The translations under genes and the position numbers were made by a program. Under the pieces are notes generated by a model. It was not told the origin of the DNA. It made no database searches and worked only from the letters and a program-made list of their open reading frames with translations. A stretch of 64,000 bases of DNA. It comes from Halarcobacter sp. Lineage in GTDB: Bacteria; Campylobacterota; Campylobacteria; Campylobacterales; Arcobacteraceae. Position 1 is the stretch's first letter, and the number at the start of each line of letters is the position of its first letter. The stretch is from positions 1,824,001-1,888,000 of the forward strand of contig OY781089.1 in NCBI GenBank assembly GCA_963676565.1. The letters run 5' to 3'. This document shows, in pieces, positions 1-64,000 of the stretch.

Positions 1-1175
1 AAGATGATTTTAAAAGCAAAATAGAAGAGATTCAATCTCAATCTTGGTATAAAAACCCAATCGGTTTTGGTATTGCAAGAGTTGATAGAGGACAATTAAA
101 TCCTGAAAAAGTTTTACAAGCAACATATCCAGTAATGAACTGGGAAGAAAACTATGGTTCTGCTGCAGTATTTCTTAATGCACTAAAAGAAGCAGGTGTT
201 GAAGTTGATACTTCTAAGTCTGAATTAGTTGCATCTGTTAGTGATGTTTTTTTAACTTCTTGTATTGAGGTATTTAGACCTTATATCCCTGAAGCAAAAG
301 GACAAGATCATAAAAATGTTCAAGTAATTTCACAATTAGCATCTTTACCAATTGATTCTGGATTTACAGCTGAAGATTATAAAGTTGTATTTATTTTTGA
401 AGATGAAGCTCCACAAAGTGCTGAAACAGTGTACTTAAAACTTTATGCATTATCAACAGGAAAAGCTAAATTAAGAGGACTTAATCTTAATGGGGCATTT
501 GGACAATTAGAAAATTGTGCATGGGTTGGTAATCAACCAATTGAATTAGACTGGTTAAGAGAAAATGAAATTGCATTAAAACTTTCTGGAAAATATCCAT
601 CAATTACAAAAGTTGATAAATTCCCTCAATTCTTAGATCATGTAATCCCTGCAGATAACACAAGAATCTTAGATACTAACAAAGTTAGAATGGGTGCTCA
701 ATTAGCTGCTGGAACTACTGTTATGCCTGGAGCTGCTTATATTAACTTTAACGCAGGAACTGAAGGTGCAGTTATGGTTGAAGGTAGAATCTCTTCATCT
801 GCAAAAGTTGGAAAAGGTTCTGATGTTGGTGGAGGAGCTTCAATTCTTGGAGTTTTATCTGGAACTGATGGTGTTCCTGTAACAATTGGAGATAACACTT
901 TATTAGGTGCTAACTCTTGTACTGGTACAAGTATTGCTGATGGATGTATTTTAGATGCAGGTGTAACAATTTTACCAGGTACTAAAATTACACTTTCTGA
1001 AAAAGCAGTTGCAGCCTTAAAAGAGATTAATCCAGATAAAGAGATTAAAGAGCTTATGAGAGGTATGGATTTCCAAGGTGTAAATGGAGTTCATTTTAGA
1101 CAAAACTCAGTAACAGGTCAAATTATTGCTATGAGAAGTACTAGAGAAGTAAAACTTAACGAAGATTTACACTAG
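1..1175 (+). CDS. dapD: Tetrahydrodipicolinate N-succinyltransferase, 5' end outside window
   Basis: Frame is open from base 3 (DDFKSKIEEIQ...) into the 135..1175 ORF; VDKFPQF and hexapeptide repeats (GTTVMPGAAYINFNAGT, MVEGRISS). Confidence 0.92.
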   Translation, partial: DDFKSKIEEIQSQSWYKNPIGFGIARVDRGQLNPEKVLQATYPVMNWEENYGSAAVFLNALKEAGVEVDTSKSELVASVSDVFLTSCIEVFRPYIPEAKGQDHKNVQVISQLASLPIDSGFTAEDYKVVFIFEDEAPQSAETVYLKLYALSTGKAKLRGLNLNGAFGQLENCAWVGNQPIELDWLRENEIALKLSGKYPSITKVDKFPQFLDHVIPADNTRILDTNKVRMGAQLAAGTTVMPGAAYINFNAGTEGAVMVEGRISSSAKVGKGSDVGGGASILGVLSGTDGVPVTIGDNTLLGANSCTGTSIADGCILDAGVTILPGTKITLSEKAVAALKEINPDKEIKELMRGMDFQGVNGVHFRQNSVTGQIIAMRSTREVKLNEDLH

Positions 1176-1189
1176 TTTTTTAGTATATT

Positions 1190-1225
1190 AAAAAAAGGGG
1201 TGGCAAGTTTTGTCACCCCTTTTTT
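1190..1225. terminator. Bidirectional intrinsic terminator
   Basis: AAAAAAAGGGGTGGCAA-GTT-TTGTCACCCCTTTTTT between convergent genes. Confidence 0.85.
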
Positions 1226-1253
1226 ATTGGATATTTAAAATTTCTTTTACTTT

Positions 1254-3101
1254 TTAAAACAAGTCAACGCTACTAACTTGTTCTTCATGAAATCTTACTA
1301 CTTTATCTCTACCACTGCTTTTTGCTTCATATAAAGCAATATCTGCATTTTTAAGAACTGAATCAAAATTTTTACCATCTTGTGGGAACATAGATAAACC
1401 AATACTAATAGTTTTTTTAAGTTTTGCTCCTGCATAAACATCAATCTCATTTTCTCTAACTTTTTTACCAATATTATTTGCAATTTTTAGAGCATTTTCT
1501 TCACTATTTACACCAACAAGTAAAACTATAAACTCTTCTCCTCCATATCTTACTACAAGGTCAGATTCTCTAACAGATTCTTCTAGAATAGTTCCAAGTT
1601 CTTTTAATACTTTATCTCCAATATCATGTCCATATTCATCATTAACAGCTTTAAAGTGATCCATATCTAACATAAGCACACCAATATTTGTATTATCTCT
1701 TTTAACTTGAGGAATTAATTTTTTAGAGTGTTCATCTAAAAATTTTCTATTATAAAGACCAGTAAGGCCATCTCTGAATGCTGAGTTTTTTAAAGCATTC
1801 ATTAATAGATTAACTTCAAGGGAAGGTGAAGCTTCTTTTAAATAGTTTTTTATAAATACAGTTTTTTGTTTTAATTCTTCAAACTCTTCTTTCGTATCTA
1901 CAACACAATGAATTATTAGATATAAACTTTTTACTACATTTATATTAAAACAATAATAGTATTTATCCTTTTTATCAAAATATTGACAGCTATTGTGTAA
2001 ATCAATTGAATGAACATCACTTTTGGTTCTAGCACTTCTACATAATTCTGGAGATTCACAAAGGGTTTTATAACAATAAAACGATTCACCTTTTTCAATA
2101 ACCTTGGTGATTTTATTATTTAGCATATCTATTTCAGAAAATGTAAAATTATGTAGTTCAAACTCATTTTCCATAACATCAGCAAGTCTTTGGTAAATCT
2201 CTTCTTTTGAACTATCTTGTTCAACCTCTTTTTTAAATTGATATAGGTTTGAAAGTTTTTTGATGATTTCCCTTGATTCACTTAAAGGGTTTCTATTTGT
2301 TGAAAATTCAGTTCTATAACCAATAAATCCTTGAAGTTTTTTATCTATCTCTTCTGTAGTATCTTTAAAAGTTACCATTAAATTATTATAATTATTAGTT
2401 AAATCTTGAATATCCTTTGACAATCCAATTGGGGCTTCTACTTTTTTAAAGTTACCATTTAAAGCATAACTTAGATTGCTTTTAAATAGGGTTAATAAAA
2501 AAGTATAAGGGGCTAATATTTTTCTACTAATAAATATAAAAATTAATATTGTTAATAAAACAATAAAGATAGTTAAGTAAAGAGATTCTATACCAATCTC
2601 TTTAATAGAACTAATATCTAATTGCATAGAAACAGCACCTAAGGTTTCACCTTGAGATACATTATGACATTTAAGGCAATCAATTCCTTTGTCTGCTTGT
2701 GCAATATAAGGAATTGAAATTCTAATTTTTGAAGTTGTTAAACCTTCATCAATTTTATATGTGATTTTACCAGTTTTTAAAACCTCTTCATCTATTTTAT
2801 CCCTTGGAATATTAAATGAGGTAGTATTAAATTGTTCATTGATTTTTTCACTTCTTATAAGCCATAGTTTATCAATATTTCTAATGTTAGAAACAGATTG
2901 AATAAAGGTATCAACATCATCCATATTATTGTTTACCATATGGGAAGTTAGACCACTTTTAATAACTTCAGAGATAGAATTAGCATTATGTATTGCAGAC
3001 TTTATTCCAACATTTCGTAGATTATATAAACTATAAAAGGTTATAAGAATTGATAAAATAATTATTATTAAAAATGAAAGTGTTAATATATTTTTCTTCA
3101 T
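1254..3101 (-). CDS. Membrane diguanylate cyclase with periplasmic CxxCH sensor domain
   Basis: Two TM helices, CLKCH between them, C-terminal DGLTGLYNR, RESD I-site, RYGGEEF. Confidence 0.9.
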   Translation of the reverse strand: MKKNILTLSFLIIIILSILITFYSLYNLRNVGIKSAIHNANSISEVIKSGLTSHMVNNNMDDVDTFIQSVSNIRNIDKLWLIRSEKINEQFNTTSFNIPRDKIDEEVLKTGKITYKIDEGLTTSKIRISIPYIAQADKGIDCLKCHNVSQGETLGAVSMQLDISSIKEIGIESLYLTIFIVLLTILIFIFISRKILAPYTFLLTLFKSNLSYALNGNFKKVEAPIGLSKDIQDLTNNYNNLMVTFKDTTEEIDKKLQGFIGYRTEFSTNRNPLSESREIIKKLSNLYQFKKEVEQDSSKEEIYQRLADVMENEFELHNFTFSEIDMLNNKITKVIEKGESFYCYKTLCESPELCRSARTKSDVHSIDLHNSCQYFDKKDKYYYCFNINVVKSLYLIIHCVVDTKEEFEELKQKTVFIKNYLKEASPSLEVNLLMNALKNSAFRDGLTGLYNRKFLDEHSKKLIPQVKRDNTNIGVLMLDMDHFKAVNDEYGHDIGDKVLKELGTILEESVRESDLVVRYGGEEFIVLLVGVNSEENALKIANNIGKKVRENEIDVYAGAKLKKTISIGLSMFPQDGKNFDSVLKNADIALYEAKSSGRDKVVRFHEEQVSSVDLF

Positions 3102-3189
3102 TCATGCATCCCAGTGAGTATAAAATAATAGCGATTTTATTATTTTTGATTATATTATCATAATAATCTTTTTATTTCAAAGTCAAAAA

Positions 3190-4488
3190 TTAGATTTTGA
3201 AAAGATCTTTTGGATTAATATGCATCTCATTTTTTGTTGCTTGGAAAGTTAGTGTATCATTTACTCTTCCAACCACATAACCTTTTTTTATCCATCTTCC
3301 AACTTTTAAAGATGGAGAGATCTTATCAAGGTGTGAATATACTGTGTGCAAGCCATTTTGATGGGCTATAATCACAACATTTTCAAGCATTCCAGCATCT
3401 TTTTTTGCGTATACTATTTTTCCATTAAATATTGCTTTTACTTTTGCTTGTGGTTTTTTAGATTTTAAAACTACAGATTCATTGAAAAGTTCAATTTTAT
3501 AAACGGGGTCGTAATATGTACCAAACTTTTTAATTACATCAAATGAATCAAGGGGAGCAATGGTTCTTCTTCCTTTATATCTAGAAATTTTAATCCCTGA
3601 AGTTGATGAACCAATCATTCTTACATCAATATCAATATTATTGGCATATTTTTCATTTCTTGTATCATCTACATTATAGTTTTCTTTTTTTGTTTTGGTT
3701 GATTGGTTCTTTTTTTTACTTTCAGCTAATTTTTTTGCCCTTGCAATTCTTTCCTCTTTTTGTTTTTCTAATTCCTCTTTTTTAAGGATATTTAATTTTC
3801 CAAGTAAGGTCTTTAAGGATTCTTGTTTTTGTAAAGTTTTTTTCAATTCTTCTTGATAAACTTTATGTTTTTTCTCTAAAGATACTAAAGATTTAGAGTG
3901 TTTTGTTTTTAGTTCATTTAACTCTTTTTTTCTTTTTTTCCTATCTTCTATATATGAAGCAATTTTTTTGATTCTATTTTGATTCTCTTTTTTATTTTGT
4001 GTAATTAAGTCATAAGAATTATTAAGTTTTAAAATCTCATCTTTAGAACTTTGAGACAAAATTGTATATATCTCTGAGTCTATCAATTCTTCTAGCGAGC
4101 TTTCATCTGCAAGTTTTAATGCAATTGCAGAAGAGAATTCATCTATAATAACTTTTACTATTTGTCTTTCATTCTCTTTTTTTTCTTTTATTAAAGTTTT
4201 AGAGTTTTTTTGCAAGTTTGTAAGTTGGCTTCTTGCGTCTTTTAATTGAGCTTCATGTTTTATTATATCATCATTTACAATATCAATATCTTTTTCAAGA
4301 TCTGTTAATTCTTTATTTTGTTTTGATATTTGTTTAGCCAAGATTTTGATTAAAAAATCTGTTTTCATTTGTGTTGATTTACTTTTTTCAAGTATTTTTT
4401 TATTACTAGTTATTTTCTTATCGATGTTTTTTGTTGAGGAGTCTAAAAAACTAAATAGTATTAATGATAAAAATAAAAGTCTAATCAT
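3190..4488 (-). CDS. envC: Murein hydrolase activator EnvC family (coiled coil + M23-like)
   Basis: Signal peptide, long coiled coil, M23-like tail (HTVYSHLD); follows ftsEX. Confidence 0.8.
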   Translation of the reverse strand: MIRLLFLSLILFSFLDSSTKNIDKKITSNKKILEKSKSTQMKTDFLIKILAKQISKQNKELTDLEKDIDIVNDDIIKHEAQLKDARSQLTNLQKNSKTLIKEKKENERQIVKVIIDEFSSAIALKLADESSLEELIDSEIYTILSQSSKDEILKLNNSYDLITQNKKENQNRIKKIASYIEDRKKRKKELNELKTKHSKSLVSLEKKHKVYQEELKKTLQKQESLKTLLGKLNILKKEELEKQKEERIARAKKLAESKKKNQSTKTKKENYNVDDTRNEKYANNIDIDVRMIGSSTSGIKISRYKGRRTIAPLDSFDVIKKFGTYYDPVYKIELFNESVVLKSKKPQAKVKAIFNGKIVYAKKDAGMLENVVIIAHQNGLHTVYSHLDKISPSLKVGRWIKKGYVVGRVNDTLTFQATKNEMHINPKDLFKI

Positions 4489-5299
4489 ATTTCATTTTGT
4501 ATTTTAAAAGTACACCTACTATTGTTAGTATTGAAATTCCAAAAGAAAGTAAGAAAATCTTAATAAGTGAATTGTTTATTGTAAGAGTAACAATAACAAT
4601 TTTTTCTAAGTCTTTTGGTAATAATACGCCAATATCTCCAACTAAATATATAAAAATTCCTGAAACAATTAAAAAAGATAATAAAGAACTCATAATAGCA
4701 TATTTTAAAATTGTAGATGAACTATATAAAATAGAAGCACCGTGTAGTTTTAAAATAGTTATTTTTTCATGATGTTCATGGAACCATATTCTAATTTGTT
4801 TAGAAATCATAATAATTGCGAAAATTAAAATTATAGAAAAAAGAATCAAACTAATTTGATTTAAAAGTAATAGTAATAGATATACACTATTATGGTTTTT
4901 AGAAAACATCTCAACTTTTCTAATATTTTTATTTTGATAAAGTTGATTTTTTATAATCTCCAATTGACTAGTTGTAGGGAAAACTTCAAGTTTAATTTTA
5001 TAAAAATGGGGTAATTTTTGTTTTAACAAATCAATAGAAGATTTTGATAAACTTGACTTTATATTGTTTATAATCTTGTTGTTTTCAAGGGTAATAATCT
5101 TTTCAACTCTTATATCACCAAGTTCAGTTATCTCCTCTTTTATTAAAGGTGTATTTGTAATTACAACAATTGAGTAATCATTTGCAATGGTCTTTTTATA
5201 GTTGTCTAAAATATTAGAAGAAAAAAGATAAATTGTAAAAGATATTAACATTGCTGTTAATGGAATAACAAAGGCAAAAGTATTTTTAAGAAACTTCAT
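4481..5299 (-). CDS. ftsX: Cell division permease FtsX
   Basis: 4 TM helices, ILKLHGAS motif, coupled to ftsE. Confidence 0.85.
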   Translation of the reverse strand: MKFLKNTFAFVIPLTAMLISFTIYLFSSNILDNYKKTIANDYSIVVITNTPLIKEEITELGDIRVEKIITLENNKIINNIKSSLSKSSIDLLKQKLPHFYKIKLEVFPTTSQLEIIKNQLYQNKNIRKVEMFSKNHNSVYLLLLLLNQISLILFSIILIFAIIMISKQIRIWFHEHHEKITILKLHGASILYSSSTILKYAIMSSLLSFLIVSGIFIYLVGDIGVLLPKDLEKIVIVTLTINNSLIKIFLLSFGISILTIVGVLLKYKMKYD

Positions 5300-5948
5300 A
5301 TATTATTCCATCCTCAATAGATAACTGTCTAAACCTAATACCAAAGTTTTTTGGAACTCTATGGGTTACAACAACAACTGTAATTCCCAATTGTTCATTT
5401 GCACCTTTTAATAAATTCCAAACTACATCCGCAGAATAGTCATCTAGATTTCCAGTAGGTTCATCTGCAATGATTATTTTTGGATTATGGGCTAAAGCCC
5501 TTGCAACTGCAACTCTTTGTTGCTCTCCTCCACTAAGTTCATTTGGATAATATCCTTCTCTATGACTTAGTTTTACATGGGCAAGAAGCTTTTTTGCTTG
5601 TTCCTTTGAAATATCATGGGAATATCCATTGATTTTTAATGGAATCATGATATTCTCTTCTATAGTCCATTCTTTGATTAGTTTATAATCTTGGAAGATA
5701 ATCCCTATATCTTTTCGCAAGCGTCTAAGGGCTTTTCCTTTTATACCAAAAACCTCTTGACCGGCAATATTTAAGTTTCCATGCTTTAATGGAATTTCAC
5801 CATAAAACGATTTTAATAAAGTAGATTTACCACTACCACTTGTTCCCCCAATGAATATAAACTCTCTTTCTCTAATGGAAAAATTACCTTTTTTTATAAT
5901 GTATTTATTCTCATCATATGAAAGATATATATTCTTGGCATTAATCAT
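5286..5948 (-). CDS. ftsE: Cell division ATP-binding protein FtsE
   Basis: [40 protein letters not shown]. Confidence 0.92.
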
Positions 5949-7137
5949 TTTTTAGCATCTCTTTTAATTGATTATGTGCTTTTATATTTGCACTTGTAGG
6001 TAAAGGAAGGTCTTGAAAATATTTTGCTTTTTTATCTTTAATCAAAATATATTTATTTAATGGTCTATCAAAACTTCCAAAGGTTACTTGTATTAAACCT
6101 GAATTATTCTCTTCAATAGTAAATATATCTTCAATATGAATAAAGTAGTCATCTTTTACAACAGCTTTTGTACTGATATTATTTATAATTTTATCAAATT
6201 CAATCTCTTCATCAAATGAGAAGTCATAATTAAAGTTAATTTCCTTATCCTCTTGGGCACATTTTAATATGACATCATAAATATGTTTACCTTGTTTTTT
6301 CCATCTATCTTCATACTTACTTGAAATCGCTAAGTCTTTGTTGATATCAATTGTTATTTGTCCAGATGGTAAGTTTGTTAAAAGATCAACACAATAATCA
6401 AAATATTTTCTACTATCGGTTCTAAGTTCTAAAGTTCCTTCTTTTTTTAGTACTCTTAAGGCTTCGTTGATAAAAGCATTTGAATAGATTCTTCTATGGG
6501 GTTTTTTATCCCAAGGTACAGGAAAGTGAACAAATATTCTTCCAACTTTATTTGATTTGATAAACTCCATAAATAATCTTGCATCATAATTAACTACTAA
6601 AATATTTTCAATCCCTTGAATCTCAACTTGTTTTAGTAATTGTTCAATTGATGGTGTGTGTATCTCAAGACCAATATATTGAATATCTGGATTTTCTTTT
6701 GCTTGGTGTAAAAGGTGCCTTCCACTACCAAAGCCAATCTCAATATTTATCTCTTTATTTGTATCAAAATCATTTACAAAATAATCAATATCTTTTAAAT
6801 ATTTTTGTGTAGGCTTGATTTTTTGGTTTATACTTTGAGTATTTGAAAATAGAATATTTGCATCAATCTCATTAACATATGCATTTAAAGCATCTTTTAC
6901 CAGTTGAACTGGAGTCACTCTAGTAACTTTATCAACCTTTAGAAGATGGTTTTCATCTTTTTGTTTTAATGTAAGTAGAAAATCTTTATTCTCTTTTTCT
7001 ACACAAATTTTATATTCTGTTTTTCTAGGTTTACTAGTAAAATTAAATGATTTTGCTATAAATTTAAAAGTAACATCTTCATTTTTTGAAGGTGTTACTA
7101 AATCTTTGTTAAAACTGTCAAATATGATGTGCGGCAT
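5941..7137 (-). CDS. trmB: tRNA (guanine-N7)-methyltransferase
   Basis: IEIGFGSG, HFPVPWDKKPHRR, ELRTD. Confidence 0.92.
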   Translation of the reverse strand: MPHIIFDSFNKDLVTPSKNEDVTFKFIAKSFNFTSKPRKTEYKICVEKENKDFLLTLKQKDENHLLKVDKVTRVTPVQLVKDALNAYVNEIDANILFSNTQSINQKIKPTQKYLKDIDYFVNDFDTNKEINIEIGFGSGRHLLHQAKENPDIQYIGLEIHTPSIEQLLKQVEIQGIENILVVNYDARLFMEFIKSNKVGRIFVHFPVPWDKKPHRRIYSNAFINEALRVLKKEGTLELRTDSRKYFDYCVDLLTNLPSGQITIDINKDLAISSKYEDRWKKQGKHIYDVILKCAQEDKEINFNYDFSFDEEIEFDKIINNISTKAVVKDDYFIHIEDIFTIEENNSGLIQVTFGSFDRPLNKYILIKDKKAKYFQDLPLPTSANIKAHNQLKEMLKND

Positions 7138-7140
7138 TTA

Positions 7141-8418
7141 TTAATTCAACTCTTGTAATTTAGGTAATACTAATTCTGTTTTATCAGTAATTTCAGATAA
7201 GATCCCATTTTTATCAACAGCTTGAATTGAGTAGCTATAAACTACTCCTCTTACAATATCTTTATCTTCAAATCTTAAAGCATTGATATTTTCAATTTTT
7301 TCTTTTTTTGTTTTGAAGAAGTTTTCTTTGATACTTTTATGAATCACATAAGAAACAGCTCTTCTATCTCCAGGTTGCCAATTTAAAATTGCTTTTTCAC
7401 CTTGAATTTGTGCTAAAGTGATAACTGGTTTTGCTAATTTCCCTAATGTTAAACCCATTACAGAATTGATATTTAAATCACTTTCTAATCCATCTTTATC
7501 AACTGAACTTATTTTATAAAAATATGCTTTGCCATCTTCATTTACAAAATCTTGGAATTCTAAAACATTTGTATCTACAGTTTTTATAACATCAAAACCA
7601 TTATCTGCATCTGCACTTCTGTAAATATTGTATTTAATCACATCAGAAGATTGTGAAGGTTCCCAAGTTAATACAATTTTTCTTGGTAAATCTCTAGATG
7701 CTTTTAAGCTTAAAATACCTTCTGGTAAGGGTTTTGTTTGAGCTTTTACAATTGTACTTGGTTGTGATTCTAAACCATCAAAACTTAAAGCTGTAACTCT
7801 ATAATTATAAACTACATTGTCATCTAAATCTAAATCTATGTATTCAGCTTGTAATCTCCCATCAACTGTATCAAGTTTTTCCCATTCACTTGTTGAAGGT
7901 GAACTTCTTTCAATTTTGTATGATTCAATTCTTTCGTTTGAATGAGGTCTCCAGATAATTTTAATTTGTCTAGGTAAATTTGAAATTGCTTGAATAAAAC
8001 TAACACCTTCCATTTTTGGCAGTGTTGATACAATATAATCATTTGTAGTTCTAGATTCAACTTCCCCTTTTGTAGCTGAAGATATTTTGTAAACATATTT
8101 TGTATTTGGTTTTAAGTCTTCATCAACATAGTGCGTAGTGTATCTATTTTTAATAGTGTCAATTAATTTTAGTTTTTCACCATCTTCTTGAAGATTAGCT
8201 CTATAAAAGTGATACCCAACAACTCTTGGGTCATCAACTTTTCTCCATTCAAAGGCAATATTGTTTATATCAGAAATAGTTCTAATAGAAGCAGAATCAA
8301 CGACCTCTAGAGTATCATCGATTTTTGGAAGATTTGGTTGAGATAAATTACCATTTGTACATCCACTAACTAGTAAAATCAAAGCAGTTAATGATGTTAG
8401 TTTCATCAATTTTGTCAT
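7141..8418 (-). CDS. Fibronectin type III repeat lipoprotein (FlpA-like)
   Basis: Lipobox VSGC, repeated FN3 W...Y...Y patterns; start placed at ATG 8418 after GGAGAG. Confidence 0.8.
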   Translation of the reverse strand: MTKLMKLTSLTALILLVSGCTNGNLSQPNLPKIDDTLEVVDSASIRTISDINNIAFEWRKVDDPRVVGYHFYRANLQEDGEKLKLIDTIKNRYTTHYVDEDLKPNTKYVYKISSATKGEVESRTTNDYIVSTLPKMEGVSFIQAISNLPRQIKIIWRPHSNERIESYKIERSSPSTSEWEKLDTVDGRLQAEYIDLDLDDNVVYNYRVTALSFDGLESQPSTIVKAQTKPLPEGILSLKASRDLPRKIVLTWEPSQSSDVIKYNIYRSADADNGFDVIKTVDTNVLEFQDFVNEDGKAYFYKISSVDKDGLESDLNINSVMGLTLGKLAKPVITLAQIQGEKAILNWQPGDRRAVSYVIHKSIKENFFKTKKEKIENINALRFEDKDIVRGVVYSYSIQAVDKNGILSEITDKTELVLPKLQELN

Positions 8419-9352
8419 ATACACTCTCCATGTTAAAGTTTTTTTCTAAAAATTCTTGCATATCGTTATTAAGCTTTGCTGTAAAACTCATTGGTTTATT
8501 TGTAATTGGGTGAATTAAATATAAATTATATGCATGTAAATAAAATCTATTTATTTTATTTAATTCGCCCTTAAATCCATATAAATTATCTCCAAGTATA
8601 TGCCTATTTATCGAAGCTAGATGGACTCTTATTTGATGAGTTCTTCCTGTGAAAAGTTTAGCTGCTATTAAATCATATTTTTCATTATTTGATGTAACAA
8701 GCTTACTAAAAGCAGATTTTGCATTTTTACCATTTTCTAAAATTGTCATTTTAAGTCTATTTGTTGGATTTCTTCCAATAGGTTTTTCAATAATTAAATT
8801 TTCTTTTAAAGGTAAATCTATAATTGCAAGATAATACCTTCCCATGGTTTTATCTTCTAGTTGTTTTGCAAGTCCCACATGAGCTTCATTGCTTTTTGCT
8901 ACAACCATAACTCCACTAGTTCCTTTATCTAATCTGTGAACAATTCCATGCCTTTCTTCACCTGAAATTGTTGAAAGGGATATGTTTTTTAGTTTAAGCC
9001 AATCAACTAATGTTGCATCTTTTACACTTGGCGCATCATGGATTGTAAGATTATAGGGTTTATTTAAAACCAATATGTGTTCATCTTCATAGATGATTCC
9101 CACTTCTTTATCTTTCAAAGATTCTTGTATAAATTTCTCATCTTTTATAGGGTTTATTTGTGCTTCAGGGAAGAATACTTCTATTTCCTGATCCTCTTTT
9201 AATTTTATTCCTGGTTTTTTTACAATTTTACCATCTACTTTTACATATTCTTTTTTTATTAGTTGTTCAAGTTGGTTTCTTGAAGCCTCAATATTAAGGC
9301 TTAGAAACTTATCTAACCTATTTGGCTCTTGGACAATAAAAATTTTATTCAT
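8366..9352 (-). CDS. RluA/RluD-family pseudouridine synthase
   Basis: S4-like N-terminus, VHRLDKGTSG, TGRTHQIRVH; probable start MNKIF at 9352. Confidence 0.9.
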   Translation of the reverse strand: MNKIFIVQEPNRLDKFLSLNIEASRNQLEQLIKKEYVKVDGKIVKKPGIKLKEDQEIEVFFPEAQINPIKDEKFIQESLKDKEVGIIYEDEHILVLNKPYNLTIHDAPSVKDATLVDWLKLKNISLSTISGEERHGIVHRLDKGTSGVMVVAKSNEAHVGLAKQLEDKTMGRYYLAIIDLPLKENLIIEKPIGRNPTNRLKMTILENGKNAKSAFSKLVTSNNEKYDLIAAKLFTGRTHQIRVHLASINRHILGDNLYGFKGELNKINRFYLHAYNLYLIHPITNKPMSFTAKLNNDMQEFLEKNFNMESVYDKIDETNIINCFDFTS

Positions 9353-9371
9353 ATTTGGATACTCTTTCATT

Positions 9372-10481
9372 ATGCGTTTATTTGACAAAAGAATTATATC
9401 TCATTTTGACTATTTATTAATAATATTCATTTTACCTTTGGTTTTGCTTTCTTATAATTTGATAAGCGAAACAAACACAGCTTTAGCGAATAAGCAATTG
9501 GTGTATTTTTCTCTTTCACTAATTGCATTTTTTTTAGTTTTTATTTTACCTATTAGACGTCATATTAGGTTGATTCCTCTTTTGTATTGGCTAGGTATTA
9601 TACTTTTACTGGCTGTTGAGTTTTTTGGAGAAACAAGACTTGGTGCTAAAAGGTGGCTTTCTTTACCAATTACTGGGATGACAATACAACCAAGTGAACT
9701 TTTTAAACCTGTATTTATTTTGATGATGGGTTACTTGATTCAAAATAGGGAGCCTGAAAAAGGTGGATATAATTTTAAAGATTTCGTTTATTTCTCTTTT
9801 TATATTCTTTTACCTTTTGTTTTAATAGCAAAAGAACCAGACTTAGGAACAGCCTTAGTTTTACTTTTAGTTGGTTATGGGATATTATTTATTATTGGTG
9901 TAAATTGGAGAATATGGGCTGGTATTATTATTACTATTGCTTTAGCTTCTCCTTTAATATATTCAAATTTAATTAAAGATTATCAGAAAAAAAGGATAAA
10001 AGATTTTTTATCTGAAAAGCCAAGTTATCAAGTTCAACAATCTATTATTGCCATTGGTAATGGAGGAGTTGTAGGGAAAGATACAGAAGAAGCAACACAA
10101 ACACAATTAAAGTTTTTACCAATCGCCACAAGTGATTTTATTTTTGCTTATTTTGTTGAAAGATATGGTTTCTTAGGAGCATTTGGTTTAATCTTTGTTT
10201 ATGGATTATTGATATTTCACCTTTTATCTTTAAACTATTATTTCCATGATGATTATATTATTCGTGCCTTTGCCTCCGGATTAGGGTTTTTGATATTTTT
10301 TAATATGAGTGTAAATATTTTGATGGTTATAGGTTATGCACCTGTTGTAGGCCTACCTCTACCTATGTTTTCATATGGAGGTAGTTCTTTTATTAACTTT
10401 ATTGTTTTATTTGCAATATTGGAAAATCTTCTAGCCTTTAGGTTTATGGATTCTTATCAATTTGAAAGAAGACTAAAATAG
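9372..10481 (+). CDS. rodA: Rod shape-determining protein RodA (SEDS)
   Basis: GAKRWL, IQPSE, EPDLGT, PLPMFSYGGSS. Confidence 0.9.
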   Translation: MRLFDKRIISHFDYLLIIFILPLVLLSYNLISETNTALANKQLVYFSLSLIAFFLVFILPIRRHIRLIPLLYWLGIILLLAVEFFGETRLGAKRWLSLPITGMTIQPSELFKPVFILMMGYLIQNREPEKGGYNFKDFVYFSFYILLPFVLIAKEPDLGTALVLLLVGYGILFIIGVNWRIWAGIIITIALASPLIYSNLIKDYQKKRIKDFLSEKPSYQVQQSIIAIGNGGVVGKDTEEATQTQLKFLPIATSDFIFAYFVERYGFLGAFGLIFVYGLLIFHLLSLNYYFHDDYIIRAFASGLGFLIFFNMSVNILMVIGYAPVVGLPLPMFSYGGSSFINFIVLFAILENLLAFRFMDSYQFERRLK

Positions 10482-10507
10482 TTGAATTAGAAAATTAATT
10501 CAACTGT

Positions 10508-11779
10508 TTAGTCAAATAAATGGCCTTTATTTCTAAATAAAGCTCTAACTTTATCCATTTGAGAGTAAAAGCTTGACATCATTACAGTAAGAATATATCT
10601 TCCTTTTTTTGTTAAATTAATAACATCATCTTCAATATAAATAATTCCAAAATTTTTAAGTACAAATAGTTCTTTCCCTAAAATATTTTCTAAACTTACA
10701 TTGAATTTTTTATTATAAGCTTTTATGTCAAAAGTCCCAGAAAATAAAGTGCATAAAATGTAATATTGAATTATATTTTTTTCACTAAATTCACTTTTTG
10801 CCAAAATTGTGTCTTTTTTTGTTTTTAATAACTCTTCATATTTTTCTAAATCAAAGGCATTAATAAATAGCTTTCCTTCTAGATAAGAAAAAGCACCACT
10901 TCCAAGGCCTATATATTCGTTATGAGTTGAGATATATTCATCGTTCATATTAACTTTATCTCTTGAAAATGACCACATATTATTAGCATGATAATCTTTT
11001 AATTCATCATTTATAATATTGTAAAAATGCTCCTTATTATTGTTAGGCTCGAATCTATTTGTAAATCTTGAATTAAGTGTTGAGCTCATAAGTGGATATG
11101 TAACTATTTGTTCAACACCTAGAGATTTCGCTATATCTAAATCATCTCTTAACATTTTCTCTGTTTGATTTGGTAGATTAAATATTAAATCTATATTCGT
11201 CATAGGTAAGATACCTTTAACAGCTTTAATTTTTTTTATTAATGATTTAGAATCACCAAATTTGTCAAATCTGCCCAATTCTTTTAATAAAGTATCATTA
11301 AAACTTTGAACTCCAATGGATAATCTTCTCACATAAGCTTTTAATTTTTTTATAGTTTCAACTTCAATATGATTTGGATCTGTTTCAATGGAGACATCTT
11401 CAACATTAAAAGATTCTTTTAAAAGTTTTAATGTTTTTAGTAGTTCAACATCATTTATTAAAGGACTTCCCCCTCCAATATATATGGAGTCAATTTTTAC
11501 ATTATATGATTTAAGTATTTTTATCTCTTCCCTTAAATTTTGAAAATATTTTGTGGAAATTTTCATATTATGATTATATTTATGGAAGGTACAAAATGGG
11601 CATAGATTATCGCAAAATGGAACATGTAAATATAAAAGATATGAAACATCTTTTTTGATATGATTAAATTTAGAATCATTTTTTTCTGTTTTTACAATCT
11701 TAACAGACGACTCAAAAGTTTTATTAACTATATTATTTACAATGTTATTAAAAAGTATATTTTTCATATTATTAATCAT
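10508..11779 (-). CDS. mqnK: HemN-like class C radical SAM enzyme, probable menaquinone methyltransferase MqnK/MenK
   Basis: YLHVPFCDNLCPFCTFHKY (CxxxCxxC), QIVTYPLM resembling the MenK/MqnK QxxxYPLM signature, YIGLGSGAFS; divergent from psrA. Confidence 0.72.
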   Translation of the reverse strand: MINNMKNILFNNIVNNIVNKTFESSVKIVKTEKNDSKFNHIKKDVSYLLYLHVPFCDNLCPFCTFHKYNHNMKISTKYFQNLREEIKILKSYNVKIDSIYIGGGSPLINDVELLKTLKLLKESFNVEDVSIETDPNHIEVETIKKLKAYVRRLSIGVQSFNDTLLKELGRFDKFGDSKSLIKKIKAVKGILPMTNIDLIFNLPNQTEKMLRDDLDIAKSLGVEQIVTYPLMSSTLNSRFTNRFEPNNNKEHFYNIINDELKDYHANNMWSFSRDKVNMNDEYISTHNEYIGLGSGAFSYLEGKLFINAFDLEKYEELLKTKKDTILAKSEFSEKNIIQYYILCTLFSGTFDIKAYNKKFNVSLENILGKELFVLKNFGIIYIEDDVINLTKKGRYILTVMMSSFYSQMDKVRALFRNKGHLFD

Positions 11780-11796
11780 TTTTAATCCTTTGTGAA

Positions 11797-11829
11797 ATTT
11801 TATATCTACTCAGTAAATTTAATGTAAAT
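11797..11829 (-). promoter_or_regulatory. mqnK promoter: 17-bp box plus -10
   Basis: Minus strand ATTTACATTAAATTTAC (11829-11813), 10 nt, TAAAAT (11802-11797). Confidence 0.7.
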
Positions 11830-11916
11830 ATAAACTTATGAAGAATTATATTTAACATTAGGGGGAAAAAAGGGTTTAAATATATTATATAAACTTAAAA
11901 TGAGATTTAATATGTG

Positions 11917-11949
11917 ATTTACATTAAATTTACATACAAGTATTAAGAT
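11917..11949 (+). promoter_or_regulatory. psrA promoter: identical 17-bp box plus -10
   Basis: ATTTACATTAAATTTAC (11917-11933), 10 nt, TAAGAT (11944-11949). Confidence 0.7.
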
Positions 11950-11978
11950 TCGGTTAACAATATTTAAAAGGATCAAAA

Positions 11979-14273
11979 ATGAGTAGTACATTTAATAGAA
12001 GAGATTTTCTAAAAGCTACTTCTGCAACAGCTGCTATTGCAGGTACATCTTGTATGGCAGGTAAGTTAGGTTCTCTTGATAATCCAGTATTCTCAGGGGG
12101 AAACAAAACTGTTAACTCATATTGCGAGATGTGTAGTAGTAGATGTCAGATTCAAGCTAAAGTTGAAAATGGAAAAGTAAAATTCATCCAAGGTAATAAA
12201 CATTCAAAAGGAATGAAAACTTCTGTTTGTGCTAGAGGAGCTTCTGGTCACTCTCAACTTTATGATAATGAAAGATTAGTAAAACCTTTAATTAGAGTAG
12301 GGCAAAGGGGTGAAAACAAATGGATGGAAGTTTCAACTGAAGAAGCTTTAGATTTTATTGCAAAAAAATTAGCAAAAATTAAAGAGGAACATGGGGCAAA
12401 ATCTGTTATCTTTTCTGCAAAAACTGGTGATCATCATCATAATATGACCACTTTTGCAAGTGCATATGGAAGTCCAAATATTTTTTCACATTATAGTTCA
12501 TGTCCAATCACTTACAAAGTTGCTTTCCCTCATACATATGGAACAAGTTTAGCTAGAGATTTTGGAAATGCTAATTATATTCTTAACTTTGGGCACAATT
12601 TATTTGAAGGTATTGCAGTTAGTAAAACTAAGAAACTAGCCCATGTGGCAAATTCTGATAAAACAAAACTTGTTGTATTAGATCCAAGATTTTCAATTGT
12701 AGCATCAAAAGCAGATGAGTGGCATGCTGTCAAACCAGGAACAGATTTAGCTTTTGTTTTAGCTTTAACTCATGTTTGGTTAAGGGATGGAACTTATGAT
12801 AAAGAGTTTGTTGATAAATACACAATTGGAATAGAAAAACTTGTAGAAAGTACAAAAGATACAACACCACAATGGCAAGAAAAAATTACAGGTATTAAAG
12901 CTGAAGTTGTAGAAAGAATTGCAAAAGAGATTTATGCAGCAGCACCAAAGGTTATTATTGATTGGGGGCATAAAACAACAACGGGTCCATCTGAATACCA
13001 AAGAACAAGAGCAATTTTAGTTGCAAATGCACTAATGGGTAATCTTGAAAAAGAGGGTGGAGTTTATATGAAGAAAAAAGCTAAAACTGTAAATAAGTTA
13101 GCAAAAATGGATATAGCACCAACTACAGGAAATCCTGATAAAGGAATAAAAGTCTTAAAGGAATTAAGAATTGATAAATCTGCTGAAAAGGGTGAAGCAA
13201 ATGTATTTATTTCAAGAAAACATGGAGTTTTACAAGATATCCCAAAAGCTATATTAACAGGTATTCCATATGAAGTAAAAGGATGGTTCCTAACAAGACA
13301 TAATCCATTAATTACAGTAGCGGACACAACTAAAACTAGACAAGCTATGAATAAACTTGATTTAATAGTTGTAAATGATATTTATATGTCTGAAACTGCA
13401 TTGATGGCAGATGTGATTATTCCTGAAGCTACATATTTAGAAAGGGATGAAGGTATCCTAGATGTTTCATCTAAAGCACCTGCTTATATGATGAGAAATA
13501 AAGTTGTAGACCCAATTAATAATACTTTATCAACTTCTCAAATATTTAGAAGCTTAGCAAAAAAATTAAATATTGACAGTTTATATAAATGGGATAATAT
13601 GACTCAATATAGAGTTCAACAAGCAAAAGGAAACACTGACTTTTTAGAAAAATTAGCGAAAGATGGATATGTATCATTTGGTATTCCTTCATTATTAATG
13701 AGAGAAAAAACTTATGTTGATAATTTTGTATCAAAATACCCAAGTGCAGCAGAAAATTTAGATGAAGATGGTTTATTTGCAGGAAAAATGAAATTTAAAA
13801 CACCAAGTGGAAAAATTGAAATTTTCTCTGAAAAAGTTGAAGCAGAATTCCCTGGGTATGGAGTTCCTAGAATTGATGATATGGATTTACAAAAAGGATT
13901 TCCTTATATTATTACTTCAGGTAAAACAGCAATTCATACAAATGGACATACACAAAATGTTCCTTATTTAAATAGCTTAATGAGTGATAATCCAGTTTGG
14001 ATTAATCCAGTTACAGCAAAAAAAGAGGGAATAAAAACTGGAGATAAAATATTTATTGAAAGTTATGTTGGAAAAGAAAAAGCTACAGCTTTTGTAACAG
14101 AAGGTATTAGGCCTGATACTTTATTCGTTTATATGGGATTTGGTAGAGAATCTGAGAGGTTAACAAGAACAAATGGAGTTGGAACTAGTCAATCAAAATT
14201 ATTGTCTTTAAATAAAGGGACAGTTTGTTCAACAATGATTACAAACATTGGTGCAAGAATAATTAAGGCGTAA
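11979..14273 (+). CDS. psrA: Polysulfide/thiosulfate reductase molybdopterin subunit (PsrA/PhsA)
   Basis: Tat motif NRRDFLK, FS0 CEMCSSRC...C, HYSSCP, PGTDLA, PEATYLER. Confidence 0.88.
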   Translation: MSSTFNRRDFLKATSATAAIAGTSCMAGKLGSLDNPVFSGGNKTVNSYCEMCSSRCQIQAKVENGKVKFIQGNKHSKGMKTSVCARGASGHSQLYDNERLVKPLIRVGQRGENKWMEVSTEEALDFIAKKLAKIKEEHGAKSVIFSAKTGDHHHNMTTFASAYGSPNIFSHYSSCPITYKVAFPHTYGTSLARDFGNANYILNFGHNLFEGIAVSKTKKLAHVANSDKTKLVVLDPRFSIVASKADEWHAVKPGTDLAFVLALTHVWLRDGTYDKEFVDKYTIGIEKLVESTKDTTPQWQEKITGIKAEVVERIAKEIYAAAPKVIIDWGHKTTTGPSEYQRTRAILVANALMGNLEKEGGVYMKKKAKTVNKLAKMDIAPTTGNPDKGIKVLKELRIDKSAEKGEANVFISRKHGVLQDIPKAILTGIPYEVKGWFLTRHNPLITVADTTKTRQAMNKLDLIVVNDIYMSETALMADVIIPEATYLERDEGILDVSSKAPAYMMRNKVVDPINNTLSTSQIFRSLAKKLNIDSLYKWDNMTQYRVQQAKGNTDFLEKLAKDGYVSFGIPSLLMREKTYVDNFVSKYPSAAENLDEDGLFAGKMKFKTPSGKIEIFSEKVEAEFPGYGVPRIDDMDLQKGFPYIITSGKTAIHTNGHTQNVPYLNSLMSDNPVWINPVTAKKEGIKTGDKIFIESYVGKEKATAFVTEGIRPDTLFVYMGFGRESERLTRTNGVGTSQSKLLSLNKGTVCSTMITNIGARIIKA

Positions 14274-14283
14274 GGGGTAAGTT

Positions 14284-14853
14284 ATGAAAAAGAATTATAG
14301 AATGATACATGATGAGAATTTATGTATTGGATGTCAAGCATGTAGTGTAGCTTGTAGAAGTGAAAATAATATTCATGATGATGTATTTAGATTACAAGTT
14401 AGAATTAATACAGAAGGAACTTTCCCTAATCTTAAAATGGATATGAAAAGACAATCTTGTGCAATGTGTGAAGATGCACCATGTGTTGATGTTTGTCCAA
14501 CAGGTGCGTCGTTCCAAACAAAAGATGGACTTGTTCTGTTAGATAATCAGCTTTGTGTCTCTTGTAAATATTGTGTAGTTGCTTGTCCTTATGAAGCAAG
14601 ATACACAGATCCAGTTACAAAAAATATTGACAAGTGTACTTTTTGTTACTCAAATAGAGTTTCAAAAGGGCAAGATCCAGCATGTGTTACAGTGTGTCCA
14701 ACTGATGCATTAGTATTTGGTGATATGAATGATAAAGAATCTGAGGTTTATAAAAAAGCTAATGAAAATATTTTGACATATCCAAAAGCACACTTAGGTA
14801 CTAAAACTAAATTAGCATTTGTTCCAAATAAAAAAGGAGTAAGTTATGAATAA
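14284..14853 (+). CDS. psrB: PsrB/PhsB 4Fe-4S subunit
   Basis: Four Cys clusters: CIGCQAC..C, CAMC..PC..CP, CVSCKYC..CP, KCTFC..CVTVCP. Confidence 0.88.
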   Translation: MKKNYRMIHDENLCIGCQACSVACRSENNIHDDVFRLQVRINTEGTFPNLKMDMKRQSCAMCEDAPCVDVCPTGASFQTKDGLVLLDNQLCVSCKYCVVACPYEARYTDPVTKNIDKCTFCYSNRVSKGQDPACVTVCPTDALVFGDMNDKESEVYKKANENILTYPKAHLGTKTKLAFVPNKKGVSYE

Positions 14854-15835
14854 TATGTGGGGAAGCATGGCTCAATATGAAGTCATTAATTGGCCTTGGC
14901 CAATTGCAGTTTATCTGTTTTTAGCAGGTATTAGTGCAGGTTCAATAATAGTTGCATTATTAGTAAAATGGAATAGACATAATCATGAATCTGAAACCTC
15001 TTCTATTTGGGATGCAATGGTAAAAGCAGGAGCTATTATTTCTCCTATAGCAATCATCATTGGTTTAGGATTATTGATAATAGATTTAGGTAAACCATTA
15101 TCATTTTATTGGTTGTTAATTAGTTATAATTTTACTTCTGTAATGACCCTTGGTGTTATAGCATTATTTTTGTACACACCATTTGCATTAATTTTTACAG
15201 GTATAATTTTTGAAGATACAATCAAAAAAATACCTCTTATAAAAATGTTTGCGCCTATCATAGCTTATATTAAAAGTTATACAGAATATGCTAAAAAAGC
15301 AGAATATTTCTTATTCTTTTTAGCTTTAGTTGTTGGAGCTTATACCGGGTTCCTTTTATCAGCAAATATGAGTATTCCAATGTGGAACTCTCCAATATTA
15401 CCTGTATTGTTTCTAGCATCAGGGATTTCAGCTGGTATTGCAGGAAATATTTTGGTGGGGATGTTATTTTTCAAAAGTAGTGTTAATAAAGAGAGCATTA
15501 AATATCTTTTAATGCTAGATTTAAGAGTTATCATGGTTGAGATACCACTTTTAATTATGTTATTTGTTGGTATGTTATATTCAGGTGGAGAAGCAAAAAT
15601 TGCTGCAATTGACGCTTTAAGTACAGGTAGTTGGGCAGCTGTATTTTGGTTAGGTGTAATTTTTCTAGGATTAATTCTACCAGTAATTATTGCTTTTACA
15701 GCTTTAAAAAACCATGCTTATAAAGTTAAATTTATTATGATTAACTCTATTGTTGTTTTAGTTGGTGTAGCACTACTAAGATTCTATGTAGTTTATGCAG
15801 GACAGTTATTTACTGGTTCTTCTGCTATAGCTTAA
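14846..15835 (+). CDS. psrC: PsrC/NrfD-family membrane anchor
   Basis: WPIAVYLFLAG, DLGKP, YTGFLLS, LRFYVVYAGQ; about 8 TM. Confidence 0.88.
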   Translation: MNNMWGSMAQYEVINWPWPIAVYLFLAGISAGSIIVALLVKWNRHNHESETSSIWDAMVKAGAIISPIAIIIGLGLLIIDLGKPLSFYWLLISYNFTSVMTLGVIALFLYTPFALIFTGIIFEDTIKKIPLIKMFAPIIAYIKSYTEYAKKAEYFLFFLALVVGAYTGFLLSANMSIPMWNSPILPVLFLASGISAGIAGNILVGMLFFKSSVNKESIKYLLMLDLRVIMVEIPLLIMLFVGMLYSGGEAKIAAIDALSTGSWAAVFWLGVIFLGLILPVIIAFTALKNHAYKVKFIMINSIVVLVGVALLRFYVVYAGQLFTGSSAIA

Positions 15836-15853
15836 AAAATTATAAAAAAAGAA

Positions 15854-15888
15854 ATATAATTAGAAAGTTTTAATCTTTCTAATTATAT
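15854..15888. terminator. Perfect 14-bp inverted repeat after psrC
   Basis: ATATAATTAGAAAG-TTTTAAT-CTTTCTAATTATAT. Confidence 0.55.
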
Positions 15889-15897
15889 ACTTAAATT

Positions 15898-16563
15898 ATG
15901 AAAATTTTACTTTTAGAAGACGATTATATATATAACGAAAGTGTTACAGAATATTTAGAAGAGATTGGATATGAAGTTGATAGCTTCTATGATGGAGAAT
16001 CAGCTTTAGATGCTTTAGTTGAAAATAAATATTATTTAGCAATACTTGATATAAAGGTGCCAAAATTAAATGGTCACGAGGTTATTAGATATCTAAAAGA
16101 TATAGGTAATGATACTCCAATTATAATAACAACTTCGCTAGTTGATATTGATAATATTACAATTGGTTATCAACTAGGTTGTAATGATTATCTTAAAAAA
16201 CCCTATGAACTAAAAGAATTGGAATTAAGAATTAATAGTTTAATTAGTACTAAATATAATACTGCAGAGAATTCTTTGTGTAATTTAATGAATGAATATA
16301 CATTTAGTTTGCAAAATGGAACATTGAAATTAAAAGACAAAGAGATAGATTTAACTTTAAAAGAAAAAGAGTTAGTTGAGTTTTTAGTTAGTAATGCAAA
16401 CTGTTTTTGTGATATGGAAACAATTAGAGAAAATGTTTGGGAAGGGAAAGAGATTCATTATGCTGATATTAGAATGTATATTAGAAAAATTAGAATTAAA
16501 ACCCATAAAGATTTTATTATATCCTCTAGGGGATTAGGATACAAAATTGAAGCAACAAAATGA
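15898..16563 (+). CDS. OmpR-family response regulator
   Basis: LLEDD, ILDIKVP, DYLKKP, wHTH ending SRGLGYK. Confidence 0.93.
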   Translation: MKILLLEDDYIYNESVTEYLEEIGYEVDSFYDGESALDALVENKYYLAILDIKVPKLNGHEVIRYLKDIGNDTPIIITTSLVDIDNITIGYQLGCNDYLKKPYELKELELRINSLISTKYNTAENSLCNLMNEYTFSLQNGTLKLKDKEIDLTLKEKELVEFLVSNANCFCDMETIRENVWEGKEIHYADIRMYIRKIRIKTHKDFIISSRGLGYKIEATK

Positions 16564-17713
16564 TGAGAAAAAATATGCTTATATTTATACCTTGTTATTG
16601 ATGGTATTATTTACTATACCAGTTTATTTTGCTTTATCTTATGCCTATGAAAATGAATTGATTTTAAAAGAGATGTCATTGGAAAAATATTCCAATGATC
16701 TAGAAAATCAAATTTACTCCGAAAAAATTAACTTAACAAGAAGTGTCAAAATAAGATATGCTTTTTTAAATAAAATGGGAGAGGAACAACTTTATGATTT
16801 ATCAAAGGACTTAGAAAATTATGATTTTAAAACCTTTGTTGATTATCCATATTTCTATTATAAAAAACATGTAAACAAAAATATTTATGGCATATCAACT
16901 ATAATTTGTGAAACAAAAATTGATTACTCAAAGGTTATTTTACTTGCAACAATTTTGTTTTTCTCTGTTCTTATTAATATTATATTATTAAATAGAAGTA
17001 TTATTAGAAATATATCAAAACCCTATGAATTAGTTCAAAGATATACAAATATACTATTTAACGACACAATGCATGAATTAAAAACTCCCCTTGGAATAAT
17101 AAATTTAAATTTAGATTTACTAGTTAGGAAAAATGGAGAGAATAAACATATAAATAGAATGAAAATTGCATTAAAGCAAATACAAATCAATTATGAATCT
17201 ATTGAATATTATATTAAAAATCATAAGGTTAAATATTCAAAGGACAAAATAAACCTTTCTGAATATCTCTTAACAAGAGTTGATTTTTTTGAAGATATTG
17301 CTAAATCAAAATTTATGGCAATAGAAACTAATATAGAAAATGAAATATTTATCTATATGAATCTTTTAGAACTTCAAAGAATCATAGACAATACAATTAT
17401 AAATGCAATTAAATATTCTAAACCACAAAGTAAAATAGAAGTTTCTCTTAAATCGGAGTTTGATACTTGTTTTCTAACAATTAAAGATTATGGTTACGGA
17501 ATAAAAGATACAAAAAGTGTTTTTCAAAGATTCACAAGAGAGGATCAAACTCAAGGGGGTTTTGGTTTAGGTTTAAATATTATAAAAACTATTTGTGACA
17601 AAAATGGTATTGAAGTTAAGTTAGAATCAAAAGAGGATGTTGGCTCAAGTTTCACCTATGAAATTGAAATTTATAAAGAAAAGTTTTTGGATAGGTTAGA
17701 AGATGGACAATAA
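16547..17713 (+). CDS. Sensor histidine kinase
   Basis: Two TM, HELKTPL H-box, NAIKYS, DYGYG, GFGLGL. Confidence 0.92.
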   Translation: MKQQNDEKKYAYIYTLLLMVLFTIPVYFALSYAYENELILKEMSLEKYSNDLENQIYSEKINLTRSVKIRYAFLNKMGEEQLYDLSKDLENYDFKTFVDYPYFYYKKHVNKNIYGISTIICETKIDYSKVILLATILFFSVLINIILLNRSIIRNISKPYELVQRYTNILFNDTMHELKTPLGIINLNLDLLVRKNGENKHINRMKIALKQIQINYESIEYYIKNHKVKYSKDKINLSEYLLTRVDFFEDIAKSKFMAIETNIENEIFIYMNLLELQRIIDNTIINAIKYSKPQSKIEVSLKSEFDTCFLTIKDYGYGIKDTKSVFQRFTREDQTQGGFGLGLNIIKTICDKNGIEVKLESKEDVGSSFTYEIEIYKEKFLDRLEDGQ

Positions 17714-18521
17714 GAATTTTTTTAAAATTACACTATTTGTTGTATTTAGTTGTATTACTTTAATTTGGGTATTTGATAATTATTTAACAACTCAAAAACA
17801 AGAGAAAATTGAGATAAGAATAGACTCATATCTAAAGGAGTTAACTGATTTAGTAGATAAGAATAAAAATCTTGTGATGACAGCTTCAGTTTTACTTTCA
17901 AAGGATGAAAGTATAAAAAGATGTTTAAGAACAAAGGAACAATGTAATTGTTTAAAATATCTTAGTAAATCGAAGGAATCATTGCTAAATACTTATCTTT
18001 TTGATGATTTTAAAATCCACGTTCATGATAAGGATTTAAATAGTTTTTATAGACTTTGGGATCCAAATAGAGAAAATGATTCCTTAGACTCCTTTAGACA
18101 CTCTTTAAAAATTGTAAAAAAACATAAAACTCCTATCTCATGTATCGAGATTGGAAGATTCTCTATGCTTATTAGAGGAATCTCACCAGTTATTGATGAT
18201 GGCAAGTATTTAGGTTCAATTGAAGCAATAACTAACTTTAATTCTTTAATAGAGGAGTTTGAACAAAAAGGGGTGAAATTATATATTCTTATGAATAGAG
18301 AGTATCAATCTGTCGCCTCAAAAGTTGAGTTTTCAAAGGAACAAGAACTTAGAGACTTTGTACTTTTAAATAAAACAAATGAAGATATAAGTTTTTTAAA
18401 TGATGTAGATTTTAATGGAACACAATATCATAAAATGGGCTATTATTATATAGTAAACACACCAATTTATGATATCTCTAGGCAGGTGATAGGTTATTAT
18501 GTTTTAAAAGTTTATTTATGA
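17703..18521 (+). CDS. Membrane-anchored stand-alone Cache (dCache-like) domain protein
   Basis: One N-terminal TM; KIHVHD..SFYRLW, EIGR..IRGISPV..GKYLGSIE; ends at ...VIGYYVL with no output domain. Confidence 0.72.
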   Translation: MDNKNFFKITLFVVFSCITLIWVFDNYLTTQKQEKIEIRIDSYLKELTDLVDKNKNLVMTASVLLSKDESIKRCLRTKEQCNCLKYLSKSKESLLNTYLFDDFKIHVHDKDLNSFYRLWDPNRENDSLDSFRHSLKIVKKHKTPISCIEIGRFSMLIRGISPVIDDGKYLGSIEAITNFNSLIEEFEQKGVKLYILMNREYQSVASKVEFSKEQELRDFVLLNKTNEDISFLNDVDFNGTQYHKMGYYYIVNTPIYDISRQVIGYYVLKVYL

Positions 18522-19435
18522 TTTTTGATAATCTTTTTAACTTCATCTAGAAGTTCAACTGAAGCATCAATTTCAGCTTTTCTAATTGCAACACTTTCAA
18601 TATTACAACCAATAGGAATCCCTTTTTTAAGTCCAAAGGTATATAACTCTTCAAAAATATCTTTTGATAATTTTACTGAGTCTTGTAAAATATCACCTGA
18701 TTCTTTTAATTCCTCTTCTAAATAGTTGGGTACATTTATCCCTAGCCATTTCATAAAATCTAAAGTTTTTGCACTTCCACAAGGTGTGAGTGTAAAAATT
18801 ATAGGTACAAGTTCAAGTGAGTTTTCTTTTGCATATTTTACATAGTCAGTTAAAAAAGTTTTTGCTGCATGAACATCATAAACACATTGTGTAATAAAAT
18901 ATTCACAGCCAGATTTTTGTTTAGATACAACTCTAGTATGTTCATTATGTTTTGACATGTGTCTCTCAGGGATTGCAATTCCTCCAAGACAGAGATTATT
19001 ATTAACTTCCCTTTTTAAAGAGTAGGCTTCTTTTAAAGTTAAAGGGTTTTTTTGTTCATGGGAAGCAGCCCCAACAAATACAGAGTGAACTTGATTTTGT
19101 CTAGTAAATTCTAACCATTTTGAAAAGGTTTCCGTTGTGTAGTTACCAACAGCCCTGTAGACAATTCTAGGTGTTTTTAGTTCTTGTAAATAATTATGTG
19201 AATATTCACATGGGTCTAAGGTTTTAATAAAAGGGAAAGGTCTTTCTTCATCAGTTCTTTCTGATTCATCTTGAATATCATATAAAACCAATCCATCTAC
19301 ATCTAATTTAGAAATTCTATCAACATGCCTTGAAGCAATCTCTTTTATCTCTTCTTGAGTATGTTTTACTTTTGGAGGAGTGATTCCATAAAGAACTATA
19401 CCACTTTGTTTATTTCTAATTTTTTCCGTTAACAT
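18512..19435 (-). CDS. Methylenetetrahydrofolate reductase-family flavoprotein
   Basis: YGITPPK, LYDIQDE, GCEYFITQCVYD, FMKWLG. Confidence 0.75.
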   Translation of the reverse strand: MLTEKIRNKQSGIVLYGITPPKVKHTQEEIKEIASRHVDRISKLDVDGLVLYDIQDESERTDEERPFPFIKTLDPCEYSHNYLQELKTPRIVYRAVGNYTTETFSKWLEFTRQNQVHSVFVGAASHEQKNPLTLKEAYSLKREVNNNLCLGGIAIPERHMSKHNEHTRVVSKQKSGCEYFITQCVYDVHAAKTFLTDYVKYAKENSLELVPIIFTLTPCGSAKTLDFMKWLGINVPNYLEEELKESGDILQDSVKLSKDIFEELYTFGLKKGIPIGCNIESVAIRKAEIDASVELLDEVKKIIKNHK

Positions 19436-19475
19436 TAAAAACCTTGAGCTATTTAATAATTTTTTTGTATTTTAC

Positions 19476-20288
19476 TTAATACAACTTGTAATAAACATAA
19501 ATTTTTACTTTTGTTTTTGTTTTAGGTCTAGGATAATCTTTATATGCAATCTCAATTGTTTCAATTGTATTTTTATCTAAACTTGTATAGCCTGAAGAGT
19601 TTGAAAGTTTTAAATCACTAATATCTCCATTTGGATGTAAAAAAAATTCAACTATGTTCATCCCTTGTTGACCTGTTCTTATGGCAATTCTTGGATATTT
19701 TAAATATTTTTGAGTAATTCTACCAATATTTTTTAAGTTTTTTTGTAAATAAACCTTTTGAACCTTTGTAAAAGAGTTGTATTCTTCCCCATAAAGTCTT
19801 AAATAGCTTTTTGTTATATCATCTAACATATTTTTATCAAGGGGTACTGGCTCTGCTAATAAAAAGTTTTCCAAAGATTTTTTAGGAATTGTTTTTCTTT
19901 TTTCTTGGGGTTTTATTTCAACTTTTTTAGGAATTTGTTTTATAGGTGTAGGTTTTACTTCAACTTTTTTTACTGGCTTAGGAATGATTTTTTTTGCTTC
20001 TTTAGTAATAGGCTTTTTTTGTTGAGGTACTATTTTTTTCTTATCAACTACTTTATAATTTTTAGGTTTTGTCTTTTTTACCTCTGGTTTTTTTATCTCT
20101 TTTTTTGTTTGTTTTTCAACTGGTTTTTGAACTTTTTTTGGCATTAACTTTACATAGTTTATTGATGATTTATTTATTTTTTTTGATGTAGATGCACTTT
20201 GTTTAATCTCTTCTTTTTTTTCTAAGGAAGAAAAGAATAAAAAATGTAAAGAAAGTGATAAAATAAAGGCAAGTATAATAAGTTTCAT
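19476..20288 (-). CDS. tonB: TonB-family energy transducer
   Basis: TM with SLSLH, Lys/Pro-rich linker, YPRIA...SSGYTSLD; start MKLIIL at 20288. Confidence 0.8.
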
Positions 20289-20341
20289 ACTCCTATTATA
20301 GTAGAATGTTGCTTTTAAAATATATAGATATAGGACCGATA

Positions 20342-21625
20342 ATGTTTGAAAAATCAATCAATGCATATGAAGAAGCAAAACAAGTTATACCTGGGGGTGT
20401 TGATTCTCCAGTAAGAGCATTTACAAGTGTAGGTGGAACACCTCCTTTTATTGACAGAGGTGAGGGTGCATATTTAATTGATATAGATGGAAATAAGTAT
20501 TTAGATTTTGTACAAAGCTGGGGTCCATTAATTTTTGGACATTGTAATGAAGAGATTGAAAAAGCTGTAATTGAAACAGTAAAAAAAGGTTTATCTTTTG
20601 GTGCACCAAGTGTTTTAGAGACTGAACTTGCATCAGAAATTGTTGAGATGTACGATCACATTGATAAAGTTAGATTTGTAAGTTCTGGTACTGAAGCAAC
20701 TATGTCAGCTATTAGATTAGCAAGAGGTGTAACTGGAAGAAATGATATTATCAAATTTGTTGGAAACTACCATGGACATTCAGATTCATTATTAGTTCAA
20801 GCTGGATCAGGTTTAGCAACTTTTGGAACACCAAGTTCTCCAGGAGTTCCTGCTGATTTAACAAAACATACAATAGTTTGTGAATATAACAATCTCGAAG
20901 ATTTAAGAAAATGTTTTGAACAATCAAATGACATCGCTTGTGTTATTATGGAACCAATTGCTGGAAATATGGGATTAGTTCCTGCTTCAGCAGAGTTTTT
21001 AAAAGAGTGCAGAGAACTTTGTGATAAAAATGGAACATTATTGATTTTAGATGAAGTTATGACAGGGTTCAGAACTTCTTTAACTGGAGCACATGGACTA
21101 ATTGATGTTAAAGGTGATATTATTACTTTTGGTAAAGTTATTGGTGCAGGTATGCCTGTTGGTGCCTTTGCCGCTTCAAAAGAGATTATGGGACATTTAA
21201 GTCCAGAGGGAGCAGTTTATCAAGCAGGTACATTAAGTGGGAATCCAGTTGCCATGGCAGCAGGTTTAACAAGTCTTAGAAAGCTTAAAGCTAATCCAGA
21301 GATTTATGAAGAGTTAAATAAAAAAGCTGTTAGATTAACAAGTGGATTAAAAAAAGTAGCAGAAAATAATGGTATTGGTTTACAAGTTGATACTAGAGGT
21401 TCTATGTTTGGTTTCTTCTTTGCTGATAAAATGCCTACAAACTTTAAAGAAGTAAGTGAATATTGTGATTTTGATAGATTCTGTAAATTCCACCATGAGA
21501 TGATTAAAAGAGGTTTTTACTTTGCTTGTTCACAATATGAAGCAGGTTTTATGTGTACTGTAATTACTGATGAAATGATTGATGAGTGTATTGCAGCTGC
21601 AAATGAAGTGATGAAAGATTTATAA
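20342..21625 (+). CDS. hemL: Glutamate-1-semialdehyde 2,1-aminomutase
   Basis: [42 protein letters not shown]; start MFEK at 20342. Confidence 0.96.
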
Positions 21626-21649
21626 AGATAGGGAAGGGGATATTTCAAG

Positions 21650-21970
21650 ATGGAACATTTAATTGAAAAAAACGTTGATTTGTTAAAAAAAGCAAACATA
21701 TACTTTGATGGAAGAGTTACAAGTAGAAATTATACTGACAATGAAGGTGTAATTAAATCTTTAGGTGTGATGTTACCAGGTGAATATACTTTTGGTACAA
21801 AAGCAGCAGAAAAAATGGAAATTATTTCAGGAAAAGTTGAAGTTTTATTTGCAGGAGTAGAGAGTAATTGGGAAAGATTCGAAGAGGGTGATACTTTTGA
21901 AGTACCTGCTAACTCTTCTTTTGAAATAAAAGTTGAAGAGATTACAGATTATTTATGTACTTACATGTAA
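21650..21970 (+). CDS. ppnP: Pyrimidine/purine nucleoside phosphorylase (DUF1255)
   Basis: NIYFDGRVTSR, LGVMLPGEYTFGT, FEVPANSSF, DYLC. Confidence 0.88.
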   Translation: MEHLIEKNVDLLKKANIYFDGRVTSRNYTDNEGVIKSLGVMLPGEYTFGTKAAEKMEIISGKVEVLFAGVESNWERFEEGDTFEVPANSSFEIKVEEITDYLCTYM

Positions 21971-21981
21971 GATAGGAAAAA

Positions 21982-22290
21982 ATGGAAAATAAACAAGAAA
22001 AAGTAGTACCAAAACATAGAGGTAAGCTTGAAGCTTTAGATAACCTTTCTTTAGGGATTTCTATTGTTGCGGCTATTGCAATTGGTTTTGGAATTGGATA
22101 TGGTCTAAAAACATGGACAGGTTATACATGGACTTTATGGTTAGGTATATTTTGGGGTATTGCAGCAGCAGGTTTAAATATCTATAAGGCATATAAAAGA
22201 GCTCAAAAACAATTTGAGGGAATGGAAAATGACCCAAGATATGCCCATAGAGCAAAATATGGGGATAAGTCTTACGACGAAGATGAATAA
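21982..22290 (+). CDS. AtpZ/AtpI-family membrane protein
   Basis: SLGISIVAAIAIGFGIGY, two TM helices. Confidence 0.75.
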   Translation: MENKQEKVVPKHRGKLEALDNLSLGISIVAAIAIGFGIGYGLKTWTGYTWTLWLGIFWGIAAAGLNIYKAYKRAQKQFEGMENDPRYAHRAKYGDKSYDEDE

Positions 22291-22846
22291 AAAAGAGATT
22301 TTAAATTTTGCAAAGGTTTTTTTTATTGTTGACCTTTGCATTATTATTTATGTATTACTAGCTTATGATAAGATTTGGGTTTTAAATACTCAAGTAGCTT
22401 TCTTAGGCTCTTTGTTTGTAACTTTAGCTTCATATTTTTCATATCAAAGAAATATAAAAAATAGATTATCTAATTTTGATTCTTCAGATGAAAAAAAAAT
22501 ATTAGATGATAGAGACAAGGTTGATGAGATAGATGATCCTTTTGATTTATATTCTGAAGATGTAGAGCCTATTGCTGAAGAGGATTTAACCCCTGAAAAG
22601 ATTAAAGAGATTATCAAAGAAGAGAAATCAAAAGTAAAAAAGAACTCATTAAAAAATACAGTGTTTTCTGCAGGTGGATTTATTTCTATTTATAGAATAT
22701 TTGGTTACGGGTTTTTAATATTTGGATTTTTTGCTTTAAATAACAATAAGATATTTTTACCAATCCCATTTTTAGTGGGATTAGCAATTGTTCCAATATC
22801 AGTTTTATTAGCTAAGTTTACTCTGAGATTAATGGAAGATCAATAG
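22283..22846 (+). CDS. Membrane protein of unknown function
   Basis: 4 TM with acidic loop DEIDDPFDLY; start MNKKE at 22283 overlaps previous stop. Confidence 0.7.
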   Translation: MNKKEILNFAKVFFIVDLCIIIYVLLAYDKIWVLNTQVAFLGSLFVTLASYFSYQRNIKNRLSNFDSSDEKKILDDRDKVDEIDDPFDLYSEDVEPIAEEDLTPEKIKEIIKEEKSKVKKNSLKNTVFSAGGFISIYRIFGYGFLIFGFFALNNNKIFLPIPFLVGLAIVPISVLLAKFTLRLMEDQ

Positions 22847-23504
22847 TTATCTTGTCTTCATCTTTTGTAACTATAAATGATGCATTTTCATCTTTATAGT
22901 TAAAGTTTTCAGTAGAACATTTAGTACTTGAAAATACTTCTACACTAATTATAGAGTGTTTCTTACCCTCTAGTCTAATATATTCCCCAATTTTAAGAAT
23001 TACAGATGTTGTTAACATCTCTGATTCTTGAAAGTTATCGTAAATAAGATTTAATGCCTTAATAAACTCACTTGCATTAATCTTAAATTCTGGAATAGAA
23101 GGGTCATAGTTTTTAATAAACTTTGCATTAGATTTAATTTTTTTAGTTGAGATAGCTAAATCAACTAGAGTAAAAATATTTGTGATATTTGTGTTTTTTG
23201 TACTTAATTCTGAGTCTTTTTTAACCATTGCACTTTTGTAAAGTTTCATATGAATTTCATCTTCATTTTCGTACTTTACAGTAATAGCATAAAAAGAATA
23301 GTTTTTTAAACTCAAATCAAAGTATGTTGTTTCGATTCCAAAAGTTTTTGGAGCATGCTTTAGAGTTAAATCAAAAAGCTCTTTTTGCTTAATACGGCTA
23401 AGCAAAAATTGAGCTTCTTGATTTGAATAAGTGATTTTACCATTTGATGAAAATGATATTATAGGATTTAAATCTATTTCGACCCAATCTTCATAAAAAT
23501 TCAT
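22818..23504 (-). CDS. PAS-like protein with degenerate kinase-like C-terminus
   Basis: NPIISFSSNGKITYSNQEAQFLL (PAS-like), NYDPSIPEF; 3 nt downstream of rpoD. Confidence 0.6.
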   Translation of the reverse strand: MNFYEDWVEIDLNPIISFSSNGKITYSNQEAQFLLSRIKQKELFDLTLKHAPKTFGIETTYFDLSLKNYSFYAITVKYENEDEIHMKLYKSAMVKKDSELSTKNTNITNIFTLVDLAISTKKIKSNAKFIKNYDPSIPEFKINASEFIKALNLIYDNFQESEMLTTSVILKIGEYIRLEGKKHSIISVEVFSSTKCSTENFNYKDENASFIVTKDEDKITIDLPLISE

Positions 23505-23507
23505 CTA

Positions 23508-25361
23508 TTAACTTTCTACATAATTTTTTAAGTTTTTACCAACTTTTGGATGCTTCAATTTCTTAATAGCACTTGATTCAATTTGTCTTACTCTTTCTCT
23601 TGTTACAGAAAGTTCTTTTCCAATCTCTTCAAGTGTTCTATCAGATGCATCATCCATAAGTCCAAATCTCATTCTAACAACAGCCTGTTCTCTTTCATTT
23701 AATTGTGCAAGAATTTGATCAATTTGTCCTTGTAAATCCTCTTTCATAATGTTATCAACTGGTGTTGGAGCTTTTTCATCAGGAACAAAGTCCCCAAATT
23801 TACCATCATCATCAGAACCAATCGGTGCTTCAAGTGATACAGGCTCTTTTGTAATTTTGATTACTTGTTTAACTTTATCAACAGGTAAAGCTACTTCTTT
23901 TGCAATCTCATCTACATCTGGCTCTTTACCATTTTCTTGAATACCTTTTCTAATGATTTTATTAATTCTATTAATAGTTTCAATCATATGAATTGGAATT
24001 CTAATAGTTCTTGCTTGGTCAGCAATTGCTCTTGAAATTGCCTGTCTAATCCACCATGTTGCATAAGTAGAGAATTTATAACCTTTTTTATACTCAAACT
24101 TATCAACTGCTTTCATAAGACCAATATTACCCTCTTGAATTAAATCTAGGAATGGTAAACCTCTATTTGTATATCTTTTTGCAATAGATACAACAAGTCT
24201 AAGGTTTGATTTAGCCATTCTAGTTTTAGCCTCATCAGTAATTTTTTTACCTCTTTTAATTTGTTCTAAAACATCTTTTAATTCTTCTGGTTCTAAATCA
24301 AAGCCACCTTTAGATGCTTCTGCTGTTTGGAAAAGTTTTTTAATCTCCATATAAGTAGAAACCATAGTTGCTTCTGGAACCATTGAAGTAATTTGTACTT
24401 TAGATAAATTGATGATATTATCTAAAATCTTTTGGTGATTTTTTAATAAAATATCATTAAATAAAGGTAATTTATACTCTAGTTTTTTTAATTCAGTTTC
24501 AAAACCAGTATCTGATTTAAGTGCAGTCTCCATAGCTTTTACAATTTCTGTAATAAGTTTTGAAGTTGGACCTAAGTCTAATAATGCTTCTTTTAAAACT
24601 TTTTTCTTAAATGCAACTGCTAAATTAAATTGCATTACATCTACTTCATCATCAGAAGCAGCTGATTCTTTAGCTTGAAATTTTAACCAATCTTTTTTTG
24701 CTTTTTCCAAAACTTTGAAAGCAGCAATAATAGTTTCAGCTCTTTTATCAAGTTTTTTTATTTTAGGTGTATCTTCATCTTCTTCTAATTCTTCATCTTC
24801 TTCAACTTCATCCTCTGAATCATCATTATCTGAATCCTCATCATCAAAGTTTCTGAAAAGCTCTTTTACTTTTCTTTCTCTATTTACTAATGGTTCTCTA
24901 TACTCAAGAATAAAATCTATTAAGTAAGGAACATAACAAATAGCATCAAGAATTACATCTTCACCCATTTCTATTTTTTTAGAGATTTCTATTTCTTCCT
25001 CTTTTGTTAATAAAGGAATCTGTCCCATTTCTCTAAGGTACATTCTAACCGGAGAATCAGATCTTGACCATTCTAAAAGCTCTTTATTTTTTAAAAGGTC
25101 AAATACATCTTCATCATTGTCTTTTAACTTGTTTCTTAAATCTTCTTTTTTCTTAGCCTCTTCAGCATTCATTCTTTTTGCTTGTTCTTGACCAGTAATA
25201 AGTGTTACATTATATAATTGAACAAGTGCAATAAGTTTTTTGATATTTGCTGATGTAGGAGCTTTTGGAAAGATTTTAATAAGTTTTTCATATGTAAGTA
25301 TTGAGTCTTTGTATTCTTTTACAATAATCTCAATATCTTTATTTAAATCTTTTACGCTCAT
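23508..25361 (-). CDS. rpoD: RNA polymerase sigma-70 factor
   Basis: DSPVRMYLREMG, NLRLVVSIAKRY, FSTYATWWIRQAI, TRERVRQIE; start MSVKD at 25361. Confidence 0.97.
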   Translation of the reverse strand: MSVKDLNKDIEIIVKEYKDSILTYEKLIKIFPKAPTSANIKKLIALVQLYNVTLITGQEQAKRMNAEEAKKKEDLRNKLKDNDEDVFDLLKNKELLEWSRSDSPVRMYLREMGQIPLLTKEEEIEISKKIEMGEDVILDAICYVPYLIDFILEYREPLVNRERKVKELFRNFDDEDSDNDDSEDEVEEDEELEEDEDTPKIKKLDKRAETIIAAFKVLEKAKKDWLKFQAKESAASDDEVDVMQFNLAVAFKKKVLKEALLDLGPTSKLITEIVKAMETALKSDTGFETELKKLEYKLPLFNDILLKNHQKILDNIINLSKVQITSMVPEATMVSTYMEIKKLFQTAEASKGGFDLEPEELKDVLEQIKRGKKITDEAKTRMAKSNLRLVVSIAKRYTNRGLPFLDLIQEGNIGLMKAVDKFEYKKGYKFSTYATWWIRQAISRAIADQARTIRIPIHMIETINRINKIIRKGIQENGKEPDVDEIAKEVALPVDKVKQVIKITKEPVSLEAPIGSDDDGKFGDFVPDEKAPTPVDNIMKEDLQGQIDQILAQLNEREQAVVRMRFGLMDDASDRTLEEIGKELSVTRERVRQIESSAIKKLKHPKVGKNLKNYVES

Positions 25362-25578
25362 ATACGGAAGTTCCTCGTTTGTTTTGAAAGATAAGGCATG
25401 TATTATACCGAAATTATTTAAAAAGTTCATTAATTCATTCTATTTAATCTATTATTTTTAAACTTTTGGATAAAATGCAAGACTTTAGAAAATTTCTAAA
25501 TTAGAAAAAAAGTAAAAAATTTAGAGTAATACTAGAATTTAAAAGTCTACTTAATAGACTATTTTAAGGAAAATTAAT

Positions 25579-26079
25579 ATGAACGAAATTACTGGAAAAG
25601 TATGGAACTTTGGAGCAAATATAGATACTGATGTTATTATTGCTGCTAGATATTTAAATAGTTCTGACCCTGAACACTTAGCAAAATATGTTATGGAAGA
25701 TGCAGATCCTGATTTCCCAAAAAAGTTACAAAAGGGTGATATTATAGTTGCTGGAGAGAACTTTGGATGTGGATCAAGTAGAGAACATGCCCCAATCGCG
25801 CTTAAAGCTGCTGGAGTAGCTGCAGTTGTAGCACCATCTTTTGCAAGAATTTTTTATAGAAATGCATTTAATATGGGATTACCAATTTTTGAATTACCTG
25901 AATCTTTAGAGATTAAAGAAGGTGAAGAGATTTCAATTAATCTTGATGAAGGAATTATTACAAACAATACAACTAATAAAACATATAAATTTATTCCAAT
26001 TCCTCCATTTATGCAAGAATTAATTGCAACTGGTGGATTAATTAACTATGCAAAAGCTGAAATGGGAGTTAATAAATAA
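25579..26079 (+). CDS. leuD: 3-isopropylmalate dehydratase small subunit
   Basis: [28 protein letters not shown]. Confidence 0.93.
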
Positions 26080-27146
26080 TGAAAAAATATGATATTTCAA
26101 TTATCAAAGGTGATGGGATTGGTCCAGAGATTGTAGATGAAGCAATTAAAGTTTTAGATGCTGTTTCTTATTCTTGTGGATTTTCTTTAGAGTATAAAGA
26201 ATATTTAATGGGTGGTATTGCTATTGACGAAACAGGAACTCCACTTCCTCAAGAAACTATTGATGGAGTATTAAATTCAGATGCTTGTTTATTTGGAGCA
26301 ATTGGTGGAGAAAAATGGGATACTTTACCAAGAGAATTAAGACCTGAAACAGGACTTTTAAAGTTCAGAGAAGCAATGGAAGTTTATGCAAACTTAAGAC
26401 CTGCAATTATTTATGATGAGTTAGTAAATGCTTCAACACTTAAACCTGAGGTTATAGAAGGTGTTGATATTATGATTGTAAGAGAACTTATTGGTGGTAT
26501 CTATTTTGGAAAACCAAGGGAAAATGATGGATTCAAAGCATTTAATACTATGGTTTATACTAAACCTGAGATTGAAAGAATTGGTAAACAAGCATTTGAA
26601 CTAGCAATGAAAAGAGATAAAAGAGTTTGTTCTGTTGATAAAGCTAATGTTTTAGAAGTTTCTCAATTATGGAGAGACACAATGGAAGAGATAGCAAAAG
26701 ATTATCCAGAAGTTGAACTTTCTCATATGTATGTTGATAATGCTGCAATGCAACTTGTAAGAAATCCTAAACAATTTGATGTTATTGTAACTGGAAATAT
26801 TTTTGGAGATATTCTTTCTGATACAGCTTCTATGGTTGTTGGTTCTATTGGATTATTACCATCTGCTTCAACAGGTGATAAAACAGCAATATATGAGCCA
26901 ATCCATGGCTCTGCTCCTGATATTGCAGGACAAGGTATCGCAAATCCAATTGCAACTATTGAAAGTGCAGGAATGATGTTAAGATACTCTTTAGGTGAAA
27001 TAGAAGCTGCTGATAAAATTGATGCTGCTATTAAAAAAGCACTTAAAGATGGATATAGAACAAAAGATTTAGCTGCCTTTGATGCTAAAGAGGTTGTTAC
27101 AACTTCTGAAATGGGTGATATTATCGCTAATAATATTAATCAATAA
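26079..27146 (+). CDS. leuB: 3-isopropylmalate dehydrogenase
   Basis: [35 protein letters not shown]. Confidence 0.96.
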
Positions 27147-27148
27147 TA

Positions 27149-27172
27149 AAAAAGGCTCTTTTGAGCCTTTTT
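27149..27172 (+). terminator. Intrinsic terminator after leuB
   Basis: AAAAAGGCTC-TTTT-GAGCCTTTTT. Confidence 0.85.
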
Positions 27173-27251
27173 CACTTTTCTCTCAACTTACTAAAAAATA
27201 ATGAGTTTTATGATAAACTCTCTACTACTTTTAAATTAGGATGTTTTATAA

Positions 27252-29861
27252 ATGAAGGGTCTAGATACTTTAGAAAAAATTTTAATACCAGTTATCTTAA
27301 CAGGTTTTATTTTCATTATTAGTTTATATATTGGTATTGATTATGCTTTAGGTGCATATTTAGATATGCAAACAAAAAATTTTATGGCATTTTACATGAC
27401 CCTTTTATTGATAACTCTTGTAATAATTGCAGTTTTTGTTTCAAATCGATTTGTAAAAAAACCAATGATTGAATTAACAGAATTTCTTGATAAAATAGAA
27501 AATGACCAGTACCAAACATTTGAAAAAAGTTTTGCCAATAAAGATATAGATAACTTTGTTATTCAAGTTAATAAATTAATTAACTACTTAGAAAATAAGG
27601 ATAAAGAAACTAATTCTTTAATCGAAAACTTATCAGAATCAAATAAATTCTTAGAAGAGTATCAAAAAGCAGTAGATGCTTCTGCTATGATTTCAAAATT
27701 TGATAAATTTGGGAAAATCACCCATGTAAATGATAAGTATTTAGAAAAGTCTTTATATAAAGAAGATGAGCTTTTAGGTGAAGAGTACAATATTTTAAGT
27801 TATAAAAATTTCAATGAAGATTTTTTTAATGCATTATTTACAAAGATTTCAAAAAACAATATTTGGTCTGGAGAGATAAAAAATTTAGATAAAAATGGAG
27901 AAGCTTTTTATACTTCAACTATTATTGTGCCTATTTTAGATTCAAAAAACAATATTCTGGAGTTTTTATCATTTTCAATAGATATTACAGAACATATTAT
28001 GTCTTTAAAAAAAGCAAAAGAAGCAGAAGCCTCTAAGTCAGTATTCCTAGCTACAATGTCTCACGAAATAAGAACACCTTTAAATGGTATATTAGGTTTT
28101 GCGAAACTTTTAGAAAATTCAGATGTTCCAAAAAAAGAGAAAGGTTATATTAATATTATAAATAGTAGTGCTAAGTCGCTTCTTGGAATTATAAATGATA
28201 TTCTAGATATTTCAAAAATAGAAAGTGGAAAATTTGAATTAGAAAAAAGGGCATTTAATCCTTTTAAAGAGTTTGAACCAGCAATTGAACTTTTTGTTGC
28301 AAAAGCTAGTGAAAAAAATATTGATATTCTGTTTTTTATCGATCCTAAACTTCCAAGTAATTTAATCGGAGATTCATTAAAAATAAAACAAGTTTTAACA
28401 AATCTAATAGGTAATGCTATAAAGTTTACTCCAAATGAAGGGAATATCTCAATTAGGATTGAACAAGTTCAAAGAAGTGAAAAAACAGCAAAGATTTTAT
28501 TTAGTATAAAAGATTCTGGTATAGGAATATCTAAAGAATATCAAAAAGTTATATTTAATCCATTCTCTCAAGCTGATTCAAGTGTAACAAGAAAATTTGG
28601 AGGTACAGGACTTGGTTTATCTATTAGTTCAAATATTATTAGTATTATGGGCTCAAAAATCGAGTTACATAGTGAAGAGAATAAAGGAAGTGAATTTTAT
28701 TTTGAATTAGAGATGGAATATGAGAAAAGTAAAAACTTATATCCACAAATTGATACAAATTCTAAAATTGCAATTTTTTGTCATGAATATGATTGTACCT
28801 CTCAACTTGGTATGGTTAAAAAGTATCTAACAAACTATAGCGAACCAGAGATAACTTATGATAGTGAAAATTTAAATGAATTTAGTTTAATAATTGGAAA
28901 ATATAATGATTTAATTAAATTAGATTTGACAAAAATCAATGTTCCATTAATATTTATTGCAGAATATAATGATAAAGAGATAGATATTCCAAATGAACAT
29001 AGAATAATAAAATCACCTATAAATCAATCAAAACTTTATGATGGTATAGTTGATATATTAAATCCAAATATAGAAGATGAAATAAAAATTGATAGGGAAC
29101 TAATCAAACATTCTAATATTTGTTGTTTAATTGTTGAAGATAATCCTGTTAATCAATACCTAATGGAAGCGATGCTTACACAAAAACAGATTCGTTGTAA
29201 ACTTCTTGAAAATGGACAATTAGCTGTTGATGAAATAAAATCTGGAAACAAATATGAACTTATTTTCATGGATATAAATATGCCAGTTATGAATGGTATA
29301 GATGCAACAAAAGAGATTTTAAAATTTGAAAAAGAAAATAATTTAAAACATACTCCTATTGTAGCATTAACTGCAAATGCAGTTGCTGGAGACAAAGAAA
29401 GATTTTTAAGTGAAGGGATGGATGATTATATTCCAAAACCATTTGAAGAACATATGCTAGATGAAATTTTAACAAAATACATAAAAGCAAATAATGAAAC
29501 TAAATTAGATGATAGTAAAAATAGTGAAAAAAGTGTAATAGAAGAAAAATATTCTTTAGAGAAAGTGGCAAAATCTTTAGGTTTGAAATTAGAAATATTT
29601 AAAAATATTTTTAAAACATTTATCTCTACTATTGATAAAGATTTAGAGAAATTAAAAGCATCAATTGAAAATGAAGATTTTGAAGCTATTGTACAGGATG
29701 CTCATAAAATAAAAGGTGCTTCTGCAAATCTTAAGATAAATGATGTATTTGAGATATCTAAAAATATAGAGTTAAGTGCAAGAGAAAGTTCAAAAATTGA
29801 TTATAATAGTGAATTTAATAAACTTTGCAAATGTGTAGAAAGTTTAAAAAAGGTAGATTAA
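27252..29861 (+). CDS. Hybrid sensor kinase (TM-PAS-HisKA-HATPase-REC-Hpt)
   Basis: MSHEIRTPLNG, NAIKFT, GGTGLGL, VEDN, FMDINMP, AHKIKGAS. Confidence 0.93.
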   Translation: MKGLDTLEKILIPVILTGFIFIISLYIGIDYALGAYLDMQTKNFMAFYMTLLLITLVIIAVFVSNRFVKKPMIELTEFLDKIENDQYQTFEKSFANKDIDNFVIQVNKLINYLENKDKETNSLIENLSESNKFLEEYQKAVDASAMISKFDKFGKITHVNDKYLEKSLYKEDELLGEEYNILSYKNFNEDFFNALFTKISKNNIWSGEIKNLDKNGEAFYTSTIIVPILDSKNNILEFLSFSIDITEHIMSLKKAKEAEASKSVFLATMSHEIRTPLNGILGFAKLLENSDVPKKEKGYINIINSSAKSLLGIINDILDISKIESGKFELEKRAFNPFKEFEPAIELFVAKASEKNIDILFFIDPKLPSNLIGDSLKIKQVLTNLIGNAIKFTPNEGNISIRIEQVQRSEKTAKILFSIKDSGIGISKEYQKVIFNPFSQADSSVTRKFGGTGLGLSISSNIISIMGSKIELHSEENKGSEFYFELEMEYEKSKNLYPQIDTNSKIAIFCHEYDCTSQLGMVKKYLTNYSEPEITYDSENLNEFSLIIGKYNDLIKLDLTKINVPLIFIAEYNDKEIDIPNEHRIIKSPINQSKLYDGIVDILNPNIEDEIKIDRELIKHSNICCLIVEDNPVNQYLMEAMLTQKQIRCKLLENGQLAVDEIKSGNKYELIFMDINMPVMNGIDATKEILKFEKENNLKHTPIVALTANAVAGDKERFLSEGMDDYIPKPFEEHMLDEILTKYIKANNETKLDDSKNSEKSVIEEKYSLEKVAKSLGLKLEIFKNIFKTFISTIDKDLEKLKASIENEDFEAIVQDAHKIKGASANLKINDVFEISKNIELSARESSKIDYNSEFNKLCKCVESLKKVD

Positions 29862-29873
29862 AGTTTTTAAACT

Positions 29874-30239
29874 TTAATCTTTAAATAACTCTTTTACTTT
29901 TTCACAAAACTCATCAAAAGATGGTAAATCTAGTTTTCCATCTCTTTGCTTTTTCCCCCACATTGGTTCAGGGAAATATGAATCCTCTTTGAATCTTGCC
30001 ATTATATGAAAATGAACATGTGGCACATAATTTCCAAATGATGCAAGATTTATTTTTTCAGGCTTATAATAATCAATCATAAGTTTCTCTATTTTATTTA
30101 AAGCTTCAAAGATTTCAAGTCTAATTTCATCTGAACAATCAGATAACTCTTTATAGTTTTCATTTGTAAATATTTTTAACCAAGGGATTTCACTTTGCTC
30201 AACTTGGATATTAATGTTTTTTTTAGTGATAAGTGTCAT
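29874..30239 (-). CDS. HIT family protein
   Basis: GNYVPHVHFH histidine triad. Confidence 0.88.
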   Translation of the reverse strand: MTLITKKNINIQVEQSEIPWLKIFTNENYKELSDCSDEIRLEIFEALNKIEKLMIDYYKPEKINLASFGNYVPHVHFHIMARFKEDSYFPEPMWGKKQRDGKLDLPSFDEFCEKVKELFKD

Positions 30240-31260
30240 GTATTTGTTTTACCTCTTCTATAGATTCAACAAAAAGGTCAACCAGTTTTGGATCAAAATG
30301 TTTACCTTTTTCTTTTAATAGTAATAATACTGCATCTTGTATAGACCAAGATTTCTTGTATGGTCTAACTGAAGTTAATGCATCAAAAACATCTGCAATT
30401 GTAACAATTCTTGCACTTATTGGAATATCTTCCCCTTTTATTCCAAGTGGATACCCTGAACCATCATATTTTTCATGGTGGTTTTGTGCAATTATTTGAC
30501 CTTCTATTAAATATGCACTATTGGTATCTTTTAATATCTCACTACCAATATGTACATGGCTTTTCATTATATCAAATTCATCATTATTAAGTTTCCCTTC
30601 TTTTAAAAGAATAGAATCTGCAATACCAACTTTTCCTATATCATGGAATGGTGCAGAATAATAGATTACATTTTGTCTATCTTCATCTAAACCAATTTTT
30701 TTTGCAAGAAGTTTTGAATAATGAGCAACCCTTATTGTATGATTAGCAGTTTCTGCATCTTTGTACTCAGCAGTTCTCGCAAGTACCATTAATGTTTCAT
30801 GCTCTCTATTTTGTATCTCTTTGGTTGCTTTTTTTACTTCATCTTCCAATAATAAAGCTTTATCTTTTAATTTTAATTGGGCTAATCTAAGAGTAAGTAG
30901 ATTAATTGTCCTTGCTTTAAATTCTGATATATCAATAGGTTTAGTTAAGAAATCTGTGGCTCCTGCTTCTAAAGCATTTATTTTTAGCTCTTGGTCATCG
31001 CCTGCTGCAGTTATAACAACAACTGGAATTTCATCATATTTTTCTCTAAATTTTTTTATTAATTCTATACCATCAATATTTGGCATCATATAATCTGTGA
31101 ATAAAATGTCAATATCATTATTTAATATGTAGTCTAATCCCTTTTGAGAATCATCAAAACATTTAATATTTAAACCAAATTCTTGTCCATAAGCTTCTAC
31201 TAACATTAGATTAATTGCTTCATCGTCAATATAAACTGCATTTAAATTATTAAGTTCCAT
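30223..31260 (-). CDS. REC + HD-GYP c-di-GMP phosphodiesterase (RpfG-like)
   Basis: YIDDE, TDYMMP, HDIGK, HHEKYDGSGYP. Confidence 0.92.
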   Translation of the reverse strand: MELNNLNAVYIDDEAINLMLVEAYGQEFGLNIKCFDDSQKGLDYILNNDIDILFTDYMMPNIDGIELIKKFREKYDEIPVVVITAAGDDQELKINALEAGATDFLTKPIDISEFKARTINLLTLRLAQLKLKDKALLLEDEVKKATKEIQNREHETLMVLARTAEYKDAETANHTIRVAHYSKLLAKKIGLDEDRQNVIYYSAPFHDIGKVGIADSILLKEGKLNNDEFDIMKSHVHIGSEILKDTNSAYLIEGQIIAQNHHEKYDGSGYPLGIKGEDIPISARIVTIADVFDALTSVRPYKKSWSIQDAVLLLLKEKGKHFDPKLVDLFVESIEEVKQIHDTYH

Positions 31261-31391
31261 TAAATAACCACCTTTTTAACTAGTTAGTAAAAAAATTATT
31301 ATAGCTGAAATTTTTTAAGATTTAGTAAACTAAATTTAAGAAATGAAGCCAAAACTGCTAACTTCTTCCATATAATAGCTAGTTAAAGTAT

Positions 31392-31415
31392 CTTTAAGCA
31401 AAAATTAATTATAAT
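31392..31415 (+). promoter_or_regulatory. Sigma-70 promoter of rpmJ-rplQ operon
   Basis: TTTAAG upstream element, TATAAT at 31410-31415. Confidence 0.6.
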
Positions 31416-31420
31416 CCGTT

Positions 31421-31627
31421 TCCATTTTTCCAAGCAAGAAGGAATTTTTTATAAAATTTTTGTGTTTTATAAAGAGTTGGGAAGAACCTAAAAAAACAAT
31501 TATAAACTAAGCAGATGTCTAGTTTGTCTTTGTTTGGTTCCAAAGGTTTTCATATGAAAATCTTAGTTACGGCAAAAAAACAAAGAATTTTGTTTTTTTA
31601 TGCAGTTCTCCCCTGTTGGATAGTGGG
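31421..31627 (+). ncRNA. Candidate structured 5' leader RNA of the rpmJ/alpha operon
   Basis: Complementary ends enclosing four internal hairpins with G-U pairs; no ORF. Confidence 0.5.
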
Positions 31628-31651
31628 TAAAAACACAAAAAGGACAGACTG

Positions 31652-31765
31652 ATGAAAGTAAGAGCTTCAGTAAAGAAAATGTGTGATAAATGTAAAGTTA
31701 TCAAAAGAAAAGGTATCGTAAGAGTAATCTGCGAAAACAAAAAACATAAACAGAGACAAGGATAA
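31652..31765 (+). CDS. rpmJ: 50S ribosomal protein L36 (absent from ORF track)
   Basis: Read from sequence: [37 protein letters not shown]. Confidence 0.97.
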
Positions 31766-31767
31766 TC

Positions 31768-32130
31768 ATGGCAAGAATTGCAGGTGTTGATTTACCAAAT
31801 AAAAAAAGAATGGAATACGCTTTAACGTATATCTACGGAATTGGTTTACATAACTCTAGATTAATCTTAGATGCTGTTGGAATTGATTACAACAAAAGAG
31901 CACACGAATTAACAGAAGATGAAGCGGCAGCTATCAGAAAAGAAATCCAAGAAAACTACATGGTAGAAGGGGATTTAAGAAAAAAAGTTGCTATGGATAT
32001 TAAAGCACTTATGGATTTAGGTTCATACAGAGGTTTAAGACACAGAAAAGGTTTACCTTGTAGAGGGCAAAAGACTAAAACTAATGCCAGAACTAGAAAA
32101 GGTAAAAAAAGAACTGTTGGTGCAGCATAA
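31768..32130 (+). CDS. rpsM: 30S ribosomal protein S13
   Basis: [24 protein letters not shown]. Confidence 0.98.
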
Positions 32131-32142
32131 TAAGGATAACGT

Positions 32143-32535
32143 ATGGCAAAAAGAAAAGTAACTAGAAAAAAAATAGTAAAAAAGAATATTGCTGACGGTA
32201 TTGTACATATTGCAGCAACGTTTAATAACACAATGGTAACAGTAACTGACAATGCAGGTAATGCAATCGCATGGTCAAGTGCTGGAAACTTAGGATTTAA
32301 AGGTTCTAAAAAATCTACTCCATTCGCAGCTCAAGCAGCAGTTGAAGATGCAGTAACTAAAGCAAAAGAACATGGAATTAAAAATGTTGGTATTAAAATC
32401 CAAGGTCCAGGTTCAGGTAGAGATACAGCAGTTAAATCTGTTGGAGCTATAGAAGGTATTTCTGTTAGATGGTTTAAGGATGTAACACCTTTACCACATA
32501 ACGGTTGTAGACCTCCTAAAAGAAGAAGAGTGTAA
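32143..32535 (+). CDS. rpsK: 30S ribosomal protein S11
   Basis: [26 protein letters not shown]. Confidence 0.98.
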
Positions 32536-32545
32536 GGAGTAGTTA

Positions 32546-33172
32546 ATGGCAAGATATAGAGGACCAAGAGAAAAGATTGAAAGAAGATTAGACGCAGACC
32601 TTGGATTAAAAGGTGAAAGAAGACTTAACGGAAAATCTGCACTAGAAAAAAGACCATTCGCTCCAGGACAACATGGACAAAGAAGAACTAAGATTTCTGA
32701 ATATGGTTTACAATTAAGAGAAAAGCAAAAAGCTAAATATATGTATGGTGTTTCTGAGAAACAATTTAGAAAATACTTTAAAGAAGCTGTAAGAAGAGAT
32801 GGTAATACAGGGGCAAACCTTATTACTTTAATCGAACAAAGATTAGATAACGTTGTTTATAGAATGGGATTTGCTACAACTAGAGCAAACGCTAGACAAT
32901 TTACAACACATGGACACGTTTTAGTAGATGGTAAGAAAGTTGATATTCCTTCTTATGTTGTTAAACCAGGTCAAAAAATTGAAATTAAAGAAAAATCTAA
33001 ATCTAACCCACAAGTTGTAAGATCACTTGAATTAACTAACCAAACTGGTATGGTTGAATGGGTTGACGTAGATAAAGATAAAGTATTCGGAATTTTTACA
33101 AGAATCCCAACTAGAGAAGAAGTTGTTATTCCTGTTGAAGAAAGATTAATCGTAGAGTTATATTCTAAATAA
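32546..33172 (+). CDS. rpsD: 30S ribosomal protein S4
   Basis: [22 protein letters not shown]. Confidence 0.98.
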
Positions 33173-33191
33173 TAAATAAAGGTAGCAGCGT

Positions 33192-34190
33192 ATGAAAAAA
33201 TTTGCAGACACTCCATTTTTACCAACAGAAGTTGAAATCGAAGCGATCAGTGATAACGAAGCTAAGATTTCTGCATACCCATTTGAAAGTGGTTTTGCAA
33301 TTACATTAGCGCATCCTTTAAGAAGATTACTACTATCTAGCTCGGTTGGATATGCTCCAATCGCAGTTAAGATTGAAGGTGCTTCTCACGAATTTGATTC
33401 GTTAAGAGGGATGCTAGAAGATATTGCTATTTTTATTATTAATCTTAAGAACATAAAATTTAAAATTAATGGTGATGAAGATCAAGTTGTTGTTGAATAC
33501 TCTTTTGATGGTCCAAAAGAGATTAAAGGTGAAGATTTAGTAAACTCTGATGTTGAAGTAGTTTCTCCAGATGTTCACTTAGCTACAATTAACAGTGACT
33601 GTAACTTAACATTTTCTGTAATTATTCAAAGAGGTATTGGTTATATGCCATCTGAAGATATCAGAGAAATGATTAGTTCAGATTTCATTCCACTAGATGC
33701 TTTCTTTACACCAGTAAAAAAAGTAGTTTACGATATCGAAAAAATGTTAGTTGAAGATAACCCTAACTTTGAAAAAGCTGTATTTAACGTACAAACAAAT
33801 GGACAAATTACTCCAATTGCTGCATTTAAAGAAGCAGTATCTGTTATGTATTCACAAATGTCAGTATTTAACAAAGTATTTGATTTATCTGAAGTAACAG
33901 TTAGTGATGCAGGTGAAGAGCCAGTAGAACTAAAAGATTTAATTGTAAAAATTGATGATTTAAATCTAAGTGCTAGAAGTTTCAACTCTTTAGATAGAGC
34001 TGGACTTAAATTCCTAGGCGAATTAGTACTTATGAGCGAAGTAGAAGTTAAAAACATTAAAAATTTAGGAAAGAAATCATTTGATGAAATCCAAGAGAAA
34101 TTAGAGTCTTTAGGTTTCCCAATTGAAAATACTCTTCCTGAAAATGTTGCATCAGCTTTAAGAAGAAAATTAGAGCAACTAAAAGCATAA
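33192..34190 (+). CDS. rpoA: RNA polymerase alpha subunit
   Basis: PFESGFAITLAHPLRRLLLSS, LSARSFNSL, NLGKKS. Confidence 0.97.
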   Translation: MKKFADTPFLPTEVEIEAISDNEAKISAYPFESGFAITLAHPLRRLLLSSSVGYAPIAVKIEGASHEFDSLRGMLEDIAIFIINLKNIKFKINGDEDQVVVEYSFDGPKEIKGEDLVNSDVEVVSPDVHLATINSDCNLTFSVIIQRGIGYMPSEDIREMISSDFIPLDAFFTPVKKVVYDIEKMLVEDNPNFEKAVFNVQTNGQITPIAAFKEAVSVMYSQMSVFNKVFDLSEVTVSDAGEEPVELKDLIVKIDDLNLSARSFNSLDRAGLKFLGELVLMSEVEVKNIKNLGKKSFDEIQEKLESLGFPIENTLPENVASALRRKLEQLKA

Positions 34191-34203
34191 TTAAGGGTTA
34201 AAT

Positions 34204-34554
34204 ATGAGACATAAGCACGGATATAGAAGATTAAATAGAACTTCTTCTCATAGAAAAGCATTGTTAAAAAACATGGCAATTGCTATCATTGAGAGAGAAA
34301 AAATCGAAACAACTGTTCCAAAAGCAAAAGAATTAAAAAGATATATTGAGAGATTAGTAACAACTGCAAGAAATGCAGACTTTAACACACATAGAGCTGT
34401 ATTTGCTTTATTACAAGATAAAGAAGCTACAAAAAAACTAATCAATGAAATTGCACCAAAGTATGAAGACAGAAATGGTGGATATACTTCAATTGTAAAA
34501 ACAAGAATCAGAAGAGGGGATGCTACTCCAATGGCATTCATCTCTTTCGTATAA
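34204..34554 (+). CDS. rplQ: 50S ribosomal protein L17
   Basis: [28 protein letters not shown]. Confidence 0.98.
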
Positions 34555-34575
34555 TCTTTAGATTTTACATCTTTC

Positions 34576-34608
34576 AAAAGGGAGTAAGTTTTCTTACTCC
34601 CTTTTTTT
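34576..34608 (+). terminator. Intrinsic terminator after rplQ
   Basis: AAAAGGGAGTAAG-TTTT-CTTACTCCCTTTTTTT. Confidence 0.9.
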
Positions 34609-34715
34609 ATTACTAAAAATTACAAATTTATTTCTTAAAAGTCATTTACCAGAATTTAATCATTTTTTTTATATAATAGCGCGCAATTATTATACATAAT
34701 TCCTAGGAGAATATA

Positions 34716-36074
34716 TTGATAACTCTAAAAGAAGCACTAAAGCTAAATAGTGAAGAAATCAAGAAAATACAAGAAGATATTGCTTTAAAAGTTAAGCAAA
34801 GCAATATTGGTGCTTATGTAGAGCAGCTTAAAAATGAAGAGCTTTCAACTTCTGGTGAAGGTATTCCTATTGCAATCAAAGATATTATAAATGTAAAAAA
34901 TTGGAATATTACATGTTGTAGTAACATTTTACAAGGTTATGTAAGTGCTTATGATGCAACTGTAATCAAAAATCTAAGAACTGCAGGATTAAGTCCATTT
35001 GGTAGAGCAAATATGGATGAATTCGCCATGGGAAGTAGTACAGATACTTCATGTTATGGAAAAACTTTAAACCCTCACAATGAAAATAAAACTGCTGGTG
35101 GAAGTAGTGGTGGAAGTGCTGCTGCTGTTGCTGGTGGTATTGCTATTGCTGCATTAGGAACTGATACAGGTGGTTCAGTTAGACAACCAGCAGCATACTG
35201 CGGAGTTGTTGGTATGAAACCAACTTATGGAAGAGTTTCAAGATATGGTGTTACGGCTTATTCATCTTCTTTAGACCAAGTTGGACCTATTACTCAAAAT
35301 GTAGAAGATGCGGCGATTTTATATGATATTATTTCTGGACATGATCCAATGGATTCAACTTCTGCAAATGTAGACTATACTCCTGTTACTCCAAACTTAG
35401 ATGGTGATAAAAAACTAAAAATCGCTGTTATAGATAACTTTGTTGAGCAAGCAAGTGAACCAATCAAAAAAGGTTTTGCTAAAGCAGTAAAAGACTTAGA
35501 AGAAGCTGGTCATGAAATAGTTCATAAAGAGATGCTTGATACAGAAAAGATTGTTTCAACTTATTATATTGTTGCAACTGCTGAAGCATCTGCAAACCTT
35601 GCTAGATTTGATGGTGTTAGATTTGGTAATAGAAAAGGTAATGGTGGACTAAAAGATATGTATGTTCAAACTAAATCTCAAGGATTTGGGGATGAAGTAC
35701 AAAAAAGAATCATGCTTGGTTCTTTCGTTTTAAGTTCAGGTTATTATGATGCATACTATATTAAAGCACAAAAGGTAAGACATCTTATTAAAGATATGTA
35801 TGAAGATATTTTTAAAGATGCAGATTTAATTCTTTCACCTGTTGCGCCAACAACTGCACCAGAATTTGGAAGTTTTAAAACTTCACTTGAAATGTATCTA
35901 AGTGATATTTATACAATCTCAGTAAACTTAGCAGGACTTCCTGCAATATCTCTTCCTGTAGATAAAGATGAAGATGGTATGCCAATTGGTTTACAATTAA
36001 TAGGAAAAGCGTATGATGAACAAACTATGTTCAATGGTGCTTTAGCATTAGAAAAAGCTGTTGATTACAAATAA
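34716..36074 (+). CDS. gatA: Asp/Glu-tRNA amidotransferase subunit A
   Basis: NMDEFAMGSS, GGSSGGSAAAV, GTDTGGSVRQPA, GYYDAYY. Confidence 0.96.
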   Translation: MITLKEALKLNSEEIKKIQEDIALKVKQSNIGAYVEQLKNEELSTSGEGIPIAIKDIINVKNWNITCCSNILQGYVSAYDATVIKNLRTAGLSPFGRANMDEFAMGSSTDTSCYGKTLNPHNENKTAGGSSGGSAAAVAGGIAIAALGTDTGGSVRQPAAYCGVVGMKPTYGRVSRYGVTAYSSSLDQVGPITQNVEDAAILYDIISGHDPMDSTSANVDYTPVTPNLDGDKKLKIAVIDNFVEQASEPIKKGFAKAVKDLEEAGHEIVHKEMLDTEKIVSTYYIVATAEASANLARFDGVRFGNRKGNGGLKDMYVQTKSQGFGDEVQKRIMLGSFVLSSGYYDAYYIKAQKVRHLIKDMYEDIFKDADLILSPVAPTTAPEFGSFKTSLEMYLSDIYTISVNLAGLPAISLPVDKDEDGMPIGLQLIGKAYDEQTMFNGALALEKAVDYK

Positions 36075-36077
36075 TAA

Positions 36078-37544
<1,467 letters not shown>

Positions 37545-37545
37545 A

Positions 37546-37687
37546 AAAAGAGGTTTATAACAGCCTCTTTTTCTAAATTTCTGCGTTATCGCAGAAATTT
37601 TCTCACTCACTTACTTTAGTAAGCTCCTATCAAAAATTTTACTCTAGCCTTGAACTTTAAAAAAATAGTTTATTCTAAACTTCTTTT
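37546..37687. mobile_element. 142-bp MITE/ERIC-like palindromic element
   Basis: 36-bp terminal inverted arms (28/36 identical); minus-strand core AGGAGCTTACTAAAGTAAGTGA flanked by CAAGGC and AACGCAG. Confidence 0.6.
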
Positions 37688-37787
37688 AAAATAGTTAATT
37701 TATATATTTATGAATAATTTAGTTATTTTAAAAGTATTTAAATATTATACTAGATATACTTTTCTAAAATTATTTTGAGGAAAATTA

Positions 37788-38309
37788 ATGAACAATTTAA
37801 AATTATTATTGTTTAGCTTAGTTGTATTTGTTTTTACTGGCTGTATGTCATATCAGCCTTCCATCCCAGTTGATTATAAGGGAGATATAGCAAATATAAG
37901 GGATACTTCTATCATACATAGTAATCATAAAATTGACTTTTTCTATTTAGAAAAGATTAATGAAGATGAAATTTATAATAGCCGTTATAACACACTTGAT
38001 AAAAATTATGGTAGAGGTTTAACAATGTATCCATATTTGTTAAATCATGACGTTCCTACAAGAAAAGCAAAATTTACAATTGTAGGACGAACTGAGTATG
38101 CTGCTCCAATTTTAGCTTTAACAAATACTGTTTATGAAATAAAAGGTGTAATAGAATTTACTCCAGAAAAAAACAAACAATATGTTGTAAAAGGTTCATT
38201 AACTGAGAATGGTTCTATTGTATGGATTGAAAATGTTGATGATAATAAAATAGTTGGAAATAAAATTGAGGTTAAAGGGTCTACTGCACTTGGCTTCTTT
38301 GAAAAATAA
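37788..38309 (+). CDS. Lipoprotein of unknown function
   Basis: Signal peptide with lipobox FTGC. Confidence 0.75.
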   Translation: MNNLKLLLFSLVVFVFTGCMSYQPSIPVDYKGDIANIRDTSIIHSNHKIDFFYLEKINEDEIYNSRYNTLDKNYGRGLTMYPYLLNHDVPTRKAKFTIVGRTEYAAPILALTNTVYEIKGVIEFTPEKNKQYVVKGSLTENGSIVWIENVDDNKIVGNKIEVKGSTALGFFEK

Positions 38310-38350
38310 AGAATTGATAAGTAAAAGGGGTAAAATGAAAAATTTAAAAT

Positions 38351-38410
38351 AAAGGGGACAGGCACCTTTTCCCTTAAGTAAAAATATAGGGGTCAGGTAA
38401 TAACAATAAC
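38351..38410 (+). repeat. Two REP-like GGGG(A/T)CAGG motifs
   Basis: AAAGGGGACAGGCACCTTTT and ATAGGGGGTCAGGTAATAACAATAA; related copies at 40320 and 44063. Confidence 0.55.
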
Positions 38411-38479
38411 CATCAACAAAACTAATACTCCCTGAGTATAAAATAACACCTGAGAGAATGAATCTCCACTTTCATATTC

Positions 38480-38815
38480 TTAAAAAATAATACTCTTAGT
38501 GATTCCAAGAACTTGATTTAAAGTATCTTCATTTATTTTCTCTACAAACTTCACTTTTCTAGCATTGTAATCAATTGATTTAATTTGTTCAGTCATTATA
38601 AAGCCTGTTAGATTCTCACTTTTCACTTCAATATGAAAAGGAAAGTCTCTATTTGTATTTGTTATTGGACAAACTATTGATAAACCAAGTTTTTTATTAA
38701 AAGAAGTATTGCTAATAACTAATGCTGGTCTTCGCCCTTTTTGTTCATGTCCTGCTTGTGGATCAAAGGTGAGTATTACTAAGTCACCCTTTTCAGGAAT
38801 GTAGTTTTTTACCAT
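38480..38815 (-). CDS. mazF: MazF/PemK endoribonuclease toxin
   Basis: FDPQAGHEQKGRRPALVIS, CPIT, QIKSID. Confidence 0.93.
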   Translation of the reverse strand: MVKNYIPEKGDLVILTFDPQAGHEQKGRRPALVISNTSFNKKLGLSIVCPITNTNRDFPFHIEVKSENLTGFIMTEQIKSIDYNARKVKFVEKINEDTLNQVLGITKSIIF

Positions 38816-39054
38816 TCTTCTTTTCCAACTGTTCCTATTATTTCTTCAGATGCTTTATAGTCATTAGGTACTTTGTCTAAAAGTGATTCAAGATTATACT
38901 CAGGAATATTTTGTTTAATAGGTTCAATAACAGCTTTCCCATCCACTATTGTAATATTTACATTATCACCAATATGTAGTTGTAACCTTTCCATTACATC
39001 TTTAGGAACTCTTAAACCTTGAGAATTACCCCATTTTGATATTTTGGCAGTCAT
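38809..39054 (-). CDS. mazE: MazE/AbrB antitoxin
   Basis: KISKWGNSQGLRVP, ends GKEEW overlapping toxin start; start MTAK after AAAGGAG. Confidence 0.92.
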   Translation of the reverse strand: MTAKISKWGNSQGLRVPKDVMERLQLHIGDNVNITIVDGKAVIEPIKQNIPEYNLESLLDKVPNDYKASEEIIGTVGKEEW

Positions 39055-39257
39055 TTTAACTCCTTTATGTATATCCAAAGTATATCATTTTAGTTTTTAT
39101 ATGTCAAATTATAATTATATTATGTAGATATGAGATACCTTTTCCCTTAAGAAGATGTTTTTTAATTGCAAAATGTTTTGAAAATCTATATAATTTTTGG
39201 ATATAGAAGTTTTTTATAGAGCTTGAATTTAAATAAATATAAAAGGAATAAAAGATT

Positions 39258-39746
39258 ATGAAAATATTTAAGATTTTTATTTATAGTCTAACAATTTTTA
39301 CTATCTTTTCCTTATCCTTATTTGCAGACTCTTTAAATAAAAACAAAGAGATAGAAAAAGATAATATATCTACTAAAAACATAATTAAACTCGCAAAATC
39401 TAAACTTGGGAATCCTTATGTATACGCTAAAAGTGGACCAGATAGTTTTGACTGCTCTGGCTTTGTTTATTATATTTACAAAGAAAATAAAATAATCTTA
39501 CCAAGAACCTCTTTATCTCAATCACAAGTAGGAGAAAAAATTGCTCTTGAAGAACTTGAAAGAGGAGATTTAGTATTCTTTGATACAAGCTTAAAAGGTA
39601 AGGTAAATCATAGTGGAATATATCTAGGAAATGGAAAGTTTATTCATGCAAGCTCAGGAAAAGCAAACTCCGTGACTATTTCAGATGTATATGGGTGGTA
39701 TAAAGATAAGTTCAAATGGGGAATTAAAAAAAATACTTTAAATTAA
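39258..39746 (+). CDS. NlpC/P60 (C40) cell-wall peptidase
   Basis: Signal peptide, FDCSGFV, LPRTS, GDLVFF, HSGIY, FIHAS. Confidence 0.92.
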   Translation: MKIFKIFIYSLTIFTIFSLSLFADSLNKNKEIEKDNISTKNIIKLAKSKLGNPYVYAKSGPDSFDCSGFVYYIYKENKIILPRTSLSQSQVGEKIALEELERGDLVFFDTSLKGKVNHSGIYLGNGKFIHASSGKANSVTISDVYGWYKDKFKWGIKKNTLN

Positions 39747-39786
39747 TTAGCCACTATCTTAGTTCTTATGTTTTTTGATATAGTAT

Positions 39787-39825
39787 ATTCATGTTATATT
39801 CATATTTGATTCATGTTGAATTCAT
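39787..39825 (+). promoter_or_regulatory. Four ATTCAT direct repeats at 11-bp period
   Basis: ATTCAT at 39787, 39798, 39809, 39820, followed by TAAAAT at 39836. Confidence 0.6.
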
Positions 39826-39872
39826 AATAATAGTTTAAAATCGGTCTAAATTATTAATTTAGGAGAAGAATA

Positions 39873-40301
39873 ATGAGTAAAGGTAAAATTATTTTAGGTA
39901 TAGCTGTTGTAGCTGTCTTAATTCAGTTTATTCCTTATGGAAAGGATTATACAAATCCTCCAGTAGTAAGTGAGCCTCAATGGGATTCAATGCAAACAAA
40001 AGTGTTGTTTGATAAAGCTTGTGCAAACTGCCATTCAAATAAAACAACTTATCCATGGTATAGCAAAGTTGCACCTATTTCTTGGTTGGTTGCATTTGAC
40101 GTTGAAGAGGGTAGAGAACACTTTAATGTTTCTATGTGGGGAGCACAAAAAAAGAATAAAGGTGATGAGGCAGCAGAAGAAGTAGAAGATGGTGAAATGC
40201 CTCCTTTTTATTATCTTCCAACACATCCTGAAGCTAAACTTACTCAAGCTGAAACTCAACAACTTATTTTAGGTTTAGAAAAAACTTTTGGTAGAGAATA
40301 A
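39873..40301 (+). CDS. Haem-binding domain c-type cytochrome (Haem_bd-like)
   Basis: [25 protein letters not shown]. Confidence 0.85.
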
Positions 40302-40319
40302 AAGAATAAGAATACAGGA

Positions 40320-40340
40320 ATAGGGGTCAGGTGATAATAC
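40320..40340 (+). repeat. REP-like GGGGTCAGGTGATAA motif
   Basis: Matches the copy near 38388. Confidence 0.5.
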
Positions 40341-40449
40341 ATGGCTCCTTCTTTCCTTGTTCTTATTGAGAATATGTATACTTGAAAAATAGGCAAGAAT
40401 TAAACAGAGATAGATATAATCCTCTTTCCAAAAGTTTAAAAGCGAGGAA

Positions 40450-41061
40450 ATGATGAGATTAATATATGTAATGGATCCAATGTGTGCTTGGTGTTATGCT
40501 TTCCAACCAGAGTTAGAAGAGTTTTTAGAAAAACACCCTTCTCTTAATGTAGATTATATAATGGGTGGTTTAGCTCCTGACAATGACACTCCAATGGATG
40601 AGAATATGAAAAAAACTATCTCTTCTTATTGGGTAGAAATTGAAAAGAAAACACAAGTAACTTTTAATCATGATTATTGGAAATTAAATACTCCCTATCG
40701 TTCAACTTATCCTGCTTGTCGAGCTGTAATTACAGCAGAAACTTTAAAAAATAAAATCTCTAATGAAATGGCTAAGGCTATTCAATCAGCATATTATAAA
40801 GAAGCAAAAAATCCTTCTTTGAAAGAGACTTTAGTTAAGTGTGCAACTTCAATTGGCTTAGATGAAATACAATTTTTACAAACTTTTAACTCAATAGAGA
40901 CTGAACACAATCTTCTAGAACATTTAGATATTTCAGCTCAATTACAAGTAAGAGGTTTCCCTGCACTTTTTTATATAAAGGATAAGAATCAAGCTTATCC
41001 TTTAACATTAGGTTTTACTATAGCTTCTAACTTAGAAAAGCAGTTTAATAAAATTAAATAG
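40450..41061 (+). CDS. DsbA-family thioredoxin-fold protein
   Basis: DPMCAWCY, GGLAPD, VRGFPAL. Confidence 0.88.
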   Translation: MMRLIYVMDPMCAWCYAFQPELEEFLEKHPSLNVDYIMGGLAPDNDTPMDENMKKTISSYWVEIEKKTQVTFNHDYWKLNTPYRSTYPACRAVITAETLKNKISNEMAKAIQSAYYKEAKNPSLKETLVKCATSIGLDEIQFLQTFNSIETEHNLLEHLDISAQLQVRGFPALFYIKDKNQAYPLTLGFTIASNLEKQFNKIK

Positions 41062-41095
41062 ATATAATTCATTTTTTATCAAAAAGGAAAAGTTT

Positions 41096-41446
41096 GTGAA
41101 TGAAACTATCATTTATCCAATAATTGCAATAATGGCTTTTATAGCCTATAAAAAATATACTCAATACAAAGTATTAAAACTTGTTCCTTCTCTTCTTAAT
41201 GAAGGTGGACAAATCATTGATGTTAGAACAAAAGATGAGTTTGATTTAGCTTCTCATGATAAAAGTTTAAATATCCCATTAGAATCACTAAAAAATAGAA
41301 TGAAAGAGTTAGATAATACTAAACCTATAATTCTTTGTTGTGCAAGTGGCAGTAGAAGTGGGTTAGCAAGAAGGCTTCTTTTATCAAAAGGTTTTGAAAA
41401 TGTGCACAATGCAGGAACATGGCATTCTCTTGTGAGATTTCAATAA
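41096..41446 (+). CDS. Membrane-anchored rhodanese-domain protein
   Basis: IIDVR, NIPL, CCASGSRS. Confidence 0.88.
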   Translation: MNETIIYPIIAIMAFIAYKKYTQYKVLKLVPSLLNEGGQIIDVRTKDEFDLASHDKSLNIPLESLKNRMKELDNTKPIILCCASGSRSGLARRLLLSKGFENVHNAGTWHSLVRFQ

Positions 41447-41588
41447 AATCTTTCCACTATTTTTTTCAAAAGTATATACTTAATTATATTTACCTTTTAT
41501 TCAGGTAAAATAGTTTTTTAATTAATACTTACATATGTTTTTATACTTTCAATTGTATTTACGCATAAATATTTAAGGAATAGATTTT

Positions 41589-42167
41589 ATGAGCGAAATA
41601 CAAAACAATTCAAAAAAATTATTAGTACTTAACAAACCAAAAGGTTATGTTGTAACAAGGTCCGATGATCTTGGTCGTAAAACAGTTTATGAGCTTTTAC
41701 CCAATTGGGTTTTTGATGATGAGTGGATGCCAATAGGGCGTTTAGATTTAGAGTCTAAAGGGCTACTTTTATTTACGCAAGATGGAAAAGTTGGAAACCT
41801 TTTAACCAAACCTGGATCTTGCATTAAGGTTTATGAAATTTGGGTTAGAGGATATGTAAATGATGAACACATCTCTTTAGCTATGAAAGGAGTTGATAGT
41901 AAGTATGGATTACTAAAAGCTCTTGAGGTTGAAAAGATTGGTATGGGTGGAGCAAAAACCAAACTTAGAGTTAAAATTAATGAAGGTAAAAACAGACATA
42001 TTAGAAGACTTTTTGGAACATTAAAAGATCCAAAATTTAATACGCCATTAAAGGTTTTAAACTTAACAAGAATAAGCATAGGAAGTTTTGATTTAAATAT
42101 AGAAAGTGGAAAGTGGCGTTATCTAACCCAAGAGGAAGAGATAAATTTACTTAAAAACCTTAGATAA
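41589..42167 (+). CDS. RsuA-family rRNA pseudouridine synthase
   Basis: LNKPKGYV, IGRLDLESKGLLL, EGKNRHIRR. Confidence 0.9.
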   Translation: MSEIQNNSKKLLVLNKPKGYVVTRSDDLGRKTVYELLPNWVFDDEWMPIGRLDLESKGLLLFTQDGKVGNLLTKPGSCIKVYEIWVRGYVNDEHISLAMKGVDSKYGLLKALEVEKIGMGGAKTKLRVKINEGKNRHIRRLFGTLKDPKFNTPLKVLNLTRISIGSFDLNIESGKWRYLTQEEEINLLKNLR

Positions 42168-42209
42168 TCAAAATATCAGCTATAATGACAAAAAAACACA
42201 AGGAAATAT

Positions 42210-42638
42210 ATGCCTAAGGGTAAAAAAACTATCATCAAAGAGATTAAATTATTAGATAATAATGAAATATTAATAAATGGAAAAGAGTACGTAATACTTG
42301 AATCAACAGAAGATATTCAAACAGCAAAAACGATGAAAATCTCTTCTAATGGAAATCGAATATTAAGATTTGATGATGAAAAGAAAAAAGCTAGAATTGA
42401 TGTTAAAAGAACTATAAATATTGTGAAGGTTACATTTTCTGATAAGGAAAGAGCAAAACAATTTAGTAAAACCAATGATAAAAATTTGATTCTAAAAGAT
42501 GATAAAAAAGAGATTATAGATACTTCAAATTCAATTATCAATGTAAGAGAAAAAGTTGCTATTTTACAAGATAAAAAAAGCGAAAATTACGATAAAAGAG
42601 TAGGGGAAACTATTTTCTATTTATTAGAAGATATATAG
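42210..42638 (+). CDS. Hypothetical protein
   Basis: 142-aa ORF with AAGGA RBS and upstream TATAAT. Confidence 0.6.
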   Translation: MPKGKKTIIKEIKLLDNNEILINGKEYVILESTEDIQTAKTMKISSNGNRILRFDDEKKKARIDVKRTINIVKVTFSDKERAKQFSKTNDKNLILKDDKKEIIDTSNSIINVREKVAILQDKKSENYDKRVGETIFYLLEDI

Positions 42639-42710
42639 AATAAAGTATTATTAAAAATATTTAAATGGGAGTATTAACCCTAGATAATTAACTGTGTTAA
42701 GGATCAATAT

Positions 42711-43220
42711 ATGACGTTTGAAAGAAAAATAGCAAAACTATTTCAACTAACAGATGAAAACTGGATGAAACATGCAAACCCTTGGAGTGTATGGACAAGA
42801 TATTCTGTTCTTCCTTTAATTGTATTAGCATTTTGGAGTCGTATTTGGATAGGTTGGTGGTGTCTCATTCCTGGCATCATTTCCCTATTATGGATGTTCT
42901 TTAATCCTATATTTTTCAAAAAACCTCGTTCAACAAAAAATTGGGCTTCTAAATCTGTATTGGGAGAAAGAGTTTTTTTAAATAGAGACAATATTGAAAT
43001 TCCAGATATTCACAAGACACCATTGTATGGCATTTTAAATACTATTTCTTCTATTGGTATGCTAATTTCAATTTATTCTGTTATCTACTATTGGATTTGG
43101 GGTGCAATTTTGGGTATTTCCTTGGCATACCTTGGAAAAAGTTGGTATTTAGATCGTATGGTTTGGTTATATGAAACAATGAAAACTCAAAATGAAGAGT
43201 ATCAAAAGTGGGAATACTAA
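42711..43220 (+). CDS. Membrane protein (DUF6653-like)
   Basis: WMKHANPWSVWTR, GKSWYLDRMVWLY. Confidence 0.7.
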   Translation: MTFERKIAKLFQLTDENWMKHANPWSVWTRYSVLPLIVLAFWSRIWIGWWCLIPGIISLLWMFFNPIFFKKPRSTKNWASKSVLGERVFLNRDNIEIPDIHKTPLYGILNTISSIGMLISIYSVIYYWIWGAILGISLAYLGKSWYLDRMVWLYETMKTQNEEYQKWEY

Positions 43221-43236
43221 AATATATGGTTTATAA

Positions 43237-43989
43237 TTATGATAAAAGGCTTAGATGTGAACTGTTATTTAAAGAGTTTAAATTTCCTTTTTCTCCATAT
43301 ATAGATGAACTATTAGGTTCTTTTATACTTAAATTTGCATTTTCAAGCTCTAAGGCTTGCTTCACATAATTTATAAGCCTACTACTGTCACTATTATTCA
43401 TATAATCTTCCAAAGCAGATAAAAAATCTTTTTCAAACTCTTTATCACTTTTTAATTTATCAGTAAGTTTATTAAAATCAACTTCTTTATCAGCATTTTT
43501 TAGATCAAATGTTATGTTGGCGCTTTTAAAAGAATTACTTTCGTATGAATTATATGTATATTTTAAACTCATACTTGATGTCTCTTTTGTACCTTCTCTT
43601 GTATAATTTTCATCTTCCCAAGGTAAGTGGATAGTTGTTTCATCTACTTTTGAAAAAATACTGTAGCTACCAATAACTTTATTCTTGTCATTTACAACAT
43701 CCAAAGAGTCATTTGTCAACTTTGATATCGTAAATTCTCCTGAGCCATCAACACCTTTTTCATAATCTTCAATAATATCTGAGACTTTATTAAGCCCTGT
43801 AGCTGCATTTTTTAACCAAGGATTTTCATTTAATTGTTCATTTGTAGGAATATACTCTTTTCTTTCTTCATTCACTTTTTTTTGAGCCGCACTTATGGCA
43901 TTTATAGTCTCTTCATCTAAAGGAGTTGGTTCAGGAAGTTCTTTTATCTCTCCATAAATTTGTGTCCAATAATTACTGTTTATTTGCAT
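43237..43989 (-). CDS. Hypothetical acidic protein
   Basis: 250-aa ORF, AAGGA RBS, MQINSN start. Confidence 0.65.
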   Translation of the reverse strand: MQINSNYWTQIYGEIKELPEPTPLDEETINAISAAQKKVNEERKEYIPTNEQLNENPWLKNAATGLNKVSDIIEDYEKGVDGSGEFTISKLTNDSLDVVNDKNKVIGSYSIFSKVDETTIHLPWEDENYTREGTKETSSMSLKYTYNSYESNSFKSANITFDLKNADKEVDFNKLTDKLKSDKEFEKDFLSALEDYMNNSDSSRLINYVKQALELENANLSIKEPNSSSIYGEKGNLNSLNNSSHLSLLS

Positions 43990-44062
43990 GACTAATCCTT
44001 GTAAACTATATTTAAGAATTGTAAAACTTTTATTTTTAAATATAGATTAAGTGAATAATAGT

Positions 44063-44113
44063 TCAGGTGATAACAATAATTTAACTCGTTCCCAAGCTTT
44101 AGCTTGGGAATAC
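44063..44113. repeat. REP-like remnant plus palindrome
   Basis: TCAGGTGATAACAATAA followed by TTCCCAAGCT-TT-AGCTTGGGAA. Confidence 0.5.
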
Positions 44114-44122
44114 ATAGAAATT

Positions 44123-44758
44123 CTAGTTTTGAGTATTTCTTATTTGTAATAAAGAAAAACCTAAACCTACAAATATTCCACCTGTAATTTTATGAAACCA
44201 AGACATAAAGTTTTGTTTTTTAAACAATCCTCTTGCTGACTGTGCTATAAAACCATAAAGGCAAAGACTAAAAAAAGAAAAAAACATAAATAACCCAGTC
44301 ATAATAAAAAACTGAGGTGTAATGTCACTTTTTAGATTTAGAAACTGTGGGAAAAGTGCTATAAAAAATATTATAGGTTTTGGATTTGTAACAGCTAAAA
44401 AGAAAGATTCTAAAAAAGTTTTTTTCAAGCTTTTTTCTATTTTTCTATCTTCATCATTTTTTAGCTTCAAAGAAGATGCACTTCTAAACTGTTTTATTCC
44501 TAGATAAATCAAATATCCTGCTCCAACTATTTTTACTATCATAAATAAAGTTGCAGAAGTAAGTAAAATAATTCCTAAACCAGAAATAGAAATAGAAGAT
44601 AAGATAAACAAACCTAATATATTTGCAAAAGAAGATGTAGCAACTGTACGCATATCATGTACTAATCCATTTGTAATAGCTAAAAAAACAGCAGGACCAG
44701 GACTAATTACATAAAAGAAAGCAACAACTGAATATAAAAAAAGAATATGTAAATCCAT
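44123..44758 (-). CDS. LysE/RhtB-family exporter
   Basis: ISPGPAV, GAGYLIYLG, TNPKPIIFF. Confidence 0.9.
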   Translation of the reverse strand: MDLHILFLYSVVAFFYVISPGPAVFLAITNGLVHDMRTVATSSFANILGLFILSSISISGLGIILLTSATLFMIVKIVGAGYLIYLGIKQFRSASSLKLKNDEDRKIEKSLKKTFLESFFLAVTNPKPIIFFIALFPQFLNLKSDITPQFFIMTGLFMFFSFFSLCLYGFIAQSARGLFKKQNFMSWFHKITGGIFVGLGFSLLQIRNTQN

Positions 44759-44857
44759 AAGTATATCCTTATATTGAATTTGACGAATTATAGCTAAAAA
44801 AATGTGACAATCAAAAAATTAGAAAACAATAGAATTCTTAAGTGTTATTATTTCTTT

Positions 44858-45451
44858 TTAACTAAATATTAACCAAATAGCAGTTAAGCATAACATTAAA
44901 CCAAATATTTTGTTTTGTAATTTTTTTATATTGGTGTTCATTACTAATAAAATCAATGCTCTACCGGCATATATCCAAATAAAATTACATAACATTGTTA
45001 ATATTGCTAACATTAAAGTAAGAATTAAAATCTTATCTAAACTATCTTTTTCTACTGAATAAAATTGAGTAAACATTATTGTTGGAATTAGTAAATATTT
45101 TGCATTAAAAAACTCTACTACTACACCTTCTTTAAAACTAAGAGGTTTTATTGCTTCTGTTTGTAAAGTAGATTGTTTAAAAAATCTAAAAGCCAAATAA
45201 AATAAAAATAAAACACCAATATATTTAAATACATCAATAATAGAGGGAAATTTTGAAATTATAAAACCAAGTCCAAAACCTATAGCTAAAGTTTGTAAAA
45301 GACAAATTAAATTTGTACCTAGCCAAAAAGGAAGACTAGCTTTTACTCCAAAGGAACTACCTGAAGCAGCAAATAAAATATTCGCGGGACCAGGACTTAT
45401 AGCTAGAGGAACAAATATTAATAACCATTGAATGATTTCTTCAGAACTCAT
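44858..45451 (-). CDS. LysE-family exporter
   Basis: ISPGPANI, FNAK, about 6 TM. Confidence 0.88.
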   Translation of the reverse strand: MSSEEIIQWLLIFVPLAISPGPANILFAASGSSFGVKASLPFWLGTNLICLLQTLAIGFGLGFIISKFPSIIDVFKYIGVLFLFYLAFRFFKQSTLQTEAIKPLSFKEGVVVEFFNAKYLLIPTIMFTQFYSVEKDSLDKILILTLMLAILTMLCNFIWIYAGRALILLVMNTNIKKLQNKIFGLMLCLTAIWLIFS

Positions 45452-45610
45452 TTTCTTACCCTTCCTTTATAAAGTAAAATATCACAAAAACACTTAGAAC
45501 TTTACGAAAGTTTTATTAGGATTAATTACTTAACATTATATACTTTTATTTAGTTATTTTATAAATTATTTATATATAATATATAATTGATGATTTATGG
45601 AGATACGCAT

Positions 45611-45928
45611 ATGAAGAGAATTTATTTTTTGTTAATGATTTTAGGAGTATTTTTACCTCTATCGCAGTTTTTATTATGGCTAAATGAGTTTGGTTTTGAT
45701 ATTTCATTAATTATTAATACAATTATTGAAGATAAATTGAGCTCATTTGCATGGCTTGATGTTATTATCTCTGCAATAGTGTTAATTATATTTATTATCT
45801 ATGAGGGTAAAAAATTATCCATGTGTAATATTTGGTTGCCAATTGTAGGAACATTGAGTATTGGTGTATCTTTTGGTTTACCATTATTTTTGTTATTAAG
45901 GGAAATCCATATAGAGAAAAATAGATAG
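45611..45928 (+). CDS. Membrane protein (DUF2834-like)
   Basis: FAWLDVIISA, GVSFGLPLFLLLRE; start MKRIY after GGAG. Confidence 0.75.
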   Translation: MKRIYFLLMILGVFLPLSQFLLWLNEFGFDISLIINTIIEDKLSSFAWLDVIISAIVLIIFIIYEGKKLSMCNIWLPIVGTLSIGVSFGLPLFLLLREIHIEKNR

Positions 45929-45971
45929 TTTTAGTTAATTTTTAAACCTATTAAAATAGAAAGGAACTTTT

Positions 45972-46628
45972 ATGAATACAAGTGCAAGTTATACTGAACA
46001 TATAAATATAGTAAAAGATCTAAAGATGGCAGACAGTTTCTATGAAGTTAGAGAACCATTTAAAGAGGGCTTTGAAGATATATATAATAAAGCAAAGGCA
46101 AATAATGTAGGTATCTCAAATGCAAAAGAATTTTTGAACTCTTTAACAAAAGAGGAATTATCTACTTTACAAAACTACACAAGACTTGCCGATGAAGTTA
46201 ATGTAGATAATTTAAGTGATGAAGGTGCATATAATTTACTGCTTCATCATTATGAAAAGTATGATTTTAATAATGATGGAATAATTGAAGATGGTATAGC
46301 AAAAACATCAGGAATGATTCCTCAGTCATTGGGAAATGATGAAAAAAAAGCTTTAGTTGAAACATTTAATTCTATGGATTTTAAAGATGTGATGACTGCA
46401 TCAATATTATTTATAAAACTACCTATTTTAGTTGATGGAAAATTACAAGTAAGTAATCAAGATATAAATCTAGAAGATATAAGAGATAGAATTATGAATA
46501 TTTTAGATCCTAAAAATAAAAAGTTTTCAACACAAGAATTTAAAGATACAATTAAAAATTTTTCTGATATTTTTGAACAAAATTATAAAAAAATTTTAGA
46601 AGAAAAAGCATATTACAATATTAAATAA
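45972..46628 (+). CDS. Hypothetical protein with DxNxDG (EF-hand-like) loop
   Basis: LSDEGAYNLL, DFNNDGIIE. Confidence 0.65.
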   Translation: MNTSASYTEHINIVKDLKMADSFYEVREPFKEGFEDIYNKAKANNVGISNAKEFLNSLTKEELSTLQNYTRLADEVNVDNLSDEGAYNLLLHHYEKYDFNNDGIIEDGIAKTSGMIPQSLGNDEKKALVETFNSMDFKDVMTASILFIKLPILVDGKLQVSNQDINLEDIRDRIMNILDPKNKKFSTQEFKDTIKNFSDIFEQNYKKILEEKAYYNIK

Positions 46629-46663
46629 AATGATTGTATTAAGTTATACTACAAAGTAATATT

Positions 46664-47086
46664 ATGTATTTTATAGCAATACTCGCAATTTTTACATTAA
46701 GTATAATGGGAATATTCCATTTTTATTGGGTTATTGGTGGAAAAGTTGGATTAGATAAAGCAGTACCAGCAAAAGATGGAAAACTATTATTGAAACCTGG
46801 TAAACCATTGACTTTTCTTGTTGGAGTTGTTTTAATTTTTTTTGCATATATTGCATATGCTTTACAATTTTATGATTTGACACTACATGAAAATAGAAAC
46901 TTTTATTTATATAGCGGAATTTTCTTATCTATAATTTTTATATTAAGGGCAATTGGTGAGTTCAATGTTATTGGATTTTCTAAAAAAATAAAAGATACTG
47001 AATTTGCAAAGTATGATACAAAATACTTTTCACCATTGTGTTTATTATTAGGTATTGTTTTTGCAGTATTAACATACAATGTATAA
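46664..47086 (+). CDS. Membrane protein (DUF3995-like)
   Basis: HFYWVIGG, RAIGEF, DTKYFSPLCL. Confidence 0.78.
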   Translation: MYFIAILAIFTLSIMGIFHFYWVIGGKVGLDKAVPAKDGKLLLKPGKPLTFLVGVVLIFFAYIAYALQFYDLTLHENRNFYLYSGIFLSIIFILRAIGEFNVIGFSKKIKDTEFAKYDTKYFSPLCLLLGIVFAVLTYNV

Positions 47087-47155
47087 CTAATCATTTAGAT
47101 TATAAATTTAATCCTAAATAAGCTAAAATTATGTACGAATTAAAAAGGCACTGAC

Positions 47156-47173
47156 ATGAATACAATATTCTAA
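47156..47173 (+). CDS. Putative leader peptide MNTIF
   Basis: AAAAGG RBS then ATG AAT ACA ATA TTC TAA, upstream of ABC-F. Confidence 0.55.
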   Translation: MNTIF

Positions 47174-47176
47174 AAT

Positions 47177-47235
47177 ACAAGGAAATTCAAACAATCTACA
47201 TCCTTGTCATTTTAATCTACATTAGTAGTCAAGGA
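47177..47235 (+). promoter_or_regulatory. Putative translational attenuator
   Basis: TCCTTGT (47201) can pair with ACAAGGA (47177) or with SD-containing CAAGGA (47230). Confidence 0.55.
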
Positions 47236-47243
47236 ATATACTC

Positions 47244-48731
47244 ATGCCACAATTAATAATAAAAAACTTACATTATAAATACAAAAATTCAAGCTTAGCT
47301 ATTTTTGAAAATTTAAATTTAGATTTTCAAGAAGGATGGAGTTGTGTTGTTGGTTCAAATGGTTCAGGGAAAAGTACACTTCTAAAACTGATTTCAAAAG
47401 AGATTAAATATGAAAATGGAACAATTAAAGGAAATGACCTAACACATTATTGTCCTCAAAATACAGAATACCAACCAAAAAATCTTGAAGATTTTATGCT
47501 AACATTCAATAGTAAATCTTTTAAAATAAGAGAGATGTTAGATATAAAAGATTATTGGATTTATCAATGGGATAATTTATCTCATGGGGAGAGAAAAAGA
47601 TTACAACTTGCCCTTGCACTTTTTGAAGAGCCTGATATTTTACTTGTAGATGAGCCTACAAATCATTTAGATGGAAAAAGTAAAAAAATTCTATTGAACG
47701 CACTTAAAAGTTTTAAAGGTATTGGAATATTAGTAAGTCATGATAGAGAAATATTGGATAATTTATCTCAATCTACAATAATATTAAAAAATAAAAATAT
47801 CATTACATTTAAAACTTCATTTTCAAAAGCTATGATTGAATATAACAAAAATATAGAGTTTCTAGAAAAAACTCAAACAAAACAAAATACTGAATTAAAG
47901 AAACTTAAAAAATCAATACATTTACAAAGGGAAAAAGTTAGTCAATCAAAAAAGAGATTTTCAAAGAAAGGTATAGATAAAAATGATAATGATAGTAAAA
48001 ATAAAATTAATTTAGCTAAATTAACTGGTAAAGATAAAAATGATGGACAAATAATTACAAAGTTACAATCAAAACAAAAGCAACTTTTATCAAATGCAAT
48101 AATGACAGATAAAACATATAAATTAGGAATAGAGTTTAACTCTATTAAATCTAAAAATATTTTTCCAATCCTTATAAAAAACAATATATTAAAGTTATCA
48201 GAAACTAAAAAACTAGCATATCCAACTTTTTCAATAAATGAATATGATAAAATTGGAATTATTGGAGAAAATGGTTCTGGGAAAAGTAGTTTTTTCAATA
48301 ATATGTTGAATACAATAGATTTAAAAGATGAATATTTATATATTCCACAAGAGATTACAAATGAAGAGAGTAAAAAATTTTTTGATGAAATAAATGGTTT
48401 GTCTAATGATAAAAAAGGCGAAATATATACAATTATAAGAAAACTATCATCCGACCCAATCAAACTACAAGATAGTTTTTTACCAAGTCCTGGAGAGATT
48501 AGAAAATTGATGATAGCAAAAGGACTTTTAGAAAATCCATCATTGATAATTCTTGATGAACCAACTAATCATATGGATTTAGATTCTATAATATCACTAG
48601 AATTAGCTTTAAAAGAATATGATGGAACAATGATTATAATTAGTCATGATAAAACTTTCCTAGATACTATTGTAAATAATATTTGGGAGCTAAGAAAAGA
48701 GAGTGAGTATTTGTTTGTGATTGTAGATTAA
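47244..48731 (+). CDS. ABC-F family ATPase, possible ribosomal protection protein
   Basis: Two NBDs (GSNGSGKS/LSHGE/DEPTNHLD and GENGSGKS/PSPGE/DEPTNHMD), long basic linker, no TM. Confidence 0.88.
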   Translation: MPQLIIKNLHYKYKNSSLAIFENLNLDFQEGWSCVVGSNGSGKSTLLKLISKEIKYENGTIKGNDLTHYCPQNTEYQPKNLEDFMLTFNSKSFKIREMLDIKDYWIYQWDNLSHGERKRLQLALALFEEPDILLVDEPTNHLDGKSKKILLNALKSFKGIGILVSHDREILDNLSQSTIILKNKNIITFKTSFSKAMIEYNKNIEFLEKTQTKQNTELKKLKKSIHLQREKVSQSKKRFSKKGIDKNDNDSKNKINLAKLTGKDKNDGQIITKLQSKQKQLLSNAIMTDKTYKLGIEFNSIKSKNIFPILIKNNILKLSETKKLAYPTFSINEYDKIGIIGENGSGKSSFFNNMLNTIDLKDEYLYIPQEITNEESKKFFDEINGLSNDKKGEIYTIIRKLSSDPIKLQDSFLPSPGEIRKLMIAKGLLENPSLIILDEPTNHMDLDSIISLELALKEYDGTMIIISHDKTFLDTIVNNIWELRKESEYLFVIVD

Positions 48732-48799
48732 GATAAATCAATTATAAGTATAAGTTTCAAAGTGCCAATTAGATAAACTTTTAAAAAAGGAGACATTCC

Positions 48800-49417
48800 A
48801 TGATATCTTACGAGTTTTTATTAACTTCATTAGTTGTTGTTTTAATTCCTGGTACAGGAGTTTTATATACTATTGCTACAGGATTATTCTCTGGTAAACG
48901 TGCTAGCTTTTTTGCAGCATTGGGATGCACTTTTGGTATTGTTCCTGCTTTATTAGCAAGTAGTTTAGGCCTTGCTGCTATTTTTCATACTAGTGCAGTT
49001 GCTTTTCAAGTTGTTAAATATCTTGGGGTGGCTTATTTACTTTATTTAGCATGGCAAATGTGGAATTCATCATCTGCTTTAAGTCTTTCTGAAAAAAATT
49101 CAAAAACTAACTATTTAAACATTGTTATCAAAGGTTTTATGCTAAATATTTTAAATCCTAAATTGTCTATTTTCTTTTTAGCTTTTCTTCCTCAATTTAT
49201 TCCTGCTAATGCCCCAAGTGCATTAAATAGTATATTTTTACTTGGGGCTGTATTTATGCTTATGACATTTGTTGTATTTGTTATATATGGCTTTTTATCA
49301 GGCTTATTTAGTGCATATATTCTAAAATCTGAGAAACTTAGTGTTTTTATTCAAAAGTTTTTTGCTACAAGTTTCGCTGCACTTGGCTTAAAATTGGCAT
49401 TTAGTGAACGAGTATAA
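48800..49417 (+). CDS. LysE-family exporter
   Basis: IPGTGVLY, NILNPKLSIFFLAFLPQF. Confidence 0.9.
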   Translation: MISYEFLLTSLVVVLIPGTGVLYTIATGLFSGKRASFFAALGCTFGIVPALLASSLGLAAIFHTSAVAFQVVKYLGVAYLLYLAWQMWNSSSALSLSEKNSKTNYLNIVIKGFMLNILNPKLSIFFLAFLPQFIPANAPSALNSIFLLGAVFMLMTFVVFVIYGFLSGLFSAYILKSEKLSVFIQKFFATSFAALGLKLAFSERV

Positions 49418-49452
49418 ATTGAACTTGGCGTATAAATGAATAAGGCTTATAA

Positions 49453-50250
49453 ATAAATACTACATACAAAAACATAGAACTGCCCTTTTTAGAATTAACT
49501 TTTAATACAGATATAAATGGTTGTCCAAAAAGTCATATGCATGATAAGCTAACTATGGTAGCACTAAAAAATGGTAATATTAAATTATATTTAAAAGAAA
49601 ATGAGCTAATTTTACAAAAAAATAGTATTGCCATAATAAATCCATATCAAATTCACTCAGCTTCTAAAATGAATAAAAATAGTGATGGGCTTTATGCTTT
49701 ATATTTAGATAAAAACTGGATTGAAAAACTTCAATATGATTTATTTAAAATAAATAGCTTTATCCCTTTTTCTTCAAATATAATAGATGATGAAAAAACT
49801 TATGATGAGTTTATTTTCTTATGTGAAAATCTTTTTTTAGATGACTTTTGTATAAAAAAAGAGGAACAAATCATACAATTTATTTCAAAACAAATAATTA
49901 AAAACTGTAATCAATCATTAATTCAAACAAAAAATATATTAGCATGTGATATTAAAAGTTATATTGAGCAAAATATACATCTAAATCAAAGTTTAGAAGA
50001 GATTTCAAAGCAGTTTTTGATAAGTCCTTTTCATCTAATAAGAATATTCAAACAAGAGTTAGATTTAACTCCTTATCAATATATTTTAAATCATAAAGTA
50101 AATTTAGCAAAAGAGTTGTTATCAAAAAATATGAGTATATCAGAAGTGGCACTAAGTGTCGGTTTTAATGATCAAAGCCATTTATACAAATACTTTAAAC
50201 AAACATTTTCTATTACACCTAAAGAGTATCAAGATAGTTTAATAAAATAA
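49453..50250 (+). CDS. AraC-family regulator with non-canonical or mutated ATA start
   Basis: C-terminal HTH (SPFHLIRIFK, GFNDQSH, TPKEY); frame open upstream of ATG 49537 to ATA 49453 behind TAAGG. Confidence 0.8.
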   Translation: MNTTYKNIELPFLELTFNTDINGCPKSHMHDKLTMVALKNGNIKLYLKENELILQKNSIAIINPYQIHSASKMNKNSDGLYALYLDKNWIEKLQYDLFKINSFIPFSSNIIDDEKTYDEFIFLCENLFLDDFCIKKEEQIIQFISKQIIKNCNQSLIQTKNILACDIKSYIEQNIHLNQSLEEISKQFLISPFHLIRIFKQELDLTPYQYILNHKVNLAKELLSKNMSISEVALSVGFNDQSHLYKYFKQTFSITPKEYQDSLIK

Positions 50251-50333
50251 CATATCATAAAAAGTCAATTTTTTACAATACTCTTTTTTTTATTTTAAAT
50301 ACAATTCTCCTTATAAAAGAAAGGAATTAAAAT

Positions 50334-50876
50334 ATGACAAAAGCACTAATTGTAATAGACTTGCAAAATGACTATTTTTGCGGTGGGAAAATGGAACTTC
50401 AAAATATAGATGAAGCTTTACTACAAACTAACAAACTAATAAAATATGCAAGAGAAGAAAACTATAAAATCTATTTTGTACAACACTTTGCTACAAAAGA
50501 TGATGCAACATTTTTTGTACCAGATACCCATGGAGTTGACTTAAATAAAAATTTAGATATTCAAGATGATATGATTATCGAAAAAAACTACCCAAATAGT
50601 TTTAGAGATACTAAGCTCAAAGAAGAATTAGACAAAGAAAATATAAACGAATTAATCATTTGTGGAGCTATGACTCATATGTGTATCGATACAACTGTAC
50701 GAGCAGGTTTTGATTTGGGATACAAAATCACTGTAGCTAATGATGCTTGTGCTACAAGAGATTTACTGTTTAAAGAAAAGACTATTAAAGCTCAAGAGGT
50801 GCATTATAGTTTTATGAGTGCATTAGCAAGTGTTTTCTGTGAAGTTAAAGAGACTGAACAAATAATAAATATATAA
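50334..50876 (+). CDS. Isochorismatase-family cysteine hydrolase
   Basis: ALIVIDLQNDYF, KNYPNSF, GAMTHMCIDTT. Confidence 0.92.
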   Translation: MTKALIVIDLQNDYFCGGKMELQNIDEALLQTNKLIKYAREENYKIYFVQHFATKDDATFFVPDTHGVDLNKNLDIQDDMIIEKNYPNSFRDTKLKEELDKENINELIICGAMTHMCIDTTVRAGFDLGYKITVANDACATRDLLFKEKTIKAQEVHYSFMSALASVFCEVKETEQIINI

Positions 50877-50963
50877 CAATTTAAGACTCAAAAAGCTACT
50901 ATCTAATTTAAAAAGAGAGTATATTATCTCTCAAATTTGTAGTTAGATTTTATAGGAAGAGAA

Positions 50964-51560
50964 ATGATAATTGATACAAAAGATGTGGAAAATGATGAAC
51001 TTTATAAACTTCTTATTGGTTCTGTTCTCCCAAGACCAATAGCATGGGTTGGAACAATAGATAAAAAGAAGGTACCCAATCTTGCTCCATTTTCTTTTTT
51101 CAATATTGCAAGCGTTAATCCTCCAGTTGTTTCTATATCTATCTTGAATAAAAGGGATGGATTAAAAAAAGACAGCCTTTTAAATATTCAAAATACAGAG
51201 GTTTTTTCTATTTCCATAGTTAGCCATGATTTAGTTGAAAAAATGGCAGCAACAGGAATTGATTATGAATTAGATGTTGATGAGTTTGAAGTTGCAGGAG
51301 TCTCTTGTAGTAAATGTGAAAAAATTGACTCTGTTTATGTAGGAGAAGCAAAGGTTGCTTATGAATGTAAATTACGTTCAATTGTAGATTTTGGAGATAA
51401 TGAAAAAGCAGGTAATCTTGTCTTAGCTGATGTTGTTGCAATTCATGTGGATGACAATATTGTGCAATGGCCAAATATTGATATGTTAAAGTTAGATGCT
51501 GTTGGAAGAGCTTCTGGTCCTTATTATTCAACAATACGAGATAAGTTTTCTCTTAAATAA
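50964..51560 (+). CDS. Flavin reductase-family protein
   Basis: PRPIAWV, NLAPFSFFN, KDSLLNI. Confidence 0.9.
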   Translation: MIIDTKDVENDELYKLLIGSVLPRPIAWVGTIDKKKVPNLAPFSFFNIASVNPPVVSISILNKRDGLKKDSLLNIQNTEVFSISIVSHDLVEKMAATGIDYELDVDEFEVAGVSCSKCEKIDSVYVGEAKVAYECKLRSIVDFGDNEKAGNLVLADVVAIHVDDNIVQWPNIDMLKLDAVGRASGPYYSTIRDKFSLK

Positions 51561-51608
51561 TATTAATTAGTTTATTTTTAATCTTATAAATGATTTGATG
51601 AGGTGAAT

Positions 51609-52457
51609 ATGAAAAAAGTTTTATTAGCAGGATCAACGGGTTACTTAGGAAGTTACATAGCAAAGGAACTTCAAAATAGAGCTTATTTTTTTAGAACAAT
51701 TGCTAGAAGCCCAGAAAAACTTCAAGAAAATGGAATTAAAGCAAATGAAGTATTAAAAGCAGAACTTACAGACCCTAAGTCTATTAAAGATTGTTGTAAA
51801 GATATTGATATTGTTATCTCAACTGTTGGTATCACAAAACAAAAAGATGGTCTTACTTATCTTGATGTTGATTATCAAGCCAATATGAATTTGCTAAAAG
51901 AAGCTAAAAAACATGAAGTTAAGAAATTTATCTATGTGTCAGTTTTAAATGGTGAAAATCTGAGAAATCTAGAAATATGCAATGCAAAAGAGATGTTTGT
52001 TGAGCAGTTAAAACAATCAGGAATAGATTATTGCATTGTTCGTCCAAATGGATTTTTTTCAGATATGTCAGAGTTTTTTAATATGGCAAAAAAAGGGAGA
52101 ATGTATCTTTTTGGAGATGGAGAGTTAAGAGCGAATCCAATTCATGGCGAAGATTTAGCATTTGTTTGTGTGGATGCTATACAAGGAGATGAAAAAGAGA
52201 TAGAAGTTGGAGGTCCTGAAATCCTAAGCCAAAATGAAATTGCATCAATAGCTTTTGATGTTTTAGGTACTAAACCAAAAATAACCTATATCCCAGATTG
52301 GATAAGAGTTACAATTCTTAAAATTGTAAAATTATTCACTGGAAGTAAGTTTTATGGACCAATTGAATTTTTTATGACAGTTTTAGCAACTGATATGATT
52401 GCTCCTAAAAAAGGTAAACACACCTTAAAAGAATATTTTAAAAAATTAAACAGTTAA
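51609..52457 (+). CDS. Atypical SDR NAD(P)H-binding oxidoreductase
   Basis: AGSTGYLG, VDYQAN, NPIHGEDLA. Confidence 0.88.
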   Translation: MKKVLLAGSTGYLGSYIAKELQNRAYFFRTIARSPEKLQENGIKANEVLKAELTDPKSIKDCCKDIDIVISTVGITKQKDGLTYLDVDYQANMNLLKEAKKHEVKKFIYVSVLNGENLRNLEICNAKEMFVEQLKQSGIDYCIVRPNGFFSDMSEFFNMAKKGRMYLFGDGELRANPIHGEDLAFVCVDAIQGDEKEIEVGGPEILSQNEIASIAFDVLGTKPKITYIPDWIRVTILKIVKLFTGSKFYGPIEFFMTVLATDMIAPKKGKHTLKEYFKKLNS

Positions 52458-52458
52458 A

Positions 52459-52839
52459 TTAGACTTTTGTGCATGAAATTAAATCACTTAGTTCATAAAT
52501 TGATTTTTTCTCAAGCTCTTCAATCTTTTTGATTAACTCTTCTTGTGTTTGAAATTCACATTTTTTACAAATCTCTTCAATAAGTTTATATCTATTTTCT
52601 TTACTATCATCTAATATCGATTTTTCTTTTTGTTTAGCTATTTCATTTCTTTTAGTAATCACTTTTTTTAGATATAAATCAACAGCTTTTGAATCTATTT
52701 CACCATCAATCATAAACATCTCTATATCATCAAGAATTTTTTCAACCTTTTGTCTTAATGTATTGAAGTTATAAATTGTTTTATCGTTTATTAATTCTTC
52801 TATTTTTTTATCTATAATATTTAAATCATCAGTGTACAT
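52459..52839 (-). CDS. Hypothetical protein
   Basis: 126-aa ORF with AAGGA RBS. Confidence 0.65.
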   Translation of the reverse strand: MYTDDLNIIDKKIEELINDKTIYNFNTLRQKVEKILDDIEMFMIDGEIDSKAVDLYLKKVITKRNEIAKQKEKSILDDSKENRYKLIEEICKKCEFQTQEELIKKIEELEKKSIYELSDLISCTKV

Positions 52840-52992
52840 GTTTTTCCTTATTTGATGAAAGTATATAGTAATTTAATTTTATTTATAATTTTTATTTATA
52901 AATTAGTTCTAAAAATACATAAGTATAAAATAATTTTATTCATTGTTTATAAGTTACTTGATAAATTACTCTCAAAATTAACAGGAGAAATT

Positions 52993-53679
52993 ATGAAGAA
53001 AATAATCTTATCAGCAGTGATTGCTACTAGCTTCGTTTTTGCACACCAAATAACAGCAAAAGTAGATAAAAACGTTTACAGTGCCGAATTTTGGGCTCAT
53101 GGGAAATATAGTAGTTTTGATGTAAAACAGCTAAAAGGTGCAACGGCTTATGATGAAAATAATCAAGAGATAAAAACAGGAATTGATTATTCAAAGGGTT
53201 CAGAGTTATTAATGGCAAAAAAACCTTCTATGATAGCCTTATCATTTGATGCAGGATATTGGACTAAAACAGATGAAGGGTATAAAAATATTGAGCCAAG
53301 TAAATATAAGGGTATAGTTTTTAATACTTTAAAAAGTTTTAAATATGGAAAAAGATATTTCACTTGGAGTGATAAATTTATAAATCCAATAGGTTTAAGT
53401 ATGGAAGTTGTTCCTTTAATCAATCCATTAAAAATAAAAAAGGGTGAAAAGTTACCAGTATTAGTTTTAAAAGATGGGGAAGCCTTAGCAAATGCTGGTT
53501 TTGAAACATCTGATTATGAAGACTTAGATATAAAAACAAATAAATTTGGTATTGCATATATTCCAGTTAAATCAAGTGGATTACAAATAATAGCAGCAAA
53601 ATACTATACAAATGAAATAAATGATCCAAATGTTAATAATATCACTATTCAAAGTAGTATTTCTTTTGAGGTAAAATAG
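52993..53679 (+). CDS. DUF4198-like periplasmic protein (Ni/Co uptake-associated)
   Basis: Signal peptide ending FAH, FDAGYW, EVVPLINP, LVLKDGEAL; start MKKII after CAGGAG. Confidence 0.75.
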   Translation: MKKIILSAVIATSFVFAHQITAKVDKNVYSAEFWAHGKYSSFDVKQLKGATAYDENNQEIKTGIDYSKGSELLMAKKPSMIALSFDAGYWTKTDEGYKNIEPSKYKGIVFNTLKSFKYGKRYFTWSDKFINPIGLSMEVVPLINPLKIKKGEKLPVLVLKDGEALANAGFETSDYEDLDIKTNKFGIAYIPVKSSGLQIIAAKYYTNEINDPNVNNITIQSSISFEVK

Positions 53680-54113
53680 TGTTTAAGAAGTATTTTTTTG
53701 CATTTTTGATTTCAAGTATGTCACTATTTGCACATGGTATTTTTTATAATGTAGTAGAGGGGGCAATAAGTGTACATATCTCCTCTGCTAATAATATCAG
53801 TATAAGTGATGCAAAAGTAAAAGTTTTTGCCCCAGGTGGAAACTTACCATATGCAAAAGGTTATACTGATATAAATGGAAACTTCGCTTTTATGCCTGAT
53901 AGTGCAGGTATATGGCATGTAAAAGTCTCAATGTCAAGTGACCATGGAAATCATGATAAAGAGTTTAATATTGAATTATCAGATGATTACAAAGTAAAGA
54001 ATTTTGATAAACTTCCTATTGAAAGATATCTCGGTATCTTAAGTATTTTAGGGATAATCTTTGGTATTTTTGGTGCATTTAGTTTTTTTCAAAGAAAGAA
54101 AACTATTAAATAA
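53679..54113 (+). CDS. NikL/carboxypeptidase-regulatory-like protein with C-terminal TM
   Basis: FAHG, GYTDINGNFAFMPD..GIW, DHGNH, terminal TM. Confidence 0.65.
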   Translation: MFKKYFFAFLISSMSLFAHGIFYNVVEGAISVHISSANNISISDAKVKVFAPGGNLPYAKGYTDINGNFAFMPDSAGIWHVKVSMSSDHGNHDKEFNIELSDDYKVKNFDKLPIERYLGILSILGIIFGIFGAFSFFQRKKTIK

Positions 54114-54160
54114 AAATCTTAATCAAAATCTTAGTTTTTTAATACTATTCTTTTAAATGC

Positions 54161-54176
54161 TTGACTGATTGGTCAA
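54161..54176. promoter_or_regulatory. TetR-type operator palindrome
   Basis: TTGAC-TGATTG-GTCAA between -10-like TACTAT and the cupin RBS. Confidence 0.5.
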
Positions 54177-54197
54177 CTAAATTTAAAAGGATATGAT

Positions 54198-54650
54198 ATG
54201 AAAACTATTGAGAAGATAAAAGAAGATAAAAACTACACAGCAGTTGATTTAGGTAGTTTAGATGAGTTAATGGAATATTCACTTATTCATAAAGTTAATA
54301 AAAACAAAATAGAGGGTAAAGTTTTTTTAAAAGAGGCTACAAAATCAACTGGTACTGAAATATCTTTTAACTCTTTGGCTGCTAAAACTGAACAGCCTTA
54401 TTTTCATATACATTATAAAAATGAAGAATCATATATTATTTTAAAAGGTCACGGTTTTTTTCAAGTTGATGGGGAGTGTTTTGAGATAAAAGAAGGTTCT
54501 GTAATTCGTGTAGCTCCTAATGGCATTAGAGGGATTAGAAATGACTCTGATGAAACTATGATTTATATGGTAGTTCAATCAAAAGAAAACTCATTGGAAG
54601 AATATACAACAGATGATGGAGAAAGAGTAGCTTTTGAACCGAAATGGTAA
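54198..54650 (+). CDS. Cupin domain protein
   Basis: FHIHYKNEE, EGSVIRVAP. Confidence 0.85.
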   Translation: MKTIEKIKEDKNYTAVDLGSLDELMEYSLIHKVNKNKIEGKVFLKEATKSTGTEISFNSLAAKTEQPYFHIHYKNEESYIILKGHGFFQVDGECFEIKEGSVIRVAPNGIRGIRNDSDETMIYMVVQSKENSLEEYTTDDGERVAFEPKW

Positions 54651-54684
54651 GAACTGTTTAATAAGATAAGCTTAAAAGCTTATC

Positions 54685-55233
54685 TTATTTATATGGGATT
54701 GTAAATTCTATATCTACATCTGAAAATGATTTGTTTTCATGAAAAGTTGCACATTTTTTGGCAAAAGCCATAAATGAATTTTCCATATTGTAATCTAAAA
54801 TATCGATTGTCCCTTTTGCAATAATTTTATCACTTGTAATTTCATACATCATAGGAACTTGTTTTGTTACTTGATTCATTGTAATATCAAGTACCAATTT
54901 TTTTTCTTTTTCATCTACTTTTACTATTGAGCCTTCAATCATTTTTGAACTAGCTAATGAAAATAGTGTTGAAGTTATATTAAGGTTTCTTTCTTTGTTA
55001 TTAGACTCAAAAGAATTACTCTTTATTTCAACTTTTGAACTTTTTAAAAATTCAGATAAATTATCTGAAGATTCAATCTTTAATTTTATGTCATTAAATG
55101 AACCAGAAACTGGAACTTTTTTTACTGTCTTAAATCCTGTCCATTTTACTCCTAAATCACCATTTAATTCATAAGCATTTAAGCTTGAAAGTAAAGAAAA
55201 CGATAAAATTGAAGATATAAGTAAACTTTTCAT
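54685..55233 (-). CDS. YceI-family periplasmic protein
   Basis: Signal peptide, WTGFKT, VSGSF, RNLNI; start MKSLL at 55233. Confidence 0.78.
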   Translation of the reverse strand: MKSLLISSILSFSLLSSLNAYELNGDLGVKWTGFKTVKKVPVSGSFNDIKLKIESSDNLSEFLKSSKVEIKSNSFESNNKERNLNITSTLFSLASSKMIEGSIVKVDEKEKKLVLDITMNQVTKQVPMMYEITSDKIIAKGTIDILDYNMENSFMAFAKKCATFHENKSFSDVDIEFTIPYK

Positions 55234-55506
55234 AAAAACTCCTTTTAGTTTGTTTATCAATTTACAAAAAGAGTAATTAAGAAGAACTAATAATAAAAAT
55301 TTATATTATTTGTATCAGTTAAAATAGATAATTGTTTAATAATTAAAAAATAGATAAAAGATGATTCTACATAACTTGAACAAAACTCTAAATCTTAGCA
55401 TAAGCTTGTATTAATATTTAAATAACTATTATTTCAAAGTTTTAGAGTAGGGTATACTTAAATTCCCTTCATAATTATAATCTCACCAATAAATTAGGGC
55501 TATAAA

Positions 55507-55716
55507 ATGGCTAAAAGTCAAAATAACAACAGCGTAAAAAATTCTAAAGTTGATCTTATTAAATTAGGAAGTAACTCGACACCAAAAGTATTTAGTAAAG
55601 ATACAACGGTTAAAGATCAAGTTGTAAATGCAAGAAAAAGTGCAAGTATAAACAAAGAAAAAGCGAAGAAAAAAGCAAAAATGGCAAAAGCTTCAAGAAA
55701 GAAAAATAAAAGATAA
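55507..55716 (+). CDS. Small Lys-rich basic protein
   Basis: 69 aa, ends KKKAKMAKASRKKNKR. Confidence 0.6.
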   Translation: MAKSQNNNSVKNSKVDLIKLGSNSTPKVFSKDTTVKDQVVNARKSASINKEKAKKKAKMAKASRKKNKR

Positions 55717-55760
55717 AAGATTTAAATGTAAATTCTTCTTTGAAGAAGCTGACCAATACT

Positions 55761-56051
55761 TTAGTCAATTTGATTTTGTGTAAAATCATATGTGACAGCG
55801 TGATTATTAAGATGCTCTTCTAAAGCTAATTTATACTCTTTCATAAAGTAGTCTATGATTTCATCTTTTGCTGTAAGCATATCTTCAGCACTTTTAAAAG
55901 ATGTAGCTGCCATATATGTCGTAAATCTTGCAGAACCATACATAAATGAAGCACTAACTTCACCTATCGTAAGCCCTTGTTCTAATTGTTGATTTGCAAG
56001 CATTATTTGAGCATCTGCTCTTTCTAAAAATTCTTTTGTTTTATTACTCAT
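55761..56051 (-). CDS. DUF3144-like protein
   Basis: FLERADAQIMLANQQ, VSASFMYGSARF. Confidence 0.8.
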   Translation of the reverse strand: MSNKTKEFLERADAQIMLANQQLEQGLTIGEVSASFMYGSARFTTYMAATSFKSAEDMLTAKDEIIDYFMKEYKLALEEHLNNHAVTYDFTQNQID

Positions 56052-56102
56052 TAGTTTTCCTGTTTATTCTTATCCTCCAAGATTTTTCTTGAAGGTTAAA
56101 AT

Positions 56103-56522
56103 CTATTTAATAGTTTGAACTGTGATTGAAAAGTCTAAGTCTTTTCCCGCTAGAGGGTGGTTAAAATCAACTTGAACTTCATTATCATTAATAGCAGCAA
56201 CTGTAACTTGAATAGGATTACCATCTTGACCTTGCGCTTGTAAAGGCATTCCCACTTGTAGTTCTAAGTCTCCAAATTGTTCTTTTGGTACCATTTGTTT
56301 TGCTTCTTCGTTATACTCTCCATATGCTTCTTGACAAGGTACAGAGATCTCTCTTGAATCTCCCTCATTCATATCTTGCATTCTAGATTCTAATCCAGGA
56401 ATTAATTGTCCAGCACCAAAAGCAAATTCTAAAGCATCTTTATCTATATTACTATCAATAACTTCTCCACCAATTTTTAATTCATAATTTATTGCAACCA
56501 TTTGATTATTTTCTATTGCCAC
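56103..56522 (-). CDS. slyD: SlyD-like FKBP peptidyl-prolyl isomerase without His-rich tail
   Basis: GQLIPGLE, EAYG, VDFNHPLAGKDLDF; GTG start 56522 after AAGGAG. Confidence 0.88.
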   Translation of the reverse strand: MAIENNQMVAINYELKIGGEVIDSNIDKDALEFAFGAGQLIPGLESRMQDMNEGDSREISVPCQEAYGEYNEEAKQMVPKEQFGDLELQVGMPLQAQGQDGNPIQVTVAAINDNEVQVDFNHPLAGKDLDFSITVQTIK

Positions 56523-56705
56523 TATATCTCCTTTTTTTTCATAGTGATTACACTCTAACAAAAAAAATCTTTTTTTAGCTAAATAGTATCTGATATTTAT
56601 TAGAAATATTAAAAAAGAAAGACCTAATATTTTAAATAAAAATATTAAGAATTGTAAGAAAAAATTGTATTATAATTAACTATATTATTAGTATAGGAGT
56701 TAATC

Positions 56706-57470
56706 ATGGCTATTCATAAAAAAGAAGTTGAATTAATTCAATCAAATCTTCACTGTTTATGTTATTCTCCTGGCCCAATAGATGGTCTTTTAGGAAGAAG
56801 AACAGAAGGCGCATTCTCTTTATGGCAAGTAGATTCAGGTTTTGAAGATATCATTACTTTAAAAGATGAACTTGAAAAAGCTGAATTTAAATCATCAAGA
56901 ATAGAAAATCTAAACTTTATTGCAAAAGAAAACAAAGATATTATAAATATGTCATTTCCTAATAAAGAAGCATTAATCGAAGCTGTTTGTACTTACGGCC
57001 CAAGGTTTTCTTTAGACTTAAAGGCACATTGGGCATATGTACTAGCTACAATTGAATGGGAAACAAATAGATCTTTTCTTCCCATAGAAGAAGCTTATTA
57101 TATATATGGTGGAACACCTTCACAAGATGATGATAAATGGCAAGAACGTGAAAATTGGAGAAAAAGGAATTTTCATTATTATCCATATTATGGAAGGGGA
57201 TATGTTCAATTGACATGGGAAAGAAACTATAGGTTTTATGCTAATCTTTTTGGAATATCTTTAGAACAAATGGTAGGTAAAGCTTTGGAATCAGGAGCTT
57301 CACTTTTTGTGATATTACATGGTATGAGCGTAGGATATTTTGGTCAATCTATCCATCAACATATTACTAAGTATAGATATGATTTTGAAAATGCACGTAG
57401 GTGTGTAAATGGTTTAGATCATGCAAAGGATATAGCAAAATTAGCTAAATCATGGATGAAAAAAATCTAA
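56706..57470 (+). CDS. GH19/lysozyme-like hydrolase with N-terminal PG-binding-like motif
   Basis: PGPIDGLLGRRT, AYVLATIEWET, YYGRGYVQLTW..NY, ARRCVNG. Confidence 0.75.
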   Translation: MAIHKKEVELIQSNLHCLCYSPGPIDGLLGRRTEGAFSLWQVDSGFEDIITLKDELEKAEFKSSRIENLNFIAKENKDIINMSFPNKEALIEAVCTYGPRFSLDLKAHWAYVLATIEWETNRSFLPIEEAYYIYGGTPSQDDDKWQERENWRKRNFHYYPYYGRGYVQLTWERNYRFYANLFGISLEQMVGKALESGASLFVILHGMSVGYFGQSIHQHITKYRYDFENARRCVNGLDHAKDIAKLAKSWMKKI

Positions 57471-57523
57471 TTAAATATTAAAAAAAATACAGTATCATAT
57501 TAAATCTTTTACAAAGGGGTTTT

Positions 57524-57640
57524 ATGAAAAACTATTTAATAGTAGCTATGATTATTGTTGCCATTGGATATATGTTTGTTATTATGAAAGACAAGTATGA
57601 CAATATGAAAGAAACAAATCAAAAAATATCTCAACAATAA
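57524..57640 (+). CDS. Small single-TM protein, 38 aa (absent from ORF track)
   Basis: AAGGGG RBS; MKNYLIVAMIIVAIGYMFVIMKDKYDNMKETNQKISQQ*. Confidence 0.6.
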   Translation: MKNYLIVAMIIVAIGYMFVIMKDKYDNMKETNQKISQQ

Positions 57641-57659
57641 TAGATAAATTAGGAACTTT

Positions 57660-58604
57660 ATGAAAATTGCAATTTTAGATGATTACCAAGATGTTGTTAA
57701 AGATTTAGAGGCTTTTTCTCTCTTACGTGATTTTGATGTGAGAGTATTAAATGAAACTATAAAAGATGAAAATCAATTAGCTGTTAAGTTGATTGATATT
57801 GATATCTTAGTTCTTATTAGAGAAAGAACATTGATAACAAAAACACTTTTGGAAAAACTTCCAAATTTAAAACTCATATCTCAAACTGGAAGATTAAGTT
57901 CTAATATTGATTTAGAAGCTTGTGATAATCTTGGTATAAAAGTTGTAGATGGTATTGGTTCACCTATTGCTCCTGCTGAACTTTGTTGGTCTTTAATTAT
58001 GATGGCATCAAGACATTTATATGATTATATTTCAAATTTTCAAAACAATAGTTGGCAGTATAGTTCTTATAAAGGTTTAGGAAAATCATTACATGGACAA
58101 ACTTTAGGAATTTGGGGATATGGCAAAATAGGGCAAAGAATAGCTTCCTATGCAAATGTATTTGGAATGAAAATAAAAGTTTGGGGAAGTGAAGAGTCTA
58201 GAAATAAAGCTGTAGAAGATGGTTTTGAAGCAAGTTCATCAAAAGAGGAGTTCTTTTCAAGTTGTGATATTGTTTCTATAAATTTAAAACTTAGTGAAAA
58301 ATCTAAATATTGTGTTAAACAAGATGATTTAGAACTTTTAAAAGATGGTTCTATTTTTGTAAATATCAGTAGGGAACAATTAGTTGAAAAAAATGCCTTA
58401 TATGAAGTTTATAGTAAAAATAAAAATAAGTTTTTAGCTATAGATGTTTTTGAGTTTGAACCTTGCTTGCCTAAAAATTTACCATTATTAGATTTACCAA
58501 ATGTATTAGCAACTCCACATTTAGGTTATGTAGAAAAGCAAAATTACGAGATATATTTTAAAGCAGCCTTTGAAAATGTAGTTGATTATATAAAGACTAT
58601 ATGA
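57660..58604 (+). CDS. D-2-hydroxyacid dehydrogenase family protein
   Basis: ILDDYQ, IRERT, GIWGYGKIG, ATPHLGYV. Confidence 0.9.
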   Translation: MKIAILDDYQDVVKDLEAFSLLRDFDVRVLNETIKDENQLAVKLIDIDILVLIRERTLITKTLLEKLPNLKLISQTGRLSSNIDLEACDNLGIKVVDGIGSPIAPAELCWSLIMMASRHLYDYISNFQNNSWQYSSYKGLGKSLHGQTLGIWGYGKIGQRIASYANVFGMKIKVWGSEESRNKAVEDGFEASSSKEEFFSSCDIVSINLKLSEKSKYCVKQDDLELLKDGSIFVNISREQLVEKNALYEVYSKNKNKFLAIDVFEFEPCLPKNLPLLDLPNVLATPHLGYVEKQNYEIYFKAAFENVVDYIKTI

Positions 58605-58786
58605 ATATAAAACTTTTTTATGACAAGGAATGCCCTTTTTGTAACTCCTATGCAAACTATGTAGAACTAAAAGAAAACCATGATTTAGAGATTTTGAATG
58701 CAAGAACTGAATTAAAATCAATAGATGAATTAAAATTTATTAGAAAACTTACTTTAAAGTTATTAAATAAAAAACAACAAATTTAA
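58601..58786 (+). pseudogene. DCC1/DUF393-like thiol-disulfide protein, apparently internally deleted
   Basis: YDKECPFC N-terminus but only 61 aa. Confidence 0.55.
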
Positions 58787-58929
58787 CTTCTTACTTTAAA
58801 TAAACTCGTTATTTTTGATTATTTATAGCAAAAAATAATGAATTAAAAAATACTTTATATTATTTAAAAATCATATAGAGCCTAGAAAATGGTAAAAACA
58901 TAAGATAAAAATCATTTAAATAATTATGC

Positions 58930-58967
58930 AAAATCATTATTTTAAGGCTATATATCTTTGATATAAT
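58930..58967 (+). promoter_or_regulatory. Promoter copy 1 of a duplicated element
   Basis: AAAATCATTATTTTAAGGCTATATATCTTTG then ATATAAT (extended -10). Confidence 0.6.
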
Positions 58968-58991
58968 ATTATTATAAACAAAGGAGAAGGA

Positions 58992-59120
58992 ATGAATAAA
59001 GAAGGATTAAAGTTATTACAGAATAATACTTTTAAAGTACTATCTCTTGATATACTTTTATTAGTGAGTGAAAGTTCATTAATATACAAGAGATTAATGC
59101 TTAAGGAAACATCATGTTAA
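58992..59120 (+). CDS. 42-aa upstream ORF overlapping MCP start
   Basis: Strong [56 protein letters not shown]. Confidence 0.4.
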
Positions 59121-61042
59121 GTCGAATAACTATACAACTAAAAATTTTACTTTTAGGGGGGATATCATTACTATTTTTAGTAATCCTATCAATAAGTTCA
59201 TATGTGGGGATAAATTCAATTGGAAGTGAAATAGAAGAATTAGCTGAATATCAAATAAAGTTAAATTCAAATATATCAAAAATTGAAGCTGAACTTTTAA
59301 AAGAAGAGAGTCTTACTTATAAATTGATGTTAGAAAGCTCTGATACAAACAGTAAAGAGTTTAAGGTTTTAAAAAACGAGCTAAATGAGATATATGAAAA
59401 CATTGTCAAAAATGTTAAAGATTGTGAAGATATCTCAGTTAAGGCTATAAACCATAATAGTGATGTAAAAGTAAAGTCTACATATGAAAATTTTTTAAAT
59501 GGCTGTAAAAATTTAGAAGAGGAACAAATTACATTTCACAAAAAACTTTTAAGATTTGAACACGATTTAACAAGTGGTATAGATACAAATTTAAAAGAAG
59601 AGAAAACAAAGTTAATTTCAGAATTAAAAGAGATGGATATTTTTATAGTTTCTTTAACAGATTTTATTCATAAACTTGTAGAAAATTCATCAATAAAGGC
59701 TGAAAATGATGAACATACAATATTAAATATCATAATTATTCTTTCAATAATCTCTATAATATTTTCAAGTCTATTTGCATTTTTTGTGATTAAAAATATT
59801 AGGGGTTCATTAAGATTATTTCAAGATGGTTTATTAAACTTTTTTGCTTATATAAATAGAGAAAAAGATGATATAGAAAAAATAAATCTAGACTCTAAAG
59901 ATGAAATTGGAATTATGACAAATGTTGTAAATAAGAATATTGTTAAATCAAAAAAAATGATTGAGGATGACAGAGATTTAATAAATGATGTTAAAAGAGT
60001 TGTAAATGAAGTAAATAAAGGTTTTCTAGATCAAAAAGTTAATAAAACAACTCAAAATGAAGGTTTAGAAGAGTTAAAAACCGAGTTTAATAAAATGCTT
60101 GAGAATACAAGAAACAATGTATGTAGTGATGTAAATAAGATAAATGAAATTTTAGAGAAATTTTCAAGTTTAGACTTTACAAACAGAGTTGAAAATGATG
60201 AGGGTAATGTATCAAAAGGTTTAAATAATTTAGCAAATATTATAAACAATATGTTAGTTGAAAATAAATCAAATGGTTTAACACTGTCTTATAGTTCTTC
60301 TATATTACTTGAGAATGTTGATTTATTGAATAGAAACTCAACTGAATCTGCATCTTCTTTAGAAGAAACAGCAGCTGCATTAGAAGAGATAACAAGTACA
60401 ATAATTAACAATACTCAAAATATAGTTGAGATGTCTACAAATGCAAACAACTTAAAAAAATCTTCTTTAGAGGGTGAATCTTTAGCAAAAGAAACTAATT
60501 TATCTATGGATGAGATAAATGAACAAGTTAATTCAATAAATGAGGCAATTACAGTTATTGACCAAATTGCCTTCCAAACAAATATTCTTTCACTAAATGC
60601 AGCAGTTGAAGCAGCAACTGCTGGGGAAGCTGGAAAAGGATTTGCAGTTGTTGCACAAGAGGTTAGAAACCTAGCAACAAGGAGTGCAGAAGCAGCAAAA
60701 GAGATTAAAGAGCTAGTTGAAAATGCAACTCAAAAAGCAGATAATGGAAAATCAATAGCTAATAAAATGATTGAAGGTTATACAACTTTAAACACTAGTA
60801 TTCTAAACACTATAGAATTAATTTCAGATATTGAAGCTGCTAGTAAAGAGCAACAATATGGAATAGAGCAAATAAACGATGCAGTTTCACAATTAGACCA
60901 ACAAACTCAAACTAATGCATCAATAGCTAGTAAAACTCAAGAAGTTGCAAAACAAACAGACAAGATTGCAAAACTTATAGTAAGTAATGCAGATGAAAAA
61001 GAATTTATTGGAAAAGATACAGTTCAAAGGAAAGAGTTTTAA
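59114..61042 (+). CDS. Methyl-accepting chemotaxis protein
   Basis: Two [39 protein letters not shown]. Confidence 0.95.
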
Positions 61043-61210
61043 CTCTTCCTTTGAGTTATAAATTTCTTATTCTTCTTTAAAAAAATCTAAGTTTATAGCC
61101 AATTATAGCGAAAATATAATAAACCAAAAAGAATAACTAATATTATTTATCTCTCAAACACCCCATTATATGGGAAATTATTAAAATAAAAATTCTTTAA
61201 AAAATTCTTT

Positions 61211-61248
61211 AAAATCATTATATTCAGGCTATATACCTTTGCTAATAT
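61211..61248 (+). promoter_or_regulatory. Promoter copy 2 of a duplicated element
   Basis: 28/31 identical to 58930-58960, then CTAATAT. Confidence 0.6.
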
Positions 61249-61272
61249 TTTCTTATGATAAAAGGAGTAGCA

Positions 61273-61614
61273 ATGAAAAAGATAGATTTAGAATTAATAC
61301 AAAATGATGTACTTCAAAAATTAAAGTCAATAAATGACATCGAATTACCTTTAAATATATATGACTTAGGATTAATTCAAGGTACAAAAATTGAGATTTC
61401 AAAGGAAAGTAAAGTGAATGTAGAAATTACCATAACACAAATTGATTCTAGGCAAAATAATCAATTTTATTTTATTGATGAGATAAAAAAACAACTTCAA
61501 GGAATTGAAAGTATTGGTGAGTCAAATGTTAATTTTGTAATTGGACCAAAATGGGACTCATCAATGATGACACCAAGAGGTTTAGAAAAATTAATCAATA
61601 TTAATAGTTTATAA
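61273..61614 (+). CDS. DUF59/FeS_assembly_P-like protein, Cys-free
   Basis: DIELPLNIYDLGLI, PKWDSSMMT; start MKKID after AAGGAG. Confidence 0.78.
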   Translation: MKKIDLELIQNDVLQKLKSINDIELPLNIYDLGLIQGTKIEISKESKVNVEITITQIDSRQNNQFYFIDEIKKQLQGIESIGESNVNFVIGPKWDSSMMTPRGLEKLININSL

Positions 61615-61631
61615 AGTAAAAAAGGTTTAAT

Positions 61632-62660
61632 TTGAGAATTAATATTTTTCCAATAGTTGTTTTATTTTTGATCTATTTCTCTTCTAGTCCTATATTTGGT
61701 CATGGTGTAAGCCAAGAGGAAAAAAATATGATACTAGAAGGTGAAAACTTAAAATATATCTATATTGGAATGATTCATATGTTAAAAGGTTATGATCACC
61801 TATTATTTTTATTAGGGATTGTTTTCCTAATAAAAAGCAGTTCTCAAATTATTAAGCTTATAACTGCTTTTACCTTAGGGCATAGTATAACTTTAATATT
61901 TGCCACTATTAATAGTATCCAGGTAAATAGTTATATTATCGAATCAACTATAGCATTTAGTGTTTGTTATATTGCCTTTGTAAATCTAAAAGGATTTGAG
62001 AAGCTTTTTAATATAAAACCATTAAACACTTTAGTTATGGTATTTATATTTGGATTAATCCATGGACTTGGTTTATCTTCAATATTACAACAGCTTCCTT
62101 TGAAAAGTGAAAGTTTATTATCAAATATTATTAGTTTTAACATTGGTATTGAGATTGGGCAACTTATTGCTATTTTTATAATCTATTTGATTTTATCTAT
62201 GATTAAAAAATATAGTATCTATAATATTTTTAAAATCTTTGTTAATATATTAATATACTTAGCAGGTTTGTTTCTTTGTTATATACAAATTCAAAACTAT
62301 TTATCAAACCCTTCTAGTCAAAAAGTAATTAATGAAGAAAAATATAAAGAGATTATTACTATAAATCTGCCAGCTCACTCTGAAATTGAATATAAAGTTT
62401 GGATGGATATTGGTAAAGAGCTTAAATATTCTTGGTATTCAGACAATACAAAATTATATTATGACTTCCATGGTGACCCTGCAAGTGAGGTAGGTGGATA
62501 TTTTGAAAGTTTCAAGGAAGGTACATCAAGTAAGGATAGTGGAAAAATTGTATCAAGCTTTGTTGGAAAACATGGTTGGTATTGGAGAAATGATTCTAAT
62601 TATCTTACAACTATAGTATTAAAATTAAATGGAGATTACAAACTTGAGCACAGAAAATAG
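61632..62660 (+). CDS. HupE/UreJ-family transporter fused to a soluble His/Trp domain
   Basis: GYDHLLFL, TAFTLGHSITL, FGLIHGLG, FNIGIEIGQ; C-terminal YDFHGDP...HGWYWRN. Confidence 0.82.
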   Translation: MRINIFPIVVLFLIYFSSSPIFGHGVSQEEKNMILEGENLKYIYIGMIHMLKGYDHLLFLLGIVFLIKSSSQIIKLITAFTLGHSITLIFATINSIQVNSYIIESTIAFSVCYIAFVNLKGFEKLFNIKPLNTLVMVFIFGLIHGLGLSSILQQLPLKSESLLSNIISFNIGIEIGQLIAIFIIYLILSMIKKYSIYNIFKIFVNILIYLAGLFLCYIQIQNYLSNPSSQKVINEEKYKEIITINLPAHSEIEYKVWMDIGKELKYSWYSDNTKLYYDFHGDPASEVGGYFESFKEGTSSKDSGKIVSSFVGKHGWYWRNDSNYLTTIVLKLNGDYKLEHRK

Positions 62661-62703
62661 CAAAGACTACTCTCTTGCTATATTTTTTAGTTAAGGTATT
62701 ATT

Positions 62704-63039
62704 ATGGAAAAAGAACAAAAAGATATATTAAAACAAAAAGTTATTGAACAGTTAAATACTATTGAGGATTTAGAAGTTCCTATTAGTATTTATGAATTAG
62801 GATTAGTTTACGATATTTTTATTGAATCTCTTGAAGAAGAAATAGAGGTTACAATTCATCTAACTCAAATTAATTTAAGGTGTAATAGTAATAAGTCCTT
62901 TTTAGATTTAATATCTTCAAAGGTTGAATCTATAGAGGAAATAGATAAATGTAAAGTAAAACTTGTTTTTACTCCTAAATGGGATTTTACTATGATATCT
63001 GCTGAAGGACTTAAGAAATTAAGAAAAAATGCTAATTAA
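62704..63039 (+). CDS. DUF59/FeS_assembly_P-like protein
   Basis: DLEVPISIYELGLVY, LTQINLRC, VFTPKWDFTMIS. Confidence 0.8.
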   Translation: MEKEQKDILKQKVIEQLNTIEDLEVPISIYELGLVYDIFIESLEEEIEVTIHLTQINLRCNSNKSFLDLISSKVESIEEIDKCKVKLVFTPKWDFTMISAEGLKKLRKNAN

Positions 63040-63068
63040 GATATAATACTAAAAACAAAAGAGTATAT

Positions 63069-63470
63069 ATGAAACAGGATTTAAGGTTTAATCTAGAAGA
63101 TATTAGCCAGATTATAATTGGTGCCTTTGCTTTAGCAATTCCAATATCCTTTTCTCAAGAAGCTTGGGAATTAGGAGAAACACTCCCTTTTACAAATCTA
63201 CTTTTACTACTTTTCTTATCTTTTTTCTTTTTAGGATTTTACACCTATCAATCTATTTTTCAAGGTAATGTAAAATATAGAATGTTTGCTTTTATTTTTA
63301 GAGTTGTAATCGCTTATTTAATAGCCTTTGTTGTTGTATCATTAATTTTATTCTCTATTGGAAAACTTCCTTTAATCGATGAGACTCTTATTACTATTAA
63401 AAGAATTATAGTTATATCAATGCCCGCCTCAATGGGTGCAATTATAGTTGATGGTTTTGACAAAGAATAA
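63069..63470 (+). CDS. Membrane protein (DUF2391-like)
   Basis: EDISQIIIGAFAL.PISFSQEAW, MPASMGAIIVD. Confidence 0.75.
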   Translation: MKQDLRFNLEDISQIIIGAFALAIPISFSQEAWELGETLPFTNLLLLLFLSFFFLGFYTYQSIFQGNVKYRMFAFIFRVVIAYLIAFVVVSLILFSIGKLPLIDETLITIKRIIVISMPASMGAIIVDGFDKE

Positions 63471-63472
63471 AA

Positions 63473-63787
63473 ATGATTGAAAATATTTTTAAAGATATAA
63501 AAATTGATAAAGAAAATGAACAGTTTTTTGATTTGATAAAAAAAGATGATATCAGAATAGAAAAAATTGTTTCAAATGGGCAAGTTTCCCCAAAAGATTT
63601 TTGGTATTCACAAGATGAAAATGAGTTTGTTATTGTACTAAAAGGTGAAGCTATTTTAGAATTTGAGGATAAAGAGTTTACTTTAAAAGAGGGTGATTAT
63701 ATTAATATAAAAAAGAAAGAAAAACATAGAGTTAAATACACTAGTCAAAGCAATCCTACAATTTGGTTAGCAATATTTTATAAGTAG
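63473..63787 (+). CDS. Cupin domain protein
   Basis: RIEKIVSNG, WYSQDENEFV, KHRV, TIWLA. Confidence 0.88.
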   Translation: MIENIFKDIKIDKENEQFFDLIKKDDIRIEKIVSNGQVSPKDFWYSQDENEFVIVLKGEAILEFEDKEFTLKEGDYINIKKKEKHRVKYTSQSNPTIWLAIFYK

Positions 63788-63793
63788 TTTTTC

Positions 63794-63820
63794 AAACCCC
63801 AAGTTTTATACTTGGGATTT
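63794..63820. terminator. Hairpin between convergent genes
   Basis: AAACCCCAAG-TTTTATA-CTTGGGATTT. Confidence 0.65.
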
Positions 63821-63825
63821 ATATA

Positions 63826-64000
63826 TTAAACTATTTTATTAATTACAACTTTGAAGTCTAAATCAGCACCTGCCATTGGGTGATTATAGTCAACTGTTAC
63901 ATTTTCTTTATCAACTTCTATAACAGTAGCTTTAAAAGTGTTTCCATCTTCATCATCTGCTTCTAAAACTAAACCAATCTCTAAATCAATCCCTTCAAAT
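63826..64000 (-). CDS. Second SlyD-like FKBP PPIase, 5' end outside window (absent from ORF track)
   Basis: Read from sequence: FEGIDLEIGLVLEADDEDG...VDYNHPMAGADLDFKVVINKIV*. Confidence 0.88.
   Translation of the reverse strand, partial: FEGIDLEIGLVLEADDEDGNTFKATVIEVDKENVTVDYNHPMAGADLDFKVVINKIV

Follow-up and report, generated by a model that had tools for sequence, protein, structure and literature searches.

A conserved mini-uORF leader with mutually exclusive pairings ahead of an accessory, ARE-like ABC-F gene in Arcobacteraceae: a candidate drug-inducible attenuator

In a 64,000-nucleotide stretch of a Halarcobacter sp. genome (contig OY781089.1; hereafter the window), a gene for a 495-residue ABC-F ATPase (P0001; 47244..48731, forward strand) is preceded by a short leader carrying a tiny upstream open reading frame (uORF) of its own. 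On balance, we read this leader as a ribosome-sensing translational attenuator, a miniature of the erm/cat type, that would place an ARE-like ABC-F under drug-inducible control. This interpretation was originally predicted from the sequence letters, and our analysis supports it; we infer that an antibiotic would be the inducer and that the protein would confer resistance.

The elements named in the original prediction, namely the TAAAAT hexamer, the uORF with its ribosome-binding site, the three pairing segments and the ABC-F ATG, all occur at the positions given here, on the forward strand. The letters of the putative -10 hexamer TAAAAT (47124..47129) match and its promoter role is predicted; it was left unflagged by the sigma-70 scan, and -10-like hexamers (TACAAT, TATACT, TATAAT) lie 5' of the uORF ATG in several homologous leaders, at a distance that our reading of the alignment puts near 26-28 nt in three of them (L001, L003 and L108) and at 37 nt in L104. 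An A-rich Shine-Dalgarno sequence (SD), AAAAAGG (47142..47148), precedes a uORF of five codons plus stop encoding MNTIF* (47156..47173, from the ATG at 47156 to the TAA at 47173), and about 90 nt separate the uORF ATG from that of the ABC-F gene. Segment 1 is a decoy SD (TAAAATACAAGGA, 47171..47183) that holds the uORF stop codon within its 5' end and ACAAGGA at 47177-47183. Segment 2, the anti-SD (TCCTTGT C ATTTTA, 47201..47214, with TCCTTGT at 47201-47207), can take as partner either segment 1 or segment 3, the ABC-F SD CAAGGA (47230..47235). Folding and duplex energies further define a long-range helix, whose 5' arm (GGCA.UGA, 47147..47154) lies in the uORF start region and whose 3' arm (TCATGCC, 47242..47248) lies over the ABC-F start codon.

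No terminator-like sites were found in 46900-47400, and since the leader is without a terminator its control would be translational. In the window, the hairpin of segments 2 and 3 contains 2-3 G-C pairs and lacks a U tract, and we rejected it as a terminator of the upstream DUF3995 gene; that reading is also contradicted by the company the leader keeps, since it stays beside the ABC-F gene at loci whose upstream genes are all different. Searches against Rfam cis-regulatory families returned three chance-level matches only (E 2.7-9.6). Three raw-read RNA runs gave no reads, a result that is neutral on leader transcription, and one metatranscriptome, available as contigs only, contained pieces 90-95% similar to the region, one of them across 46925-47246, from which start, strand and level are not readable.

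The leader RNA (47135-47260) folded at -19.1 kcal/mol against -10.8 +/- 2.8 kcal/mol for 200 shuffles (z -3.0; 3 shuffles were equally stable), and its minimum free energy (MFE) structure paired 47171-47183 with 47201-47214 and 47147-47154 with 47242-47248. The prediction that the anti-SD pairs with one partner at a time was borne out by the folds, in which its pairings with the decoy and with the ABC-F SD were exclusive. When a ribosome was modelled as a mask at the uORF stop, every one of the 20 leaders paired its anti-SD to the SD of the ABC-F gene, and when the mask was placed at the uORF start codon the decoy hairpin came back in all 20; in the latter folds the SD core was fully unpaired in 10 leaders and, in the remaining 10, was free of pairing with the anti-SD. 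The helix between segments 2 and 3 measured 6 bp in the window and in L005, and 7-9 bp in 17 of 18 clade-B leaders.

How firmly the OFF state is set differed among the leaders. Eight of them, confined to one lineage, had a fourth segment inside the uORF that pairs with the decoy, and their free RNA was OFF by 5.5-6.4 kcal/mol. The other 12, the window's included, had three segments only and lacked a stable OFF ground state; in the window, the ON and OFF states were near iso-energetic (+0.9 kcal/mol) and the ABC-F SD was free in the unconstrained MFE structure, so that repression would rest there on ribosome traffic and the 7-bp start-region helix. This helix had a duplex energy of -8.2 kcal/mol (shuffles -3.9 +/- 1.9), with equivalents in L091 (-11.4) and L238 (-8.4); it thus rests on three sequences, all clade-A leaders (z -2.3 to -4.4), and was absent from all 11 clade-B leaders tested. 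In these models, the fourth segment and the start-region helix indicate the direction of the switch, with a ribosome held at the uORF start corresponding to ON. The predicted direction (stop OFF, start ON) therefore stands in the constrained folds, whereas the window's OFF state is weaker than had been implied, its SD being free in the unconstrained fold.

We postulate the following mechanism. The five-codon uORF would be strongly initiated and ends just before the decoy copy of the SD, and during normal translation a ribosome on its last codons or stop would cover the decoy, leaving the anti-SD to close the real SD so that little ABC-F is made. Drugs that bind the peptidyl transferase centre, such as lincosamides, pleuromutilins and streptogramin A, may hold ribosomes at the uORF start or on its first codons, where the front edge would stop short of the decoy; the uncovered decoy would then close its hairpin with the anti-SD and the ABC-F SD would be open. 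In the window's lineage, a ribosome parked there would also melt the helix that ties up the ABC-F start codon. The ABC-F would presumably bind the ribosomal E site and dislodge the drug by means of its long linker, as ARE ABC-Fs do, and rescued ribosomes would complete the uORF and bring expression back down.

The uORF and the pairing, whose loss among relatives had been set beforehand as grounds for abandoning the prediction, are both conserved. Of the 34 homologous loci that we examined, 20 carry the leader (proteins 48-77% identical to the query), as do 20 of 20 genomes of clade B, where protein identity is just 48-54%; a metagenome search for clade-A leaders added a single contig (L238). 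The leader matched the coding sequence in conservation, with 70% identity against 71% when the clades are compared and 88% against 82% for the pair L001 and L091, whereas further upstream identity was at background (62-64%). In all 20 leaders AAAGG(A/C) precedes the uORF ATG, at about 7-9 nt as read from the alignments, and the CAAGG core of segment 1 is unchanged; ATCCTTG of segment 2 is invariant across the leader alignment. Segments 1 and 2 pair at 10 positions in clade B, and covariation is thin: one two-sided change from T-A to A-T (3 loci), one change to G.U (8 loci), and the rest invariant. These pairs were counted with an anchor-based script because in the MAFFT leader alignment segment 1 was misaligned in three leaders (L001, L091 and L005).

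Complementarity by chance, or a hairpin that merely stabilises the RNA and regulates nothing, is an explanation we find barely credible and that these data already disfavour. It draws on how often words resembling an SD or an anti-SD arise in AT-rich DNA, and the bare three-segment pattern is indeed not rarer than chance: across 184 family genomes it turns up at 42 places and its reversed control at 64 (counted by hand from the table). Position and conservation, however, exceed chance: 24 of the 42 places lie directly upstream of homologues of this one gene, always with a 4-5-codon uORF that has an SD ahead of it and ends in a stop 2-5 nt before the C of the CAAGG core, the leader is conserved like the coding sequence while its flanks are not, and none of the 20 leaders has lost the frame of its uORF, the SD or the stop.

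With an SD of its own, the leader ORF is translatable, as an attenuator requires, and is predicted to be translated. The SD, the ATG, a length of 4-5 codons and the stop are retained in 20 of 20 leaders, and the peptide follows MNT[LS]x, with Asn at codon 2 in 19 of 20 (both AAT and AAC are used), and 16 of 20 have Thr or Ser as their third residue; L105 encodes MRIIV* with the same RNA segments. The distance from the stop to the CAAGG core (2-5 nt) is steadier than that from the start to the decoy, the four-codon uORF of L005 shifting the decoy 3 nt closer.

This better-kept stop distance could instead mean that the inducing stall occurs towards the end of the uORF or on its stop codon, caused by a context-specific inhibitor of elongation or termination, with the opposite switch sense or with other structures. 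Phenicols and oxazolidinones stall ribosomes according to the penultimate residue, a rule that the Thr or Ser at codon 3 fits, and under it the conserved Thr would hold the ribosome over the decoy, the OFF position, which counts against stalling at the start. We nevertheless regard a late stall as very unlikely, since the ribosome over the last codons led to pairing of anti-SD and SD in 20 of 20 folds and would turn the gene off, a poor design for a protective factor, and since the fourth segment and the start-region helix have an evident logic only when ON corresponds to a ribosome held at the start. Alternatively, the leader might sense amino-acid supply, an empty A site at the Asn codon (or those for Thr or Leu) holding the ribosome and turning the gene on in starvation. 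The Asn at codon 2 would put a ribosome waiting there exactly at the ON position. Its occurrence as a single codon, not the run seen in classical amino-acid attenuators, a target that is a ribosome-binding ATPase and not a biosynthetic or transport gene, and the same RNA segments around MRIIV* in L105 make this idea extremely improbable.

Turning to the protein, the ABC-F that the putative attenuator would control has two PF00005 (ABC_tran) stretches; the Walker A motif (G-x4-GK[ST]) occurs twice, and both copies of Walker B (DEPTNH) are intact. Its AF2 model (mean pLDDT 86.4) shows two nucleotide-binding domains (NBDs) and no membrane helices, with helices between the NBDs at residues 193-238, 249-260 and 263-283 that form a helical hairpin, the putative ARD linker (residues 193-283; 47820..48092, forward strand). 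Two NBDs joined by an alpha-helical inter-domain linker place the protein among the ABC-F ATPases; it has neither an arm insertion nor a C-terminal extension. Its linker is extended, as predicted, with 176 residues from H-loop 1 to the second Walker A compared with 176 in MsrE, 175 in MsrA and 172 in both VgaA and LsaE; in the three paralogues of the same genome (Uup-like, YbiT-like and one of 579 aa) the distance is 143-152 residues, with 143 in two of them, and so 24-33 residues shorter. The top fold matches were VmlR2 (TM 0.81), LsaA (0.80/0.80), VgaL, VgaA-LC and PoxtA, EttA structures were also among the matches, and the closest PDB sequences were MsrE and VmlR. Linker length and nearest folds together bear out the claim of an ARE-like architecture. 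The subfamily HMMs proposed as a check spoke the other way: with each of the NCBIfam ARE models (Msr, Vga, Lsa, Sal, CplR, OptrA and others) the protein stayed below the cut-off, its best scores being 206 bits for Msr (cut-off 680), 180 for Vga (cut-off 725) and 177 for Lsa (cut-off 750). The best-scoring model, NF000355 (298 of 380), was rejected as an ARE marker because it matched 14 of 14 control genomes, in 8 of them above the cut-off, and because the genome's housekeeping ABC-Fs outscore the window protein on it. Homologues are annotated only as 'ATP-binding cassette domain-containing protein'.

The gene is accessory. Homologues occur in 35 of 184 genomes of the family, spread over 11 of 22 genera, and in the window's own genus in 6 of 24 other genomes (E<=1e-60), a seventh having a broken copy, whereas the 579-aa paralogue is in 23 of the 24. 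Variable presence within genera is the criterion for ARE status used in the relevant part of Murina et al. (PMC6723617), and the window ABC-F shows it. Flanking genes differ at every homologous locus, and broken or collapsed copies were seen in three genomes (G002, G084 and G186). The Uup-like, YbiT-like and 579-aa ABC-Fs encoded by the same genome look like a core set. In a quick IQ-TREE phylogeny of 54 rows (L008 and L025 were dropped as broken), the 35 rows formed a clade with support of 100 and a stem of 1.06, apart from Uup, YbiT and the 579-aa paralogue, and its only junction with Vga/Msr and LsaE was a fork that the tree left unresolved (SH-aLRT 81). A plasmid origin was considered and rejected: no plasmid record exceeded 60% identity, and the best named match was Lsa(E) at 28.4%.

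These data also bear on whether the ABC-F is a translation factor that adjusts its own level homeostatically without antibiotics, normally helping ribosomes through the first peptide bonds and using the uORF as a test of its own activity: a shortage of the factor would leave ribosomes lingering at the uORF start and the gene ON, and with ample factor they would run to the stop and the gene would be OFF. The RNA logic also fits this, the conserved uORF peptide with its Asn at codon 2 could point to a start context that is slow in itself, the protein lies under all ARE cut-offs, and housekeeping ABC-Fs that act at initiation are known, such as the EttA found among the fold matches. Moreover, 11 clade-A homologues, the closest one (79% identity) among them, have no leader at all, showing that the ABC-F gene can do without one. 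Against this stand the accessory distribution of the gene beside three core-like ABC-Fs, an architecture and linker length that fit resistance factors and not the housekeeping paralogues, nearest folds that are PLSA resistance proteins, and the broken or collapsed copies expected of a dispensable gene. We therefore consider such autoregulation unlikely, though to be taken seriously, and retain the reading of a drug-inducible protective factor.

In attenuators of the ermC and cat-86 type, mutually exclusive pairings decide the fate of an SD in the last segment. The leaders described here share both traits, and the eight with four segments reproduce the erm layout, with two hairpins at rest and the middle pair formed when a ribosome masks the first segment; these eight are OFF by default, as erm and cat leaders are. 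The window's leader differs in that its SD is free and its start codon lies in the 7-bp helix, as do the 12 three-segment leaders generally in having no stable OFF ground state. The leader peptide has 5 residues, against 19 in ermC, and no recognisable macrolide arrest motif.

The leaders of ARE ABC-F genes are closer in kind. As described in passages of PMC10201436 and PMC9226507, their uORFs have 3-4 codons at which ribosomes stall at initiation under PLSA drugs, with mini-uORFs encoding MIN in vmlR, MRI in cplR, MK[L/Q] in vmlR2 and MAGN in lsaA, and a further example in lmo0919/vgaL. The window's leader resembles those of vmlR, cplR, vmlR2, lsaA and lmo0919, as these sources portray them, in its tiny SD-preceded uORF, its alternative RNA structures and its SD-sequestering hairpin, and the proposed ON signal, a ribosome held at initiation, would be common to both; the proteins are likewise similar, in folds nearest VmlR2 and LsaA and in a linker as long as those of Vga, Lsa and Msr. 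In contrast, vmlR-type leaders are 200 nt or longer and combine an intrinsic terminator with SD sequestration, whereas the window's is about 90 nt and terminator-free. Its uORF, 4-5 codons within the family, also differs from the vmlR type in having a 3' end that sets a second, repressive ribosome position. The hosts here are diderm Campylobacterota, and identity to named vmlR/lsaA-type proteins is just 25-28%.

Related genes may have been listed before. In the ABCF listing of Murina et al. (PMC6723617), a fourth ABCF labelled ARE1, the subfamily of Vga and Msr, appears in A. butzleri RM4018 and A. lanthierii AF1430, 2 of 6 Arcobacter, and the other four are given only Uup, YbiT and DAF1. The window's genome matches that pattern, with Uup-like, YbiT-like and core 579-aa ABC-Fs plus one accessory ABC-F, and the Arcobacter ARE1 may correspond to the window-type protein, a match made from the listing. 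It is imperfect: Sulfurimonas gotlandica GD1 encodes a 51% homologue and yet stands in the same listing (PMC6723617) with three ABCFs and no ARE1, and in our tree a long stem (1.06) sets the clade apart from Vga/Msr. Among diderms, Tva(A) and Tva(B) of Brachyspira, which affect pleuromutilin susceptibility, are described in part of PMC6018095 as chromosomal proteins of about 505 aa with <23% identity to the Gram-positive ARE groups. The window ABC-F is likewise chromosomal and its subfamily too has spirochaete (Treponema-like) members; Tva was not among the matches to the subfamily alignment, which were generic ABC-Fs picked up by Walker-B patterns, or among those listed for the Treponema-like member, which were relatives of at least 68% identity.

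More tentatively, and with rather less confidence than we place in the attenuator itself, the gene could belong to an unrecognised ABC-F subfamily, widespread in diderms, that provides intrinsic and inducible ribosome protection, with a mini-uORF sensor built separately in each lineage and the leader often lost. The proposed subfamily would span Campylobacterota, Spirochaetota, Verrucomicrobiota, Planctomycetota, Lentisphaerota, Aminicenantes, Fermentibacterota and Thermotogota, and such a scheme would include three ways of setting the OFF state around one uORF and anti-SD core within one family: a fourth segment, a start-region helix, or ribosome traffic alone.

Most probably the system provides drug-inducible ribosome protection of a known type, in a group of bacteria from which no such gene has yet been studied. 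ARE ABC-Fs and stalling-sensor leaders are described essentially in Gram-positive bacteria in the passages of PMC10201436 and PMC9226507 that treat them, and our full-text literature search returned no account of such a leader or gene, only acquired optrA and msrD in Arcobacter. A compact, terminator-free leader of about 90 nt whose output is set by whether a ribosome sits at the start or the stop would suit as a model for stalling. If our reading is right, Arcobacteraceae, and possibly a much wider set of diderms, carry native inducible ribosome-protection genes that the NCBIfam ARE subfamily models miss and that bear generic annotation only, which would matter for how the resistomes of environmental and food-chain Campylobacterota are read.

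The leader upstream of the ABC-F gene (47244 to 48731, + strand, 495 codons) carried every element named in the original prediction: a putative -10 hexamer TAAAAT (47124-47129), the A-rich Shine-Dalgarno sequence (SD) of the uORF, AAAAAGG (47142-47148), the uORF itself (ATG 47156 to TAA 47173), encoding MNTIF (uORF peptides are written here without their stop), and three short segments, namely the decoy ACAAGGA (segment 1, 47177-47183), the anti-SD TCCTTGT (segment 2, 47201-47207) and the ABC-F SD CAAGGA (segment 3, 47230-47235). The leader RNA (47135-47260) had a minimum free energy (MFE) of -19.1 kcal/mol versus -10.8 ± 2.8 kcal/mol for 200 shuffles (z -3.0), three of which folded equally well. 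In the MFE structure, 47171-47183 paired with 47201-47214 and the ABC-F SD was unpaired, while a helix of 47147-47154 with 47242-47248 spanned the ABC-F start codon. The predicted stem between segments 1 and 2 was present, but its extent had been drawn too short, and it starts at the uORF stop codon. No terminator-like sites were found in the leader region (46900-47400), and no Rfam family at the leader. Contigs of a public metatranscriptome included pieces 90-95% similar to this locus, one of which (46925-47246) ran from the tail of the preceding gene through the entire leader; being contigs only, they are silent on transcription and its start.

The bare three-segment pattern is not rare: CAAGG, CCTTG and CAAGGA with the observed spacings occurred at 42 places in 184 genomes of the family Arcobacteraceae versus 64 for a reversed control (counted manually from the table), and it is position and conservation that carry weight. 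A protein search found ABC-F homologues in 35 of the 184 genomes and 11 of 22 genera, making the gene accessory; the 579-aa paralogue, by contrast, was nearly universal in the genus (23 of 24 genomes). The tree divided the homologues into clade A (69-79% identical to the query, mostly in other genera) and clade B (48-54%, taking in all homologues of the window's own genus). Upstream DNA was read at 34 homologous loci: the leader was present at 20 (the window, L091 and 18 clade-B loci), missing at 11, all clade A, and the upstream DNA was cut by a contig end at three. Once the pattern search covered the rest, the leader was found in 20 of 20 clade-B genomes; two further genomes retained it before a broken gene copy (G002) or a collapsed one (G084), and a third clade-A leader (uORF MNITF) lay on one metagenome contig. 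Leader and coding sequence were 70 versus 71% identical between clades, and 88 versus 82% between loci L001 and L091, with DNA 5' of the leader at background identity (62-64%). Since flanking genes were different at each locus, leader and gene move as a single module. The window gene was 69-79% identical to copies from other genera and just 48-53% to those of its own genus (L002-L007 and L090-L101 compared), which, with both clades present in the family, suggests that the module has been horizontally exchanged.

All 20 leaders kept an AAAGG-type SD, an ATG, four to five codons and a stop that ended 2-5 nt 5' of the decoy CAAGG core. The encoded peptides were MNTLL (n=5), MNTLF (n=3), MNSLL (n=3), MNTSI (n=2), and MNTSL, MNTLY, MNILL, MNTL, MRIIV, MNIKF and MNTIF (n=1 each), with Asn2 in 19 of 20 and both AAT and AAC used. 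When pairs were tabulated by anchor-based alignment of leader segments, segments 1 and 2 had 10 consecutive paired positions in 18/18 clade-B leaders, with one two-sided change (T-A to A-T; L001, L091, L005) and one one-sided change (A-to-G, kept as a G.U pair at eight loci), and segments 3 and 2 paired over 6-9 positions. Conservation of uORF and pairing, proposed beforehand as a check, held at 20 of the 34 homologous loci read and in 20/20 clade-B genomes. Because most leader base pairs were invariant, covariation support is thin, and conservation carries the argument for the pairings. In constrained folds, the modelled ribosome either sat at the last sense codon, its A site holding the stop, or covered positions -15 to +15 around the start codon. 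In the first placement, the anti-SD paired with the ABC-F SD in 20/20 leaders; in the second, the decoy:anti-SD hairpin was back in 20/20, the SD core being entirely unpaired in 10 and engaged in the others in minor local pairs, none with the anti-SD. These folds matched, in all 20 leaders, the predicted logic in which a ribosome at the uORF stop sets the OFF state and one at its start the ON state.

Two lineage-specific additions indicate which state is ON. In eight clade-B leaders, forming one sub-clade of the tree, the decoy (AGGGUAAA) has a further partner in the 3' half of the uORF (UUUACUCU). The free RNA of these leaders adopts an OFF state with two hairpins, favoured over ON by 5.5-6.4 kcal/mol, which is the erm layout. 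Such four-segment leaders would turn ON only when a ribosome halted at the first codons masks the uORF and leaves the decoy exposed. The three clade-A leaders were without a uORF segment pairing the decoy; instead, the start regions of uORF and ABC-F paired with each other (-8.2, -11.4 and -8.4 kcal/mol versus a shuffled background of about -3.8 ± 1.8). This helix was found in 0/11 clade-B leaders, and a ribosome held at the uORF start would disrupt it. The other 10 clade-B leaders and the two clade-A leaders scored differed little in energy between ON and OFF (-3.3 to +0.9 kcal/mol) and would rely on ribosome traffic. As the window leader is among these and has no fourth segment, its own switch is probably leaky.

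The protein has two Pfam ABC_tran domains. Its top NCBIfam model was NF000355 (298 bits, cut-off 380), followed by Msr (206), Vga (180), EttA (178) and Lsa (177), all well short of their cut-offs. NF000355 was dropped as a diagnostic ARE marker, as the genome's own Uup-like (390), YbiT-like (419) and 579-aa (364) ABC-Fs scored above the query and 14/14 control genomes matched. Architecture tells more than these scores. The linker from H-loop 1 to Walker A 2 spans 176 residues, extended as predicted relative to the same-genome paralogues (152, 143 and 143); it is 176 in MsrE, 175 in MsrA, and 172 in both VgaA and LsaE. NBD1 is without the arm insertion (128 residues versus 176-177), and the C-terminal extension is absent (29 residues). 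Residues 193-283 formed a helical hairpin in an AF2 model (mean pLDDT 86.4), and Foldseek ranked VmlR2 (TM 0.81), LsaA (0.80/0.80), VgaL, VgaA-LC and PoxtA above EttA, Uup, YbiT and YheS. The closest solved chains by sequence were MsrE and VmlR, and the closest named plasmid gene was lsa(E) (28.4% identity across 96% of the query). In a quick IQ-TREE of 54 rows (L008 and L025 excluded as broken), the query fell in a clade of 35 rows (support 100, on a stem of 1.06) with Sulfurimonas, Treponema-like spirochaetes, Verrucomicrobiota, Planctomycetota, Lentisphaerota, Aminicenantes, Fermentibacterota and Thermotogota. This clade joins Vga/Msr and LsaE at a fork of SH-aLRT 81, with branching order unsettled, apart from housekeeping paralogues.

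Upstream of distant clade members, a search with a lenient SD criterion found SD-preceded mini-ORFs, including two conserved pairs; they lay 56-57 nt 5' of the ABC-F ATG at 1486 (L020, L022), 180 nt 5' of the start at 1519 (L023) and 144 nt 5' of the start at 1489 (L026). In the MIILS/MIISF pair (Fermentibacterota and Aegiribacteria), the uORF doubles as the anti-SD, and the two start codons, its own and that of the main ORF, pair with each other (-22.8 and -25.8 kcal/mol), structures that open entirely under any ribosome mask. The MRL/MIL pair belongs to two Treponema-like loci, inside long 5' hairpins. These mini-uORFs suggest that stalling-sensor leaders may be a trait of the entire subfamily.

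Some copies were decayed. In G084 (L222, C6), an intact leader with uORF MNILF precedes an ORF of about 168 aa that matches query residues 1-143 only and ends shortly past the Walker B motif, which may be an internal deletion; in G002 (L233/L009, C7) the leader is kept ahead of a stop-codon-bearing fragment, and the ABC-F copy of G186 (L103, C6) contains two TGA codons in frame. The window ABC-F has a DUF3995 gene as its immediate 5' neighbour, and the surrounding 5.3 kb hold three genes for LysE-family exporters (44123-44758 and 44858-45451, both -; 48800-49417, +), followed by an AraC-type regulator (49537-50250, +) and an isochorismatase-family gene (50334-50876, +). Clade-B neighbours (L104, L002, L005) included GNAT acetyltransferases, an AAA_33/zeta-toxin-like kinase (two loci), a Cass2/GyrI-like effector-binding protein and a glyoxalase/bleomycin-resistance-fold protein, a neighbourhood that looks like small-molecule defence. 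The three-segment pattern also matched another conserved element, roughly 74 nt long and starting CAAGGTGTGAGGAAG, in seven family genomes (L208, G041:C1:2494512-2494585, -; also G049, G057, G063, G070, G083 and G188); no Rfam family reached gathering score there, and the element could be a repeat or a structured RNA not yet catalogued.

Published ARE ABC-F leaders carry uORFs of 3-4 codons where PLSA drugs stall the initiating ribosome, and they combine transcription termination with SD sequestration (PMC10201436, PMC9226507). Murina et al. gave the ARE1 label to a fourth ABCF in 2/6 Arcobacter genomes, beside Uup, YbiT and DAF1 (PMC6723617). By inference this ARE1 fits the accessory gene here, a mapping clouded by Sulfurimonas gotlandica GD1, which they list without ARE1 although it has a 51% homologue. 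Tva(A) of Brachyspira is a possible relative (PMC6018095). A full-text literature search returned no account of the leader, nor any native ARE-like ABC-F reported from Arcobacteraceae; the Arcobacter papers among the results mentioned just acquired optrA and msrD.

The uORF/anti-SD observation is conserved and real, and the predicted mechanism is the best reading of its anatomy, a claim tempered by frequent leader loss and the weak OFF state in the window. Unlike the published ARE ABC-F leaders, this one is compact and would act on translation only. The system would bring a Campylobacterota member to the class of uORF-attenuated ARE-type ABC-F genes already known, with putative resistance and putative drug induction.
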